Virus record (IMG/VR): IMGVR_UViG_3300024259_001623
Direction: 5' to 3' (one strand)
Source: a virus
Taxonomy: Duplodnaviria > Caudoviricetes
DNA length: 64,000 nt
The notes beneath the pieces are model-generated. The model was not told the origin of the DNA. It saw nothing but the letters and a program-made list of their open reading frames with translations, and did no database searches. The translations under genes were made by a program, and so were the position numbers. The stretch's first letter is position 1. Every line of letters begins with the position of its first letter. Positions 1 through 64,000 of this stretch are shown piece by piece.

Positions 1-74
1 CTGTATACAAAAGTGTATACTGTATACTGTGGGTGCATACTTGTATACACATCTATTTTATTTTACAATTGATT

Positions 75-479
75 TTATTCATCGATTAGTGCTTGTCTTT
101 GTTTAGGAGTAAGTAGTTTAATAGCTTTTTCGTACATATTGGCTTTAGCTTCTAGTGGGTCCGTTGCATATTCTGTTCTGAAGAATTTATCCATAAGATC
201 ATTAACATCTAGGGCTTTCATAAGTTCTTCGTTATTTTGAACTAGTGTTAGTTGTTCTGTTTCTAGTGTTCCATTGTTTCCTTTAGTTACTGTGGGTTCT
301 TCTTTCTTTTGAGGGGTTATTTCTTTACCATCTACAAGGACTTTAGCATTATGTATTTCAGCTAGTGTTATAACTTCTTGTAGGTCATTTTTGTGTACTA
401 TAGTATTTCCTCTCCATATATGTGTTAGCATATAGAGAGTCATGGAATCGTTATAATCTGCTACGAATCTATTTTCCAT
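75..479 (-). CDS. hypothetical protein
   Basis: 134-aa ORF in the minus-strand gene train; no motif recognised. Confidence 0.6.
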   Translation of the reverse strand: MENRFVADYNDSMTLYMLTHIWRGNTIVHKNDLQEVITLAEIHNAKVLVDGKEITPQKKEEPTVTKGNNGTLETEQLTLVQNNEELMKALDVNDLMDKFFRTEYATDPLEAKANMYEKAIKLLTPKQRQALIDE

Positions 480-512
480 CTGTTATTAGTTTAATTGTTA
501 TATTCATAGTTA

Positions 513-698
513 TTACCAGGGCATACCTCTTGGTGGTACTTTAGCTGCTTTTCTTACTCTATTAAGTTCATCATTTGTTATATGCAGTTCATTATTTAGT
601 CTTTTTATTTCTTTTTGTAGTAGTGTGATTTGTTCTGTGAATTTATCATTTAATTCTTTGAATTTATCATCCATTTCGTCTTTTTCTTGGTTTGTCAT
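513..698 (-). CDS. small coiled-coil hypothetical protein
   Basis: 61 aa, heptad-like E/K/L pattern, GAAG purine stretch upstream. Confidence 0.55.
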   Translation of the reverse strand: MTNQEKDEMDDKFKELNDKFTEQITLLQKEIKRLNNELHITNDELNRVRKAAKVPPRGMPW

Positions 699-748
699 TT
701 TATTATTCTTCTTTTATTGTTGGGTTTTTATTATTATGCGAAAAATAT

Positions 749-991
749 TTAATCTAGTATAATATCGATAACATCTTCATCATCTGTGACTGGTGTGAAG
801 TTTTCTGTATGCATACCTGTAAAGACTTTATTATCTTTCATTCTAATAACTGTGCAGTGTCCTGGCATTTGTATAATATCTCCGAGATATATAAATACAT
901 CATCATGTTCTAGTCCTATGTTTCTATATTCGTAGTGATATTTTGTGGGTAACGAGTCCATATCGAATTTTACTAATGTATTATTTTCCAT
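749..991 (-). CDS. hypothetical phage protein
   Basis: 80 aa, tightly packed with neighbours. Confidence 0.6.
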   Translation of the reverse strand: MENNTLVKFDMDSLPTKYHYEYRNIGLEHDDVFIYLGDIIQMPGHCTVIRMKDNKVFTGMHTENFTPVTDDEDVIDIILD

Positions 992-1151
992 TATTCTTCT
1001 TTAATAAAATCTCTTTTTATAATGATATTGAAGTATTCGGGGTGAGTATTGACAAGACTCCCGATAGCTTCCATTGGAGTTTTACCGCATCCCCACATGC
1101 CGTTTTCTGCTTCTGCATGGTAGTCATTTAATCTTTTTGTAACTGTTATAT

Positions 1152-1622
1152 TCATAGTGTGCTTTCTTTTTCTACCCAATCTTTAAGCATATTCTCTTCG
1201 GTTATATCATTTTGTACGACTTTTCCATCTTTTACGAATACTTCTTCTTTTACTACTTTACCGCTTTGGTTTTCTTTTATAATATCTTTTTTAGTATTGT
1301 CATCAGCCATTTGATTGATTTCATCTACAAGGTTATTCATATCTGTTTGTAGTTGTTCTTTTTCTAGTGCATCTACTACGGTTTGTGACATTTCGTTATA
1401 ATCAACTTTTGTGCGATTTTTTTCTTCTGTATAGTGGATTAACCATAGTATTGCTGCAACTGCGAGTGCTGGTGGACCTAGAAGTGCCCAGGGGATAAAG
1501 AAGATTTTACTTGGTATTCTACCTTCTTTTCTTTCTAGTTTAGTAACTGACTTATAGGCAATATATGAGGTTGTTGCCCATATTGATAAGATAAAGATTG
1601 TCCAAAGTATTGTAGTGATCAT
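1152..1622 (-). CDS. membrane protein with two N-terminal TM helices
   Basis: MITTILWTIFILSIW... and WALLGPP motif resembling the small membrane paralogs at 3406-4306. Confidence 0.65.
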   Translation of the reverse strand: MITTILWTIFILSIWATTSYIAYKSVTKLERKEGRIPSKIFFIPWALLGPPALAVAAILWLIHYTEEKNRTKVDYNEMSQTVVDALEKEQLQTDMNNLVDEINQMADDNTKKDIIKENQSGKVVKEEVFVKDGKVVQNDITEENMLKDWVEKESTL

Positions 1623-1666
1623 TGTTATTTCTTCTTTCTTTATTATAGATTTATTGTTATGCGAAA

Positions 1667-2278
1667 TTAATTTCTTGGGTATACATCTTTATAAAAGAGT
1701 GATTTATACCGATCATCTATATATTGTTTTCTTGCATCATGTTGTTGATCATAGAAGTATTGTGTTTTTGTATCGAAGCGCTTATCATCGAAGCGCTTAT
1801 CATAGAATTGTTTCACTACAGGGTAATCATCGTCATTGAAGAATATCTTTGTATGATCTTTGTCAAAGAAATCCCCTCGTGCAGATTTTGCTGCTTGTTT
1901 AGTGTTCATCAGGTCTTTTCGTTTGACATAGACTTTAGTAAAGACAGCATCTTCATTATCCCCTACTGCTACTAATGCATCTCTTGTAACAATAACTGGA
2001 AGAATAACTTGGTAGCTCCAATTATCGCTTGCTATGGCTTTTGCGAGTGAAGTATAGACATGAATGCCTTTATAAATTCGAGGTACTAACTTTTCCTCAA
2101 CGCTCAGGTCTGTCATTAGTCTATCTGACTGGTTACATCCTGGTTTATATGTAAAGTCTTGATATAAAGACCTTACTTCATCTCCAGTTACTCTAACAAC
2201 CTTATACATGGTGAGATCACCACCATCTAGTCGTGTTAGCATTTGTAACGTTTTTGCTACATCCATTCTAAGGCACAT
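1667..2278 (-). CDS. MC[LC]-GIHV paralog family, copy 1
   Basis: MCL start; MYKVV, Y.PG, SDR, GIHVYTS, ILPVIV, AVFTKVYV motifs. Confidence 0.8.
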   Translation of the reverse strand: MCLRMDVAKTLQMLTRLDGGDLTMYKVVRVTGDEVRSLYQDFTYKPGCNQSDRLMTDLSVEEKLVPRIYKGIHVYTSLAKAIASDNWSYQVILPVIVTRDALVAVGDNEDAVFTKVYVKRKDLMNTKQAAKSARGDFFDKDHTKIFFNDDDYPVVKQFYDKRFDDKRFDTKTQYFYDQQHDARKQYIDDRYKSLFYKDVYPRN

Positions 2279-2369
2279 TTTATTATCCTTTCGATGTTTC
2301 GTCTAGTCATCTGGATTTTGGAGATTTTTTCAGGGGTGCGAAAAAAATTACCAGTTTTGTTTATTTCTA

Positions 2370-2398
2370 TTGACAAAGTATCCTATTGGTACTAGAAT
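2370..2398 (+). promoter_or_regulatory. sigma70-consensus promoter pointing against the gene flow
   Basis: TTGACA-N17-TAGAAT in the 2279-2430 intergenic gap. Confidence 0.55.
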
Positions 2399-2430
2399 CC
2401 ACTAGATTAAGGTGTAAATCATTAATTCTA

Positions 2431-2913
2431 TCATTTGGTTCTAGCCCTTGCTTTAAATAACCTTTCCCATCCCATCCATTGAGTTATTGCTTTAAATAAC
2501 CTTTCCCATCCCATCCATTGAGTTATTGCATGTTCAAGGTCTGCTTCGTCTATATCAATTTTCATAAAAACTGCATCTCTTTCCCCTGCTCCAATAAAAT
2601 CTTCTTTTTTTACTATAACGGGAATGATTTTTTCCCATTTTGCTCTACATTCTTGTCCTTGAGAAGCTGCCCATCTTGTTGTAAAGACGTGGATACCTTT
2701 ACGGATTATTTGTCTATTCCTTTCATCTTCTGTCAATGATATTGATTCTCTATCAGAGACATTTACGCCTGGATTATAGACATATTCAGAATAGTATAGA
2801 CCTTTTGGAGTGCCTTTCCTTACATCTACTATCTTATACATAGTCATTTGTCCAAAGTCATCGAACAATTTTGATAGATGTTTGGTATTTAATTCACTTA
2901 TTTCTAAGCACAT
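2431..2913 (-). CDS. MC[LC]-GIHV paralog family, copy 2
   Basis: family motifs; C-terminal 13-aa duplication. Confidence 0.8.
   Translation of the reverse strand: MCLEISELNTKHLSKLFDDFGQMTMYKIVDVRKGTPKGLYYSEYVYNPGVNVSDRESISLTEDERNRQIIRKGIHVFTTRWAASQGQECRAKWEKIIPVIVKKEDFIGAGERDAVFMKIDIDEADLEHAITQWMGWERLFKAITQWMGWERLFKARARTK
2448..2529. repeat. 39-bp perfect tandem duplication, in frame (AITQWMGWERLFK x2)
   Basis: ttgctttaaataacctttcccatcccatccattgagtta at 2448-2486 and 2487-2525. Confidence 0.95.
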
Positions 2914-2925
2914 TTTATATTCCTA

Positions 2926-3375
2926 TTAAGGTTGACTCGCATTGATATGGGGCAGTCTTCCATTCATAATCTTATCATATATTGATTGTTTAACAAAGAC
3001 TTTCATAAATACGGCTTCATTGTTTTTGCCGCCCATAACGAAGTCTTTTTCTTCGACCATAACAGGGAGAAGAACTTCGCTCATATATGCGGAGAATCTT
3101 TGGGCTTGTGCTAATGTAGTATATACATGAATACCGGCGTTTATGACTCCAGCATGTTTTTCATTATCTGTGAGCCAAATTAGGGGTCTACTTGATTTGT
3201 TCCATCCTGGAATATATTCAAGTTCTCTATGGATAGATATTAGTTGTTTTTTTCTACCTTGAGTAGTTACATTGTCAACCATGTCTACTATTTTGTACAT
3301 AGCTAGTTGACCTTTACTCTTTGCGAACATGGCTTTGATTTTATTTGTTTCTTCTTTGTTGATTATCAGGCACAT
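2926..3375 (-). CDS. MC[LC]-GIHV paralog family, copy 3
   Basis: MCL, MYKIV, YIPGWN, GIHVYTT, AVFMKVFV. Confidence 0.8.
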   Translation of the reverse strand: MCLIINKEETNKIKAMFAKSKGQLAMYKIVDMVDNVTTQGRKKQLISIHRELEYIPGWNKSSRPLIWLTDNEKHAGVINAGIHVYTTLAQAQRFSAYMSEVLLPVMVEEKDFVMGGKNNEAVFMKVFVKQSIYDKIMNGRLPHINASQP

Positions 3376-3405
3376 TGTATTTCTTCTTTTATTATGCGAA
3401 AAATA

Positions 3406-3651
3406 TTACCATTTTGAGGGTGAATCATTGTTAAACAATTTATCGATTGGCTTCTCGAATATAAACAAGAGCAGCAATAGAAAGCAAGCTATAATACCGA
3501 AAAGCATAGACATGGCAATAGTTTCGTTTCTATATCCTACTGTCCAAGCTAATGTGGGAAATGTCTTACGATGTTCTCTTCTTAATAGTTTGTATGTTAT
3601 AATAGGGCAGACAACAAACCAAAGTACAAGTATAATTATCAATGTAGTCAT
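3406..3651 (-). CDS. small two-TM membrane protein (tandem paralog 1 of 4)
   Basis: hydrophobic N-terminus, W-T motif, second TM, ends SKW. Confidence 0.7.
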   Translation of the reverse strand: MTTLIIILVLWFVVCPIITYKLLRREHRKTFPTLAWTVGYRNETIAMSMLFGIIACFLLLLLFIFEKPIDKLFNNDSPSKW

Positions 3652-3663
3652 ATTAAGTTCCTT

Positions 3664-3891
3664 TTACCATTTTGCTGGTTTATCGCCTCTATCAGGGTGA
3701 ACTCCATCGACAACAAACGAAATAACCAAAGCAAGAGGTCCAAGTAAAGACAAAGCAATGACCATTCTTCTATCGTTTGTTGTCCACAAACCAGTTTGAT
3801 AAGTAATTGCCTTTTTTATACGAGGATATGTTAAAACTGAACAAATCAACCAAATGAATATAATCATGAATATAATCAAAAATGTAGTCAT
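3664..3891 (-). CDS. small two-TM membrane protein (paralog 2 of 4)
   Basis: MTTFLII..W..., LLGP, ends AKW like paralog 1. Confidence 0.7.
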   Translation of the reverse strand: MTTFLIIFMIIFIWLICSVLTYPRIKKAITYQTGLWTTNDRRMVIALSLLGPLALVISFVVDGVHPDRGDKPAKW

Positions 3892-4091
3892 CTTATATCT
3901 CCGTTATGATCTCGAAAAAATACTACTTCTAGTATCAAACACCAAGGAGCGAAAAACAAGCAAATCAATGCTGTTTCTATGCTATAAGCCCCAGTCCAAA
4001 CTGGGTATATTTTCATCTCTCTATGCTTGACCATATAATATGATGAAACTGCTAAAATCAGCCATATACAAATAACAATAAACTGTATCAT
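3888..4091 (-). CDS. small two-TM membrane protein (paralog 3 of 4)
   Basis: same layout, ATGA overlap with neighbour. Confidence 0.65.
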   Translation of the reverse strand: MIQFIVICIWLILAVSSYYMVKHREMKIYPVWTGAYSIETALICLFFAPWCLILEVVFFRDHNGDIR

Positions 4092-4306
4092 TTTTCTTCC
4101 TTTTGGGTCAATTTATGATAACCAGAGACCAGCACGGTAATGACCAAAAGTGGACCTGCGATCAGGGAAGCATATATCATATCTGATGTATTACCTTTTC
4201 CCCAAGACAGGTTCCTCACTTCTCTTTTAATGAGCAAAAAAGCTATGGTCGAGGATATCAACCAAACCCCTACAATGCTTAATAATATAATATATAAAAT
4301 AGTCAT
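4088..4306 (-). CDS. small two-TM membrane protein (paralog 4 of 4)
   Basis: same layout, IAGP motif. Confidence 0.65.
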   Translation of the reverse strand: MTILYIILLSIVGVWLISSTIAFLLIKREVRNLSWGKGNTSDMIYASLIAGPLLVITVLVSGYHKLTQKEEK

Positions 4307-4313
4307 ATAACAC

Positions 4314-4496
4314 CTATGGTCCCGAAGGCAATTCCGTCCAAGCCTTTATCTTTTTCGAGGATATTTCTTCTCTTGCCCACGAGTCTTGTCGCATCCATTT
4401 TCCATAGCGATAATAGGCAACAATATAAACGTTTCTTGTAGTAATAACTAGTACATCTCTGGCGTCATCGGGTAATTGCATTTCATTCCAAGACAT
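4314..4496 (-). CDS. DUF551-like small phage protein
   Basis: W...LP...VLV...AYY...W...AWTELP pattern. Confidence 0.6.
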   Translation of the reverse strand: MSWNEMQLPDDARDVLVITTRNVYIVAYYRYGKWMRQDSWAREEISSKKIKAWTELPSGP

Positions 4497-4510
4497 TCTG
4501 TTGCTCCTTG

Positions 4511-4738
4511 TTATGCTCTCTCCATAGAGATAGTTTCTACGAATAAATCTCCGACTTGTACTCCATCATAAAAGTCATCATCTTCATTGAAATCATCGAA
4601 CAGTTTTTTAGATTTTGGTATGCACGTTTTTGTTGCATCTTCTATTAGCATAACAACTGTACAGTTCTCAAATGAGCAGGCATATCCACCTTTATCGCAG
4701 AAGCCTGATACTTGCATTGTATTCTTAATTACTGACAT
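4511..4738 (-). CDS. hypothetical protein
   Basis: 75 aa, GGAG RBS upstream. Confidence 0.55.
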   Translation of the reverse strand: MSVIKNTMQVSGFCDKGGYACSFENCTVVMLIEDATKTCIPKSKKLFDDFNEDDDFYDGVQVGDLFVETISMERA

Positions 4739-4841
4739 TTTATTGATCTATCCCATTTAGAAAATTTTTATAGGTTTTATAGGTTTTTATAAAACTGACT
4801 ATTTATTATAAGAGTTATTCACCTATTTTGTCATAACTTCT

Positions 4842-5315
4842 TTATTCGCAAGCAGTTGTAGAACATTTTTTAGAAAAAAGATGTAATCTGTCGGCGATTG
4901 CTTTGCCATAATCTTCTTTATTTAGAAAAACTTTCATGAAAACTGCCTCATGATTTGTTCCTGCTCTAATAAAATCTTCTTCTAGGACTGTCACAGGAAC
5001 AATAATTTCCTCATCAAATATGAGTCGGGAAAGGGCTTCTGACTTATTTGTATAGACATGGATACCTAAACAGATTTCTTTTGAACGGTGATCCACATAT
5101 TCCGACGTTCTGCTAGATTCATTTTTGCCTGGTAAAAAAATCATTTTTTGAAAAGGAGTTATCAAAGCTAAATCTTGGAAACCATAGGCTCCTTCTACTG
5201 TATCTAGCACTAACATCTTCCACATAATGGTTTTACCGCCATTATCTTTCAATGTTCTTTTGACTCGTTTGGTTCTTTTATCATCAATTTTAAGACACAT
5301 TATTAGATACCTCAA
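4842..5315 (-). CDS. MC[LC]-GIHV paralog family, copy 4 (true start probably MCLKIDD)
   Basis: KRTKRVKRTLK, MWK, GIHVYTN, VPVTV, AVFMKVFL. Confidence 0.8.
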   Translation of the reverse strand: MRYLIMCLKIDDKRTKRVKRTLKDNGGKTIMWKMLVLDTVEGAYGFQDLALITPFQKMIFLPGKNESSRTSEYVDHRSKEICLGIHVYTNKSEALSRLIFDEEIIVPVTVLEEDFIRAGTNHEAVFMKVFLNKEDYGKAIADRLHLFSKKCSTTACE

Positions 5316-5733
5316 TCTGTTTTATTGCATCAATTGTTTTATTATAAGCCTCTTTGTCAAGATGTACTTTAACAAAAACAGCATCTTCATCATCGCCAGC
5401 AGCAACAAAATCCTTTTCTCTTACTGTTACAGGAACAATAATTTCATCCGGTTTCATATAATGCTTGGCCCGAGCAATACTTGTAAAAACATGAATGCCA
5501 TGTTCTACTTCTCTTCTTGCTTTCTCATCTATAGACAAATCTTTTCCATAATCTCTGTCAGATACATTATCCCCTGGAGAAAAGACTTTCTCTATGAAAG
5601 GACTAACCAATTCATATTGACCATCAGCTTTTTGGCGGTACCTTAACCTTTTGAGCATAACGCCTTTGCCATTATTTTTTCTGAGTTCTTTTAGAATTTC
5701 TTCGGTGTTACGAACATGTATATAAAGACACAT
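5290..5733 (-). CDS. MC[LC]-GIHV paralog family, copy 5
   Basis: family motifs. Confidence 0.8.
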   Translation of the reverse strand: MCLYIHVRNTEEILKELRKNNGKGVMLKRLRYRQKADGQYELVSPFIEKVFSPGDNVSDRDYGKDLSIDEKARREVEHGIHVFTSIARAKHYMKPDEIIVPVTVREKDFVAAGDDEDAVFVKVHLDKEAYNKTIDAIKQIEVSNNVS

Positions 5734-5736
5734 AGC

Positions 5737-6171
5737 TTACTCCAAATTCCAAGGCAAGGCTTTACTATAATCTTTTTCAGATAAATGAATCCGATTAAAA
5801 ACGGCATCATAATCATTGCCCGCAGCTATAAAGTCTATTTTCCTTACTCTGACAGGGACAACAACGTAGACCTCTTGGTTACAAAGCCACTCTCTTTTCC
5901 ACTTCAATGCCTCTTTATTATTAGTGAAAACATGAATCCCATGATAAATGATTCCAGTTATCATTTCATGATCAGTAAGTTCGGCGGATACTCCTAAATG
6001 TACATGCCTATTAGAATCATTAATCCCTGGAAGATATTTTGTATAATGATAAGGAGCAATCAATTCACCATTCGATCTACGAAGTATCTTCCACATAACA
6101 CATATATCATCATGCTCTTTAAGAGTTCTAAGAACCCTTTTTGTCCGTTTTTTGTTAATAGCTAAACACAT
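5737..6171 (-). CDS. MC[LC]-GIHV paralog family, copy 6
   Basis: family motifs. Confidence 0.8.
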   Translation of the reverse strand: MCLAINKKRTKRVLRTLKEHDDICVMWKILRRSNGELIAPYHYTKYLPGINDSNRHVHLGVSAELTDHEMITGIIYHGIHVFTNNKEALKWKREWLCNQEVYVVVPVRVRKIDFIAAGNDYDAVFNRIHLSEKDYSKALPWNLE

Positions 6172-6254
6172 GTTATTTCACCCTTTCAATGTTGTTGTCC
6201 CGCCGCCATGCGATCTTTTTAGTGAACTAGAACAGGGATAACAACTTCACTATT

Positions 6255-6728
6255 TCATTTCTCAAACGATGCAAGATATTTTTTGTAATCTTCTATAGCT
6301 TGATCATAATCTTTTTTGGCAAGAAAAACTTTTGTAAAAGCAGCATCATAATTCTGACCAGCAGCTACAAAATCTTTTAACTGTACTGTAACAGGTACAG
6401 CAACTTCAAAATCATGTTTGAATTCTTTAACTCTTTTGAGATTTGTTAAGACATGAATCCCAAGTTCAATATCCTGAAATGGATTAGAACTATATGGCCT
6501 ATACACCAAAGATTCTTGTTTAGTAAGTTTTGTGCCCTTCCTATTCGATTTATTCCAACCAGGAAAATATCTTGTTTTCATAAATGGAGTCTCAACAATA
6601 TATTTTTTACCTTTATGGTCGGGTATTGGTCTGACTATCAAAACTTTCCACATGGTAGCCTTTCCGCCGCGATCCTTTAAAGTACGCAAAACTCGTTTAG
6701 TTCTTTTGTCATCAGTTTTTAGGCACAT
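6255..6728 (-). CDS. MC[LC]-GIHV paralog family, copy 7
   Basis: family motifs. Confidence 0.8.
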   Translation of the reverse strand: MCLKTDDKRTKRVLRTLKDRGGKATMWKVLIVRPIPDHKGKKYIVETPFMKTRYFPGWNKSNRKGTKLTKQESLVYRPYSSNPFQDIELGIHVLTNLKRVKEFKHDFEVAVPVTVQLKDFVAAGQNYDAAFTKVFLAKKDYDQAIEDYKKYLASFEK

Positions 6729-7195
6729 GTTATTTCTCCTATTGCTTTTTTATATTCTTCTTTTGAAAGATGAACTTTTGTAAATACGGCTTCATAACGA
6801 CATCCGGCAGCAACAAAATCTTTTAATCTTACAGTCACAGGAACCAAAACCTCCCAAAAACTTTTAGCTTCTAAAGCTTTTTGTTTATTGGTATATACAT
6901 GAATTCCTTTATAAACTGCTTCACATTTTTTTTCTATAACCGAGATATCGGTTGACTTCCTATTAGAAACATTATCCCCAGGCGAATATTCATATCCTTC
7001 TACAGGACTGATTAAAATATTTTTTGTTTTGTAATCGAAACCCCTTAGCGGGCTGGTTGAATAGTAACCCAAATTTTTTAGTTTAAGACGTTTCCACATA
7101 ACGGTTTGACCACCATTATCTTTCAAAGTTCTTCTAACTCTTTTGGTTCTTTTTTCATTGATATTGAGACACATGTTATTTCTTCCTTTAATCAA
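6719..7195 (-). CDS. MC[LC]-GIHV paralog family, copy 8 (true start probably MCLNINE)
   Basis: family motifs. Confidence 0.8.
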   Translation of the reverse strand: MIKGRNNMCLNINEKRTKRVRRTLKDNGGQTVMWKRLKLKNLGYYSTSPLRGFDYKTKNILISPVEGYEYSPGDNVSNRKSTDISVIEKKCEAVYKGIHVYTNKQKALEAKSFWEVLVPVTVRLKDFVAAGCRYEAVFTKVHLSKEEYKKAIGEITCA

Positions 7196-7219
7196 TGCTG
7201 CTCTAAAAATTAAGCTTAA

Positions 7220-7292
7220 TAGACCCGAGTGGATTCAAACCACTAACCTCACCCTTATAAGGGGTGCGCTCTGTCAATTGAGCTACGAGTCT
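7220..7292 (-). tRNA. tRNA-Ile(UAU)
   Basis: cloverleaf; anticodon arm CACCC-CT TAT AA-GGGTG; T loop TTTGAAT. Confidence 0.85.
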
Positions 7293-7354
7293 TTATTTAC
7301 CATTTACAATAGCTACCAATTATGCTACAATTCCTTTTACCATAACACTTTATA

Positions 7355-7371
7355 AATTGAGCTACGAGTCC
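7355..7371 (-). pseudogene. duplicated 5' fragment of the tRNA-Ile(UAU)
   Basis: aattgagctacgagtc repeated from 7276-7291. Confidence 0.55.
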
Positions 7372-7378
7372 TTTTGCT

Positions 7379-7660
7379 TTATTCGGTGATATCGCTTTTG
7401 AATTCTTCCTTCTTTCTTTTTTCTTTTCTCTCTTTATAATCTTCAAATATTTCTTTATATTCGTTAAAAGTAATTTTGCCATCTTCCAAAGCCTTTTGCG
7501 TTTGGCATTTCACTTCATCGTCAGACGAAGACAATCGAGCTAACACTTCATAAGTCCCTGAATCTACTTCTTTGTGCGCTCTTTGATAACTGGCAAACCC
7601 AAAGGCTAAAGCTATCATAAAAGCAAAAATAATTAAAACTATAATATGTTCTTTTGTCAT
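7379..7660 (-). CDS. single-TM 'DGKI' family protein
   Basis: N-terminal TM, then Y..L...ALEDGKIT..EY; shared with 10222-11358. Confidence 0.7.
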   Translation of the reverse strand: MTKEHIIVLIIFAFMIALAFGFASYQRAHKEVDSGTYEVLARLSSSDDEVKCQTQKALEDGKITFNEYKEIFEDYKERKEKRKKEEFKSDITE

Positions 7661-7671
7661 AATATATCTCC

Positions 7672-8121
7672 TTACCAGCTTACTGAGATAAGGTAATCTC
7701 CATAAGGCAGAAAACCTTTATTCGCTAAGAAAAGAAGAAATTGTTCTAAACCAAAACAACTAACAGAACGAGTAACTTTGCCTGTTGAGTCTTTAGTTTC
7801 CCAAATCAAATCTTCTTCTTCCGATATTTCACCTTCTTTTATAGTCACACTATAACTGGTATCATTAGGGCTATCATTCAGTTCTAGTCGAGAATCAAAA
7901 CCTAGACATTTAGCAGCATATTCATCTAAGCCTAGTTTGCCTTCTTTTCGTACCCATGCGTAAGTAAACCAATCCAAACAATAAACATGTTTTTCCTCAA
8001 AAGCAATTTCTTCTGGCATCTTATCCATTTTTCTTTCCTCTTTTGATTTTTCTTTTTTTCTTAACGTCTTTAAATTCCCAGAGTTGTGACCAACGTGAAC
8101 TATTCCAGCCTGGAGTATCAA
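7672..8121 (-). CDS. hypothetical protein (start probably MDKMPEE)
   Basis: coherent acidic C-terminal part; N-terminal extension overlaps the upstream gene. Confidence 0.55.
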   Translation of the reverse strand: MILQAGIVHVGHNSGNLKTLRKKEKSKEERKMDKMPEEIAFEEKHVYCLDWFTYAWVRKEGKLGLDEYAAKCLGFDSRLELNDSPNDTSYSVTIKEGEISEEEDLIWETKDSTGKVTRSVSCFGLEQFLLFLANKGFLPYGDYLISVSW

Positions 8122-8323
8122 ATTGTAATCCTACTCCCATCCCGAAATCACACGCAAAGTGTAATCCATACCATTGTTCTTGAAAATATCCAACATAATA
8201 TTTATAACCAAATCTGTCATTTTTACCTATTTTAGCCAAGTACAAATTATCTTTACCCAATTTAATATCAGGATGATTATGTTCCTTGCCCTTAGATAAA
8301 TCTATTTCTGTTAATTTAATCAT
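8021..8323 (-). CDS. hypothetical protein
   Basis: 100 aa, aromatic-rich, GAGG RBS. Confidence 0.6.
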   Translation of the reverse strand: MIKLTEIDLSKGKEHNHPDIKLGKDNLYLAKIGKNDRFGYKYYVGYFQEQWYGLHFACDFGMGVGLQFDTPGWNSSRWSQLWEFKDVKKKRKIKRGKKNG

Positions 8324-8958
8324 TTTATTACCTCAAAACGACTTCGTGAGCATCATTACATTCTTCGCAAAAAACATAAACGCTCAATTCGTTTTCCTTA
8401 CCGTTGCCAGCGTCACAATTAGTACAAGGAGAAAAAAACTAAAGTCTATGGAGCTAACTTCATCTTCTACTATCTTGCCGGTTTTCGGACATTTGAATCT
8501 TATGATAGTTTCTTCTAGTTTCGCTTTTTCTGACATTGTTATTCTCTTTTAAAATTTAGTATAATTTTTATGGTAGCCGCATTTAGTACATGTCACTGAA
8601 ACACGGGTTATTTTATTCGAAAATATAGCATCATCAAAACAATTTTTAGTAACTATAGTGCATTCTTTCTCTTCAGTTTTCCAGTCATGCTTACAAAAAC
8701 ATTCTCGTAGATAATTAATAATAAATTTCATTGTTTATCTCCTATTTACTTCTTCGACTTCACAATCAGGCATGAAAGCAGCATTTTGGGTCATATGATC
8801 TCTTTGCATACAATAGAAAACCATAGAACATTCATCATTACCATGTAAAGGAATGAATGCTCCCTTATACCATACCAATCCACGGCCAAGAGTAGGCACA
8901 ATAAAATGCGATCCTTCAGTCAAATCTTTCAATTGTGTCATGTTTGATCTCCTTAAAC

Positions 8959-9032
8959 TGGGCCTACTAGGACTTGAACCTAGAACCTTCGCATTATGAG
9001 TGCGCTGCGCTAACCGATTACGCCATAGGCCC
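8959..9032 (-). tRNA. tRNA with CAU anticodon, probably Ile2 (lysidine type)
   Basis: GGGCCTA acceptor, GCGCA-CT CAT AA-TGCGA, A discriminator; lacks initiator GGG/CCC stem. Confidence 0.8.
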
Positions 9033-9041
9033 GATACATAT

Positions 9042-9236
9042 TTATACAGGTTGATGAGGCAATGATGCCCAATGAGTTACTTTCCCTAATATTAAATAAT
9101 GTCTTCCTGATGAAGCAGTATACCAAGAGTCAACACTTTTGATATATATAGCGATATCAATAGATCCATGAGAAACTAAAACTCTTGTCTCTTGTTCAGG
9201 CATAACATCTTCAACTTTATTCCAAGTGTCATACAT
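9042..9236 (-). CDS. DUF551-like small phage protein
   Basis: WNKVEDVMPE..RVLV...VTHWASLP. Confidence 0.7.
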   Translation of the reverse strand: MYDTWNKVEDVMPEQETRVLVSHGSIDIAIYIKSVDSWYTASSGRHYLILGKVTHWASLPHQPV

Positions 9237-9316
9237 TTTTATTCCTTTCCAAGTAATATAAAGGCTCCCGATAACGCCGGTGGTATACCGCTTAATCGTT
9301 AGGGTCGCTCTTATAT

Positions 9317-9742
9317 CTATTCCTTTCCAAGTAACATTCTTAGATCGTATAAAGAATAACTCATATCTAAGTTTTCACTAATAAGTCTCCGCGCTCGTTC
9401 CAATTGCTCAGGGTCTTTTGCATACTTTCTTTTATAAAACTCTATGATTGTCGGGATTTTTACCTCAACAGTTTTGATATTAGTTTCAACAACAACTTCG
9501 ACTACTTCTGTATCATTTGGATCAAAATAATGAGTAGGAGTTTCATAATTGGCGTTGTACCATCTTGTAGAATTATGCCTAACCCATTCTGCATTAATGG
9601 CTTCATCTACCAACCACATTTCATCTTCTGTTCCATCTAATATATGTTGAATATCGCAGGCATCTCCAGAATTGGGATTCCTATAGACTCCAAGAACCTT
9701 ATCAGTTTTTTTATGTCGTAATCCGAATTTTGTTACTTTCAT
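9317..9742 (-). CDS. hypothetical phage protein
   Basis: 141 aa. Confidence 0.6.
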   Translation of the reverse strand: MKVTKFGLRHKKTDKVLGVYRNPNSGDACDIQHILDGTEDEMWLVDEAINAEWVRHNSTRWYNANYETPTHYFDPNDTEVVEVVVETNIKTVEVKIPTIIEFYKRKYAKDPEQLERARRLISENLDMSYSLYDLRMLLGKE

Positions 9743-9746
9743 TTTA

Positions 9747-10217
9747 TTATTCCCGCAAAAAATCTAAAGCCTTTTTGTATTTCTTTCTTAATCTATCTTG
9801 CGTCTTTTGATCTAACTTCGACAATCTTTCTTCGCTTGTGTTGTGTGCGATATCGGCGAATTTAACATCTAAAGCGATAGGATTCGCTTTAACTCTGGCA
9901 AGGTAATCCATATAACTCTCGCCTTTTCTATGAGTTATAGCGTCTACCGCACCAGCAATATCTTTTCCAAAGTAATGCTGTATGACTGCCAAATCCATAT
10001 CAGTATCTTCTACGGTATCATGCAGCAACGCAACAGTCGATCTTTTAGAACCAATCTCAAAGCTTTGCGAGACAGCAATGGGATGGAAAATATAAGGTAC
10101 TCCAGATTTATCTATCTGGCCTTCATGGGCCAACTCTGCACTTTGCAAGGAATAGATATATAATTGTATCTTTTTATGTCCTGCAATAACTAATTGTCGT
10201 TTTTCTTCTTTATCCAT
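9747..10217 (-). CDS. stand-alone HD-domain hydrolase of the RelA/SpoT (Mesh1-like) type
   Basis: AH.GQ.DKSG.PYI.HP, ALLHDTVEDT, VK.AD..HN motifs. Confidence 0.85.
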   Translation of the reverse strand: MDKEEKRQLVIAGHKKIQLYIYSLQSAELAHEGQIDKSGVPYIFHPIAVSQSFEIGSKRSTVALLHDTVEDTDMDLAVIQHYFGKDIAGAVDAITHRKGESYMDYLARVKANPIALDVKFADIAHNTSEERLSKLDQKTQDRLRKKYKKALDFLRE

Positions 10218-10221
10218 AATA

Positions 10222-10464
10222 TCACTTTTTCAAACTCTTTACACTCTTTTCTATTTCTATATCTTTGTATAGACGAACAATCGAATCATATTCCGAACAT
10301 GTAACTTTATCATCTTCTAAAGCTTTTTGTATTTTATTATCTAATTTTATATCGTATTTCTTTAAAGACGCTAGACTATCGTATTGTTCAGGACTGGCTT
10401 CTTTTAGAACAGTAGCATAAGTTCCAAAAACAATAAGACCAAAAATAACAATTGGAATACTAAT
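10222..10464 (-). pseudogene. unannotated fifth 'DGKI' paralog lacking a canonical start codon
   Basis: open frame WISIPIVIFGLIVFG...QYDSL...IQKALEDDKVTCSEYDSI...KK*; no ATG/GTG/TTG after the upstream in-frame TAA. Confidence 0.6.
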
Positions 10465-10774
10465 CCAGCCTACCCTGCAAACGCTTTATACTCTTTTCTG
10501 ACATTATCTCGGTGTGTAAGTCGTGAATGTCACGACATTCCGACCATGGTACTTTGCCATCATCCAATGCTTCCTGAATCGCTGTATCTAGTCTTTTATC
10601 CTGCGTTTTCAGGGACTCCAAGGTGACGTAATGAGCGGGACTTATCTCTCCCCAAATGCAAGTATAACCTACTACCAACCAAATAGGACTAGTCATAGCT
10701 ACAACGGCTATAATGAACACTGTCCAGTAAACAATCATGTTAGTCAAAGAAGTTTGTTTTCTTTTTCTTTTCAT
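10460..10774 (-). CDS. single-TM 'DGKI' family protein
   Basis: TM, then IQEALDDGKV. Confidence 0.7.
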   Translation of the reverse strand: MKRKRKQTSLTNMIVYWTVFIIAVVAMTSPIWLVVGYTCIWGEISPAHYVTLESLKTQDKRLDTAIQEALDDGKVPWSECRDIHDLHTEIMSEKSIKRLQGRLD

Positions 10775-11046
10775 TTTGTTTTCTTGCTATTTTCTACTAG
10801 TTTACGTTTTGAACGTGTTTTGTCAAAATTAACGATTTCTCTATATTCTTCTCTGCTTATTTTTCCATCGCTCATACATTCATCTATCTTATTTTTGACT
10901 GCTTCATCATTTTGTGACACTGTATAAAGATGGTCATAAAAATGATTTGGGATTTCTGAAGATTCCATGTGGCAACAAAAGCCAACCACTACCAGTATGA
11001 TTCCCACGGCAACGGCAACAAGTGTAAAGTTATTCTTGTATTTCAT
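10771..11046 (-). CDS. single-TM 'DGKI' family protein
   Basis: TM, then NDEAVKNKIDECMSDGKISREEYREI. Confidence 0.75.
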   Translation of the reverse strand: MKYKNNFTLVAVAVGIILVVVGFCCHMESSEIPNHFYDHLYTVSQNDEAVKNKIDECMSDGKISREEYREIVNFDKTRSKRKLVENSKKTK

Positions 11047-11358
11047 CTACTTATCCTTACCAGAAAGTTTTTTCTTTACTCCATCTTTATCGTTTTCGTA
11101 ATCAAAAAGTTTGATTTCACGATACTCTGCAAAAGATATCTTTCCATCGCTCATACATTCGGCAATTTTATCTTTGACTGCTTCATTGTCATCAGCCAGT
11201 GCAGACAATTCATCATAACTGCTCTTGGATATTTCAGATTTTTTCAAGTTGTCAACACATCCATCAATCCCGATTATAAGTAATATAGCCGCAATAATAA
11301 AAACAATTACCAAAAATATATTACCTTTTGTTTCTGATCTCATTTTTATTCGTCCCAT
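11047..11358 (-). CDS. single-TM 'DGKI' family protein
   Basis: TM, then NEAVKDKIAECMSDGKISFAEYREI. Confidence 0.75.
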   Translation of the reverse strand: MGRIKMRSETKGNIFLVIVFIIAAILLIIGIDGCVDNLKKSEISKSSYDELSALADDNEAVKDKIAECMSDGKISFAEYREIKLFDYENDKDGVKKKLSGKDK

Positions 11359-11376
11359 TTCGTTTCCTTTTTAAGC

Positions 11377-11439
11377 AATAGATTGAATCTACCCAGAGAC
11401 CCGATCATACTCAGGCCCCTGGGATAGACTTAATCTATT
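11377..11439. other. long intergenic hairpin
   Basis: aatagatt/aatctatt outer stem with tcta/taga and cccag/ctggg inner stems. Confidence 0.5.
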
Positions 11440-11441
11440 AT

Positions 11442-11735
11442 TTACTTGACTGGACATACAGCAAGGTACGCGTCCCAAATGGTCTTGCGAGTATTCTTGC
11501 TCTTGCTCCACTTCTTAGCCGCGCGAGTCAAAGAAACCTTACGCCCCGCCTGCTTATTAAACTGATCCTTGTGATGCTGCATCGCCGTACCTCTGGCAAC
11601 TGGCGTATATCGCTCACTACCGACCTTATTAGGATCGATACGAGAAATCTTACACTCGGTTTCCATCCTACCATTGGCATTCGCAACATACTTAAACCTA
11701 ATGTCATACTCATTACCGCTAACGTTGAACTTCAT
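11442..11735 (-). CDS. conserved-type phage hypothetical protein
   Basis: G.A..H.KDQFNK..GRK.SL.RA motif typical of small phage proteins. Confidence 0.65.
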   Translation of the reverse strand: MKFNVSGNEYDIRFKYVANANGRMETECKISRIDPNKVGSERYTPVARGTAMQHHKDQFNKQAGRKVSLTRAAKKWSKSKNTRKTIWDAYLAVCPVK

Positions 11736-11811
11736 CTTACTTCTCCTATAAAAATGTTTTATTGTCTCGTCTTAGTTCCACTCTTTTTTCAGCTTCTTGT
11801 CAGGGATAATT

Positions 11812-12339
11812 TTATTTGAAAACCCCGAATTTCTCTAATGCTGCCAAAGCTAAATCGCATTCTTCTAATAGAGCCAACTTATGTGGAGTATAGCCACTAT
11901 TATCTTTCATCTTAGGATCAGCATTTTCTTTTAACAACTGTAGAATCTTATCTGCATCATCTGATAAGACGGCCAAATGCAATTTCGTTCTACCGTAATC
12001 CCCCTTTTCGTCAATAGACGAAATAGTTTCCATTTCATCATCAGAAAATACTTCTCTACTTTCGTAATATCTTTGCCAACGTAGGATTCTATCTTCCACA
12101 GATTCTTCTGGTGCAATCTTCATCTGATCCATAACCTCAAGGTTCTTATCTCCTTGAGTATCGTGGAACGTATCAAATTCCCATTCATCTTCTTCATGTT
12201 TAAAGAAAGGGTCTAAAAAATGACTCTCACCATACTTCTTCTTTAAAATGTTTAAGATACGATCCCTATGGTAAACAGAATAGTTTCTACGTTTCAGTCC
12301 TCTTGATACGCAGGACAAAAACTTATGAGTTGCGTTCAT
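11812..12339 (-). CDS. ankyrin-repeat protein
   Basis: GRTKLHLAV...LLKENADP...DNSGYTPHKLA. Confidence 0.8.
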   Translation of the reverse strand: MNATHKFLSCVSRGLKRRNYSVYHRDRILNILKKKYGESHFLDPFFKHEEDEWEFDTFHDTQGDKNLEVMDQMKIAPEESVEDRILRWQRYYESREVFSDDEMETISSIDEKGDYGRTKLHLAVLSDDADKILQLLKENADPKMKDNSGYTPHKLALLEECDLALAALEKFGVFK

Positions 12340-12425
12340 AATTTCTCCATATAAAAAATCTGCCGGAAGAGAATAGAATTATTCCAATTTACTATAATTC
12401 TAACTCTCCCGGCAGGGGCAACAGG

Positions 12426-14096
12426 CTATATTTTACCGAGAATAAAATCGCTAACCATTTGAGGCGTTGCAGTATCGAAACCTACAACGTTCAACGAGTT
12501 ACGATCTTCGTTGTCAGTGATGCTATAAGGATTAGCTAACATACCACAAGCAATCATCTTAGCATCGTTTCTTCTTTTCTTACTGTCCCGATACAACTTC
12601 AAAGACCGATCTACATGAGTCTCGCCAGCCCAAGTCTCCATATCAGAGAGAATAACAAAAGCATCAACATCTACATTCTTACTCTTTGCCCAATTGGTAG
12701 CGATAGCTGCATCGGTGCCACCAAAGTTGCTCATCTGGGCCTTCTTCATTGCAGTCTGAATCGAATCCTTGGCAGTAATCTTCAAGTCTACCAAATTATG
12801 AGCGAAGCCCATGATATGATAGTTAGGTTCGGTTCTGGCAAAGACCATAGCCATTGCAGCAGCAGCAACGCAAGGACTCATATTACGGATACCAGATACT
12901 TCACCGCCAGCCATAGAACCAGAAACATCAACCGCCAAAAGGATATTCTTACCAGTTGGCTCAACATTCTTGAAGGACAGATAAAAAGCATCGTCCAACG
13001 CATCAAGAATCTGAGGAACTGGCTCATAACCTAACGAAGTAGGATAACCCCAATACGAATGGGTAAACTGATTGCTATAGGCACACATCGCTGCTAATAC
13101 GCTCAAAGGATGAATTCTGGCCTTATGCAACACTTCCTCATTTCTCAAAGTCTCACAAACATACTTTGTAGACGAGGATAGCGGAGTCAAAACGCCTGCC
13201 TTTGTCATATTACGGATATTACGAATCATAGCAGTCATTGGCATACCATCCAGCAATGCCTTCCATACCTTCTTATCATAAAGAGTATTAGGTACGCTCT
13301 CACGAACCAAACCATACTTCTTAATCATAGAAACCATTTCCTTGCTATCATCTACAGTCTTAGCAGTCTCATGTGCCCAGATATATCTAGTGGCATCATT
13401 CTTCTCCAACTTCGCAAACTGGACCTTGGTGAATCCCTTTCTTCCCTTAACGATATACTTCAAAACGGTTTGCATATCCTTACTACCGGGGATCAAGTGG
13501 ATTTTACGCAGCAAATCTCTATGCGACCAAGACGCTTCGCCTTCTACCTTACGCTGAGGATACTTACAAGCCTGGAATGCTACGGAATTAGGAGTCTTAC
13601 TGGTATACCAACTACCAATAGCCTTACGCAAACCTCTACCCCATCCTCTCATTTGGTCTACATAAGTCACGAAACTGAACAAATATGTTCCGATACGACA
13701 GACCTTGTTTAAGTTATCCAAAGCGTACTTACGAATCTCGTCATTATCGCAAGAAGCTGCTAAAGCCATAACAAAGATAGCAGGATCATTCTTGGCTGCA
13801 CGACCTTCATTAGAAACTGCGATAGTTTCGTCAATAGCAGCCATTCCGCCTTCGGTAGTCTTAAACAGCTTAGTTACATTCTTGGCGTTTTCCTTAGCGA
13901 ACTTTTTCTTACCAACATAAAAAGTTCCGCCATCAGAACCAAGAATTAAGAACCTACGAAGATGCTCTAACCGATCAACAGAATAAACATACCCACCGGC
14001 GTTATTCTTGACTTGACGCTTGTTCGCTCTCTGAGTCTGAGGAACGTCTACGTTACGTGAAGCTAAACCACTATCCTTAACAATATTCTTAGCCAT
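12426..14096 (-). CDS. rsr: Ro60/TROVE-domain RNA-binding protein with C-terminal vWA domain
   Basis: NNAGGYVY, L.RFLILGSDGGTFY, KY.QR..WSHRDLLR..H, MP.TAMIRN, vWA MIDAS AVDVSGSM, GGTD, DAFVILSD.ET, VGFD. Confidence 0.95.
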   Translation of the reverse strand: MAKNIVKDSGLASRNVDVPQTQRANKRQVKNNAGGYVYSVDRLEHLRRFLILGSDGGTFYVGKKKFAKENAKNVTKLFKTTEGGMAAIDETIAVSNEGRAAKNDPAIFVMALAASCDNDEIRKYALDNLNKVCRIGTYLFSFVTYVDQMRGWGRGLRKAIGSWYTSKTPNSVAFQACKYPQRKVEGEASWSHRDLLRKIHLIPGSKDMQTVLKYIVKGRKGFTKVQFAKLEKNDATRYIWAHETAKTVDDSKEMVSMIKKYGLVRESVPNTLYDKKVWKALLDGMPMTAMIRNIRNMTKAGVLTPLSSSTKYVCETLRNEEVLHKARIHPLSVLAAMCAYSNQFTHSYWGYPTSLGYEPVPQILDALDDAFYLSFKNVEPTGKNILLAVDVSGSMAGGEVSGIRNMSPCVAAAAMAMVFARTEPNYHIMGFAHNLVDLKITAKDSIQTAMKKAQMSNFGGTDAAIATNWAKSKNVDVDAFVILSDMETWAGETHVDRSLKLYRDSKKRRNDAKMIACGMLANPYSITDNEDRNSLNVVGFDTATPQMVSDFILGKI

Positions 14097-14141
14097 TTTT
14101 CATCTCCCTTTTATAGTTATATCCCAAAATTTTTATAAATT

Positions 14142-14270
14142 ACTAGGTAAGTTAGTAGCATGGTTATATGCCCCCGTTCTATCATTAAACTATATCGCCG
14201 CTATTGCGACGACACCAGGAATCAAACCTGATTTTGGGGTTTATGGATAACCCAATGCCTTCGACCCAGT
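14142..14270 (-). ncRNA. Y RNA, YrlA-type with permuted tRNA module (unit 1)
   Basis: 5' ACUGGGUCGAA / 3' CUUACCUAGU stem with bulged C; T arm TCAGG-TTTGATT-CCTGG, loop-closed acceptor-like stem, D arm. Confidence 0.85.
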
Positions 14271-14290
14271 TATGTTCTTCTATATAAAAT

Positions 14291-14423
14291 ACTAGGTAAG
14301 TTATTAGTATGGTTGATATTACTGACGCTCTGCCGTTGAGCTATATACCGGCTTTGCCGATATAGCAGGATTCGAACCTACAACCTTCAGTTCCGGTTGA
14401 TAAACCAATACATTCGACCCAGT
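14291..14423 (-). ncRNA. Y RNA, YrlA-type (unit 2)
   Basis: same terminal stem; GTAGG-TTCGAAT-CCTGC, TATATCGGC-AAA-GCCGGTATA, GCTC-AACGGCA-GAGC. Confidence 0.9.
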
Positions 14424-14461
14424 TATTTTCTTCTTTTTTATCCCTTATATTTTTATAAAAT

Positions 14462-14589
14462 ACTAGGTAAGTTGTTGGAATGGTATAATGCTCTGCCAAT
14501 TGAGCTATGTCGCTACATTGTAACGACAATGGGAATCGAACCCATAACCTTCTCATTAAAAGTGATAAACCATATCCATTCGACCCAGT
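14462..14589 (-). ncRNA. Y RNA, YrlA-type (unit 3)
   Basis: same terminal stem; ATGGG-TTCGATT-CCCAT, TGTCGTTAC-AAT-GTAGCGACA, GCTC-AATTGGCA-GAGC. Confidence 0.9.
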
Positions 14590-14713
14590 TATTTTCTTTT
14601 AAAGCAAAAAATAAGTTGCCTAACAAATTAATATTAAGCAACTTATCCTTTTTTAAGCACCCGACGCCCTCTTACACCAATACATTTCCGAACGAGTCGT
14701 CACAGTTTATAAA

Positions 14714-14782
14714 AAAAGGCAAGTTAGTGTCAATAGCGTAGTGATCATTAAAAGTGATAAGCTATCGAAATTCGGCCCTTTA
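14714..14782 (-). ncRNA. minimal Y-like RNA (unit 4)
   Basis: AAGGGCCGAA / CUUGCCUUU stem with bulged C, TTATC motif, no tRNA module. Confidence 0.7.
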
Positions 14783-14798
14783 TTTTTCTATTTTATAT

Positions 14799-14879
14799 AA
14801 AAGGATAAGTTTACGTTAATAGTTTTATTGGTTTTGATCTCTTAAATCATAATTGATAAACTATCAACTTCGACCCTTT
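14799..14879 (-). ncRNA. minimal Y-like RNA (unit 5)
   Basis: AAAGGGUCGAA / CUUAUCCUUU, GATAGTTT/AAACTATT upper stem, TTATC. Confidence 0.7.
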
Positions 14880-14975
14880 ACTTTCTAAGTTAATACCTAT
14901 TTTTTTATTTATAGGTCTTTTGACGTTAGGTATCAAACGCCCGGTAGCGAACCGGCTGACCTCCATTCTAAAACA

Positions 14976-15042
14976 AAAAGGCAAGTTATTATTAATAGTT
15001 ATTTTTATCCCTTTGATGATAAACTATTAAATTCGGCCCTTT
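14976..15042 (-). ncRNA. minimal Y-like RNA (unit 6)
   Basis: AAGGGCCGAA / CUUGCCUUU, TTAATAGTT/AACTATTAA, TTATC. Confidence 0.7.
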
Positions 15043-15110
15043 AAAAAATCTCGGTTCCTACACCGTCATATAGACGGGAGAAGAAAATTCGAGATCATTT
15101 CTTCAAAAGA

Positions 15111-15280
15111 TAATATGAGGCGGCTCTAGGAAAAATTAAAAAACCTGAAACCTATTATCCAAACCTTACATCGGCTCCTGTCAACTGTTCTCTCCTGGTA
15201 AGGAGCCTACGATACAAACCAAACCGACTCAACTTTGCAATAAAACAAACTTTATGAAAAGAAAGAGCCGCCTCATATTA
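15111..15280 (-). ncRNA. candidate 170-nt rod-shaped RNA with large central bubble
   Basis: 17-bp perfect inverted repeat TAATATGAGGCGGCTCT at the ends; internal GGCTCCT/AGGAGCC hairpin. Confidence 0.5.
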
Positions 15281-15282
15281 AA

Positions 15283-15379
15283 CGAAGACCGCTGGATTCG
15301 AACCAACAACCTCAAGGGCTAATCCTTAGTCCCAACAACCTTTTTTGCCCTTGCGCTCTGCCAATTGAGCTACATCTTC
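15283..15379 (-). ncRNA. tRNA-like RNA with expanded anticodon loop
   Basis: acceptor GAAGATG/GGTCTTC, D GCTC/GAGC, T GTTGG-TTCGAAT-CCAGC; stem CAAGGGC/GCCCTTG closes a 27-nt loop. Confidence 0.75.
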
Positions 15380-15385
15380 TTATAA

Positions 15386-15452
15386 ATCGGATTAGGTTTG
15401 TCCGTAGGGGGCTTTCATTCTCTATATGATAACCTACAAACTTCGACCCGAT
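15386..15452 (-). ncRNA. minimal Y-like RNA (unit 7)
   Basis: AUCGGGUCGAA / AAUCCGAU terminal stem, GTAGG/CCTAC upper stem, TTATC. Confidence 0.65.
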
Positions 15453-15457
15453 GTTAT

Positions 15458-15486
15458 ATTATAGTATCGCGTTATCAGAAACGCAA
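15458..15486 (-). promoter_or_regulatory. sigma70-type promoter heading the Y RNA array-Ro60 unit
   Basis: TTGCGT-N17-TATAAT, about 5 nt before unit 7. Confidence 0.7.
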
Positions 15487-15496
15487 CAACTTTTTT

Positions 15497-15907
15497 TCAA
15501 CTTTCTTCGCTTTCGCCTCCATACTCAAAATTGGAAAACTCTTCAGGGAGATTATCGTTAGTCTCAACCACTTCCATGACAAAAACATTAAAAGCGTCAA
15601 GTTCACAAAACGCTTTCATAAAAGCAGTCAAATTATTTCTCATCAGTTGATAAATGCACCCCAGAATAAGATGATTATAATACAGATCATCTCCAAATTT
15701 ATTTTGTATCTTTTGTATATCTCTGGCAACATCTGCCCTGGTAATAGAATTACCAGTAGAAGTCATTTCGTTGCCTCTCACAAAATCATGGTGATAGGTA
15801 AATGGAACCCTACCATATATAATACCAGGAATATCAGACAACTTCAGCCAAGCTACCAATTCTTCTACCAAATGATGTTTTTTAATTTCTTTCATTTTAG
15901 TCTCCAT
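15497..15907 (-). CDS. hypothetical protein
   Basis: ORF track 15497-15982 trimmed to METKMKEIKK because its 5' part overlaps tRNA-Leu. Confidence 0.55.
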   Translation of the reverse strand: METKMKEIKKHHLVEELVAWLKLSDIPGIIYGRVPFTYHHDFVRGNEMTSTGNSITRADVARDIQKIQNKFGDDLYYNHLILGCIYQLMRNNLTAFMKAFCELDAFNVFVMEVVETNDNLPEEFSNFEYGGESEES

Positions 15908-15916
15908 ACTGTTAAT

Positions 15917-15999
15917 ACTCCCTCCCGGGATCGAACCGGGACACCCGAAGGTACAGGTGCCTAAAACCTGTGCGTCTGCCATTTATTCCGCCAAGGGAG
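15917..15999 (-). tRNA. tRNA-Leu(UAG)
   Basis: GCGGAA...GGCAGACGC D arm, CAGGT-TT TAG GC-ACCTG, long variable arm. Confidence 0.8.
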
Positions 16000-16204
16000 C
16001 TTATATTACTCCACCAAAAAATAACTGCTGTTTCAGGGAGATCAAGAAGGCAACGCCCAACGCATGAACCTTTTGAACCGACTTTCCTTTTTAGTCATGT
16101 CGAAGTAAATCCTGAAAGGTGCTAGACATTTCTTCTGAGTCACCACTAATCTCAGCGTAAACTCTTTTTTCTACCAATTCAATGAATTTCATCTATATTA
16201 TCCT

Positions 16205-16651
16205 TTATTTAAACTCTTTGGGAATATATTCTAATTTTAGCATTATTGCAACTGTATAACCACCCAAATGTCTCCATACAACATCTAGATAATCTTTAAA
16301 AGTTGGATAAAGATTTTCTTTTGGTGCTATTTTCTTATCTGTGCCTTCATCCGATATCTTCCCCCCGAATTGCAGAGCTACTTCATTAATGATAGAATGA
16401 TCTACCCACCAAATAAAATTCCCGCCGCCACCATGTCTCATTTCAAAATGTTTTTCGCCTTCTAGCCAGCAAATTCTACTCTCATTAATTTGTGGACATT
16501 TAATAGTCCAGACATGATCTGCAAAACCATCTTCTGAGTATTCTACCGTGAGAGTATTTTTAAACTTATCTTTAATAAGCCTATTAATTAGTTCAGTAAT
16601 TTGTTCTGGATCAATTTTCTTACGAGTTTTCACCCAAGCATGATTAGCCAT
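16205..16651 (-). CDS. hypothetical protein
   Basis: 148 aa, coupled to the ligase C-fragment. Confidence 0.65.
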   Translation of the reverse strand: MANHAWVKTRKKIDPEQITELINRLIKDKFKNTLTVEYSEDGFADHVWTIKCPQINESRICWLEGEKHFEMRHGGGGNFIWWVDHSIINEVALQFGGKISDEGTDKKIAPKENLYPTFKDYLDVVWRHLGGYTVAIMLKLEYIPKEFK

Positions 16652-17262
16652 TATTCTTCTATCCCATTTTTTATAATCTTTTCATATCGCCAATGACAAC
16701 TTGTTTGTACATGATTGGCTCTTACATATTTTGCTAATGATCTCTGGAAGTCTCCATACGAAAAACTATCAACCAGTCTAACAACATATCCTTCACATTC
16801 ATCATTGTTATGTTCTTTTTCAAATAACTCTTTTATCTTGTCAACGTCCCAGATGCCTCTATACAGTTCAGGGACAACTGATACCCCTAAAACATCTGCC
16901 CATTCTACCATATCATCCCAACTCAAACATTCATTCTTATCATTCCATATACTAAACAGATAAAAATACGATTTTAGATTTTTATAGTGAATAGAATGTT
17001 TGGCAAATAGGTTCTCTCCACAGAATCTCCAACCATCTGGAATCTCATAAGATATTTTAGAATGAAGATTCTTTACCCAACCTCTGGATGGATGAGAAGC
17101 TCCGAAAATAGATCGAGCGTGTAAATAGTCTTTATACATAGAACAATTATGTACTAATATTCCATTGGCAAAAAAATTATTATTACCACTGACGGATATA
17201 TCATATAATTTTGATTTATTAGATATTTTCTTTATTTTTTTGATTTTTACTTTTTTCAACAT
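16651..17262 (-). CDS. split-intein C-part (39 aa) fused to C-terminal half of an RNA ligase
   Basis: LYDISV.GNNNFFANGILVHN/C splice junction, then ligase motifs CGENL, FYLFSIW, VVP.LY.G, EGYVVR, KYVR. Confidence 0.9.
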   Translation of the reverse strand: MLKKVKIKKIKKISNKSKLYDISVSGNNNFFANGILVHNCSMYKDYLHARSIFGASHPSRGWVKNLHSKISYEIPDGWRFCGENLFAKHSIHYKNLKSYFYLFSIWNDKNECLSWDDMVEWADVLGVSVVPELYRGIWDVDKIKELFEKEHNNDECEGYVVRLVDSFSYGDFQRSLAKYVRANHVQTSCHWRYEKIIKNGIEE

Positions 17263-18271
17263 TTTTTAACCTATCTAATAATAATTCCATTAACTCACAA
17301 TCATCAATGGCTTTCATCTCTTTTTCCCATATATAAATAACAAAATAATTATATTTTTCTGCTATTGCATTTTTTAGAGAATCTTTTTTCCAAACCTCTC
17401 CTGCTTTTATGATACCATTAGGAAACTTTAAAATATCATCTTTTTTATAAATTTCAGGATTAGCGTGCCAATAGTCACCATTAATTTCTAAAATTATTCT
17501 TGTTTTATTTATTTTGAAATCGAAACTTTTTCTATTTATCCAAAATTGTCTAGTAAAACCGATATTAAGTTCTTCTAAAACATTAGAAATTCTTGTTTCA
17601 AGCTTACTAGAGAAATTATGAACAAAGTTTTTACATCTTTTCTGTATTATAATATTCTTTTGCTCATCTGATAAGTTTTTCCAATATTTTTTATATCCAT
17701 CGTGTAACTTATCCATCCTAATCTTTTTATCTTCTGGCGAAATTATTTGCCAGTGATCATTCATTTTTCCATATCTATTAGGAAGCGATTTTTTACCGTA
17801 ATTCTCTAACATATAGTCATGCAACCATGAATAATATTCTTCAGACTTCCATATATTATCTACTCCATAATTTTTCAAAAAAGTTTGTTTCTTTTTATCT
17901 TGTATATCTTTTGATTTAGAAACATTATCAACACCATATTTCTTTTCGCATGTATTCTTATATTTTTGTCTAGTCCTTATCGTAGACGTTGCCTCTCTTT
18001 TGGTCCTTTTATCAATGCCGAAATATTTTAATAAAAATTGACTTTGTACAAAATTAAGTCCATATTCTTGTAAAAAATCTGTTAAACTCCAAAACTCATT
18101 AATGTATTTATTTTTAAAATCTTCTTTATCAAATATATTTTTCTTATCAAAACATATTTGTTTAAATCTTAATTCCTGTTTATCTAAATTGATATTGTTT
18201 TTTTTAGCACAAAAATAAATATGACGAGAATTTCTTTTGTTAATTTGTTCTTTACATATAAAGCATTCCAT
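17219..18271 (-). mobile_element. free-standing Vsr/DUF559-like homing endonuclease inside the fractured ligase gene
   Basis: KYGVDN repeats, SKLE..I, FDF.I, ILEINGDYWH, VIYIWEKE; lies between the two split-intein halves. Confidence 0.8.
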
Positions 18272-18328
18272 AGAGTTATCTCCTTTTTATTACTATTCAA
18301 CAATAAAAATGGAGATTCCTCTATTTTA

Positions 18329-19147
18329 TTAGTCGTTTATAAGAAATTCATCATTTTCTGATAAATCTTTGACGCATCTATAACAATTTAAATTAGGCAA
18401 CCAAACTCTATGTTCTCCCGTTATTTTTATCATTCTGCCATCTTCTAACTCAATTTCATACCATTCTTTTTTACTATTCTCATTGATAGAGAATCCATCA
18501 ATTTTTTTGTATTCAATCTGACCAGTTTCAGCATCCATAGATAAAACTTTACAATCTATTTTTTGCTCACAAACGTCTTGTATGCTCTTTATTCCCAAAT
18601 CCGTATTTAACTCAGTTTCTTGGTCAAGACAGTTCTCACCGTCCATTTTAACGGTCACAACGACCTCTCTACCTTCAAAGTGTTCTGTAGACTTTAATTG
18701 TCGATCATCATTAGTTAATCCAGGACTCCAAGGCAAATGTAAAGTTCTAGGATACTTAATATATTTAGAAAATAAATATAATACTTTCCCTTGCTTTAAA
18801 ATCTTTTGTACTGAATGATCAAAGAATAATTCTCCTTTTAATCTTTCTCCGCTTGGCAACATAATATTTCCCCACTTATCATATTCATATTCGTCATATA
18901 AATGAGAAGGAATAATTACGTTTTCGATGCCAGCAGCCATTCTTAAATCTTCACAAGAAAGATGAGTTTGTTCAGCCGCAATATGATGATATCCGCACAA
19001 AGAGACACCGTTATCTAAATGATAACCGCCATCATCCCATAAACGTCTTTCTATGATATGATGAGCATCTTGCGCATCTTTTCCGCATATAACGCATTTG
19101 TGGTTATCTCTTTCAAAAACAGATTGTCTAAATTCATCTCTAGTCAT
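18329..19147 (-). CDS. HNH domain + RNA ligase N-half + split-intein N-part (100 aa)
   Basis: CxxC..DAHH..ERR..NGVSLC..HH; KYPRT.HLPWSPG; motif I KMDGEN followed by intein CLD..T, block B ITGEHRVW. Confidence 0.9.
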   Translation of the reverse strand: MTRDEFRQSVFERDNHKCVICGKDAQDAHHIIERRLWDDGGYHLDNGVSLCGYHHIAAEQTHLSCEDLRMAAGIENVIIPSHLYDEYEYDKWGNIMLPSGERLKGELFFDHSVQKILKQGKVLYLFSKYIKYPRTLHLPWSPGLTNDDRQLKSTEHFEGREVVVTVKMDGENCLDQETELNTDLGIKSIQDVCEQKIDCKVLSMDAETGQIEYKKIDGFSINENSKKEWYEIELEDGRMIKITGEHRVWLPNLNCYRCVKDLSENDEFLIND

Positions 19148-19152
19148 TTTAA

Positions 19153-19560
19153 TTATGTTTGTAATGCTTCGTTAAAATCTTTCTTTTTAATAAATATTTT
19201 AGTAAATACGGCATCGTAACTTTTGCCTGCTGCTAAAAAGTCTTTTTTGTAAACTACTACAGGGACAACCACTTCCCAGGTATGGGCAAATTTTATAGCA
19301 CTAGGCTTATTAGTAAAGACATGCAGACCATGATGGATTTCGTGACTAGCCTTTTCAAACTTAGTTAATGTTTTACTCTCCCGATCAGAAATATTCCAAC
19401 CAGAATCATAATGTGTCTCCCGCCAAGGAGCTATTAAAACCCATTTGCCATCGATGATTGTTTTCTTATATAGAACTTTCCACATAATACATTTGCCACC
19501 ATGTTCTTTTAAAGTTCTTAAAACTCTTTTGGTTCTTTTATCATAAATTTTGCAACACAT
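19153..19560 (-). CDS. MC[LC]-GIHV paralog family, copy 9
   Basis: MCC start, KRTKRVLRTLK, GLHVFTN, AVFTK. Confidence 0.8.
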   Translation of the reverse strand: MCCKIYDKRTKRVLRTLKEHGGKCIMWKVLYKKTIIDGKWVLIAPWRETHYDSGWNISDRESKTLTKFEKASHEIHHGLHVFTNKPSAIKFAHTWEVVVPVVVYKKDFLAAGKSYDAVFTKIFIKKKDFNEALQT

Positions 19561-19571
19561 AATTTATTCCT

Positions 19572-19994
19572 TTATCTCCCTGATCTCATGTTTCTATCAT
19601 CGCTACGAATATCATCTTCGGTTGATGGTTGTCCATCTGCTCCATAAGATATAATCAACGGTGCATTATTCTTGGAATATCTAAAATTATTTCCAAAAGA
19701 ATCTATGAAACGTTCATCTTCTATAGTTCCCTCATTGTCAGCAGTTCCCTGCATTAACGATGCTATTTCAGGAATAGTTAATACATCTTTTAAATATCTA
19801 GGATATTCTTGATGATATCTATGATAGGTTAGAACAGCCTTACTCAAAACTTTCAGTCTAGCACTTGTCTCATCTTCTTGCGCTCTTACTTGAACATAAC
19901 TTCCTACACTTACAATCAAAGAAATCAATATACCCATAATACTAATAACAACCAACATCTCTATAATAGTAAAGCCTTTTCGTTTCTTACTCAT
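19572..19994 (-). CDS. GspG/type IV pilin-like protein with prepilin cleavage motif
   Basis: KRKG/FTIIEMLVVISI, C-terminal DSFGN.FRY...SYGADG...DDI. Confidence 0.85.
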   Translation of the reverse strand: MSKKRKGFTIIEMLVVISIMGILISLIVSVGSYVQVRAQEDETSARLKVLSKAVLTYHRYHQEYPRYLKDVLTIPEIASLMQGTADNEGTIEDERFIDSFGNNFRYSKNNAPLIISYGADGQPSTEDDIRSDDRNMRSGR

Positions 19995-20256
19995 TAGAAT
20001 CTCACTCCCTTATCACTTTTGGCGATTACAACGGCTTCCAAGCATTGTCTTTCAGTATCGAACTTATGAGCATCCATTCTGACAGTATGAGAAAAAGCCC
20101 ACGTACCGAATAAACGAACGAGTTCAACTAATGTATTCCAGTTCCAATAAAAAGCATACCAGCGACCATAACAAGTCTGATGTACTTTTACCCCAGCCTC
20201 TTCAGCAAAAGAGCGTAGTTCTTCAATAGTTTTTATATTGTCAACTTCTATGCACA

Positions 20257-20742
20257 TTATAATGTTTCCAATTCTTCGATGGCCTTATAATAATCAGCTT
20301 TTTTAAGAAAAACCTTCATAAACACAGCATCATACCAATCTCCAGCATACATAAAATCTTTTTGATGTACTGTGACAGGGACTACTAAACAATCACCTTC
20401 ATTGTTGAATTCATCCTTCTTAACCCACAATGCTTGTTTTTTATTAGTAAAGACATGAATGCCCTCTTCTACCGTATTACCGTAAAGTTCGTAATCATCT
20501 AATTTTTTGCTGTATCTATTAGACCTAATGCAACCATATTTGTATTCATAGTCCATATATGGAGTGATCAACTTTACACCTTCATATCCATGATCTTCTA
20601 CAAACAAAACTTTCCACATGACGCATTTTCCGCCATTCTTTTTGAAAGTTCTTCTTACCCTTCTGGTTCTTAAATCATCGATTTCTAAACACACTATTTC
20701 TTCTCCATAAATAAATCTTCTAACTCTGCTCCTTCTATCCAT
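20257..20742 (-). CDS. MC[LC]-GIHV paralog family, copy 10 (true start probably GTG at VCLEIDD)
   Basis: family motifs. Confidence 0.8.
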   Translation of the reverse strand: MDRRSRVRRFIYGEEIVCLEIDDLRTRRVRRTFKKNGGKCVMWKVLFVEDHGYEGVKLITPYMDYEYKYGCIRSNRYSKKLDDYELYGNTVEEGIHVFTNKKQALWVKKDEFNNEGDCLVVPVTVHQKDFMYAGDWYDAVFMKVFLKKADYYKAIEELETL

Positions 20743-20899
20743 CGAGCATATTGATCTTCTGTTATACCTAAAAAATCTATCAGAGAAATATCTTCTTCTG
20801 AATTATGCCATGTTTCAATAAAATCATCTATTTGGTCTGATGTGACTTTACCTTGTCGGAATTGTTCAGCAAATGTTTCTTTATTCATCGTTTTCTTTC

Positions 20900-21106
20900 T
20901 TAAGGAATAAATTTTTTGACTGACCACTGTTTACAATTAGGGCATCTGATTGTGACGCAAATCTTTGTTTTTTCATGGCCCCATTCATCCCCTTCTTCAA
21001 TATAAAAATCATCTTCATCAATTACAACATGAAATTTACGATTACAACAGGGACATTCACCTGTGACTTCAAAATCAAGTTCTGATGTTATTTCTTCGTA
21101 TGACAT
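20900..21106 (-). CDS. small zinc-ribbon protein
   Basis: CPCC and CPNC pairs. Confidence 0.55.
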   Translation of the reverse strand: MSYEEITSELDFEVTGECPCCNRKFHVVIDEDDFYIEEGDEWGHEKTKICVTIRCPNCKQWSVKKFIP

Positions 21107-21117
21107 ATCATTCCTCT

Positions 21118-21558
21118 TTAAGCTGGCATCGTAGCCGCATAATAATCTTCCTTTTGTAAAAAGACTTTAGTAAAAACAACATCTCCTAAATTACCAGCAG
21201 CAATAAAATCATTTTTACTTACTGTTACTGGTATCACAATAAGACTTACTTCATCATGATTTTCATTATCATAATATTTTTTCCGAAGACGAAGATACCT
21301 TTTTGCTTGTCTCTTACTATAGAAGACATGAATACCATAATTGACTTCTTCCCACCTTATCTCAATATCAGTCAATTTGTTACTTGTTCTATTTGAATAA
21401 ATCCAGCCTGACTTATATCTAAAACCATACGAAGCAAAATACATAGGAAGTAATTGATTATTACGTAGATTAACAACCTTGTACATAACAAGACTGCCCT
21501 TCTTCTCAAGCTTTTTTCTTATCTTTTCAGTTCTTGCGTCATCGATTTCTAAACACAT
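21118..21558 (-). CDS. MC[LC]-GIHV paralog family, copy 11
   Basis: family motifs. Confidence 0.8.
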   Translation of the reverse strand: MCLEIDDARTEKIRKKLEKKGSLVMYKVVNLRNNQLLPMYFASYGFRYKSGWIYSNRTSNKLTDIEIRWEEVNYGIHVFYSKRQAKRYLRLRKKYYDNENHDEVSLIVIPVTVSKNDFIAAGNLGDVVFTKVFLQKEDYYAATMPA

Positions 21559-21583
21559 TTTATTTCTTCCTAATGATATGTAA

Positions 21584-21658
21584 TACTCCGGACGGGACTT
21601 GAACCCGCAAACTCCGGGATGAAAACCCAGCGACTTTATCCAATTTGTCTACCAGAGC
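21584..21658 (-). tRNA. tRNA-Glu(UUC)
   Basis: CTGGG-TT TTC AT-CCCGG; cloverleaf. Confidence 0.88.
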
Positions 21659-21666
21659 GAATATAA

Positions 21667-21740
21667 TACTCTGAACGGGATTCGAACCCGTGATCTTTAG
21701 ATTGAGAGTCTAACGAATTAAACCGCTATTCTACCAGAGC
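21667..21740 (-). tRNA. tRNA-Glu(CUC)
   Basis: TTAGA-CT CTC AA-TCTAA; cloverleaf. Confidence 0.88.
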
Positions 21741-21748
21741 GTATATAA

Positions 21749-21822
21749 AACTCTGGACGGGATTCGAACCCGCGATCTTTAGGATGAAAACCTAACGAAT
21801 TAAACCGCTATTCTACCAGAGC
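21749..21822 (-). tRNA. tRNA-Glu(UUC)
   Basis: TTAGG-TT TTC AT-CCTAA; near-duplicate of the CUC copy. Confidence 0.88.
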
Positions 21823-21830
21823 GTAAGTTT

Positions 21831-22079
21831 TTATGCAGAAACAAAGCGACACATACCTTGATCAGCAGTATTAATACGCCAATCCATTTCTTCCAATTCT
21901 GACATTTCATCATCAGAAATCAGTTCTGTATCGACCATGACAAAAATTTCATCATGGTCAGCACACATTACATAATCTTCGTCATTATACTTCTCGAAGA
22001 TTTCGAAAGCTCGCTTAAAGCCTGCAAAACTGTTACCATTAATCTTCTTTACTTCATCTGTCATCTTACATTCCTTCAA
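21831..22079 (-). CDS. hypothetical phage protein
   Basis: 82 aa, ADHDEIFV motif. Confidence 0.6.
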   Translation of the reverse strand: MKECKMTDEVKKINGNSFAGFKRAFEIFEKYNDEDYVMCADHDEIFVMVDTELISDDEMSELEEMDWRINTADQGMCRFVSA

Positions 22080-22173
22080 AAAGTTAGTTCTTCTCTATGC
22101 AACAGCAATTCTGATTCTCCCGTCAGGGAGATATTCTATTATATAACCTCAATTACATAAAAACAAGACAATT

Positions 22174-23514
22174 CTATTCATAATCTTTCAGTTTGAAAGT
22201 TTTGCTTTCTTTTGGAATAAATCTTGTATTTGACCCATAACCCCATCCATCATCTGATAAGAACCAGAACCATCTATCAGAATATGCTGGAGCAACAGGG
22301 TTCCCATAGCCATCCGTAATCACAAAAACAGCATGAGGATACTTGATCTTCTCTATATTCATCACTCTTTGAATATGACTCTCCATTATATCAAATCTAG
22401 TACCACCGCCACCATAAACCTTCCTGCTTTCCAAGGTAGTTTCTTGGACAGAAGTATCAAAGCAAAACAGCCTAACGTTAAAGCGATCTTCTGGTAGCGA
22501 CTCAGCAGCTTTAAAGAACCTATCCTTCAAATTCCAACAAGAACCAGATGTATCCAAGAAGAAATATACATCGATTCTAGTATCATCTTCAAACAAATCT
22601 TCTACATCCATATCCGAAGGAAGATACATATCTCCTTGTCCAGGATAACTATTGAACATCTCTAGCCTTCTAGGAACTCTTGCCCACTGTTCGACTTCTC
22701 TATAATCAGATTTCAAGTAAGGAGAAGCCCAATTTTTTATAACTTCTTCCCATTTCCTTTTCTTTACAACCTTTTTCTCTGGCGAAAGAAAAACCCATCC
22801 TCCCGTACCAGTGGCACTTCTATTCTTTTTGCCCTCTTTATCCTTTTCTTTATCTTCGTCATCCTCTTGATAATGCTTCTCTATAACGTCCTTTAAAATT
22901 TCATCCTTCTCAGAATCATCAAGGAATTCATTCAAATCTTCAATGACTTCTTTCAGTTCTTCTTCACTCCAGAATCCATCATGGTCATCAACCAAACTAG
23001 GCATGTTTTCCATGAACTCATCTGAAAGTTGTTTCAGCTTATTGTAGTAGAATTCAAAAGATTTGTCATCTGGGACTTCTTCATCTTCGAATACAGTATC
23101 TACCCAACAAAATGAATCAGCATTATTCACCTTTTCTCTATTGAAATCGAACTTGTTAACCAAAGTATGATTTACAACAAGGTCCAAAGCAATATTGGTG
23201 ATCTCTTTTGCTTTCTTGAATACATCCTTTGCCCTTGATCCATGATTCAAAATAACATGAAGCATCTCATGGGCAATAAAAAATTCTCTGGAATACTGGT
23301 CGTTATTCTCCCAAAAATCAGGGTTGAAGTAGAAGCCAGTCTGACAACCTTCTTTGTCAAAGGTCACACAGGCCGTTGAGATAGCCTCTGTGAACCTCGG
23401 GGCACCAAGTTCCCAAAACTTGTAGAAGATTGCATGTTTGTTTTGTAAAGACCTACTGATTGCAAAAAACTCATCATCAGTAAGAACCGTTTTCTTTTCT
23501 ACTTTAGTATCCAT
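22174..23514 (-). CDS. DUF2201-type metallopeptidase + vWA-like domain protein
   Basis: TACV, HEMLH (HExxH), NIA.D..VN, C-terminal LDTSGS, GGGT.F, VITDGYG. Confidence 0.85.
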   Translation of the reverse strand: MDTKVEKKTVLTDDEFFAISRSLQNKHAIFYKFWELGAPRFTEAISTACVTFDKEGCQTGFYFNPDFWENNDQYSREFFIAHEMLHVILNHGSRAKDVFKKAKEITNIALDLVVNHTLVNKFDFNREKVNNADSFCWVDTVFEDEEVPDDKSFEFYYNKLKQLSDEFMENMPSLVDDHDGFWSEEELKEVIEDLNEFLDDSEKDEILKDVIEKHYQEDDEDKEKDKEGKKNRSATGTGGWVFLSPEKKVVKKRKWEEVIKNWASPYLKSDYREVEQWARVPRRLEMFNSYPGQGDMYLPSDMDVEDLFEDDTRIDVYFFLDTSGSCWNLKDRFFKAAESLPEDRFNVRLFCFDTSVQETTLESRKVYGGGGTRFDIMESHIQRVMNIEKIKYPHAVFVITDGYGNPVAPAYSDRWFWFLSDDGWGYGSNTRFIPKESKTFKLKDYE

Positions 23515-23547
23515 AACTCAAACTCTTTCTGTTGTGCGGATCAGGGA

Positions 23548-25035
23548 CTACTCAAACAAAAATCGGTCCTTATTTGCGACGATGTATTTGTTAAGATCAG
23601 GATACTTCTGAACAAACTCCAACTTAACCAAAGGCTTTTGCAATTCCTCCATACGAGCAAGACAATGGTTGATCAACCCCATAAAGTTCTTATAGTTATT
23701 ATCGATAGACTTTATGTGACTCTTTCCGGCAATCTTGTCAATAGTCTCAAGAACCTTTATAAGTTCTTGATAAGTCATCAATTGAGCTATATGAGGCAGC
23801 AAAGATGCATAATAACTCTTTCTTGAATGGGTGTCACTTAATCCCATTTCCTGTATCACATTACAATGCGGAATGATTTTATTAGTATTCGTTACCGTAT
23901 AATAATACCGTTTGAAATTCGTTTTCTTCACTCCCTTTGTAATGGCAGAATTAACCCAATTCCTTTCAAATGATCCCTTCGTATGTCTAGTGATCTTAGT
24001 GCATAATTCCTTATTCGCTCCTGCCTTTACGATTTCTTCCAGAACCTCTTTCAGCTTTGGTTCCTTTTCGTAATTCCACAAAGCAGTATTCCTAGCCATA
24101 TCATTCTCAGCGATGAGTTTAGCGATCTTCTCATCTGGCATCAATGGCAAGAAGAATTCGCACAAACCTTTCTTATCTACAATAGCAGCTAACGTCTGAG
24201 AATAGTTATCCTCATCTGCCAAGAAAGCCATGCCTTCTGCTTTATTTTTTGTAGTAAAAATACCTTTTAGTTTATTCACAGCAGGGGTATTCTTCATTTT
24301 ACTTACGAAACTGTTGATATTCGCCCCAGCAGGCAATACATCATTCAAGTCTCCGCTGAGGAAGTAATAATCTAAGGTGTATTCCAAACGTCTAGGAGAA
24401 ACCATATTCTTGACTTCTTCCGTTTGTTCCTTCCACCAAGTAATAGCTTGAGAAGCAACATCATTACCGTACTTCTGAGAGAAGAACTTTCTATTTGGCT
24501 CATAAGGGATTTCTACTTGAATTTGAAATCTATCAACTTGAGCAGGGTCAGCTTTTTCCACATCATAAGTATTTACATCATCTTCATCTGGGTTAATAGC
24601 AACCCAAACGATTTTCAGATTCTTCAAAACCTTACCATTAATGGACTTAAACTGAATCAGTTCCATAACGGCATTACGAATCTTCTTATGAGAACGATTG
24701 TACTCATCAATGAAAATCGCTTCTACTTCGTCTTGAGCAATTGCTTTAGGACGAATGAATTTAATGTATGTTTCTCCGGTGTCAGGATCAGTATGTTTTT
24801 CAGGAATACCAATGAAATCAACCCAAGGGTCTAAAGTAGCTCCACTAAAGTACATATAATTAAGTTTTGCTTTCTTCCAAGCATCCAAAATTATAGACGT
24901 TTTGCCAACTCCATGACGCCCAACGAACATAACATTCAGCCCGCTATCGATCCACAGGCTCATTTTGTGGTCGTTGATGAGATGTTTCCTTCTACGAGGC
25001 ATTTCCGACTCCTTAAAAATATTCTTTTCTCTCAA
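23548..25035 (-). CDS. MoxR-like AAA+ ATPase
   Basis: Walker A GRHGVGKT, Walker B IFIDEYNR, AINP, D.AQ.DRF, SPRR. Confidence 0.85.
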   Translation of the reverse strand: MREKNIFKESEMPRRRKHLINDHKMSLWIDSGLNVMFVGRHGVGKTSIILDAWKKAKLNYMYFSGATLDPWVDFIGIPEKHTDPDTGETYIKFIRPKAIAQDEVEAIFIDEYNRSHKKIRNAVMELIQFKSINGKVLKNLKIVWVAINPDEDDVNTYDVEKADPAQVDRFQIQVEIPYEPNRKFFSQKYGNDVASQAITWWKEQTEEVKNMVSPRRLEYTLDYYFLSGDLNDVLPAGANINSFVSKMKNTPAVNKLKGIFTTKNKAEGMAFLADEDNYSQTLAAIVDKKGLCEFFLPLMPDEKIAKLIAENDMARNTALWNYEKEPKLKEVLEEIVKAGANKELCTKITRHTKGSFERNWVNSAITKGVKKTNFKRYYYTVTNTNKIIPHCNVIQEMGLSDTHSRKSYYASLLPHIAQLMTYQELIKVLETIDKIAGKSHIKSIDNNYKNFMGLINHCLARMEELQKPLVKLEFVQKYPDLNKYIVANKDRFLFE

Positions 25036-25066
25036 TAGATATAAATAGCACCAGCGCTTTCAGGGA

Positions 25067-25105
25067 TAAAAAAAGAGCCAGCCTTCATAACAAAAGACTG
25101 ACTCT
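25067..25105 (-). terminator. intrinsic terminator
   Basis: GAGTCAGTCTT/AAGGCTGGCTC stem followed by a U-run. Confidence 0.65.
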
Positions 25106-25128
25106 CGTTTATCCATGACAATTTTAAA

Positions 25129-25330
25129 GAGTTCGCCTTCTCTAGCCTCGTGGGAATGACTCCCACATCAGGACCACCAGGTAGTGTTTAAAGAGGCTAC
25201 CAACTCTTCGATACAACGATCCATACTTATCTTAAAACATACGCAACTAATTATCGTAGAAGGGTCCAGTAATGGTTGACGCCATTACTTTCCCTGTCGT
25301 CAAACAAGCGAGCTATTTGCCCGCCCTTCT
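25129..25330 (-). ncRNA. candidate structured RNA
   Basis: non-coding, GC-richer gap with GAAGGG/CCCTTC, AGTAATGG/CCATTACT, AGCCTC/GAGGCT, GTGGGA/TCCCAC stems. Confidence 0.45.
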
Positions 25331-25345
25331 CCGAGAATAAGTTCT

Positions 25346-25648
25346 TTATCTTACCATTTTTGCCTTTTTGTAATCCTCTTCGATTAACTCTCTGATGATT
25401 GCATTTGCATCTTTAGACGACATTGGACGCATAGCATTAGTCTTATCATTCATCCAAAAGTTTTCGCTATCCCGATACAGCATACCAGTCTTGCCAGTTC
25501 TCTCTCCGATGATAAAACCTTTCTTAAACCTAACCAAAGAGTATCTTGGCGCCTTCTTTACCGGCTTATTATGAGGATTCTTAACATCATCGTCATCATC
25601 ATAATCATCGTCATAATCTCGGCTTCGTCTGCCTCTGTCCTGTCTCAT
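25346..25648 (-). CDS. hypothetical protein with acidic N-terminus
   Basis: 100 aa, AAGGA RBS, TTGCAA-N16-TATAAT upstream (25685-25712). Confidence 0.6.
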   Translation of the reverse strand: MRQDRGRRSRDYDDDYDDDDDVKNPHNKPVKKAPRYSLVRFKKGFIIGERTGKTGMLYRDSENFWMNDKTNAMRPMSSKDANAIIRELIEEDYKKAKMVR

Positions 25649-25726
25649 TTTTTTTCCTTTACTAAAAAATATTTACGACACTATATTATACTTGGATGTT
25701 ATTATTTTGCAATTAAAATATTTTAA

Positions 25727-25800
25727 TAGCGATGGTGAGGATCGAACTCACAGCCTCTCGCTTATGAAACGAGCGCTCAGACCTATTGAGCTTCACCGCT
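25727..25800 (-). tRNA. tRNA-Met(CAU)
   Basis: CTCGT-TT CAT AA-GCGAG; cloverleaf. Confidence 0.8.
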
Positions 25801-26058
25801 TTCTATCATATTTATTAGATCGTCACGATCTAATTCGACGGCCAATTCTTTAGTCCCTCTAATCGAGCTAATATTATCAAAACTATCCCCAGGAGGCAGT
25901 AAGAATCTAGTACCTTTATCGGCTCTTATAACGTTTGCTTTGCCAGTTGGGCCATAAATAGTTATGCTATCACGAATAACATAAACCTTTGTGCCTGTTA
26001 TTTTTGTAACCCTTTTGCCTACTGGTATATCTTTAGCTGGCATTATTGCTTTCAACAT
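25783..26058 (-). CDS. hypothetical protein
   Basis: 91 aa, AGGAG RBS; stop overlaps the tRNA 5' end. Confidence 0.6.
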   Translation of the reverse strand: MLKAIMPAKDIPVGKRVTKITGTKVYVIRDSITIYGPTGKANVIRADKGTRFLLPPGDSFDNISSIRGTKELAVELDRDDLINMIESGEAQ

Positions 26059-26078
26059 TATACATCTCCTTCTTAAAA

Positions 26079-26176
26079 TCAGCGAAAAGGATTCGAACCA
26101 ATAACTGCCCTCTACCAGTAAGATAGCATGTTGCTTACTAAGCGGGGAGCCATGTTGCCAATTACACCATCGCTGA
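26079..26176 (-). ncRNA. tRNA-like RNA with hairpin insertion replacing the anticodon loop
   Basis: TCAGCGA/TCGCTGA acceptor, D arm, GGTTCGAATCC; insert AGTAAG..CTTACT. Confidence 0.65.
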
Positions 26177-26652
26177 TATATTATCAGACTGGATTTCTAT
26201 ACATAATCATTTGGAATATTTGAATTCAGTATATTTGCTTCTTTTATCTTCGCTTCTCGTATTTTCTCAAGCATTTTTGCTCTAATTAAACGAGAAGAAT
26301 GCATTTTACCACTAAGCATGTTCACTCTGCAACCAGTATCTTCGTGATGAAGGGTTTCCGAAAAACCAGGAATAATTGCTTCAATTAAGTCAGTGTTAAG
26401 TGTGATATATTTTAGCACTACGAAAGCCATTTTATTTATCTCCTAAATGTTTTCTAATCTGGTCAATAGTATCTGTAGCAGATTCACTTTTGCCTTCCAA
26501 AAAAGCAAGTTCCAAATTATCAGAAATCATTCGTTTTGCAGAATAATAATTTGCATCGCCTCTGAATAGTCCCATTGCAGACAAAATTTCAGACGCCTTA
26601 TTATCAAAATATTTTTTGCGTATTGCATCCATTATTTCTTTTCTCCTTCAAA

Positions 26653-26769
26653 TAAATAGGACGGGATTCGAACCCGCAACCTTCTGTTTCAGGTTGGATC
26701 AGCCTGTGAGGAATAGAACCTGCATAGGTCAGCCGTCGCTTGTATTTAACCAGTTAATACTACCTATTC
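26653..26769 (-). ncRNA. tRNA-like RNA with about 45-nt anticodon-arm insertion
   Basis: GAATAGG/CCTATTT acceptor, GTAT/ATAC D stem, GCGGG-TTCGAAT-CCCGT T arm. Confidence 0.65.
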
Positions 26770-26784
26770 ACCAATCAATCCAAA

Positions 26785-26939
26785 TACCAAGAGCAGGATT
26801 CGAACCTACACGCCTTTAGTTCCTATATACGCCTATGATATATAGCGAACTCTGTAAAATCAAATAGACTTCAAATATTCAACCTTACTTCAGCAACGGG
26901 TATTATCCCGTCGTGTCTAACCATTTCCACCATCTTGGG
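26785..26939 (-). ncRNA. tRNA-like RNA (Leu-like D arm) with very large variable-region insertion
   Basis: CCCAAGA/TCTTGGT, GTGGAAATGGTTAGACAC, ACGGG-6nt-CCCGT, GTAGG-TTCGAAT-CCTGC. Confidence 0.65.
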
Positions 26940-26948
26940 ATATAACAA

Positions 26949-27109
26949 TGCAGAGAGTTGGACTCGAACCAACAAACCTAAGTAGAATAAAATCTAAGTT
27001 CATTCTTAACTTGCATACTAGACATCAATGTCCTTGTCATTGCACCCAGTTATGCTCTAGGTCATAGAACCATAAGCTCTAATTGCGTTACCAATTACGC
27101 TACCTCCGC
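26949..27109 (-). ncRNA. tRNA-like RNA with about 85-nt insertion, 5' end overlapping the sigma-factor stop
   Basis: GCGGAGG/TCTCTGC acceptor, GCGT/ACGC D stem, GTTGG-TTCGAGT-CCAAC. Confidence 0.65.
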
Positions 27110-27916
27110 TTTAAATCCTTCCGCATACCTCGCAATATCAGCATTAATTCCACTCCTATCAATACTAAACAATCTATGAACTTCGCGTAAAGCCGCTTTA
27201 TATCTGTAATGCGCTCCACTCTCTGTCAGTCCAAGTTCCTTGGCTATTTGAATTTTTCCCTCTCCAAAAACAGCCGATTTAATAAGAATATCCCTATGTT
27301 CATTACTAAGCTTACTAATCAACGAATATACCAAATCTTTATCTTCAAGAGCCTGATCTGGACTTCTGTGAGGATCAAGTATCGGTGTATCAAAGTCCGG
27401 CGTTATCGTTATAGATTGTTTTGTAAACCATTTAACAGCACTATCTATGCAAGATATATTTTTATCTGACAAATTAGCCTCTTCTTTAATACGTTTTGGA
27501 GACTCATCTTGCTTACCATGCAAGTCAAATTGGGCCTTTCTATATGCAGCCATGTTACGACGAACAGAACGAGGAATACCACTCCATTCAGATTGACAAT
27601 CAACTATCATACCACGAACCCTTCTATACGCATAAAGAACAAAAGAATCAATCCCTTTGTCTTGCTGCTCCGGGTCAAACTTTCGTAACGCTTTCACTAA
27701 ACCTATAGAAGCTTCCGCTATCAAATCATCAAGGTCTACCTGTATATTAAAATACTTTTTAGTAGTAGAAGATAATTTAATAATCCAAGCCCAATAATTT
27801 TTTACCAAAATATTTTCATCATGGCTATTATGATCGGCTTTATATCTCAGCCATACTTTTTCTAACTTATTTTTATCTAAGCTTTTAGCTATGTTTAATC
27901 TTTTTTCTTTCTGCAT
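27095..27916 (-). CDS. sigma70-family RNA polymerase sigma factor (FliA/WhiG-like group)
   Basis: region 2 DLDDLIAEASIGL.KAL.KFDP...YA..RVRG.I.D; region 4 IAKELGLTESG HTH. Confidence 0.85.
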   Translation of the reverse strand: MQKEKRLNIAKSLDKNKLEKVWLRYKADHNSHDENILVKNYWAWIIKLSSTTKKYFNIQVDLDDLIAEASIGLVKALRKFDPEQQDKGIDSFVLYAYRRVRGMIVDCQSEWSGIPRSVRRNMAAYRKAQFDLHGKQDESPKRIKEEANLSDKNISCIDSAVKWFTKQSITITPDFDTPILDPHRSPDQALEDKDLVYSLISKLSNEHRDILIKSAVFGEGKIQIAKELGLTESGAHYRYKAALREVHRLFSIDRSGINADIARYAEGFKAEVA

Positions 27917-27944
27917 CGTTTTTCCAATCCATTATATATCCACA

Positions 27945-28026
27945 AGGACCGTTAGTAGGAATTGAACCTACGAATATTCCCAGGCTTAACGCCATAGGAA
28001 TGCGTGTACCTCTCGCCTCAACGATC
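27945..28026 (-). ncRNA. tRNA-like RNA with extended two-part anticodon stem
   Basis: GATCGTT/AACGGTC acceptor, ATTCC/GGAAT plus GGC-GTTAA-GCC, GTAGG-TTCAATT-CCTAC. Confidence 0.55.
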
Positions 28027-28040
28027 ATTTACAACAATAA

Positions 28041-28203
28041 GGGCCAGCGACCGGATTCGAACCGGCAAGCCTAGTATATTTTTCCAAAAACGATTACTTT
28101 TTCGAAGCATCCTTCGCAAATTCTGTATAACTTTTTATACAGTAATAATGCTTTCGGCCACGGGACCGTCTTCCCGCTGCGTTTCCAATGCGCCACACTG
28201 ACC
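28041..28203 (-). ncRNA. tRNA-like RNA with very large variable-region insertion
   Basis: 8-bp acceptor GGTCAGTG/CGCTGGCC, GCG/CGC D stem, GCGGG-8nt-CCCGT, GCCGG-TTCGAAT-CCGGT. Confidence 0.65.
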
Positions 28204-28214
28204 ATATTAAACTA

Positions 28215-28487
28215 TTATACATCTCCATTCTTATCAATAGCCTTATCTTCATAAGGAGCAACAATCCTACGAGAGAACTCTGCTTTGCAACAATCAAACG
28301 TTCCTATAATGTCTTGTAACGTATGATATCTTACTCCAAGTCTCTCAGCAAGCTTCTTAGCTAATCTATACATAATATAATTATGATGACCTTTAATCGC
28401 CTCATCGGTTTCACAAGCGAGTATATCTACTAATTCATCTATGTACTCATCGTATTGTTCTCTCAATTCTTTTTTAATGTATGGCAT
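28215..28487 (-). CDS. DUF6899-like phage protein
   Basis: MPYI, NY, DIIG.FDCCK.EF.RR.VAPYED..I..NGDV. Confidence 0.7.
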   Translation of the reverse strand: MPYIKKELREQYDEYIDELVDILACETDEAIKGHHNYIMYRLAKKLAERLGVRYHTLQDIIGTFDCCKAEFSRRIVAPYEDKAIDKNGDV

Positions 28488-28490
28488 ATC

Positions 28491-28796
28491 TTACTCCAAT
28501 GGGAATTCATCTTCCCAGTATTTTCTATCTTCTTTATCCCAAGGGATATGAAACCAACAAATTTCAAAACAATGAGGACAGCGAAACACTCCCGCCAAAT
28601 AAGTTCCTTTAAAAGAACATTTCCAGGGGGCTTCACAAGAACCAACAAAATCTTGTTCTTCTATATCTGAACAAAAATCACAAATATCTTCGTCACAATT
28701 AGGGCAAACTGAACCTTTTTCTACAGAATAATTGTGTTCGCCTAACAACGCTGAATTAACTCTTAAATGAGCATTTTTATACATGTCTGTTGGCAT
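28491..28796 (-). CDS. Cys-rich zinc-binding protein
   Basis: CPNC, CDFC, CPHC. Confidence 0.55.
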   Translation of the reverse strand: MPTDMYKNAHLRVNSALLGEHNYSVEKGSVCPNCDEDICDFCSDIEEQDFVGSCEAPWKCSFKGTYLAGVFRCPHCFEICWFHIPWDKEDRKYWEDEFPLE

Positions 28797-29045
28797 TTTC
28801 TTCTTCTAATTTTACAATTATTCAGTCATACGACAATGCATAACGAAATCACCATCTAACGTCTTTTCTAAATAGCCACCTTCTCGCCTAACATCGGTTA
28901 ATGGGGCAGGTTCTCCATTCCCATTAATTTCAAACCAAAAATCTGCGTCTTGTTCGCCTTGCCCCTCATACCACTCCGCAAAAACTTTTGCTTGATTTTC
29001 GGTAATACCATCAATAATTAGCTTTGCCACTTCATTCTCCTTTAA

Positions 29046-29120
29046 TACGTCATATCAGATTCGAACTGATACCTCAACCTTGGAAGGGTCGTGTGCTAAA
29101 ACCATTAACACCAATGACGC
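29046..29120 (-). tRNA. tRNA-Gly(UCC)
   Basis: CGACC-CT TCC AA-GGTTG; cloverleaf. Confidence 0.85.
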
Positions 29121-29271
29121 TTATGCAAATTATGTTTTTGAACTACCAGTCAGGGACATAATTTATAATCGTATAAAATAAAAATTCCACAATCATATTT
29201 TTTTTTAAAAAAAGGTTTATTTTGTTTTATGTCGAACTATAAATTATACCATAACATAGAGGAATACGGTC

Positions 29272-30039
29272 ATGCGAAAAAGAACTAGTAAAATATGGCA
29301 AATTTCCAAAACTGATCTTCAACTATTAGTTAATAAATCAAACAGTATCGTAGAAATATTAAAAACATTAGGTCTAAAACCTTATAGTGGCAATCATAGA
29401 ACATTACATAAAAGAATTCAAGAAGATAAAATATGTTTAAATCAGCTAGAAACAAATAGACATAATTGGAGAATTCATTTTATGCAATCTATGGGGTCAA
29501 AATACTCCATCAATAACAAAGATATATTTTGTAAAAATAGTAAATATTCTAACAACAGTCAAATAAAGAAAAAAATCATTAATGAATACGGGATTTTAGA
29601 ACAATGTTCTATCTGTCAAACAGGTAATATTTGGAATAATGAACCATTATCTTTACAATTAGATCATATTAATGGCATTAATAATGATCATAGATTGGAA
29701 AATTTAAGATTATTATGCCCTAACTGTCATAGCCAAACTGAAACTTTTTCTGGTAAAAGAAAAAAAACACAACAAAAACAATGTAAAAAATGTTCTCAGC
29801 CGATATCTGATAAAAAATTCGCCAAATTCTGTGAATCTTGCAGAACAAAAGAAAAACAAAAAAATTATATAAAACGATCTAAATTTAATCCTAATAAAGA
29901 AGAACTCACAAATGTACTGAAATCTAATAATTGGAATTACAGTGCTACTGGTAGACATTATAATGTCTCTGATAATTCAATTAGGAAAAAATGTAAAAAA
30001 CTAAACATAACAAAAGAAGGCAGGAACTCTGCCAATTGA
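29272..30039 (+). mobile_element. free-standing HNH endonuclease
   Basis: CxxC..W...L.LQLDHING..NDHRLENLRLLCPNCHSQT; C-terminal HTH; opposite strand to neighbours. Confidence 0.9.
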
Positions 30040-30050
30040 GTTACACCCGC
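30014..30050 (-). pseudogene. 5' half of a tRNA (Gly-like) broken at the anticodon
   Basis: GCGGGTG-TA-ACTC-AATTGGCA-GAGT-T-CCTGC-CTTC then unrelated sequence; antisense to the HNH C-terminus. Confidence 0.7.
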
Positions 30051-30763
30051 TTATTATTTAAGTAAAATGACTAAAAGCCCATACTTTTACATCAGCTTCC
30101 TCAATACCAAATTCACTGAAAATTAATGCTTGTAACACAGCAAATTCTTGTTCTGGAACATCAGTACAATTCGTTATTTCCAATCCATATCTGCTTTTGT
30201 CTATAACTTCACCAATGAACATATACTTTCCATTCATGCCATCAGAAATAACTGTCAAACCATTTTTGGATTCAATCGCATCCTTATACGAATTGTCCAG
30301 ATAATCTTCAACATCTTCAAATTCAAACTGGTCAAATGGCAATTTGACAGCCAACATAATCTATTCTATCAACACCCATGTTCTTTATCCTAATAAATGA
30401 TAAACCGGAAGGATACCAACATTGTCTCCATCCATGTCTACCTTTGTACCTTCTTTATCGTAAATATATTGAGGAATATCATTTATACAATTATAATCCT
30501 CATCTAAAAGAATATCATTATAACGAATACGATAAGTCAATTCAATAACATGCCTTCTTACCAATAAGCCTAAAACCCAAACTAAACGAATAACAGAAAA
30601 TTCTGTCTTTCGGTCAATAACATCAGTAGGGACAATTACTGTTTCATCAGGATAACTATTTCTCCATGACTGAAGAAGCCGCAATTCTTGCTCATATTCT
30701 GGAAAATCATTTTTATATTGTAAGAAGTTCATCTTCATACTTTATACAAAATCACATTCACTC

Positions 30764-31240
30764 TCAGGGACAAAAACTGATATCATTTTCTTTTAAATAC
30801 TTTTTGATATTCTCTATATCGTCGGACTGTTCAGCGAGTTGATGTTTAAACATGGCTAAAAAACATTTAGGCATATTCTCTACAATCTCGCCTTTAATTG
30901 TCATAACCCTTATGAACTCAGTAGGTTCTATTAGCCACATTTCACCAGTTATATCTTGATCATTTACTCCATGAGGCTCTGTTCCAATAACCTTATACTT
31001 TGTTCTATAAACATAAACATTAATGTATTTAGGAGCTTCAGTTATTTTCCAAGAACCAGTTATAGCCCATCTAGGAACTGCTCCAAAACATCCCCAAAGT
31101 TCAGGGGCAACACATATTCTAGGAACATCAGGTTCATCAGCGCTTCTGTTAGAGTCAGAAATCTCGTCTTGACCTTTTGGCGTTAGAAGCTTTTCTTTGC
31201 CCCATCGCTTCTTCGTAATATGATAATAATACTTCTTCAT
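30764..31240 (-). CDS. putative ADP-ribosyltransferase-fold protein
   Basis: YYHIT, RICVA, late GEMW: the H...[ST]...E ordering of ART-like phage proteins. Confidence 0.45.
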   Translation of the reverse strand: MKKYYYHITKKRWGKEKLLTPKGQDEISDSNRSADEPDVPRICVAPELWGCFGAVPRWAITGSWKITEAPKYINVYVYRTKYKVIGTEPHGVNDQDITGEMWLIEPTEFIRVMTIKGEIVENMPKCFLAMFKHQLAEQSDDIENIKKYLKENDISFCP

Positions 31241-31262
31241 TGTTTTAATCTTTCATCGTTAA

Positions 31263-31334
31263 TGGAGCTAGAGGGACTCGAACCCTCAAAAACACCGTGC
31301 AAAGGTGCTGGTTTCCCAATTAGCCTATAGCCCC
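31263..31334 (-). tRNA. tRNA-Ala(UGC)
   Basis: G3.U70; GCACC-TT TGC AC-GGTGT. Confidence 0.9.
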
Positions 31335-31929
31335 GAATTATATTATACTAAGAACAAACGCAATTACTGAAATAAAACAAAACACAATTTGCCATTTTTT
31401 CGATACTTTTGGCATCCACGGCATTTTCTTACGTAACCAATCTTCTGTTTGTTGAGCATAATCTACTTTCGTGTTCATATTATTTATTTTTTAAAGCCTT
31501 ATATATGGATACATTATTGGGATCAGCTTTATCCCAATCAATTTTATCATGATTTAATGCTCTTTTGGTTCCTCTGCATGATGGGCATATTACATACACC
31601 CCTCTGTCATCCCAACCATAATCCTTATTCTTAACTTGTCCGAAACTATCACAACGATTGCATTTTTCAAAAGTTAGAGTTTCGATATATTCGCATTGCT
31701 TACAAAACTTAACCCATGCAGCATCTAATGAAATATCGCTATTGTGAGCTATAATATAAGATAAAACATAAAACGATGTTTGACAAAAATCATCTTCAAC
31801 AATATTCTCTGGTATATTTAACTTATTATCAGATAAAACTTTAATAAACAGACCAGTTAACTCTCTGCCAGAGTAAGTTCTTCTCAACCATACCATATAT
31901 GCATCTAGATTATTAATATCCATTATTAT

Positions 31930-32280
31930 TTATTTCCATTTATGATCATCATCGTAATGCATATTAAATATATTTTCAAAAACATCTTTTTTGAGAGGAT
32001 AAAAAATTCCTCTTATGCCTAAAATAAAATCGCCTGGACAAACAACGAATTCTTTACCATCATTATCATAATCATCAATCCAACCATGATTATGCATTAT
32101 ATGACCACAATGAGGACACTTCATTTGTCCATCGATACCAGGATGTCTATAATAACGAACGACTTTACCTTCTCCCTCAAATGGTTGACCATCAGAATCC
32201 TCAAACATCTCAGTATTATCTTCTGGATGATCTCCATTTTCAAACCATTGCGCAAGCGTAAAATTTTTAATTTCAATCAT
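31930..32280 (-). CDS. conserved-type phage protein
   Basis: A.QWF.NGDHP.D, GWID, VCPGDFI, FYP.K..VF. Confidence 0.7.
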   Translation of the reverse strand: MIEIKNFTLAQWFENGDHPEDNTEMFEDSDGQPFEGEGKVVRYYRHPGIDGQMKCPHCGHIMHNHGWIDDYDNDGKEFVVCPGDFILGIRGIFYPLKKDVFENIFNMHYDDDHKWK

Positions 32281-32499
32281 ATTATTTTCCTTATAATCTT
32301 CTTATTATATCTCAGAATGGTACATGTTCTTTATAGGCTTCACATCCATCACATATAGGATATAAATCTGTTCTATTACATGACTCTGCTACTCTATCAC
32401 TTTTATGTTGAAAAGTTAAATAAATTCCACAACTAGGACATGGTTTGAGTACCATATAATGCTTTTTTCTGCACCACTTACAATATAACTTTACAGATT

Positions 32500-32937
32500 T
32501 CATTGATAATCCTCATCTTGAATAATACCGTATTTATGGAAATACCTTAATGGTCGCCATTTATGGTCATTCACATAGAAACCCCATTTATGTCGAGGTC
32601 TGCCGAACAATAACAATGTCCAAGCACCTTCTTTAGGAATATCCAAATAATGTTTTTGTTCTGCTTTAGCTTTCCAAATGCTAATTGCTTTGACTTCTTT
32701 AGCTCCATCAGGCGTTACATTCTTGTATTTACCCTTCAAAACAATAGAAATCAAATCACAAGAATGGTCATGAAAAAATCTTCTATCATCCGATTTAATC
32801 CAATGATGCAATCTGATAGAGAAACCAAAGATAATCAGAGTCCATCTATATAGATAAGGGCAATCTTTTTTACCTAATGGTTCCTTCCATCTAAATTGAA
32901 GCCATTTATTAAATTTCTTATAAGGTTTCATAATCAA
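32500..32937 (-). CDS. cupin-fold phage protein
   Basis: YLYRW, LHH..SD, HDH, LKG.Y, WTL...G.P...WGF. Confidence 0.7.
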   Translation of the reverse strand: MIMKPYKKFNKWLQFRWKEPLGKKDCPYLYRWTLIIFGFSIRLHHWIKSDDRRFFHDHSCDLISIVLKGKYKNVTPDGAKEVKAISIWKAKAEQKHYLDIPKEGAWTLLLFGRPRHKWGFYVNDHKWRPLRYFHKYGIIQDEDYQ

Positions 32938-33059
32938 CGAAGTGGGAGTCGAACCACGCCTATAGATTCATATATATTTTCCCGGGAAATTATATATTCC
33001 AAAATAAACTCACACACTACGGCTTAGTTGCCGCTGCTCTACCGTTAAGCTATCCGCTG
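32934..33059 (-). ncRNA. tRNA-like RNA, 6-nt anticodon loop and large variable insertion
   Basis: CAGCGGA/TTCGTTG, GCTT/GAGC, GCGGC-AACTAA-GCCGT, GTGG-TTCGACT-CCAC. Confidence 0.65.
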
Positions 33060-33079
33060 TTTTCATATAATCTATCCAA

Positions 33080-33295
33080 CTACTGCGACTCGTCCGGGTC
33101 GCCAGAAACAAGTACAGAGAACGAGTCCCTTCCGCACTTCGGGCATTTGGCCCACCACCACCCATCATCATCCGTAGATATGTCTTCTGCTGGGTTGGAT
33201 TCCTGCGGGAAGTAATTCCAATTGCCGTGTTCCTCGCACCGGAATATGGCTAATTTCGCATCTTCTATGCCCACCGCATTCTCTCCTTTTTCCAA
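33080..33295 (-). CDS. GC-rich small zinc-ribbon protein
   Basis: CEEH/CPKC; visibly higher GC than flanks. Confidence 0.5.
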   Translation of the reverse strand: MEKGENAVGIEDAKLAIFRCEEHGNWNYFPQESNPAEDISTDDDGWWWAKCPKCGRDSFSVLVSGDPDESQ

Positions 33296-33329
33296 AGTGG
33301 AAACTTCTGTTTTCTATAAGTTTTCATAA

Positions 33330-33457
33330 TCAGTGGGGAGGGACTCGCACCTTTCTAGCCAACTACTAATACACTTTCCGGAAGCCATATTAGCGTTCTA
33401 CTAACTCTCGACCTTCCCCGTGTTACGGGGGACGCTCTGCTACTGAGCTACCCACTG
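33330..33457 (-). ncRNA. tRNA-like RNA (Val-like) with abnormal loop and insertion before the T arm
   Basis: perfect CAGTGGG/CCCACTG acceptor, GCTC/GAGC, TCCCC-CGTAACAC-GGGGA. Confidence 0.65.
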
Positions 33458-33473
33458 GTTTACAATTTTATAA

Positions 33474-33627
33474 TCAACAGTGAGGGAATCGAACCTAAAC
33501 CTATTCTCATCAAAAAACGTTTCGAACCGCTTAATGACTACTAATAGATTCTCTACCTTCCACCATAATAGACGACTGCACCTTTCGCCATATTAGGTGG
33601 TTGCTCCGTCCAATGAGCTACCTGTCG
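33474..33627 (-). ncRNA. tRNA-like RNA with large insertion
   Basis: CGACAG/CTGTTG acceptor, GCTC/GAGC D stem, CACCT/AGGTG hairpin, AGG-TTCGATT-CCCT. Confidence 0.6.
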
Positions 33628-33640
33628 GTTTAAACTACTG

Positions 33641-34054
33641 TTACTGTTTGCTTCTTTTACTTATAATTAATCCTTTTAAACGATCACATACATGTTTTCT
33701 ACAATCATCACCAAAATCTTGGTCTAGATCATGGAAACCAGGTCTGGCGTTTTTTTTGCTCTTTTTAGCAGACTTTTTTCTTCTCGTTTCCCAACCTTTT
33801 TTAGAAGCTGCGCTACGTTTCTTACATTCAGCTTCCCATTTATCTTTGCATCTATTTACTGCTGACATCATATCATCTCCTAGAGTATCAGGCGTTAGCA
33901 ATGATATAGTAATCAATTCAACAGTACCATGTACTAATCCAGCAGCAAGAACATCTTTTGCTTCTTCGGTCATTGTATCAGTATCATATTCAACAATACT
34001 ATAGCCATCATAAGGACAATTTTCAGCTACCGTTATTTTCATCTTCTTCTCCAT
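33641..34054 (-). CDS. hypothetical protein with basic NUMOD-like segment
   Basis: RSAASKKGWETRRKK. Confidence 0.55.
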   Translation of the reverse strand: MEKKMKITVAENCPYDGYSIVEYDTDTMTEEAKDVLAAGLVHGTVELITISLLTPDTLGDDMMSAVNRCKDKWEAECKKRSAASKKGWETRRKKSAKKSKKNARPGFHDLDQDFGDDCRKHVCDRLKGLIISKRSKQ

Positions 34055-34385
34055 CTTCGACTATTTGAAAATAAGAATCAGATAATCTATCTGATAATTT
34101 ATTTATAGTCTCAATATCTTTTTTCGTATTTTTAGGTCTTGCAGGATCATCTCTAAGAACTTGTAAAGCCCAAAGAATACAATTAAACTCATTTACAGTG
34201 AATTTCATTTCATTAACTCTTTTACTTGAGTAGTACAACTAGGATCAAGAATAAATTTCTGTTTGAATTTACCTCGTTTTATTTTTCGCGTCCAAAGTAA
34301 TCTTCGCATAAAATTTAAAATTGGTCTTCCTTTGAAAGTTACAACCGGCCAACCCAATTTATCTAGATACTGCATATTCTTTTCC

Positions 34386-35270
34386 TTATTGTCTATCATA
34401 GTATTCTAGCCATTTTTTAATACATTTGTCAGAAACATTATATTTTCTACCAACAGCACAATAAGACATTGTTTCTAAGTCTTTTAAAAGCTGTTGCTTT
34501 GAAGGTCGTTCCACTTTTCTTTGATTTACTCTTGGAATATAATTTTTAGAAATATAATCAAAATATTCTTTTCGACTCCCATATTTTCTTTTCTTTTCTG
34601 GATAAAAAGTATATTTTGCTGCTCGATATCCTTTAGCATTTTTATTTTTTTTAAGATGTATAGTTTTTATTTCACATGGTTCTACATTTTGTTTCTTTCT
34701 GTTATCAATAAATTTAACAAGCTCTTTAAGAATTATTTTACTATTTTTCTTAAGTTCTTGCCAGCTTATACGAAAAACTTCCCATCCTTGAGATAACGCA
34801 TACTTATCTCTTTTTATATCTTTTTTAATAGTTTTATCATCTTTGAAGTGATGTTGACCATCTATTTCTATATCAATTTTTAATTCTAAAATAACAAAAT
34901 CGAATACGTATTGCTTGTTTTGAACTTTTTCTAAAATAGTAAAATTATCAAAATACTTAGTATTATTTATCAACGTTAAAAAATATTGCTCTGGATAAGT
35001 CCTATTTTCTTTATTTAAATTTACAGAAAGCCAACCTGGGTGCCGTCCTTCGGAATGAGCTTTTTTCATAGATTTAGAAATTTTTTGTGCATTAATTTGA
35101 GCGACCTCTTTACAACTTCTGCTACTTATAAGTTTATTTTTCTTAGCTTTTCTTATATAATGCATTCCTATTTGAAACTTTTCACAAATCTCTTTCCACG
35201 AGTGCCCTTCATTATAATATTTTTGTATTTTTTGCCAATTATAATTTTTGTTTTTCATTTCGAACTCCAA
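34386..35270 (-). mobile_element. DUF559/Vsr-like endonuclease (start probably MKNKNY)
   Basis: NUMOD-like ISKSMKKAH, FDFVI, DIEIDG.HH, RD.Y..QGW.VFRISW, HTH tail. Confidence 0.8.
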
Positions 35271-35321
35271 TCTTTTTTATTACATTCTATTGAAGTTCGA
35301 GAAAACCTTCTTAAAAATAAC

Positions 35322-35398
35322 TATTCCTGGCTGGACTCGAACCAGCATAATCATCCTGCTTCGTAGGCAGGGGCCTTATCCAATTAGACTACAGGAAC
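35322..35398 (-). tRNA. tRNA-Arg(ACG)
   Basis: CCTGC-CT ACG AA-GCAGG; slightly long variable loop. Confidence 0.85.
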
Positions 35399-35945
35399 AT
35401 ATAGCCGGGTGTTTTAATCCAATTATACTATAGGGACTTATGGAACATAAAAGACAGGACGACCATCAACATCATCAAACTCCATTACCGCATCTTTCAT
35501 TTCAAAAGGTCTTTCAACAGTCTCACAAATAGGCTTTGAAATCTTCTCGCCTTCCCGACTAACAACTTCAAAAATCTCATCAGTCTCAACAACATCATAA
35601 CCATACGTAGGCAATTCCAAACAATGCTTAATAGAATTCAATATCTTTACTGCCACTTCCTCAGTAACTTCAGGATTGAATACTAGAACCGCTGATAACC
35701 TTTTCATCGTTGATTTCCTTTTGAACAGCATCAAATTTACAAGTATGACAAACCAATTTGCCATTATGAACTTTCATGTAGCTACGATGTTCCCATTTTC
35801 CGCACTCAGGACAGGGAAGTTGACCACAGTGAATCTTCAAAGCATTGTCCATGCCTCTCTTAATAGGTTTTATACTCAGACAAACTATAAATAAACCTAA
35901 TGCTATTAAAAAACCAGTCATTATATAATCCTTTATATTATGTAA

Positions 35946-36018
35946 TAGGAGCAGCAGGACTTGAACCTGCGGCCGGTCGCTTATCGGGCGACTGCTCTGC
36001 CATCTGAGCTTTGCTCCC
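35946..36018 (-). tRNA. tRNA-Ile(GAU)
   Basis: GTCGC-CC GAT AA-GCGAC (C at position 33). Confidence 0.8.
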
Positions 36019-36455
36019 TTATGCTATAACAAATACTTATCATCGACATCTTCAACTTTCCAAGAAAATTGCCAATTGGCACCTGAAACAGAACATTGTT
36101 TTGATTCATGATTAGTTAATACACTCTCTTTGAGCCTATCTTCATATTCATTAAAAAGTTTTCTTAAACAATCGTATCTATTTTTTCCATAAACTTCGAC
36201 AATTAACTTTTTTGCCATTTTTTCTTCCTTATTTAATCGCTAAACATATTTAATTGGAAAGTATGTTCTTTACCACATGCAGGACAAATAAAACACGCCT
36301 CTGTAAAAATGCAAGAGTCCTCGTCTAAATACATTTCTATATTGTCAGAACTTAATGAACAATTAACCCAACGAATTTTGTTAGAACACCGAAAAGCGAT
36401 AATCAACGATGTACTTTGAGATTTAATCTCTCTTATCATTTTTTACTTCCTTTAA

Positions 36456-36527
36456 TGGGCCGACCCGGGATCGAACCGGGGACCCCGCCTTTTCAAGGCG
36501 GTGCTTTACCTCTTAAGCTCTCAACCC
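36456..36527 (-). tRNA. tRNA-Phe(GAA)
   Basis: CCGCC-TT GAA AA-GGCGG. Confidence 0.85.
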
Positions 36528-36590
36528 AGTTTTTAATGAAAAAAGCTCTACTAATGGCCCTTCACATACATATTACTTCAAAAACATTAA

Positions 36591-36663
36591 TGGGATGAGA
36601 TGGAATCGAACCAACTTCTGGCGATCTTCAGTCGCCCGCTTGGACCACGTAAGCTATCATCCC
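36591..36663 (-). tRNA. tRNA-Phe(GAA)
   Basis: GGCGA-CT GAA GA-TCGCC. Confidence 0.88.
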
Positions 36664-36671
36664 TTCTATAT

Positions 36672-36713
36672 TTAAGACCCAAAAGCTCTACCTAATAACT
36701 GAGCTAACGGCCC
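36672..36713 (-). pseudogene. 5' half tRNA remnant
   Basis: GGGCCGT-TA-GCTC..GGTAGAGC with no matching 3' half. Confidence 0.55.
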
Positions 36714-36944
36714 GTATATATTGTTAAAATATCTGTCTCTTGCGATACATCATCAATCAAAACCCAATCAGCCAATTCAACTTTTTCGCTACCACAAAAT
36801 ACCCAATCTACTATTTCACCATCAAAACAAGTCATATGATCTTCGTATATTAGAAAATAAACAAATTTTGTAGTAACTTGAAAAACGACTCTCATAATAT
36901 TATCATGCACATAAGCATGACCTATTAATGCTTGACTCATTTTA

Positions 36945-37268
36945 TTATTCCTCTCGGTTAAAAAATCTAATCAATTTATAAGTCTTAATTTCTTTTACTT
37001 CTACAATAATCATTTCATCCAAGTAACTTTGAAGACCATTCCCTCGATAATCTTTCTCACTCTCTTTTATAAAAGAAATTAAATGAGATAATGCTTTCTT
37101 AGCTTCCTTTGAAGTATTGAAAAACTTAGCTTCATCAGGTGTCAATGCGAACCTTTCTCCATAGCACAAATATCTATGCTTCCAACAGGGAACGAGTTCT
37201 TCTTCACTATAACCAAGAAATAAAGATTCTCTTTGAGAATTATAAATTACATATTTATAAGCATCCAT
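36945..37268 (-). CDS. 'F.T..EA..AL' paralog 1
   Basis: AKFFNTSKEAKKAL; shared with 37268-37576 and 37806-38207. Confidence 0.6.
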   Translation of the reverse strand: MDAYKYVIYNSQRESLFLGYSEEELVPCWKHRYLCYGERFALTPDEAKFFNTSKEAKKALSHLISFIKESEKDYRGNGLQSYLDEMIIVEVKEIKTYKLIRFFNREE

Positions 37269-37576
37269 TACTCTTTCTCTTTCTTAATAGCAAAACAACT
37301 AACGCAATTTACTGGCATAACGCTCAGATTATAATATACTTTTACATCGCCACTGTCCTTGGTATATGCCTTAAAAATCTTCGACAGGGCTGTTTCTGCT
37401 TCTTCTTTTGTACCAAAGATTTTTGCGCTGGAAATTAAAACTTGTTCGTCATCTTCTGTTTCTCTAAGATAACTTCCGAACCATTGTCCCATTGGATCAT
37501 CTTCTGACCATTCAGAAAGAAAACTATCTTCTTCTTCATCTACAATTACAAATCCATCATAACTTACTTCTTGCAT
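37268..37576 (-). CDS. 'F.T..EA..AL' paralog 2
   Basis: AKIFGTKEEAETAL. Confidence 0.6.
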   Translation of the reverse strand: MQEVSYDGFVIVDEEEDSFLSEWSEDDPMGQWFGSYLRETEDDEQVLISSAKIFGTKEEAETALSKIFKAYTKDSGDVKVYYNLSVMPVNCVSCFAIKKEKE

Positions 37577-37805
37577 ATTATTATCCTTTTATCTTCTTTC
37601 GCCGCATTTATCACAGAAATCGCATAATTTTAGTTCGCCGCTATCAGATGACCTTAACTCTTTCCAATTATGATCACATTGATCACCAGTATGATCATAT
37701 TGACCACCAAGAATAGTTGTATTCTTTTCCATTTCCATAACTATTCTATGAGATTCTTGAATAGACTCTTTCGTAATATATTTTTTTTGTTGTGACATAT
37801 TAATA

Positions 37806-46734: not shown

Positions 46735-47643
46735 TTACTGGTCATCTAGTAATGACTCTAAACTTTCCATAACATTTTTGTTTTCCTCTGTTTCGGCTTT
46801 TTCTTCTTCTGGCGTTTTTCTTTCTTTTCTTTTAACTTCAGACAAAACTTCTAATTTGAAACAACGGATTTTGCCTTTCCCAACGATAGCCCCGATATCT
46901 TCTATGTTGATTTTGACTTTAAATAGTTTTCCTAATCCATGATAATTCAAAGCCCCTTTTCTTGACCAAGCACTCAAACCATGACCATCCACAGCATCTA
47001 AATCACAATTACAATTAGATTCATAAACCCCATCTACCTCATATTTATAATGGAAGTTAAATATAGAATAACCATCTGCTCTGACGCTTTTATAAGCTAT
47101 AATATATTTATCATGAAATATATCATAATCAGTATTGTTTTGGATATATTTTAATTTGAATTCTGTAGAAGCATTAAGCCAATTGCCCTTTTTACAACGA
47201 CTGTCTGGATGATCTAGATAATGATCCAAAAAATTATCTTTAAGAAAACCACTAGAAATTTCTCGGAAAGCTTTTTGATATTTTATAACCCAAGGCCAAT
47301 AAAGGTCTTGGAATTTGTCCATTAGAAACTCTTTACTTAATTGATGATACAAAGTAACTACAGAACATAATCCTTTATGGACAATCACATTCCAAATCTC
47401 TTTAATGAAATCTTCATTTAGATTTTGGAACACAACTATACGCTCGAAATCACATTCTGTATAGAAATCTCTTATAAATTTCTCACTGACTTTTTGATAC
47501 CTAAAGATTACATTCCAATCTTCTTTGTCAAGTTCTATTACGTTATCTCTAATAAACCTTTCGTTAACAGTCCCATTTCGTATTGCCAGCTTCACATCTC
47601 TCATTTTAGGGGCGCATCCATCAAATGCTGTCTTATCAAACAC
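46735..47643 (-). CDS. protein with 'YQKxSExFI' tryptophan repeats and DUF7666-like C-domain
   Basis: repeated W..I..YQ.LSE.FI units; AYK.VR.D..S..N..Y.Y..G, GLSAW, GKIRC. Confidence 0.6.
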   Translation of the reverse strand: MFDKTAFDGCAPKMRDVKLAIRNGTVNERFIRDNVIELDKEDWNVIFRYQKVSEKFIRDFYTECDFERIVVFQNLNEDFIKEIWNVIVHKGLCSVVTLYHQLSKEFLMDKFQDLYWPWVIKYQKAFREISSGFLKDNFLDHYLDHPDSRCKKGNWLNASTEFKLKYIQNNTDYDIFHDKYIIAYKSVRADGYSIFNFHYKYEVDGVYESNCNCDLDAVDGHGLSAWSRKGALNYHGLGKLFKVKINIEDIGAIVGKGKIRCFKLEVLSEVKRKERKTPEEEKAETEENKNVMESLESLLDDQ

Positions 47644-47645
47644 TA

Positions 47646-48386
47646 TTATGTTCTCCTATTTCCACAGAATTCTCGCTCTGCTGAACTGGTAACATAATCG
47701 ATACCAGTCTCAGTATGTTTAAACGCGACATAGCCACCTGATTTGCCATATCTATTCTTATCTATTTCTAACACAAAAAATCCAGGTAATGCTGGGCCTT
47801 TCTTACATTTCTCATGTGGATACATTTTGGCCTTAATATCAGCAAGATATTCAACATCGTTATTACCTTTGACATCATTTTTCTTATTTAGATGAGCAAT
47901 AAAAATAACATGGCATCCTACATCAGAGATTGCCTTTCTGTATTTCTCCATAATACCTCTAATCAGATAAGGATTAGAGAACCCGTCAATCATATTAATG
48001 GAGTCAACCACCACTACTGCTGGTTGAACGTCTTTAATAATCTTTATTTGATTTTCTAAAGCGTGAGCATTACTAACAAAATATTTTTTAGGATAGACAA
48101 CTGGTTTTTTGATCCAACCTGCGAATTCAGAGGGAGTAACCTCATTTTGGAAAATACAAACTTTATGTCCTTCTCTATTAACAGATAGCGATATTTCTAT
48201 TGCTATTCTTGTCTTGCCTACTCCACCTTTACCAGCCCATATACTAATCTTTCCTTTAGGTAATCCAAAACTTTCTATTCCGTTTATAACTGATTTACCA
48301 TAAATTTGATCCAGATAAGGAAATCCAGTTTTATATCTTTTAATAGGCTCACTTTTTATTTCATCGAACGAAAACACTTTATCCAC
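47646..48386 (-). CDS. RadA/Sms-like RecA-family ATPase (truncated architecture)
   Basis: TGF..LD.I.G, GKGGVGKT, VVVVDSIN, IFIAH.NK, EYLAD, KNRYG; no Zn finger or Lon-like domain. Confidence 0.8.
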   Translation of the reverse strand: MDKVFSFDEIKSEPIKRYKTGFPYLDQIYGKSVINGIESFGLPKGKISIWAGKGGVGKTRIAIEISLSVNREGHKVCIFQNEVTPSEFAGWIKKPVVYPKKYFVSNAHALENQIKIIKDVQPAVVVVDSINMIDGFSNPYLIRGIMEKYRKAISDVGCHVIFIAHLNKKNDVKGNNDVEYLADIKAKMYPHEKCKKGPALPGFFVLEIDKNRYGKSGGYVAFKHTETGIDYVTSSAEREFCGNRRT

Positions 48387-48412
48387 GATACCTCCTAATG
48401 ATCACTAATTTG

Positions 48413-49021
48413 TTAAGATTGCGCAGGGACTTTTTTAATCTTTTTAAATTCATTAATAGGTCTTATACTCATATAAGAGCCTGCCCCGGTTCTCAACATA
48501 AAATCAGGCAAATCATCAGATGATTTAAATATGTCGATACACATTTCCAATTCTCTTAGTTTTTCTCCATAAGGATCAAAACCAGTTAATCTTTGCAATA
48601 TATAAGCATTTTGAATAATACGACCATTTACATCTTTAGCACAAAGAGAGTTCTTAGGAACTTTGTTCTTAAACAAGTCCCATGAGTCTCTTTTTGTCTT
48701 CTTGTCTGTTTGGGCGCTCATTATTCTGCGCATTTCTTTCTTTATCTCAAGAAAAGAATGACGTTTATTAATGCCTAAATTGATGAGAGCCTGGATGAAG
48801 GCGTAATAGATTCCGCCTTGCCGATAGGGGTTAGGGGTATTTCCAGATTTAATTTGAGCCTGGAGCCTTGTGAGCTTTTGAGGGGAATTGTGGTACTTCC
48901 TTGGAATCCGATAATTGCCTCTATTTGTTTTTATGATCTTGGAACGTTGTGAGATGGGAAGATCAGCCTCTTTTTTAATCTTTAAATAATCGTCAAAATT
49001 ACGTGATCCTTCGACATGCAT
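48413..49021 (-). CDS. basic hypothetical protein
   Basis: 202 aa, GGAG RBS. Confidence 0.65.
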   Translation of the reverse strand: MHVEGSRNFDDYLKIKKEADLPISQRSKIIKTNRGNYRIPRKYHNSPQKLTRLQAQIKSGNTPNPYRQGGIYYAFIQALINLGINKRHSFLEIKKEMRRIMSAQTDKKTKRDSWDLFKNKVPKNSLCAKDVNGRIIQNAYILQRLTGFDPYGEKLRELEMCIDIFKSSDDLPDFMLRTGAGSYMSIRPINEFKKIKKVPAQS

Positions 49022-49627
49022 ATTTCACTCCTTAACTAATGAACTAATTTCGTCTTACTACTTAATTATACATCAAAAACAAAAAAATGCAATAATCGGA
49101 AAATTCATAATATTATTACAGTTAATTGTTTATATAATGCGACTTCTGAAACATTTCAAAAATTAAATAAATGCAAAAATAAAAATGTGAGCCTCTTTTA
49201 GAGTTCTTATGGTTTCTAAAAGAGGCTCTTTTCTAAATTATTTTTCAACATTCATTTAATTTACAACATTATAGTTTCACATAACATATACTTCCATTTT
49301 GTACGAGGAGTTCTTTATCTTACATTTCAACGCCTCGATTTATTTTTTTGATACTTGTTTAATATATTCTAGCAAGTATTAAAATACGTCCATTCTTTAA
49401 TTTCTAAATTTACAACCCATAATTATTCTCTCTAATAGTAAGTTTTTATATAACCTACCTAAAAGGTTCTTATCCTTTTATTGTATATAAAAACTCAAAT
49501 AAACCTTTTTAATATACTTTTTAGCGTTGTCACGGAGGATGACTGTTTATAAGCATTTTATTATTTTCCTTAATTATCATAACCTTAAAAATTTCTCGCT
49601 CCCAGTCAGGGAGATTTTTAAAAGATA

Positions 49628-49745
49628 GAAAAGGCATGTCGGGAGTCGCTTTCAACAGGTTTCGACCCTCGGCGAGTTCCCAACCTTCCGCCATAGCTTC
49701 ATTAAAGTATGACTTTCTTTATTGCTAAATCGAAAGTGCCTTTTC
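49628..49745. ncRNA. candidate 118-nt structured RNA
   Basis: GAAAAGGCA/TGCCTTTTC terminal repeat; inner GGGA/TCCC, TCGC/GCGA, AGG(G)T/ACCT stems. Confidence 0.4.
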
Positions 49746-49747
49746 AT

Positions 49748-50236
49748 TCACTTTTGAGCTATAAATCTTTCTTGACTATATCTGACTTTATTCCACCCCA
49801 ACCGATCAAATAATTCTTTTTGCAATGCTAGAGAAGATTCTTTATCAGGAGCCTCACTATCCTTAGCTGCATACAACTCAACCATGATCTGACAATGGAA
49901 CCTGGCAATTCTTTTTATCTCATCAATAACATTTTCACGTTCTTTCTTGTTCAAAAACATGAAAATATAATTAGCAACAATGACATCGACAGACTTATCT
50001 GGAAGAGGGATTCTATCTTTCCCTAAGACTATTTTCTCTCCAAAATCATCTACCATATCAATAGGAACTACATCAAAACCATGTTCCCTCAGAAATACAG
50101 TATTTCTGCCATTGCCGCAGCCAATATCAACTGCTTGCTTGCCTTCAAAAAGCTTACAATGCTTTTTAAGATAAGGAGTTGCTTCTTTTCGTCCACATCT
50201 TACACAATATTTGTCGTTAATATATTTCTTCGGCAA
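49748..50236 (-). CDS. class I SAM-dependent methyltransferase
   Basis: AVDIGCGNGRN, D, VDVIVANY..MFL. Confidence 0.85.
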   Translation of the reverse strand: MPKKYINDKYCVRCGRKEATPYLKKHCKLFEGKQAVDIGCGNGRNTVFLREHGFDVVPIDMVDDFGEKIVLGKDRIPLPDKSVDVIVANYIFMFLNKKERENVIDEIKRIARFHCQIMVELYAAKDSEAPDKESSLALQKELFDRLGWNKVRYSQERFIAQK

Positions 50237-50551
50237 AATTATTTCCTCTTATAAAACTTCCTGCATACTATATTTTTCTATTTCAACATCATGAAGAATT
50301 TCTACAAATTGATCAAATTTCGCAATAGCATTGTTCTTTGCTTCTTCTTCAGTTTGACCCAGAGCAGAAAGATGTATTCTATTAAAATTGATAAACTCAC
50401 CAGGATTTACATCAACAACTACAGCACAACTATAGCCGTCAACTTTTTCATTTTTTTCTGTAATATACACAGTCTTTTCTGTACGATAAACAGCTTTAAT
50501 TTTCATTTGTAATCTCCTTAATTGTTTTATTACTATAAATTAGCAATATTT

Positions 50552-51190
50552 TTATTTTTGCCGGTAAAAAACTACACTTCCCATGTCAGTATAATCTTTC
50601 CCCGTTCCATGATATCCATAAGACTTATTATCATGCAATTTCCAACCACACTGTAAAGCAAATTTGAATTGCTCATGCCTATACAAATAATGAACCATCT
50701 CATTCTGAGAACAACGCCTACCTCTGTTCTTTAATATACAATTACTAATAAGCATTATATCATCAAAACTAGACAATAATGCCATGATCTTTGCAACTTC
50801 GACTGTTCCAGCTTTAGGCATCTGTAATAAATCACAATTTACTATGGCAGGATTCAATTTACCATTATTACCCAATTCTATTAATGTCTTATATAAGTCA
50901 CCAAAATACCAGCTTGCATCAGGGATAGCCTCTCGATTTTCCCGAATTATTTCTTCATCATAATCAATGCCGACAAACTGATCAATTGTAATTAATTTGG
51001 CTTCCAATAATTGATGTAATTCACTACCTTTTAATAGTTTCTTATTGTCGTCGTGATGAGTAGCACATAATGTAATGTATTGTTTCTCTTTTGGGATTGA
51101 TTGTCCAAAATGTTGTCTGTATGGTAAGATAATTGTTTCTTGTCTGGCTTTATGCTTCTTGGGACAAGATTCGTATGTTTTTGTAGACAT
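50552..51190 (-). CDS. hypothetical protein, possibly methyltransferase-like fold
   Basis: VGIDYD, YFGDL, IVNCD pattern. Confidence 0.5.
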   Translation of the reverse strand: MSTKTYESCPKKHKARQETIILPYRQHFGQSIPKEKQYITLCATHHDDNKKLLKGSELHQLLEAKLITIDQFVGIDYDEEIIRENREAIPDASWYFGDLYKTLIELGNNGKLNPAIVNCDLLQMPKAGTVEVAKIMALLSSFDDIMLISNCILKNRGRRCSQNEMVHYLYRHEQFKFALQCGWKLHDNKSYGYHGTGKDYTDMGSVVFYRQK

Positions 51191-54100
51191 TATTTTTCTT
51201 TTCCTAAGAAATCATACCAATCAATCCAACCTTTATTTTTATAAGCCGAATCCGGACGAACAGGCAAATTTATTGGTTTTTCTTTTTTATACCATTCTAT
51301 GTATTCTATTTTACTTTTAAGACCTAATTTTCTTACATATTTTCTAGCTTCTTCAAAAGAAAGAAAATTTCTACCTTTGCCTCTTTTACCAGTTCCTAAG
51401 AAATCACTCCAACTAGTCCATCCTTTATTTTTATAATAGCCATAAGGATCTCCAGGAATATGATTAGGTCTTTTACCAGATTTACTCCACTCTCGATATT
51501 CTTTTTGAATTTTGAAATTAAATGGTTTTATATATTCTTTGGTTTCTTCAATAGAACAAATGATAATTTTCTCAAACCAATCTAGTCGTATCTCTTTTAA
51601 TTCCTCTCTAAATTCAGTATCATAACAACCATGACTTGTACCAATATAACTTCTTAAACGCATACCTAATTTAGTTTTTTTAGGAGGTTTTGCTCCACCT
51701 GATCTCGCTATATTTAATAGCTTTTTTTTATTTTCTTCAGAATTATCTTTTTTAATAAACCAATCTGGTCTTATTCTTTCTAATTCCTCCCTAAATTCAG
51801 TATCATAAGAAGAACTACTATAAGCTACATAAGAACTTAAACAACTACCTAATTTAGTTTTTCTAGAAGGTTTTCCCCCTCTACTTCTAGCTATCTTCAA
51901 AATCTCTTCTTTATTATCTTTAACGGTATCTTGAAACCAATCAGGTCTTATTTTTTCTATTTTTGCTTTAAATTCAGTATCATAACAAGAATTATTAGAA
52001 TTTGTATAACGACATAGACAACTACCTATATCAATTTCATACTTTGGTTTTTCCAGTCCCAATCTTGCTATATTTAATAACTTTTCTTTATTCTCTTTAA
52101 CTATGTCTTGTGGAGTTATAAACCAATCTGGTCTTATTTTTTCTAATTCTTTTTTGAATTCAAGATCATAAGAAGAAGTAGGATTAATATAATTTTTTAA
52201 GCATTGACCTAACTTAGTTTTGCGAGAAAGTTTATCTCCTCCTGTCCTAGCTATATTCAAAATCTCTTTTTTATTGTCTCTAGCAATATCATAATGAGTT
52301 ATAAACCAATCAGGTCTTATTTTTTTTAACTCCGTTCTAAATTTAAAATCATAACTACTGCTAAAATAAATATAACTTCTTAAAGCTCGACCTAACTTAG
52401 TTTTTTGAGAAGGTTTATTACCACCACTTTTAGCTATCTTTAAAATCTCTTCTTTATTCTCATCTATTGACTTTTGATAGGCTTCCCTCAATCCCTTAAA
52501 AGTCTTAACATCACTTTCACCAGAAGTATAATACTGAACAAAACCAAACAACTTAGCTTCCATAATGGAATAATCAATATCACTAACATCAATACCTTCC
52601 AATGATAATGACTTACGAATAAACCTACGCCGAATCTGTTCAGCTATTGCTTTATGATTATCTTCTACACCACGATTCTTCAACACCCGACTAACAATCT
52701 CTTCAAATTTCTTTTCAGAAATCTCACCATCATCACTAATGATTCTCATGCAATCGTCATAAACTGAAGAATAGACCGCTGTTCTATCATTTTCATCTGG
52801 TAAAGCATTAGCAAAATAATCAAATTCCTCTTCTTTCTCTTTTGCCTTACCTTTCTTCTTTTCCGCCGGAACTTTTATCCTAACAGGCTTAAACACATCT
52901 TCCATAATCATTGTCAAGAAGATAGCCTTCATGTAATCATTAAGATTATCGCAGAATTTCTCATTGTTCACCTGATCTAAAGCATAAGGCAACAGTTGAT
53001 AAACAGATACATGAGATTTTCCTTCAGCATCTCGGAATAATCGTCCCATTGTTTGTATAAGATCGGAAAGGGAATTACGAGGGCCGATAATGATCTCACG
53101 ATCCGCCCAGCGCCAATTAGCACCTTCCTTGAACATATTCAGCGTTATAATAACATCGACGCTCTCAGACGTTTTTGCGTCATGAGCATCTATAATAGCC
53201 TGCTTCTTAGATTCTCTATTCGTTTCAGTTACTAAATCAATAACTTTGATCCATTCCTTATCACGCTTAACCAGCATGATAGGCTTATCTTTATCTTTAA
53301 TAACTGGTTTATCTGTACCTGCAATACCTTTTATGATTTCTTCTACATCTATATACTTTGTTTCTAAAGAGTAGCTACCATTGACTGATGGCACATAAAC
53401 AATAGTCTTGCCTACTTCTTCATCAAATAATTCTTTAATTGATTCTTTATAATTTTGATTGTACAGAATAAAGTCATAGGAGTAACTTCTGAGGTATTTG
53501 CATGTTTTAAGGTATTTATCGAAAGGATAATTGAACCTATCGAATTGAGCTTTATATTCTTCGGGGATAATAGAATTTTTATCGCCGCGAAAAAAAGTTG
53601 CTGTTGTTAATTCGACCTGTATATTGTTCTTAGGATTGTCAAAAGAATATTTAACAACTGATCCAATACCATTTGATACTTCTACATCTTCTACTACATT
53701 ATGCTTAACATGATGAGCCTCATCAACAACAATAATTACATCTTTGAATAACTTCTTATTCTTCTTAAAAGCATAAACCAGCGTTTGATGAGAACAAACT
53801 AAGATACGGTCCTGAACCATGCTTTTTGAATTCGGACCTTTCAAGAATCCTAATAATTCATCTGTAGTCTGGTTTGATGCTTCTTTACAAAGATCATGTT
53901 GAGGGAACCAATCAACCTTCTCTGTATCAGAGAATTGTATTTTATTTTTCCTAAACCCCTCAGCGATGATAGTTTGAGGGACTGCAATGATGGCTCTTAG
54001 GTTAGGATTGTTTTCAAGCTTTTTATAATCTAGGCAGCAAATCATAAAAGACTTGCCTGAACCCATAGGAGCATTTATTATCCAATGATGAGAATCTTTC

Positions 54101-54216
54101 AATTCATCATAACATTCTTGTTGCCATTCCCTCATTTGATAATAACCATCTACGATGGTAGGAGGACAGTCAACCGGCGTCCACTTATTATTAAAAGCAT
54201 TTTTCTTATTAAGCAT
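51190..54216 (-). CDS. superfamily II (DEAH-like) helicase with C-terminal repeat arrays
   Basis: APMGSGKS, VVDEAHH, TAT, FKEG.NW, QT.GRL.R; five ~60-aa repeats ending IRPDWF; two integrase-repeat-like units (P..Y.NKGW..W.DFLG). Confidence 0.85.
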   Translation of the reverse strand: MLNKKNAFNNKWTPVDCPPTIVDGYYQMREWQQECYDELKDSHHWIINAPMGSGKSFMICCLDYKKLENNPNLRAIIAVPQTIIAEGFRKNKIQFSDTEKVDWFPQHDLCKEASNQTTDELLGFLKGPNSKSMVQDRILVCSHQTLVYAFKKNKKLFKDVIIVVDEAHHVKHNVVEDVEVSNGIGSVVKYSFDNPKNNIQVELTTATFFRGDKNSIIPEEYKAQFDRFNYPFDKYLKTCKYLRSYSYDFILYNQNYKESIKELFDEEVGKTIVYVPSVNGSYSLETKYIDVEEIIKGIAGTDKPVIKDKDKPIMLVKRDKEWIKVIDLVTETNRESKKQAIIDAHDAKTSESVDVIITLNMFKEGANWRWADREIIIGPRNSLSDLIQTMGRLFRDAEGKSHVSVYQLLPYALDQVNNEKFCDNLNDYMKAIFLTMIMEDVFKPVRIKVPAEKKKGKAKEKEEEFDYFANALPDENDRTAVYSSVYDDCMRIISDDGEISEKKFEEIVSRVLKNRGVEDNHKAIAEQIRRRFIRKSLSLEGIDVSDIDYSIMEAKLFGFVQYYTSGESDVKTFKGLREAYQKSIDENKEEILKIAKSGGNKPSQKTKLGRALRSYIYFSSSYDFKFRTELKKIRPDWFITHYDIARDNKKEILNIARTGGDKLSRKTKLGQCLKNYINPTSSYDLEFKKELEKIRPDWFITPQDIVKENKEKLLNIARLGLEKPKYEIDIGSCLCRYTNSNNSCYDTEFKAKIEKIRPDWFQDTVKDNKEEILKIARSRGGKPSRKTKLGSCLSSYVAYSSSSYDTEFREELERIRPDWFIKKDNSEENKKKLLNIARSGGAKPPKKTKLGMRLRSYIGTSHGCYDTEFREELKEIRLDWFEKIIICSIEETKEYIKPFNFKIQKEYREWSKSGKRPNHIPGDPYGYYKNKGWTSWSDFLGTGKRGKGRNFLSFEEARKYVRKLGLKSKIEYIEWYKKEKPINLPVRPDSAYKNKGWIDWYDFLGKEK

Positions 54217-54226
54217 ATAAACCTTT

Positions 54227-54721
54227 CTATTCCAGAGAATAAATCGTTACGTCAAAATCTTCCCAAATTTCTTCAATTAAAATCTTAAGGAATTCGAAAT
54301 CCCCGCCAGCCAACCCGCTTCCAAAGGCAGGTGCATGAATCTCAGCCTTGAGAATCTTAGTAACTTCAGCTACATCTTTCATACATTCTACTAACGCAGC
54401 ATATCTAATGGGAGGACGACCATTCAAACCCCAACCCACTCCTTCCTGACCAATCATATTAGCAACAAAAATCTTCTCAGTACAATCAACAAATTGAACT
54501 TTACCTAATTCAAATGGAATACTATCATCATACCAGATAGAATCTGATTCTCCTTTTTTGTACCATTCTCTGTAACTTCTTTCTGCTACAGGATATGTAT
54601 GACCGAGAGGGACTACAAAACCCGCTCCCCAACCGCCGATTGAGTTTACGATGTGTGGAACCATTATAACTTTATCATCAGGTAATGCTTCAAACAAATC
54701 GCCTACAACGTACTTAATCAT
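54227..54721 (-). CDS. macrodomain protein (Poa1p/T4 Tk.4-like ADP-ribose hydrolase)
   Basis: GDLF, H.VN..GGWGAGF, ANMIGQ, IRY.AL, P.FGSGLAGG. Confidence 0.85.
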   Translation of the reverse strand: MIKYVVGDLFEALPDDKVIMVPHIVNSIGGWGAGFVVPLGHTYPVAERSYREWYKKGESDSIWYDDSIPFELGKVQFVDCTEKIFVANMIGQEGVGWGLNGRPPIRYAALVECMKDVAEVTKILKAEIHAPAFGSGLAGGDFEFLKILIEEIWEDFDVTIYSLE

Positions 54722-55239
54722 TTCTTTTCCTTTATTGTTTTTGTTATTTCCCCAGGTTCAGTATCGCGCAATTCGATATTCTTAATAACAGTTCCCTTTG
54801 GAACATAAATGTCATACTTTGTAGCCCTTCTAACTCTGCTGTTGATATCGAAAGGTGCAACCCAACCAGAAGTCTTTTTAATACCAGAAGACCATTCCAC
54901 TCTTGGAATGACATCTTCATCTGTTTCAATGATATTAGCTTCTTTAGCTAGGCACTTAAACATTTCTTTCACAGGTCGACCAGAATAGTAAACGACAAGC
55001 TCATCATCTGCCAAACCTATTACAAAAGAATCTTTTTCTATGCTTTCGATTTTACAAGAATATTTTTCCAACTCGCAAAAATCTGAACCATCCAGACTAT
55101 TAACGACAACAACACAAAATACTCCTGCAAGTATAATTCCAATAACTATACCCATAAAAGCGGCGCACGGCAGGCCTTCAGCACAATAAGATGCAACAAC
55201 AACAACGACCCACAACATCAGCAATAATATAAAAGCCAT
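54718..55239 (-). CDS. membrane-anchored hypothetical protein
   Basis: two N-terminal TM helices; Y.IYVPKGTV tail. Confidence 0.6.
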   Translation of the reverse strand: MAFILLLMLWVVVVVASYCAEGLPCAAFMGIVIGIILAGVFCVVVVNSLDGSDFCELEKYSCKIESIEKDSFVIGLADDELVVYYSGRPVKEMFKCLAKEANIIETDEDVIPRVEWSSGIKKTSGWVAPFDINSRVRRATKYDIYVPKGTVIKNIELRDTEPGEITKTIKEKK

Positions 55240-55257
55240 TCTAAAATCCTTTCTTTG

Positions 55258-55956
55258 TTATACGAAATGTAGTACTTTCTTATATATAGGAGGCGAATTA
55301 GAATCTGTCGCACCATACCAATCTCTGACCTCAACCTCAATTTTATCCACTTGTTCTTGGAAATCATCCTTATTCAGGAAAACTTTCATAAACACGGCGT
55401 CGTATTGATTTCCTGCTGCAACAAAGTCTTTTTTGTAGACAGTAACAGGGACCAGAACGGGCTTCAACTCATAATTATAATAATATTTTCGATATGAATC
55501 AGATTCTCGTAAAGCTGCTTCTTTATTTGTATAAACATGAATACCTTTACGGATACCTTCAGACCACTCAGCTTTCTCTTCCCAGGATAGTTTTTGCTTT
55601 TTTCTATTAGATTTGACCCATCCGAAACTACCAAAATCTATACCTTTTCTGTAAAGATGTTTGATAGTATATCTAATATTCCTACATCCTTTTTCTGGCA
55701 GGGAAAATTCAACCATATAGATTTTCCACATTGTAGTCTTTCCGCCACGCTCTGTCAAGGTTCGTAGAACCCTTTTAGTTCTTTCTTTATCGATTTTGCA
55801 ACACATATTAAAGCTCCTTAATCGCTTTAAACGTAAAGCCTTCTGGAATATAGAGCCGATGACCGGGAACTTTACTATGAGTCGTAGTTCCCCAAGGAGT
55901 AAACCACCATCCAATAGTTTTATGTCCTTCGTCCCATTCCACTCTAGGGTTTTCAC
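55258..55956 (-). CDS. MC[LC]-GIHV paralog family, copy 12 (true start probably MCCKIDK at 55806)
   Basis: RTKRVLRTL, GIHVYTN, VPVTV, AVFMKVFL. Confidence 0.75.
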   Translation of the reverse strand: MKTLEWNGTKDIKLLDGGLLLGELRLIVKFPVIGSIFQKALRLKRLRSFNMCCKIDKERTKRVLRTLTERGGKTTMWKIYMVEFSLPEKGCRNIRYTIKHLYRKGIDFGSFGWVKSNRKKQKLSWEEKAEWSEGIRKGIHVYTNKEAALRESDSYRKYYYNYELKPVLVPVTVYKKDFVAAGNQYDAVFMKVFLNKDDFQEQVDKIEVEVRDWYGATDSNSPPIYKKVLHFV

Positions 55957-57030
55957 AATCCTTTTCTTCTATAATTTCGACAGTATTAGATTCTAATTCA
56001 TAAAGTTCTTTAATGCCTTCATTACGTTCTACGTAAAAGATAATATGATTTTTCTTTTTGATATTTCTATATACATAGATTAATCACTCGCTCTTATTGA
56101 AGAGAATTTGCTTTATGCCATGCGGGCTTATCCAAGCGATATTCTTTTTACTATCTATTTCCATATCTCTTACATAAGATAATATGCCTTTGTCCATACA
56201 AACGAAAAAACCATTTTCGTTGATATTTGTAGCGAATTTGCGTATTTCATCGAATTTTGCTAAAGTAATGACTGTATCTACTGTGTGTGTTTTCGATGAC
56301 AGAACAATTGAGACTCCTACTTTAATCATTTTTTCTTCCTTATTTCAATAAATGTTATATAATGTGGAGGTATATTGATAACTCTTACACATCTAGAGGA
56401 CATGTCTGGAGATAAAGAATAAGTTCTTTTCATTTGGTCAGAATATTCATTCATAAAAATCCCCTTTTTATTAATCATCTCTATTGGCTTCTCTAAACTA
56501 TGCCAGTCAACATATTCTATAACAGTACTAAATTCGTTTATAAAGTTAGGCTCAAAAGGTTCATTCTTTTTTAGATGTACAATAATTTCAGCTTTTTTTA
56601 TCATTATGACTTTCTCCTTCTACACCGTCCTGTTTTTCCCGGCAGGAGTCAGGGGCGAACTCCCTAAAATAACCAAGAATGTCTTTCCATTCTTTACTTA
56701 TTTTTATTTCGTATGTTTTTATTCTTCTAATTAATGTATAATCATGATCAAATACTAATAATTCTATTTGATCATCCTCTATCTCCAACGTCAAAGACTT
56801 ATACTTCTTATGAAAATGTTTATGCCACTCGAAACAGATACCTCTGTCTCCGTCTAGCATGAAACCAAGCGGGGCAATGACATTATTTTTACGTAATTCT
56901 TTAGTAACTTCAATAGATCTTTTTATATCTTCTTTGGATGGAGGATAAAAATAATCATCTATGTCTTCTAAAGAATCATAAGTTTTCAGCCAAGTCTCGG
57001 CTCTTTCAAATATTTTATCGTATTCCATAT

Positions 57031-57675
57031 TTACTCTAAATTATATATGTATTGCAGAGCGTAGTATATATCAACAGCAAAATTCACAGGTACATACTCA
57101 GGCTTATCGCTTTTATCAGTTTTTTCTAACGACATAATAACAACAGAATTATTGTCATATACTTGCAGGAATAATCTGTTTAAAAATGAGCCTGGAGTAA
57201 TAACGCTGATTTTCTTATAATCTTGCCCTTCTACTTTTTTAATAAAAGGAATATATGCCTCAATACCTCTTTGAACTTCAAGAGATTCTTGTTTATTCAA
57301 ACATACGGCAAGAAGAACTTGAAACTCTGGTGTGTATGTATCATCTTTGATAATAACAGACCCATCAAAAACTACACCTTTAGTATGCTCAAAAACATAA
57401 GTCTCCATAATATCTAACCACTTGAACATATTATTAGAAGTTTCCAAATCATGCCAATTGACCTCCATAATCTTCTCGGGAACAATATCATCAGATAAGA
57501 TTTCAGAGACTCTTCTATTACTGTTTTTTTGTCCCAAAGCGACCATGACTTTAAAAGCTTCTTCCATTTCTCTCTTGAGAACTAGATATCTATCTGTAGC
57601 TTCTTCAAATTTCGTTTTGGGCGTAATTCTTCTTTCTATTCCCCTTCCCACTGTCAATCTCCTTTCTGGTGCCAT
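57031..57675 (-). CDS. hypothetical protein, paralog of 57684-58412
   Basis: LN..ESLE.Q...PFI, Y..AL.YIY shared. Confidence 0.6.
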   Translation of the reverse strand: MAPERRLTVGRGIERRITPKTKFEEATDRYLVLKREMEEAFKVMVALGQKNSNRRVSEILSDDIVPEKIMEVNWHDLETSNNMFKWLDIMETYVFEHTKGVVFDGSVIIKDDTYTPEFQVLLAVCLNKQESLEVQRGIEAYIPFIKKVEGQDYKKISVITPGSFLNRLFLQVYDNNSVVIMSLEKTDKSDKPEYVPVNFAVDIYYALQYIYNLE

Positions 57676-57683
57676 TATATCTC

Positions 57684-58412
57684 CTAATAGCTCTCGCCTA
57701 GTTTTATATATGGATGTTTTTCATATATGTATACCAAAGCTTCTTCCATATCTGAAAAAGATTTTATCTTACTAGTATGACCCCAAGCAGTTTTGAATAT
57801 AGCAACTTCGTCATCATACGCTCTCATAAAGTATACTCCATCCTTGCTGCAAGTATGTTCAAAAATACCTATATATTTAAAATCTCTGTTATCATTATAC
57901 ACATTACAATTATCTACATCATCTGTATATTTTTTCGATTTTTCATCAGCAGTTTTTTTTCTTATGTATGGAAACAACTTTAACATATCTTTTTGATCTT
58001 CCAAAGAATCATTCTGATTTAAAGCTATATCGCAAAAAAATTGTATAAAAACAATTTCTCCACCTTCATAAAAAAGACTTTGACCTGCCAAATGTAAACC
58101 TTTTAGATTATCAAAAAATCTAGTAATCTTTTTATATAATTCATCTGATTTCTTTTTTCCCATTAAATGTAAAAAAGTTCTATCAAACTTCATAACATTT
58201 TCAGCAGACAATCCATCTTTAAAGTACTCTTCTACTTTTTTATTATAGAACACAGACTGCAATCGTCTAATTCTGTTATGAGCTTTCTCAGCTTCTTTTT
58301 GATGCTTCGCTCTCTGCTCATCTAGTTCTTCCATTCTATCTAATTGTTTTTGAGCCATGTCCCAATGGAAACTCTCTTTTTGTTCAAGCTCTTTTATTTT
58401 CTTAGATTTCAT
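57684..58412 (-). CDS. hypothetical protein, paralog of 57031-57675
   Basis: LNQNDSLEDQ..LFPYI, EAL.YIY. Confidence 0.6.
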   Translation of the reverse strand: MKSKKIKELEQKESFHWDMAQKQLDRMEELDEQRAKHQKEAEKAHNRIRRLQSVFYNKKVEEYFKDGLSAENVMKFDRTFLHLMGKKKSDELYKKITRFFDNLKGLHLAGQSLFYEGGEIVFIQFFCDIALNQNDSLEDQKDMLKLFPYIRKKTADEKSKKYTDDVDNCNVYNDNRDFKYIGIFEHTCSKDGVYFMRAYDDEVAIFKTAWGHTSKIKSFSDMEEALVYIYEKHPYIKLGESY

Positions 58413-59162
58413 AATTTTTCTTCCTTATAACGCTTGAGCTTTAAAAGCATCACAGGTACCATTTTCAAATGCGATTTTCCCTCGTCTTATCTTACAGATA
58501 TGTTCCCCATCAACCGTTTTTACATAATGACAATTTTTGCAAACCTTGAATAAACTAAATTCCTCATATGTAGAATTAGCCTCATATATAAGAGACTCTG
58601 CCATACTTGCGATAGAATCTTTTCCGAGTCCGGGTTCTTGTAAATAACTATCCCTATTAGGATGAAGACATATCTTTCCCCGTAATTGTTCCAAAAGCTT
58701 TTCTATAGAATGACAATCTGTACAATAATAATAACCAAGGTCGTCGCTATCAGTTGTTTTCCTTTCAAATGCAACATTACAGTTATCGCAATTATGTTTT
58801 TCCATCGTTATCTCTCCAAGTAGCTTCTATTTTCAGCACTGGCATCTTATACCATTTTTCGGCGCCACACAACTCTATCAATTTTCTTTCTAACTCTTCC
58901 ATTTGAGGCTCAATAGAGTAATCACCGCCCAAATAATTCAATGTTGATTCATAGAATTCAACTTCATCCCATACATGTTGGAATAACGTTCTTATATTCA
59001 TATCTCTATATGAGATTACTTTTGGTTTTGGATCAAAAACTATTCTTTTTGACAACTCCATCCACTCAGACTTATTATAACCTGGTTCTCCTACGGCTTT
59101 AGTCCATAGTTGATGAAAAAGTTGATGAGTAGTTTGCTTGTCTGTAGTTTCCATTTTATATC

Positions 59163-59591
59163 CTAATCAATACTGTATTTTTCTACAACATCCATTACCT
59201 TATCAGTTCTATTACTGATCCAAGTTTGAGTAACTTCCATATTCTCTACCATAAGTTCCGGCGTCTTTCCCAATAACACATGATAATACTTGCTAGAAAC
59301 GACTTTCAAAATACCTTCTAATTCTTCTTCTGAGAAATTCTTAGCATAAGAAGCTGAATAAATTTCCATAAGTTCATCAACCTCCATAGCATCCATTACT
59401 TCATCCATAATTTCATCGACGGGCTTAGAGAATTCTGGTGCGACATCTTCTATCCCTGCTTTTTCAAGCATACCAGATAGATTAGAGAACATTGCTTTTA
59501 TTACCTGCCTTGTCGTTTCTTTACAATTCATTGCGGATACAACTTGCATTGCCAGCTTGTCTTTGTTGTCCATTTTAATATCCTTCCTCAA
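59163..59591 (-). CDS. DUF2059-like protein
   Basis: Y..NFSEEEL..IL....S...K.PEL pattern. Confidence 0.6.
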   Translation of the reverse strand: MRKDIKMDNKDKLAMQVVSAMNCKETTRQVIKAMFSNLSGMLEKAGIEDVAPEFSKPVDEIMDEVMDAMEVDELMEIYSASYAKNFSEEELEGILKVVSSKYYHVLLGKTPELMVENMEVTQTWISNRTDKVMDVVEKYSID

Positions 59592-59909
59592 TAAATAGTT
59601 TTTACAATCCTAAGTCTTCCATTAATTCAGCCAATTTTTCAGAAACAATTTCTCCCTTATTAAAAGCCAATGTTTGAAGGTCATTTGACCAATCTTCCAA
59701 TTCAGCAACAGTATCAACTTTTTTTGATTTTAACAGAGCTAATTGGCACTCTTTAAGTTGTTCTTGCAACGCCCGTATTACTTCATCAAATTTTTCTGAA
59801 AATGAATCATCATATTTAGGCTTACACCTTCTCATTTCTTTTATATTATCATTATTAGATTTTATTATCTGTTTTAATACTTTTATGCCATCTTCTTTGA
59901 TTGACATTT

Positions 59910-60590
59910 TCATTCTCCCAGCATATCAAAAATCTCTATATTTCTCTGTGCCATCTTCGAGATAATTGAATTTCTTCTGCGGAGAAGTTCTTTTATTGCA
60001 AACTTTCTCGACTTGAAAAGGTCACAAGTATTAGCTCGTATATCTGGAGCATCACTATGTCTTACAAAAACTCTTGTATTAAAAGTAAGTTTATTACCAG
60101 AATCAGTAAAATAGGCAGTATGATCTATCTTAGCTGTTATTGCTATAACATCATCATTTGATATATGATAGTAATAACCGTCGTAGCATATAAGGCTACC
60201 GTCATTCGTTTTGCCGCAGTCACATGACCAGAATAAATCCAAAAACTTTGACATTTTATTTTCTAATGACAAAAAATCAACAATGAATGCTATAAAAGGT
60301 CTTTGTTCTGATTCATATCCTCCCAGGAAAGTCGCTAAATCCTCTTTGAGATGTTTAAACATTGTACTTGGAGCATATATAAACTTATCATATAACATTT
60401 TTTGTAGAATTTCGATTAAACCAAATCTGTTAGGATGTTTTTCTTTAAGCCAATTTAAATCTTCAACTAAAAAAGTCTTGGCAGAATAAGTCAGATTTTC
60501 TAATTTGTTCCCTAAAACCATACCGTTAACAGAATAAAAATAATCTGTTTTTATTTCTTTAATGATTTCTTGTATCTCTGTATCGGACAT
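59910..60590 (-). CDS. hypothetical protein
   Basis: 226 aa, GGAG RBS. Confidence 0.6.
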   Translation of the reverse strand: MSDTEIQEIIKEIKTDYFYSVNGMVLGNKLENLTYSAKTFLVEDLNWLKEKHPNRFGLIEILQKMLYDKFIYAPSTMFKHLKEDLATFLGGYESEQRPFIAFIVDFLSLENKMSKFLDLFWSCDCGKTNDGSLICYDGYYYHISNDDVIAITAKIDHTAYFTDSGNKLTFNTRVFVRHSDAPDIRANTCDLFKSRKFAIKELLRRRNSIISKMAQRNIEIFDMLGE

Positions 60591-60934
60591 GTAATTTTAC
60601 TCCCTATAATTATAGTTTAATCTCTTCCACAATTGTTCCTCTAGGAACATGTAGCTCTACCTTTTCCAAATATTTGCAGTGACGATCCTCACTTCTCCGA
60701 TACCAATCAGACCATTTATGATATCTGTTCAGTCGTCCTGCATAACCTTATCTACGGTCATATCGTACTCATATCTATTCACCATCTTTTCCACTGCCTG
60801 GTCAGGGACTTCTTCCCTTTAGCCTACTAGGCATAATTTTTGCCCACTACGCAGGGAGATAATTTATTCAAATACAAATATTATATATTTAATCCACTTT
60901 CATGAAAATTATGGAAGGATAATAAAATAATTAG

Positions 60935-62077
60935 TTGAATAACACTAATACACAACTTTATATCTCTAATAATAGGATTTTACAAATGAAAATTACTTAT
61001 GAATATCTTTATAAAGAATATATAATAAAAAGAAAAAGCATGACACAAATAGCAAAAGAAAATAATTGTGCATATAGCAGCATAAACAGATACCTAAAAT
61101 TATATAATATCAAATCAAGAACCAATGGCGAAATCAAAATAAAAGATATTTCAGGTAAAAAATTTGGACAATTAACAGCAATATCTTTAGATAAATCTAA
61201 AAAAAATAAAAAAGGCTGGATACTTCCAAGATGGCTTTGTCTTTGTAATTGCGGCAATACATATAAAGTCTATTATAATCATTTACGCGATGGCACCACC
61301 ACCAGATGCTTACAATGCACTCACAAATCACAAGAAAATAAAGAAGAATTTTCTAATTTATTTTGGAGACAAATTGTTAAAGAGGCAAAAAAAAGAAACA
61401 TCAACATCTCAATAAAAAAAACTGACGCTTATAATGTTCTTATAAAACAAAATAAAAAATGTATATTAAGTAACATACCTTTATATATGAGTAATAGCGT
61501 CAGAAATCATAATAAAACAACGGCCTCTTTAGATAGAATAAACTCTAATAAAGGCTATACAATAGACAACATACAATGGGTCCACAAACATATAAACATA
61601 ATGAAACATAATTACGATTTAGAATATTTTTTATTTTTATGTTTATGCATCAACAAAGATTTTTGTCTTCCAAAATTCGATATCAATAGTTACAAACTTT
61701 TACCCTACTATTATAATATGATACAACGCAGAGCCAAAACAAAAAAAAGGCAATTTAATATAAAACGTGAAGAATGTTATCGGCTTCTGGAAGAACAAAA
61801 CTTTAAATGTAAAATCAGTCAACTTCCAATATTTTTCACTTCTAGCTATAAACATCAACATGGTCAGAAATCTACTGCTTCCTTAGACAGAATAGATTCT
61901 TGCAAAGGTTATACAACAGATAATATACAATGGGTACATAAACATGTTAATATGATGAAAAATAATTATGATTTAAAATATTTTACTAATATTTGTGAAC
62001 AAATATCCCACAATATACCGAAAAAAGAAAAAAATAATATTTTTAATTTTCAACTAAATCAGAAACTCTTTTTGTAA
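60935..62077 (+). mobile_element. free-standing endonuclease with two tandem His-Cys/HNH-like modules
   Basis: HTH N-terminus, WLCLCNCG, and TASLDRI.S.KGYT.DNIQWVHKH.N.MK twice; opposite strand. Confidence 0.85.
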
Positions 62078-62534
62078 AAGCATCATCTGTTTCATTATTA
62101 TTTTTATAAAGATATCTATCTATCATCCTTTTGATAGCATGATCTGGAACTCCATGCGTATTCCTTCCCTTCAAAAAATCCATATTCCATTTACCTTCTT
62201 CATCTTTCAAATCAGGACTCCAATCAGGTTCTATGTAAGATATATTATATCCAAAAGTTTTTCCTAACTTCAAATAACTATAAATTTCCCAAGCCTGAGT
62301 ATTTGTATTATCAACAACAATCAGAGGATATCCCTTACTCATCGCTGTTGCCGCTCTATCTTGATTCCACTTATGAGCTTGTCCTAACTTAGACGGATCG
62401 AACTTATACATGCCGCCCTGCTCAAAAAATTCATCAGAAGACAAAATCATACCTTGACTCCCAGCTACTTCTTTAGCCTTGGTAGACTTACCTGAACCAC
62501 TAACTCCCCGCATTATAATTAAACGTTTTTCCAT
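62043..62534 (-). CDS. P-loop kinase (AAA_33, polynucleotide-kinase/N4BP2-like)
   Basis: IIMRGVSGSGKST, SSD.FF, AH.W, VVDNTN, RN.HGVP...I.RM. Confidence 0.8.
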   Translation of the reverse strand: MEKRLIIMRGVSGSGKSTKAKEVAGSQGMILSSDEFFEQGGMYKFDPSKLGQAHKWNQDRAATAMSKGYPLIVVDNTNTQAWEIYSYLKLGKTFGYNISYIEPDWSPDLKDEEGKWNMDFLKGRNTHGVPDHAIKRMIDRYLYKNNNETDDAFTKRVSDLVEN

Positions 62535-63297
62535 TTCTTCTCCTATTCTTAATATACAACCCTAGATGAAGATATGATATCTAAGATCGCCATATATCCA
62601 TCGTCAACTTGATAAATTTTTAAATCTGCATTTGAAATGCATGATACTCTGCTAGGTTTCTTATCCTCTTTAGGAATATCAACTTCATAACTAGCAGTAA
62701 CCCTAATAGTAAACAGATCGAAACCTTTCGACTTAGCAAACTTCTTTATAGACTTCAATACAATTTCTAAAAAATCAGAACTAGAATCATATATGTCTGG
62801 AAGAAATGCTGTTACTTCACCGCCTACTGTCTCATATACTAACTTCGATGCCATTTCGACTCCCTATATATCCAAAAACTTGAAACTTTTCGACTTCTTT
62901 TCTATAACCTTTACTGGTTTTTTCTTTACTGGTTTTTTCTTTACTGGTTTTACCGGCTTATTTGGATAAGCCGAGTCTTCCCATTTATCCCAAGAACTAT
63001 TTGGATATGGTTTCGCACTATTCATATCTCCATACATACTTTTGTTTGGATTAACCACCAGATTATCTTGAGAATACGAAACAAAACCACATTTTCTACA
63101 AATGACTAAAGACTGTTTTGGTTCACTACCACATTTCCCTTCAGACAATTTATAATCGCCTGGCGATTTACAATTATAACAAGGCACACTATAAGCAAAC
63201 AAATACTTTAAAAATGCTTTATTATTCTTGTTATATTGTTTTGTATCTAAAGGCTTAAAATCATACTGTATTAGCTTCATGTGGCTATCCTAAATTT

Positions 63298-63906
63298 TTA
63301 CTTGATGAATTTGAAACTAATGCAATTGATCCCAGCATCTTGCATTTCTCTAATAGCATTTGCAGTACCAAACGCTTCAGCGTTAACTCCACGACAAGCA
63401 TCAGTTAAAACAAACGTTTTGAAGCCTTCCTTAACTGCATCCAAAGCAGTAAACTTAACGCAATAATCAGTAGCAAGACCACAGATATATACATCTGTTA
63501 CTCCCATTCCATGCAAGAATTCAGCGAGACCAGTAGGGTTCTTTCCATTGTTATCACAGAAACCGCTATAGCTGTCCACAGAAGCGTCCAGACCCTTCTG
63601 GAATACAGCCACGCCGTCGAGGTCCAAATCCTTGTGGAAATAGGCTCCTGGGCTATCCTGGACGCAATGATCAGGCCACATGATCTGAGGTTGTCCAGAC
63701 AATTCTCCCATCTCATAAGGATTAGCTCCATTATTAGAAGCAAAACTTCCATGATTCTGAGGATGCCAATCTTGAGTAGCAGTAACAAAATCGAACTCAT
63801 CAATAATGCTATTGATGATTGGGACAATCTCATCTCCACCTGTAACTGCCAAAAACCCGCCCGGACAAAAATCATTCTGCACATCAACAATAACCAAAGC
63901 CTTCAT
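63298..63906 (-). CDS. pncA: nicotinamidase/pyrazinamidase
   Basis: ALVIVDVQNDF.PGG.LAV, TQDWHP..H.SF, WPDHCVQ, KG, SYSGF, GLATDYCV. Confidence 0.95.
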   Translation of the reverse strand: MKALVIVDVQNDFCPGGFLAVTGGDEIVPIINSIIDEFDFVTATQDWHPQNHGSFASNNGANPYEMGELSGQPQIMWPDHCVQDSPGAYFHKDLDLDGVAVFQKGLDASVDSYSGFCDNNGKNPTGLAEFLHGMGVTDVYICGLATDYCVKFTALDAVKEGFKTFVLTDACRGVNAEAFGTANAIREMQDAGINCISFKFIK

Positions 63907-64000
63907 TACGATCTCCTTAAATAATTATTTATACAAAAACTCTACGACATTACAGGGAAAAATTATACCACTTTCTTTGCCACTTCCAACTTTATTATGC

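Follow-up and report, generated by a model that had tools for sequence, protein, structure and literature searches.

Results

A phage Ro60 gene and the array upstream of it

The DNA analysed here, which we refer to as the window, is a 64-kb stretch from an uncultured giant marine phage. Its minus strand carries a Ro60 gene and, upstream of it, seven related units (14142-15452), each present where the first-pass annotation had placed it. In 5' to 3' order on that strand, the features are as follows, with the evidence for each in brackets (R1 is the covariance model described below).

15458..15486, minus strand: sigma-70-like promoter, TTGCGT-N17-TATAAT (pattern match; 5 nt separate the -10 box from unit 7)
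15385..15452, minus strand: unit 7, predicted short Y RNA with a divergent 3' strand (AAUCCGAU, without AACUU) (R1 52.3 bits; fold -16.5 kcal/mol)
15283..15379, minus strand: tRNA-like element, a cloverleaf with a 7-bp anticodon stem and a 27-nt loop (Rfam tRNA 43 bits, with a 31-nt insertion; cloverleaf is the MFE fold)
15100..15284, minus strand: 185-nt structured segment closed by a 17-bp long-range stem (MFE -55.1 kcal/mol, z -3.4, 1/200 shuffles as good)
15043..15096, minus strand: conserved hairpin, inner CUUCUCCCGUC-loop-GACGGUGUAGGAAC, then a U-run (fold z -3.5)
14976..15042, minus strand: unit 6, predicted short Y RNA (R1 74.8 bits, E 6e-17; fold)
14880..14975, minus strand: spacer with two small hairpins within a stem, then an AU hairpin (fold z -1.0, not significant)
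14800..14879, minus strand: unit 5, predicted short Y RNA of 80 nt (R1 63.8 bits)
14714..14781, minus strand: unit 4, predicted short Y RNA with an apical 4-bp hairpin and 7-nt loop CUUUUAA (R1 63.3 bits; fold)
14606..14651, minus strand: 20-bp hairpin between units 4 and 3, with A-run and U-run flanks (fold of 14590-14713)
14462..14589, minus strand: unit 3, predicted YrlA-type Y RNA (R1 40.8 bits, untrained; Rfam YrlA 29.4 bits, E 0.0017; consensus fold)
14291..14423, minus strand: unit 2, predicted YrlA-type Y RNA (R1 42.2 bits, untrained; Rfam YrlA 29.7 bits, E 0.0015; folds)
14142..14270, minus strand: unit 1, predicted YrlA-type Y RNA (R1 33.6 bits, untrained; folds)
12426..14096, minus strand: Ro60 gene (TROVE and vWA), 556 aa, with a Shine-Dalgarno site (Pfam and PDB matches)
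12353..12415, minus strand: intrinsic terminator 3' of Ro60 (fold -31.5 kcal/mol, z -4.4, then UUUUUU)

The product of the Ro60 gene matched the Pfam families TROVE (E 1.4e-34) and vWA_Ro60 (E 6.4e-47), and phmmer comparison with the PDB gave full-length matches to 1YVP (Xenopus laevis Ro60, E 4e-113), 9NEN and 2NVO (Deinococcus radiodurans Rsr, E 1e-103). The MIDAS-type DVSGS of the protein was invariant across 15 relatives. By these matches, the product is a bona fide Ro60, with a TROVE domain (a HEAT-repeat ring) followed by a MIDAS-bearing vWA domain. The gene follows unit 1, as annotated, with its start 45 nt downstream, and this 45-nt gap holds no terminator. The locus assembled identically in several seawater metagenome runs, and its sequence was found in seawater DNA metagenomes only, no RNA run being among those listed.

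The larger ORFs of the window yielded no PNPase, no RtcB and no other known partner of Y RNAs. An RNA ligase with an intein is encoded nearby, and the phage also invests heavily in tRNAs: 24 tRNA genes are scattered across 40 kb of the window, besides several odd tRNA-like elements.

Seven units share one handle

All seven units have the 5' GGG(U/C)CGAA, the invariant UUAUC and the pairing 3' strand that had been described for them. Seven of the nine GGG[TC]CGAA sites of the window fall within the 1.3-kb array, all on the minus strand, and each is followed 10-13 nt inward by TTATC. Every unit folded into two stems, the terminal one of 7 bp, separated by an internal loop. In the handle, a 7-bp terminal helix is followed by one unpaired pyrimidine (C in every unit of the window, U in some relatives), by a G-U and an A-U pair, by a CGAA/AACUU internal loop, and then by a second helix and UUAUC. 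The annotated terminal helix with a bulged C was recognizable throughout, but in unit 7 the post-bulge G-U pair is a mismatch. The published GNCGAAN0-1G motif (PMC4201824) fits five of the seven units: unit 1 (GUCGAAG), units 2 and 3 (GUCGAAUG) and, among the short units, units 5 and 7; units 4 and 6 (GCCGAAUU) do not fit. Units 4-7 lack the permuted tRNA module, in line with the first-pass annotation. Each short unit ends in a U-rich tract.

A covariance model, R1, was trained on 18 short units from seven loci, with the tRNA-like units left out. Run over the window, this model recovered all seven units, the four short ones with 52-75 bits and the tRNA-like three, absent from its training set, with 34-42 bits (E 2e-8 to 4e-6), and it gave no other match in the 64 kb at E<=1.

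Both handle helices covary in an alignment of 31 units from seven phage loci, among them the terminal helix proposed earlier. Paired handle cells amounted to 86.6%, a value somewhat inflated by the fitting of the alignment to the model's own structure, against 67.2% after shuffling (0/500 shuffles as high) and 36-54% in slid controls, and double-change cells numbered 119 against 46.8 in shuffled alignments. Helix 1 was 92% paired across the 31 units, with compensatory changes at five of its nine pairs. The pair beside the bulged pyrimidine (7:177) is CG in 21 of these units and UA in 7, and the pair 9:176 is G-U in 27; this pattern is consistent with an unpaired C after U/C7.

Units 1-3 carry a tRNA-like module

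Units 1-3 lie 45-493 nt upstream of Ro60 on the same strand and are 71-74% identical to one another. RNAalifold on nine units, together with partial Rfam YrlA matches of units 2 and 3 that span the T, acceptor and D parts, bore out the annotated order of T arm, loop-closed acceptor stem and D arm. The acceptor stem has 7+2 bp and is loop-closed, U8-A9 is present, and 14 of the 23 pairs of the consensus show compensatory changes. These features indicate the YrlA layout, a circularly permuted tRNA. Because both the handle and the tRNA module covary, we conclude that the units are under selection at the RNA level.

Scores against Rfam YrlA (RF02553) stayed below the gathering score of 69 bits, at 29.7 bits for unit 2, 29.4 bits for unit 3 and 34.1 bits for the best relative, with no match for unit 1. 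We read the units as YrlA-like by architecture and not as members by the Rfam threshold. Unit 1 deviates in having GA for GG in its D loop and UUU for UUC in its T loop, two changes that may compensate each other in the G19-C56 elbow pair.

Unit 3 runs from the handle through a weak anticodon-arm-like hairpin (loop CUUUUAA) and a variable-loop spacing to the T arm, acceptor stem and D arm. ARAGORN and the Rfam tRNA model called a tRNA-Lys(UUU) at 14520-14593, a mis-call that results from this YrlA-type layout. Units 3 and 4 do share the 16-mer reported for them, which may but need not reflect derivation of unit 4 from unit 3 by loss of the module. Another phage has the 16-mer, identical at 15 of 16 positions, in one of its tRNA-like units (L007 4088), so the motif may be a conserved functional hairpin.

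Taken together, the sequence and fold of the seven units identify them as predicted Y RNA-type genes of two classes, one YrlA-like and one of short hairpins resembling YrlB/Yrn2 or sbRNA.

The array holds other structured elements

The array comprises the seven units but is not pure, since it also contains the tRNA-like element, the 185-nt structured piece and two terminator-like hairpins. The tRNA-like element begins 5 nt past unit 7; in relatives, tRNA or tRNA-like genes lie 1-10 nt from Y units. ARAGORN made no call at this element, which has no usable anticodon loop because the loop is 27 nt long. The 185-nt segment had no match in Rfam. The hairpin at 15043..15096, which abuts unit 6, is a candidate terminator-like or processing element. 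Its inner sequence is identical in L007/L008 (758-788), where the outer stem is fully different and still pairs; the inner sequence has no other copy in the window and no exact match in IMG/VR. The 20-bp hairpin between units 4 and 3 is possibly a bidirectional element of the intrinsic-terminator type, and the segment around it (14590-14713) folds at -32 kcal/mol (z -4.2, 0/200 shuffles as good).

The promoter that had been said to head the whole array is present before unit 7. Its -35 box matches the consensus at three of six positions and was therefore not listed by a consensus scan; sites of the type TTGCGT-N17-TATAAT occur three times in the window against 1.2 expected. In five other loci (L002, L005, L009, L010 and L011), TTGnnn-N17-TATAAT/TATAGT stands 5-8 nt before the first Y unit. 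That this one promoter yields a single array transcript is doubtful, because the two terminator-like hairpins lie inside the array, one between units 4 and 3 and the other before unit 6.

Similar arrays are common beside phage Ro60 genes

All six related metagenomic loci carried arrays of 1-6 units. Among 80 Ro60 loci from IMG/VR, 41 carried 1-5 units in an R1 scan, and all 78 matches in these loci lay on the Ro60 strand and within 5 kb. Cultured Gordonia and Streptomyces phages have 2-3 units beside their Ro genes. The rarity implied by the first-pass annotation was therefore overstated, since multi-unit arrays are common beside phage Ro60 genes, and seven is the largest count among the loci examined.

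This distribution bears on two other explanations of the array. One is that units 1-3 act mainly in cis: as part of the 5' leader of the Ro60 mRNA they would bind Ro60 and so let the protein control the translation or stability of its own message, and they would not be stable trans-acting RNAs. The short, terminator-free distance from unit 1 to the Ro60 start, the near-identical flanks of units 1-3 and the lack of a recognizable promoter before unit 3 would all fit such a leader. However, in the L002 locus about 2.5 kb and four ORFs separate Ro60 from the array upstream of it, and units lie downstream of Ro60 in several IMG/VR loci. Moreover, YrlA and YrlB of Mycobacterium smegmatis are co-transcribed with the rsr locus and yet accumulate as separate Ro-bound RNAs (PMC4201824). 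We judge a mainly cis-acting leader improbable.

The other explanation denies any specific link to Ro60 and sees in the units tRNA genes that have decayed or been rearranged, along with repeated terminator-like hairpins, in a part of the phage genome rich in tRNAs. The 24 tRNA genes and odd tRNA-like elements of the window, the response of tRNA detectors to unit 3 and the U-rich ends of the short units could be taken in this way. Decay is hard to square, however, with single-stranded CGAA, AACUU and UUAUC that stay conserved while the helices covary, with the placement of all seven units within 1.3 kb of Ro60 when the tRNAs spread over 40 kb, and with the co-orientation of all 78 matches with Ro60 in 80 other loci. 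We regard this origin as extremely improbable.

Discussion

Proposed expression and function

Ro60-Y RNA particles are conserved from bacteria to humans, and the roles of individual Y RNAs are poorly understood. We consider it likely, with good confidence, that the region described here represents a phage Ro60-Y RNA locus in which the array of Y RNA genes has expanded, its seven RNAs presenting one predicted Ro60-binding handle.

We infer its expression and processing as follows. Transcription would start at the promoter before unit 7; given the terminator-like hairpins inside the array, at least one more start probably lies upstream of unit 3. Ro60 is probably co-transcribed with units 1-3. 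Host RNase P and RNase Z, acting on the embedded tRNA-like element, and other RNases would release the units. In M. smegmatis, YrlA-type RNAs are processed out of one precursor, and a 7-bp acceptor stem was reported to permit cleavage by RNase P (PMC4201824); as read from the sequence, the acceptor stem is likewise 7 bp in all three YrlA-type units.

By analogy with D. radiodurans, Salmonella and the Thermus phage phiLo, each RNA could sit on the outer surface of the phage Ro60 ring, where it would serve as a gate or tether another factor. Candidates for tethering are host PNPase and, for units 1-3, tRNA-recognizing proteins, and the Ro60-Y RNA particles might thereby reshape RNA decay or repair during infection. 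It may also be, as suggested earlier, that each RNA tethers a different partner or acts as a gate or decoy.

A bolder reading, which we hold to be unlikely, is that phage RNAs with the UUAUC-type handle form a large Y RNA family of their own for which Rfam has no model, that they are direct homologues of metazoan Y RNAs and sbRNAs and not just convergent Ro60 ligands, that the seven RNAs are non-redundant adaptors, and that a subtype acts as a tRNA-Lys(UUU)-like bait, decoy or guide. This subtype would comprise units 3 and 4 and L007 4088, which have a tRNA-Lys(UUU)-like anticodon loop, (C/A)UUUUAA. If so, this loop and the tRNA mimic of unit 3 might be bait or decoys for host defence nucleases that target tRNAs, or the loop might guide Ro60-linked repair or decay to cleaved tRNAs; either role would agree with the intein-containing RNA ligase encoded close by and with the large tRNA set.

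Within 3 kb, the likely Ro60-Y RNA locus combines one Ro60 with seven natural Y RNA variants that have a common handle and differing bodies, a compact set with which to ask how partner choice or gating depends on the Y RNA body. To our knowledge, the only phage Ro60 system studied biochemically is that of phiLo, with two RNAs. Arrays next to phage Ro60 genes are common, yet they are missed at current Rfam thresholds. With a covariance model of their own, many RNAs from phages and metagenomes would become annotatable, and it would be easier to decide whether the Y RNAs of bacteria, phages and animals have a common origin.

Comparison with known Y RNAs

Chen et al. (2014, PMC4201824) found YrlA-type RNAs no more than 4 kb from Ro60 in 254 bacteria and 22 phages, and the YrlA structure is described in a preprint (10.1101/312249). 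Units 1-3 have in common with bacterial and mycobacteriophage YrlA (RF02553) a co-oriented Ro60 neighbour, a 5' GNCGAA, paired ends that form the Ro-binding stem and a permuted-tRNA body, and YrlA too can occur in more than one copy within 4 kb of the gene. Unlike the YrlA consensus, the phage handle adds an invariant UUAUC and an AACUU(A/G)CC 3' strand; here there are also three diverged paralogues, with an extra anticodon-arm-like hairpin in unit 3.

The short units resemble YrlB of Salmonella Typhimurium and M. smegmatis, Yrn2 of D. radiodurans and Yrl1/Yrl2 of phiLo in their short stem/internal loop/stem with CGAA and in their position upstream of Ro60 alongside a larger Y RNA. They differ in number, four in place of one or two, and in having a conserved UUAUC and a defined second helix. 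The phiLo Ro60 binds its two upstream Yrl RNAs via CGAA and engages host PNPase (PMC12135203).

The metazoan Y RNAs and the nematode sbRNAs (RF01656), which are nematode Y RNA homologues (Kowalski and Krude 2015, PMC4726728), share with the phage units a lower stem with a single unpaired C, a GGUCCGA-type 5' strand, a CUUGAC-type 3' strand, a U-rich 3' tail and UUAUC directly after the upper stem, at the start of the loop. The lower stem with bulged C, the upper stem and UUAUC at the loop start occur in all seven units. Full-length alignments to RF01656 scored 24.8 bits for unit 7 (E 0.063), 23.9 for unit 5 (E 0.11) and 21.2 for unit 4, the E values of the three spanning 0.06-0.5, and 31.7 and 24.6 bits for two relatives; at 21-32 bits, no unit or relative reached the gathering score of 38 bits. 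Two pairs (G-U and A-U) follow the bulge in the phage handle and three in the metazoan one, and transcription would here be bacterial or phage and not by Pol III.

This likeness could mean that the short UUAUC units work independently of Ro60, in replication, in another process or as decoys for host RNA-binding proteins, and that the YrlA-type units alone are Ro60 partners. For the short units, the sbRNA family is a better match than bacterial YrlA; the majority of Caenorhabditis elegans sbRNAs did not come down with the Ro orthologue, and sbRNA replication activity depends on UUAUC (PMC4726728). Against this, the short units carry the same handle as the tRNA-like units and R1 detects both, they are abundant beside Ro60 in 41 of the 80 viral loci, and the compact single hairpin Yrl2 of phiLo is bound by Ro60 through CGAA (PMC12135203). 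We find Ro60 independence of the short units very improbable and favour one Ro60-binding handle for all seven.

By its sequence, this handle appears to resemble metazoan sbRNA and Y RNA more than the Rfam YrlA handle, a likeness that may reflect either common descent or convergence on Ro60 binding. The locus as a whole is a large example of the known phage and bacterial Ro60-Y RNA system and not a new kind.

A canonical Ro60 gene in a marine phage

The window is phage-like DNA whose 24 tRNA genes all lie on the minus strand. Searches of sequencing runs placed its sequence in seawater metagenomes and turned up no RNA run. When assemblies were compared, contigs from four seawater runs were identical to the window and contained neither array-size variants nor informative joints; two apparent joints were short T-arm/D-arm cross-matches with sides of 20-21 nt. 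A blastn search of cultured phages (INPHARED) returned no match to the window DNA. The product of the Ro60 gene (12426-14096, minus) is 556 aa long and contains TROVE (E 1.4e-34) and Ro60-type vWA (E 6.4e-47) domains; it aligns end to end with the solved structures of X. laevis Ro60 (1YVP, E 4e-113) and D. radiodurans Rsr (2NVO, E 1e-103), confirming the identity given in the first-pass annotation. Its MIDAS-type DVSGS motif is invariant in 15 Ro60 relatives, and a strong intrinsic terminator (z -4.4) directly follows the gene.

The 175-aa ORF immediately after Ro60 (11812-12339, minus) gave weak, sub-threshold ankyrin-repeat matches (E ~0.007). Synteny downstream of Ro60 is partly conserved in related metagenomic phage loci, with a DUF4379 protein in L005, L006, L007, and L009, an ankyrin-repeat protein in L005 and L007, and AbiTii in L005. 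On the other side of the gene, 19572-19994 (minus) encodes a phage type II secretion pseudopilin/type IV pilin-like protein (N_methyl and T2SSG).

Seven units share a common end structure

The motif GGG[TC]CGAA occurs nine times in the 64 kb, seven of them within 14267-15449; those seven are all on the minus strand, and each is accompanied by TTATC 10-13 nt inward. In the predicted folds, every unit has a terminal stem of 7 bp, an internal loop in which 5' CGAA faces 3' (A)ACUU, and a further stem of 8-10 bp ending at UUAUC; we refer to this end structure, with its unpaired pyrimidine, as the handle. With ends anchored on motifs and on the covariance-model alignment, the units lie as follows, listed 5' to 3' along the minus strand:

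15385-15452, minus, u7, short hairpin class, 68 nt
14976-15042, minus, u6, short hairpin class, 67 nt
14800-14879, minus, u5, short hairpin class, 80 nt
14714-14781, minus, u4, short hairpin class, 68 nt
14462-14589, minus, u3, tRNA-like (YrlA-type), 128 nt
14291-14423, minus, u2, tRNA-like (YrlA-type), 133 nt
14142-14270, minus, u1, tRNA-like (YrlA-type), 129 nt

Rfam models gave only sub-threshold, though informative, matches to the units. In u2 and u3, the YrlA model aligned to the T arm, the closed acceptor stem, and the D arm (~29.5 bits, E ~0.0015), and RF01656 (nematode stem-bulge RNA), the worm homologue of Y RNAs, aligned over its full length to u7, u5, and u4 (21-25 bits). A 'tRNA-Lys(UUU)' called at 14520-14593 by ARAGORN and the Rfam tRNA model was rejected as an artefact of the layout of u3, in which an anticodon-arm-like hairpin is followed by variable-loop spacing and then a T arm.

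The handle and the tRNA module are under RNA-level selection

A covariance model trained on 18 short units (R1) recovered all seven units and matched nothing else in the window (E<=1). Units u1-u3, the tRNA-like class on which it had not been trained, matched across the full model at 34-42 bits (E 2e-8 to 4e-6). In a 31-unit alignment fitted to the model structure, which favours pairing, both handle helices covary: 86.6% of cells were paired as against 67.2% after shuffling, 119 cells were changed on both sides as against 46.8, and none of 500 shuffles attained these levels. When the 3' partner was displaced by 1-3 columns, pairing fell to 36-54%. The pair preceding the unpaired pyrimidine is C-G in 21 units and U-A in 7, while the next pair after it is G-U in 27 of the 31 and the A-U beyond is invariant. 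Pair counts were taken from the covariance-model alignment because MAFFT misplaced some helix-2 3' strands of the short units. The slide control and the untrained matches nevertheless argue that the covariation signal, which had been predicted for the terminal helix, is real.

The circularly permuted tRNA module described for u1-u3 was also borne out. RNAalifold, applied to a plain MAFFT alignment of nine units, recovered the handle, a 5-bp T arm, a loop-closed acceptor stem, and a D arm, with 14 of the 23 consensus pairs compensatory. Direct reading of the tRNA-like units in the window gave a 7-bp acceptor stem plus 2 bp, a closing loop of 3-4 nt, then U8-A9 and the D arm. Unit u1 has GA for GG in the D loop and UUU for UUC in the T loop, a combination that would replace the G19-C56 elbow pair by A-U and so preserve pairing there. 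The three units are mutual nearest relatives, yet they are just 71-74% identical and therefore represent old, maintained paralogues and not fresh copies.

Co-oriented arrays accompany Ro60 in many phages

We collected Ro60 relatives from metagenomes (53-61% protein identity), and all six loci that yielded DNA contain units of the same kind, co-oriented with Ro60. L002 has six units, L007 and L009 have five each, L005 has at least four, L011 two or three, and L010 one. Every array of three or more units holds both the short and the tRNA-like class. R1 also located units near the Ro genes of two cultured phages: two immediately 5' of the gene in Gordonia phage BearBQ, and three among the tRNA genes that precede it in Streptomyces phage SparkleGoddess. 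IMG/VR lists 419 Ro60 loci; in 80 IMG/VR contigs encoding Ro60 relatives, R1 (E<0.01) detected 78 units in 41 loci, with at most five per locus; all 78 are co-oriented with Ro60, and TTATC is present in 56 of 73 non-duplicate matches.

The canonical Ro60 gene, the common handle under RNA-level selection, and strict co-orientation and proximity across many phages make it probable that the seven units are Ro60 partner RNAs. Array positions in relatives, covariation, and strand statistics speak against the units being cis-autoregulatory leader elements, which we consider unlikely. The same evidence makes it quite improbable that the short units act independently of Ro60, and leaves little credibility to decayed tRNA or terminator repeats bearing no relation to Ro60.

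With three YrlA-type and four short units, the array is the largest among all loci examined. The multi-unit loci in IMG/VR, BearBQ, and SparkleGoddess make such arrays less unusual than had been claimed, and its size is a difference of degree.

Two relatives carry a third kind of body on the Y handle, namely a 175-nt multi-hairpin insert (L002, 1361-1535) and a T-arm-like hairpin with two more hairpins (L007, 3704-3812), so the repertoire is broader than 'tRNA-like' and 'minimal'.

Other elements and transcription of the array

The array is not homogeneous, a point missed in the first-pass annotation, and other elements are interspersed:

15283-15379, minus, tRNA-like cloverleaf of 97 nt, 5 nt after u7 (tRNA model 43 bits, 31-nt insertion replacing the anticodon loop)
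15100-15284, minus, 185-nt non-coding structured segment with a perfect 17-bp long-range closing stem (z -3.4)
15043-15096, minus, hairpin and U-run, with a counterpart at 743-797 of L007/L008, in their Y RNA arrays
between u4 and u3, 20-bp hairpin and U-run (z -4.2)

With its 7-bp anticodon stem topped by a loop of 27 nt, the cloverleaf cannot decode. ARAGORN made no call for this tRNA-model match or for that at 41563-41682 (minus), a 120-nt 'tRNA' with a large insertion. Non-canonical tRNA-like genes are likewise interspersed in the arrays of relatives (L007 121-193, 362-435, and 810-915; L009 4166-4237; L011 1589-1661), and L011 has a possible amber suppressor, a tRNA that ARAGORN calls tRNA-Pyl and whose anticodon is CUA. 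Spacers of just 1-10 nt separate Y units from neighbouring tRNA or tRNA-like genes in three relatives, which suggests that RNase P/Z help to set Y RNA ends.

The 185-nt segment, without a match in Rfam, is possibly another small RNA of the array. The hairpin at 15043-15096 shares an identical inner sequence (CUUCUCCCGUC-loop-GACGGUGUAGGAAC) with L007/L008, whereas its outer stem is wholly changed yet still pairs (fully covaried), and a U-run follows both; the Ro60 proteins of the two phages are ~57-59% identical. The hairpin occurs once in the window, and IMG/VR contains no exact match to it. It may serve as a conserved terminator, as a processing site, or as an element bound by protein.

A promoter (TTGnnn-N17-TATAAT) lies 5-8 nt ahead of the first unit in six loci, and the promoter proposed at the head of the array is credible. 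That it drives a single transcript through to Ro60 is doubtful, because terminator-like hairpins lie inside the array. No comparable promoter is visible ahead of u3, and there is no terminator between u1-u3 and Ro60. The window also encodes a phage sigma-70 family factor with regions 2 and 4 (27095-27916, minus), similar to an L009 gene near Ro60, which may be relevant to the choice of array promoters.

Handle type and the motif shared by u3 and u4

The Rfam YrlA consensus contains CGAAUG and lacks UUAUC, which the phage units have. Nematode sbRNAs and vertebrate Y RNAs resemble the phage units in two features, UUAUC directly past the upper stem and a 3' strand similar to CUUG(A/C)C (PMC4726728). 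Judged by these motifs, the phage handle resembles the animal type more closely than it does the YrlA consensus of Rfam. Bacterial Y RNAs have been considered not homologous to the vertebrate clades (PMC4726728), and the phage units give reason to reopen that question; the animal-like handle would be explained equally well by convergence on one Ro60 surface.

A 16-mer common to u3 and u4 had suggested that u4 arose from u3 by loss of the module. The sharing stands, but 15 of its 16 bases are identical in a tRNA-like unit of L007, and its retention in different phages points to function more than to a recent deletion. The 16-mer forms a small hairpin with a 7-nt loop, (C/A)UUUUAA, that reads like the anticodon loop of tRNA-Lys(UUU). 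A UCA-N7-UGA mini-hairpin formed by UUAUC was considered as a general feature of the units and rejected, as UCA-N(6-8)-UGA occurs in only 9 of 85 units; given this frequency and a stem of only 3-4 bp, the anticodon-loop-like hairpin is a lead.

Possible roles and relation to known systems

By analogy with studied systems, the handle would dock onto the outer face of the Ro60 ring, and the variable bodies would gate the ring or tether other factors to Ro60. PNPase is the tethered factor in Deinococcus, Salmonella, and phiLo. Among the window ORFs we found no genes for PNPase, RtcB, or other partners. Proteins that bind tRNA could be engaged by the tRNA mimic. A gene for an RNA ligase (PF09414) lies 2.5 kb upstream (16651-19147, minus), apparently interrupted by an intein and an endonuclease ORF:

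18329-19147, minus, ORF ending in an N-terminal intein splicing block
17219-18271, minus, ORF with DUF7487/DUF559 endonuclease-like domains
16651-17262, minus, ORF with a C-terminal intein block followed by the ligase domain

These three ORFs are separate or overlapping, in either a split or a frameshifted arrangement. The tRNA genes and the ligase provide a context compatible with a role in RNA maintenance. The seven RNAs might correspond to seven partners, to dosage, or to temporal classes. Together, the identification of a Ro60-Y RNA locus is well supported, and the functional account is plausible.

R1 can serve as a working model of a widespread family of phage Y RNAs that Rfam thresholds exclude, and the seven-unit locus offers a compact set of natural variants for experiments. 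In 254 bacteria and 22 phages, Ro60 is adjoined by YrlA-type RNAs, with more than one at some loci; every species examined also had a second Y RNA of hairpin type, and YrlA and YrlB of M. smegmatis are processed from one precursor (PMC4201824). In Thermus phage phiLo, Ro60 binds two upstream Yrl RNAs via the CGAA motif and complexes with host PNPase (PMC12135203), and the TROVE proteins of jumbo phages have been discussed as RNA-repair platforms (PMC7824862). The locus described here is a large instance of this already known phage and bacterial Ro60-Y RNA arrangement.

Follow-up and report, generated by a model that had tools for sequence, protein, structure and literature searches.

A putative fractured RNA ligase gene, with split-intein halves around a Vsr-like endonuclease gene, in an uncultivated marine phage

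[quoted passage not shown] All three open reading frames lie on the minus strand of the window, the 64,000-nucleotide stretch of DNA that was analysed, according to its list of open reading frames, and their identification as these three genes is far beyond chance. We consider it probable (roughly 85%) that the locus is a "fractured gene", in which an HNH-fused ligase of the Rnl2/Rnl5 type was invaded after its KMDGEN motif by a cassette of split intein and Vsr-like endonuclease, the ligase halves presumably being spliced in trans and the cassette being spread by homing. The features of the locus are the following.

18329-19147, minus strand: N-half gene, 272 aa, comprising HNH domain, ligase N-extein and IntN, with a double stop TAA TAA at its end (ORF list, translation, phrog_24030)
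18962-19147, minus strand: HNH zinc-finger nuclease domain, about residues 1-62 of the N-half (HNH PHROG and Pfam matches at residues 3-60)
18632-18649, minus strand: ligase motif I, K167-M-D-G-E-N172 (sequence; family-invariant residues)
18332-18631, minus strand: IntN, 100 aa (Cys173-Asp272), with block A Cys1, block B Thr243-x-x-His246 and a charge of -11 (TIGR01445, DnaE IntN match, conservation)
18270-18324, minus strand: RNA hairpin in the 57-nt spacer (folding against shuffles)
17219-18271, minus strand: free-standing homing-endonuclease gene, 350 aa (DUF7487, phrog_3339, orthologues)
17249-17614, minus strand: Vsr-like nuclease domain, residues 220-341, with invariant D251, E262, H269 and D297 (structural superposition; invariant columns)
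17219-17262, minus strand: 44-nt overlap of the endonuclease 3' end with the C-half start (ORF coordinates)
16651-17262, minus strand: C-half gene, 203 aa, comprising the 39-aa IntC and the C-extein (ORF list, translation)
17146-17262, minus strand: IntC, 39 aa (Met1-Asn39), with block F Asp21, block G His38-Asn39 and a charge of +8 (TIGR01443, gp41-1 IntC match, conservation)
16651-17145, minus strand: C-extein, 164 aa and stop, from the +1 Cys40 (17143-17145), forming the rest of the nucleotidyltransferase domain (PF09414, phrog_24030, P0011)

The two halves are one gene in two pieces, since a single RNA ligase profile (phrog_24030, 342 positions) is covered at positions 4-179 by residues 1-175 of the N-half (E = 2.8e-73) and at positions 175-340 by residues 38-201 of the C-half (E = 4.2e-60). 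The C-half also matched the Pfam RNA_ligase family PF09414 with 92.2 bits (cut-off 27; E = 5.4e-26; positions 13-171 of 171). Its Cys40 opens the segment CSMYKDYLHARS, and the joined exteins (172 + 164) amount to 336 aa with the predicted junction KMDGEN-CSMY. An earlier note on this DNA, made from the letters alone, had described the HNH domain, the KMDGEN motif I, a 100-aa IntN from Cys173 (nt 18631), a 39-aa IntC ending in VHN, the +1 Cys and a predicted 336-aa product, and every one of these was confirmed, with the exact base positions. Across 68 uninterrupted alleles 47 residues are invariant, and the predicted spliced product retains all of them, so the ligase is intact.

The HNH domain is part of the ligase and not of the mobile element; its C22, C25, H33, H34, C55 and H59 are invariant in the 68 uninterrupted alleles. 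Lys167 is the predicted adenylylated lysine, and the residues K171, D173, G174, E175 and N176 of P0038, an uninterrupted relative (66% identical), are family-invariant and map to K167-N172 in the window ligase. The fold of P0038 was predicted with a pLDDT of 92.8, and its best structural matches were NgrRnl (E = 1.8e-6) and T4 Rnl2 (E = 1.6e-5), followed by Rnl3 and Trl1; the 35 matches at E <= 0.001 were RNA ligases, with the exception of one Aquifex entry named "putative DNA ligase". A PDB sequence search with P0038 gave no match, and NCBIfam models exist for neither the endonuclease nor the ligase. Near the ligase locus lie Ro60 and many tRNA genes, a context that points to a role in tRNA repair.

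A search with intein profiles, of the kind that the note had proposed, recovered both halves: TIGR01445 matched the N-half with 34.0 bits (NCBIfam cut-off 24.5) and TIGR01443 the C-half with 37.8 bits (NCBIfam cut-off 15.6). Pfam PF14890 gave 30.0 and 34.1 bits per half, both under its gathering cut-off of 35.8, as is expected for the halves of one model. Block B of IntN reads T243-G-E-H246. Because IntN resembles the Npu/Ssp DnaE IntN (E = 2e-5) and IntC the gp41-1 IntC (E = 6e-5), cross-reaction of the intein halves is possible, and the pair is only a candidate orthogonal split intein, as the note had it. Among the homologues collected from metagenomes (35 IntN and 37 IntC, the whole halves being about 45-64% identical to those of the window), Cys1 is present in 35/35 IntN, and the block B Thr and His are kept in 97% and 91%. 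In IntC, the block F Asp is found in 95%, His-Asn in 100% and the +1 Cys in 92%, the remainder having Ser. A further IntN Cys, at position 21, is kept in at least 80% of the 35 sequences, and the opposite charges recur as well, with medians of -8 for IntN and +6 for IntC. Judged from these alignments, the splicing residues are under selection across both sets.

The IntN-IntC complex was predicted with a score of 0.76, against 0.00 for the best of three controls, a mark reached by 51 of 78 complexes of solved structure and by 2 of 108 mismatched pairs; since similar split-intein complexes have been solved, the predictor may have reproduced known structures, and the predicted association counts as likeness only. 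The prediction runs share at least 91% of their contacts, with a partner pLDDT of at least 73. A tight interface of this kind would keep the halves together even if they never spliced, and fractured genes without splicing do exist (Aeh1 nrdA and an SbcD-like gene; PMC2677866, PMC3045599). The intein pieces could thus be a dimerisation module and the ligase a non-covalent heterodimer, like the Aeh1 NrdA split by mobE. We regard this as improbable, because residues needed only for the chemistry, and not for binding, are near-invariant in the 35-37 diverged homologues. Moreover, the break interrupts the beta-hairpin of motif I in the active site, where a leftover HINT domain of 139 aa should hinder catalysis.

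The arrangement is recurrent. At least 35 N-halves and at least 37 C-halves with the same junction were found in metagenomes, and the same cassette lies on three contigs of 107-212 kb (L001, L002 and L004). That the ligase is dead and decaying, its gene disrupted by the cassette and the pieces heading for loss, is very improbable: homing elements can inactivate non-essential genes, and jumbo phages often have several RNA ligases that could compensate (PMC7824862), but here all three ORFs are intact, the full set of invariant ligase residues is retained, the same intact three-gene layout is found in many diverged phages, and the window locus is identical in several seawater runs. A megablast of positions 16000-20000 against GenBank phages gave no match, and tblastn found no second copy of the endonuclease, IntN or IntC in the window.

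We were also able to find intein-free alleles of the ligase, a search for which had been suggested in the note. Identity of the uninterrupted P0011 to the window ligase is 85% over the N-extein and 96% over the first 47 residues of the C-extein, and P0011 runs colinear across KMDGEN/TSMYKDY with no residue gained or lost; at its junction, KMDGEN is followed by TSMYKDYLHARS. On the N-extein tree, a short one (173 columns) in which 79 of 181 branches lack support and which co-conversion near the site could blur, the split alleles require 25 changes; well-supported branches force at least 5 of these. The window extein pairs with the intein-free P0011 at 99% SH-aLRT. Even among close alleles the cassette comes and goes in a scattered pattern, as would be expected of a selfish element more than of a regulatory device that is fixed, and most alleles work without the cassette, so that co-option of splicing as a switch (redox-sensitive Cys1/Cys+1 or differential expression of the halves) that times or restricts a potentially harmful HNH nuclease-ligase is the least probable of the alternatives, even with Cys as both nucleophiles, the conserved Cys21 of IntN, and the HNH domain and lysine motif on one half with the remaining ligase on the other.

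For the mobile cassette that we favour, the seawater runs supply both kinds of allele: a run containing the window locus also has a contig with the uninterrupted junction N-T-N-I-Y-H-D-V-I-H. In the four runs compared at the locus, which are represented there by low-coverage contigs, no contig joined both exteins of the window allele directly. The "half-share" runs were considered as a possible cassette-less variant and rejected as fragmentary cover. A single 663-nt joint within the endonuclease gene in X11 was disregarded, one of its sides being only 22 nt. The listing of public runs that contain the locus included no RNA run.

The gene in the gap encodes a protein with an N-terminal Cys/His motif, a DUF7487 region in which the repeat YGVDN occurs twice, and a C-terminal Vsr-like nuclease of the EDxHD type. 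Profile matches were to DUF7487 (E = 4e-13), to the PHROG "homing endonuclease" phrog_3339 (E = 4.9e-14) and, weakly, to DUF559 (E = 0.0067). The endonuclease model has a pLDDT of 73.8 and was built from only 4 sequences. By VIA-align, its nuclease domain superposes on E. coli Vsr (1cw0_A) with Z 11.6 (rmsd 3.2, 114 aligned) and on I-Bth0305I (3r3p_B) with Z 10.2 (96/98 aligned). In the same set, generic PD-(D/E)xK entries gave Z 7.6 or less, and two apicomplexan mitoribosome chains gave Z 10.9 and 9.8. The Vsr/DUF559-like gene of the earlier note thus holds, with a weak match on the DUF559 side. With the full-length model, Foldseek reached Vsr at E = 0.077 only; a PDB sequence search with the endonuclease gave no match, and a literature search on DUF7487 found nothing.

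Orthologues of the endonuclease, 37-45% identical, occupy the same position in the three other cassettes. D251, E262, H269 and D297 are invariant in the 4 orthologues and, by equal spacing and domain-level superposition, would correspond to the Vsr residues D51/F62/H69/D97 named in PMC2677866. A relative of the endonuclease in the 735-kb phage LR756501 was considered as a further fractured ligase and rejected, being free-standing and 3 kb from an uninterrupted HNH-less ligase.

The 3' arm of the hairpin in the endonuclease leader pairs with the Shine-Dalgarno sequence (AAAGGAG) and with the first two bases of the AUG. It has a folding energy of -21.6 kcal/mol (z = -4.46), and 0 of 200 shuffles fold as well. 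Hairpins over the ribosome-binding site or AUG were also found in L001 and L002 (z about -2.6), making three of the four cassettes in all, while that of L004 was not significant (z = -1.23). The overlaps of endonuclease and C-half in L001, L002 and L004 are 50, 14 and 20 nt, respectively. No promoter was assigned, since the phage promoter box TCCCTGA does not occur from 16875 to 22122 on the minus strand, which carries the genes; a sigma-70 scan gave 22 matches where 19.5 would be expected, which is background level.

Taken together in a working model, the two ligase halves would be translated separately, and the acidic IntN (-11) and basic IntC (+8) would associate and fold as one HINT domain. 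Cys173 (the intein Cys1), Thr243/His246, Asp21, His38-Asn39 and the +1 Cys40 would then perform canonical protein trans-splicing, yielding the 336-aa ligase joined at KMDGEN-CSMY. The hairpin over the ribosome-binding site would restrain translation of the endonuclease. In related phages whose allele is uninterrupted, the endonuclease may cut near the motif-I codons, and repair of the break would copy in the entire IntN-endonuclease-IntC cassette.

In addition, contiguous inteins were found in metagenomic HNH-RNA ligases, P0264 having one at the same site (KLDGEN/C...HN/CSIY) and P0234, P0239 and P0252 having one a single residue upstream (KMDGE/C...HN/CTTMY). These are one polypeptide with a nested LAGLIDADG_2 domain, whereas the window has a split intein and a Vsr-like gene. 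Their blocks F/G are about 14/20 identical to the window IntC. The N-terminal splicing region of the contiguous inteins is only 19% identical to that of the window intein (E = 0.13), so the split intein of the window is not a recent derivative of them. A tentative and rather doubtful idea is that motif I is an intein hotspot with three co-existing states (uninterrupted, contiguous LAGLIDADG and split), in which the split form arose by a Vsr-like gene replacing the nested LAGLIDADG. If true, the ligase family would be a natural series capturing how inteins become split and would offer split-intein pairs by the dozen, diverged and perhaps orthogonal to one another.

New in this locus are the HNH-Rnl2/Rnl5-type RNA ligase as host, the scattering of the cassette on the extein tree, and the contiguous LAGLIDADG inteins at the same or an adjacent site. 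The fractured-gene arrangement is thereby extended from DNA-metabolism enzymes to an RNA-repair enzyme, and the lysine-nucleotidyl motif of RNA ligases is added to the targets of the cassette of split intein and Vsr-like endonuclease. With at least 35 members, the set of diverged natural IntN/IntC pairs, which have the canonical size (about 100 aa for IntN and 35-39 aa for IntC) and a +1 Cys, is a source of candidate protein-ligation tools. The alleles at this one site, whether uninterrupted, split or with a contiguous LAGLIDADG intein, also make up a data set for the study of intein splitting and of the spread of such cassettes among huge phages. Current understanding is left unchanged: the locus is a solid new example and brings no new principle.

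Whether host and insertion site are unusual, as the note had supposed, depends on where one looks. We found no literature on a split-intein or fractured RNA ligase of the HNH-Rnl2/Rnl5 type, and in GenBank, where 32-33 of 50,697 phage records matched, no matching record contains a part recognisable as an intein, so the supposition stands for published work and for the phage genomes deposited there; with the dozens of N- and C-halves in metagenomes, it does not stand for nature. HNH-Rnl2 fusions have been noted in jumbo phages (Iyer et al. 2021, PMC7824862), with the same N-terminal HNH and ATP-dependent RNA ligase in an RNA-repair setting; that survey reports no intein in these ligases, its sole mention of an intein being in ribonucleotide reductase.

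Among known split inteins, the naturally split inteins of DnaE (Npu, Ssp), as well as the derivatives engineered from them, share with the window the class-1 Cys1/Cys+1, the acidic IntN, the basic IntC and the canonical split position, and in length (about 100 and 39 aa) the two window halves are similar to split inteins of solved structure. The host protein and the flanking residues differ, the window having N at -1 and CSMY from +1. The cyanobacterial DnaE halves are encoded at distant places, and no endonuclease gene separates them. For the endonuclease, the closest known enzyme is I-Bth0305I, prototype of the EDxHD homing-endonuclease family (Taylor et al. 2011, PMC3239194; PDB 3r3p), with which it shares a two-part build of an N-terminal, presumably DNA-binding region with a repeated motif and a C-terminal Vsr-fold nuclease, as well as conserved acidic/His/acidic residues. 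I-Bth0305I lies within a group I intron of recA, whereas the window endonuclease lies between split-intein halves and has as its N-terminal region DUF7487 with a Cys/His motif and the two YGVDN repeats.

Finally, the layout of split-intein halves with an intervening endonuclease has been known since 2009 (Dassa, London, Stoddard, Schueler-Furman and Pietrokovski, PMC2677866), with gp41-1, gp41-8, NrdJ-1 and IMPDH-1 as examples, and the likeness to it drawn in the earlier note agrees with that work. There, as in the window, L001, L002 and L004, a same-strand endonuclease lies between the IntN- and IntC-bearing halves. The published overlaps of endonuclease and downstream half (6-69 bp) and the hairpin in the endonuclease 5' leader are matched in the window by the 44-nt overlap and the hairpin over the ribosome-binding site, as is the Vsr-like endonuclease. 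The eight hosts in PMC2677866 belong to DNA synthesis or repair (gp41, IMPDH, DnaE, NrdA, NrdJ, DNA ligase, terminase and one unknown), whereas the host in the window is an RNA-repair ligase, entered directly after its motif I.

Every gene in the part of the window around the ligase lies on the minus strand, and the split ligase locus itself consists of three open reading frames:

18329-19147, minus strand: N-half, 272 aa; HNH domain, N-terminal ligase part, motif I, then the N-terminal intein part (IntN)
17219-18271, minus strand: endonuclease, 350 aa; between N-half and C-half
16651-17262, minus strand: C-half, 203 aa; C-terminal intein part (IntC), Cys40, then the rest of the ligase

The N-half opens with an N-terminal HNH zinc-finger nuclease domain, its ligase part (N-extein) ends in motif I (K167-M-D-G-E-N172), and from Cys173 (nt 18631) exactly 100 residues lead to a double stop. 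A 57-nt spacer separates this ORF from that of the endonuclease. The C-half begins with 39 residues ending in ...ILVHN, followed by Cys40 and then SMYKDYLHARS... (C-extein). The predicted joined product has 172 + 164 = 336 aa, as in the earlier note, whose coordinates and counts for the locus were all right.

In a PHROG profile search, both proteins matched the 342-position RNA-ligase profile phrog_24030, with profile positions 4-179 aligned to N-half residues 1-175 (E 2.8e-73) and positions 175-340 to C-half residues 38-201 (E 4.2e-60). A further match of the C-half, to Pfam RNA_ligase (PF09414), scored 92.2 bits against a cut-off of 27 and extended from position 13 to the end of the 171-position profile. 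Judged by these alignments, the two halves are one ligase gene in two pieces. Intein-free ligase alleles, for which the earlier note had proposed a search, were found. The closest of 2570 relatives in a metagenomic protein collection, P0011, is partial but uninterrupted and is colinear with both exteins, with 85% identity to the N-extein and 96% to the first 47 residues of the C-extein. Because P0011 runs KMDGEN/TSMYKDYLHARS (slashes mark the junction), the exteins meet directly, without gain or loss of a residue. The +1 Cys of the C-half stands where P0011 has Thr; among the uninterrupted alleles, this residue is Thr in 114, Ser in 8, and Cys in 4. The family-invariant residues of the ligase are intact, the joined exteins keeping 47/47 of those invariant in 68 uninterrupted alleles. 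Since the HNH Cys/His residues are invariant among intein-free alleles, the HNH domain is part of the host enzyme and not of a mobile element; HNH-fused Rnl2-family ligases were previously noted in jumbo phages (PMC7824862). The predicted fold of an uninterrupted relative, P0038 (66% identical; pLDDT 92.8), best matched the Naegleria nick-sealing ligase NgrRnl (E 1.8e-6), followed by T4 Rnl2, archaeal Rnl3, and fungal Trl1. At E <= 0.001 it matched structures of RNA ligases, the sole exception being an Aquifex protein that its entry names a putative DNA ligase.

The profile search for the intein suggested in the earlier note was positive for both halves with NCBIfam models (IntN, TIGR01445, 34.0 bits, cut-off 24.5; IntC, TIGR01443, 37.8 bits, cut-off 15.6), but IntN alone and IntC alone each fell just short of the Pfam cut-off for the whole splicing domain. 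Against solved structures, IntN aligned to Npu/Ssp DnaE IntN (E 2e-5) and IntC to gp41-1 IntC (E 6e-5). We collected 35 IntN and 37 IntC homologues, the whole halves being about 45-64% identical to those of the window. Cys1 is conserved in 100% of the IntN homologues, with block B Thr in 97% and His in 91%; the block F Asp is found in 95% of the IntC homologues, the terminal His-Asn in 100%, and the +1 residue is Cys in 92% and otherwise Ser. A further Cys at IntN position 21 (18569-18571, context DVCEQ) is the majority residue there, in at least 80% of the 35 homologues. IntN is acidic (net charge -11; median -8 among homologues) and IntC basic (+8; median +6), which is the polarity of fast split inteins. 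The predicted complex of N-half residues 166-272 with C-half residues 1-46 scored 0.76 (best of three controls, 0.00), a mark attained by 51/78 solved complexes and 2/108 mismatched pairs, with at least 91% contact agreement between runs and partner pLDDT of at least 73; as structures of split-intein complexes have been solved, the score may reflect complexes already known to the predictor and points to resemblance rather than binding. By its sequence blocks, the interruption is that of a canonical class-1 split intein, and the ligase halves would be joined by trans-splicing.

The endonuclease matched DUF7487 (E 4e-13), the PHROG "homing endonuclease" family phrog_3339 (E 4.9e-14) and, weakly, DUF559 (E 0.0067). 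In a model based on four orthologues (pLDDT 73.8), residues 220-341 superposed on E. coli Vsr (Z 11.6, 114 aligned, rmsd 3.2) and on the I-Bth0305I catalytic domain (Z 10.2, 96/98 aligned), bearing out the Vsr-like gene that the earlier note had placed in the gap; generic PD-(D/E)xK nucleases reached Z 7.6 or less. D251, E262, H269, and D297 are invariant across the orthologues and have the spacing of Vsr D51, F62, H69, and D97, F62 being the position of the extra acidic residue of the EDxHD family (Dassa et al.; Taylor et al.), which suggests that the catalytic residues are equivalent. The N-terminal two thirds, with a Cys/His motif and two YGVDN repeats, presumably bind DNA. The gap gene is thus a Vsr-like (EDxHD-type) homing endonuclease, which would be specific and capable of homing. 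The 57-nt spacer forms a hairpin at 18270-18324 (-21.6 kcal/mol, z -4.46, 0/200 shuffles as good); the Shine-Dalgarno sequence (AAAGGAG) of the endonuclease gene and the AU of its AUG start codon are paired with the 3' arm. Two of three related cassettes have similar hairpins over the ribosome-binding site or start codon. The hairpin may delay or limit endonuclease translation, as known from other free-standing phage endonucleases.

Motif I of this HNH-ligase family is an intein hotspot. Other members of the family, identified by an exhaustive search, carry contiguous inteins in which a LAGLIDADG_2 domain is nested:

P0264, 700 aa: insertion site identical to that of the window, KLDGEN/C...HN/CSIY
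P0234, P0239, P0252 (698-743 aa) and P0273 (530 aa): one residue upstream, KMDGE/C...HN/CTTMY

Besides the contiguous LAGLIDADG inteins, an intein of about 190 aa is found at the upstream site. There, the +1 Cys takes the place of the motif I Asn, a position at which the uninterrupted P0256 also has Cys. About 14/20 residues of IntC blocks F/G are identical between the window and P0264; identity in the N-terminal splicing region falls to only 19%, and the split intein has therefore not derived recently from the contiguous one.

The order N-half, DUF7487 endonuclease, overlapping C-half is repeated on 212-, 197- and 107-kb contigs, with endonuclease orthologues of 338-356 aa (37-45% identical). 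The 212-kb contig has an extra 168-aa ORF with no Pfam match between N-half and endonuclease gene (L001:5853-6359), and the 197-kb contig an IS605 OrfB/TnpB-type (Cas12f-like) gene 1.6 kb upstream of the split ligase (L002:2149-3351). A 735-kb uncultured phage (L005, LR756501.1 590500-598500) encodes a 307-aa free-standing endonuclease relative (33% identity; L005 positions 4847-5770) 3 kb from a ligase of the same family (1280-1909); it was rejected as a fractured ligase, the ligase being uninterrupted and HNH-less and the endonuclease relative lying outside any split intein. On the N-extein tree, the 35 split alleles form no clade, and the N-extein of the window pairs with that of the intein-free P0011 (99% SH-aLRT). 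The split state requires 25 changes (shuffled mean 32.5), of which well-supported branches force at least 5. As the tree is based on a short alignment (184 rows, 173 columns) and is weakly resolved, only the qualitative scatter stands. Such a scatter is consistent with recurrent gain by homing, with recurrent loss, or with both. Seawater metagenomes from 2018-2019 contain the locus in at least 17 runs, one of which also yielded a contig matching the N-extein to nt 18633 and then reading N-T-N-I-Y-H-D-V-I-H, the uninterrupted junction of a related allele from the same water.

Other features around the locus are:

12426-14096, minus strand: Ro60 homologue (TROVE E 1e-34, Ro60 vWA E 6e-47), 2.5 kb downstream of the ligase
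19153-19560, 20257-20742, 21118-21558, minus strand: three paralogous genes for small proteins of 135-161 aa, immediately upstream of the ligase
19572-19994, minus strand: pseudopilin-like protein (N-terminal prepilin methylation motif PF07963, E 2e-8; T2SS protein G PF08334, E 8e-7), between paralogues and ligase
27095-27916, minus strand: sigma-70-like factor (region 2 E 9e-7, region 4 E 4e-4)

The small paralogues have in common the motifs C-x-E-I-D-D...RT, GIHVF, VVPV, and DAVFTKVF; none matched Pfam, and 19153-19560, the sole one scanned, had no PHROG match. Three tandem tRNA-Glu genes (21584-21822, minus strand) lie directly upstream of this array. The window carries 24 tRNA genes, from 7220 to 46349, all on the gene (minus) strand. 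The presence of the Ro60 homologue agrees with a neighbourhood for RNA surveillance and repair. In the related L004 contig, the C-half is directly followed (L004:7651-9252) by genes for a polynucleotide kinase-phosphatase-like protein (HD plus AAA_33) and then a PTH2 peptidyl-tRNA hydrolase, which ties the ligase of this relative to RNA repair. The neighbourhood thus fits a putative role of the ligase in RNA or tRNA repair, as proposed for jumbo phages (PMC7824862).

The earlier note had called the host and insertion site unusual. We found no paper on an intein in a PF09414-type RNA ligase, the RNA-ligase inteins on record being those of RtcB-type and tRNA-splicing ligases of actinophages, and none of the 32-33 ligase-bearing records among 50,697 GenBank phages searched has a recognisable IntN or IntC; in metagenomes, however, the split junction is common. 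The arrangement of split intein and endonuclease has itself been known since 2009 (Dassa et al., PMC2677866). Such fractured genes have hairpins in the endonuclease leader and a 6-69 bp overlap of the endonuclease 3' end with the downstream half (PMC2677866). Both were found here, the overlap with the C-half being 44 nt, in agreement with the match to known fractured genes proposed earlier.
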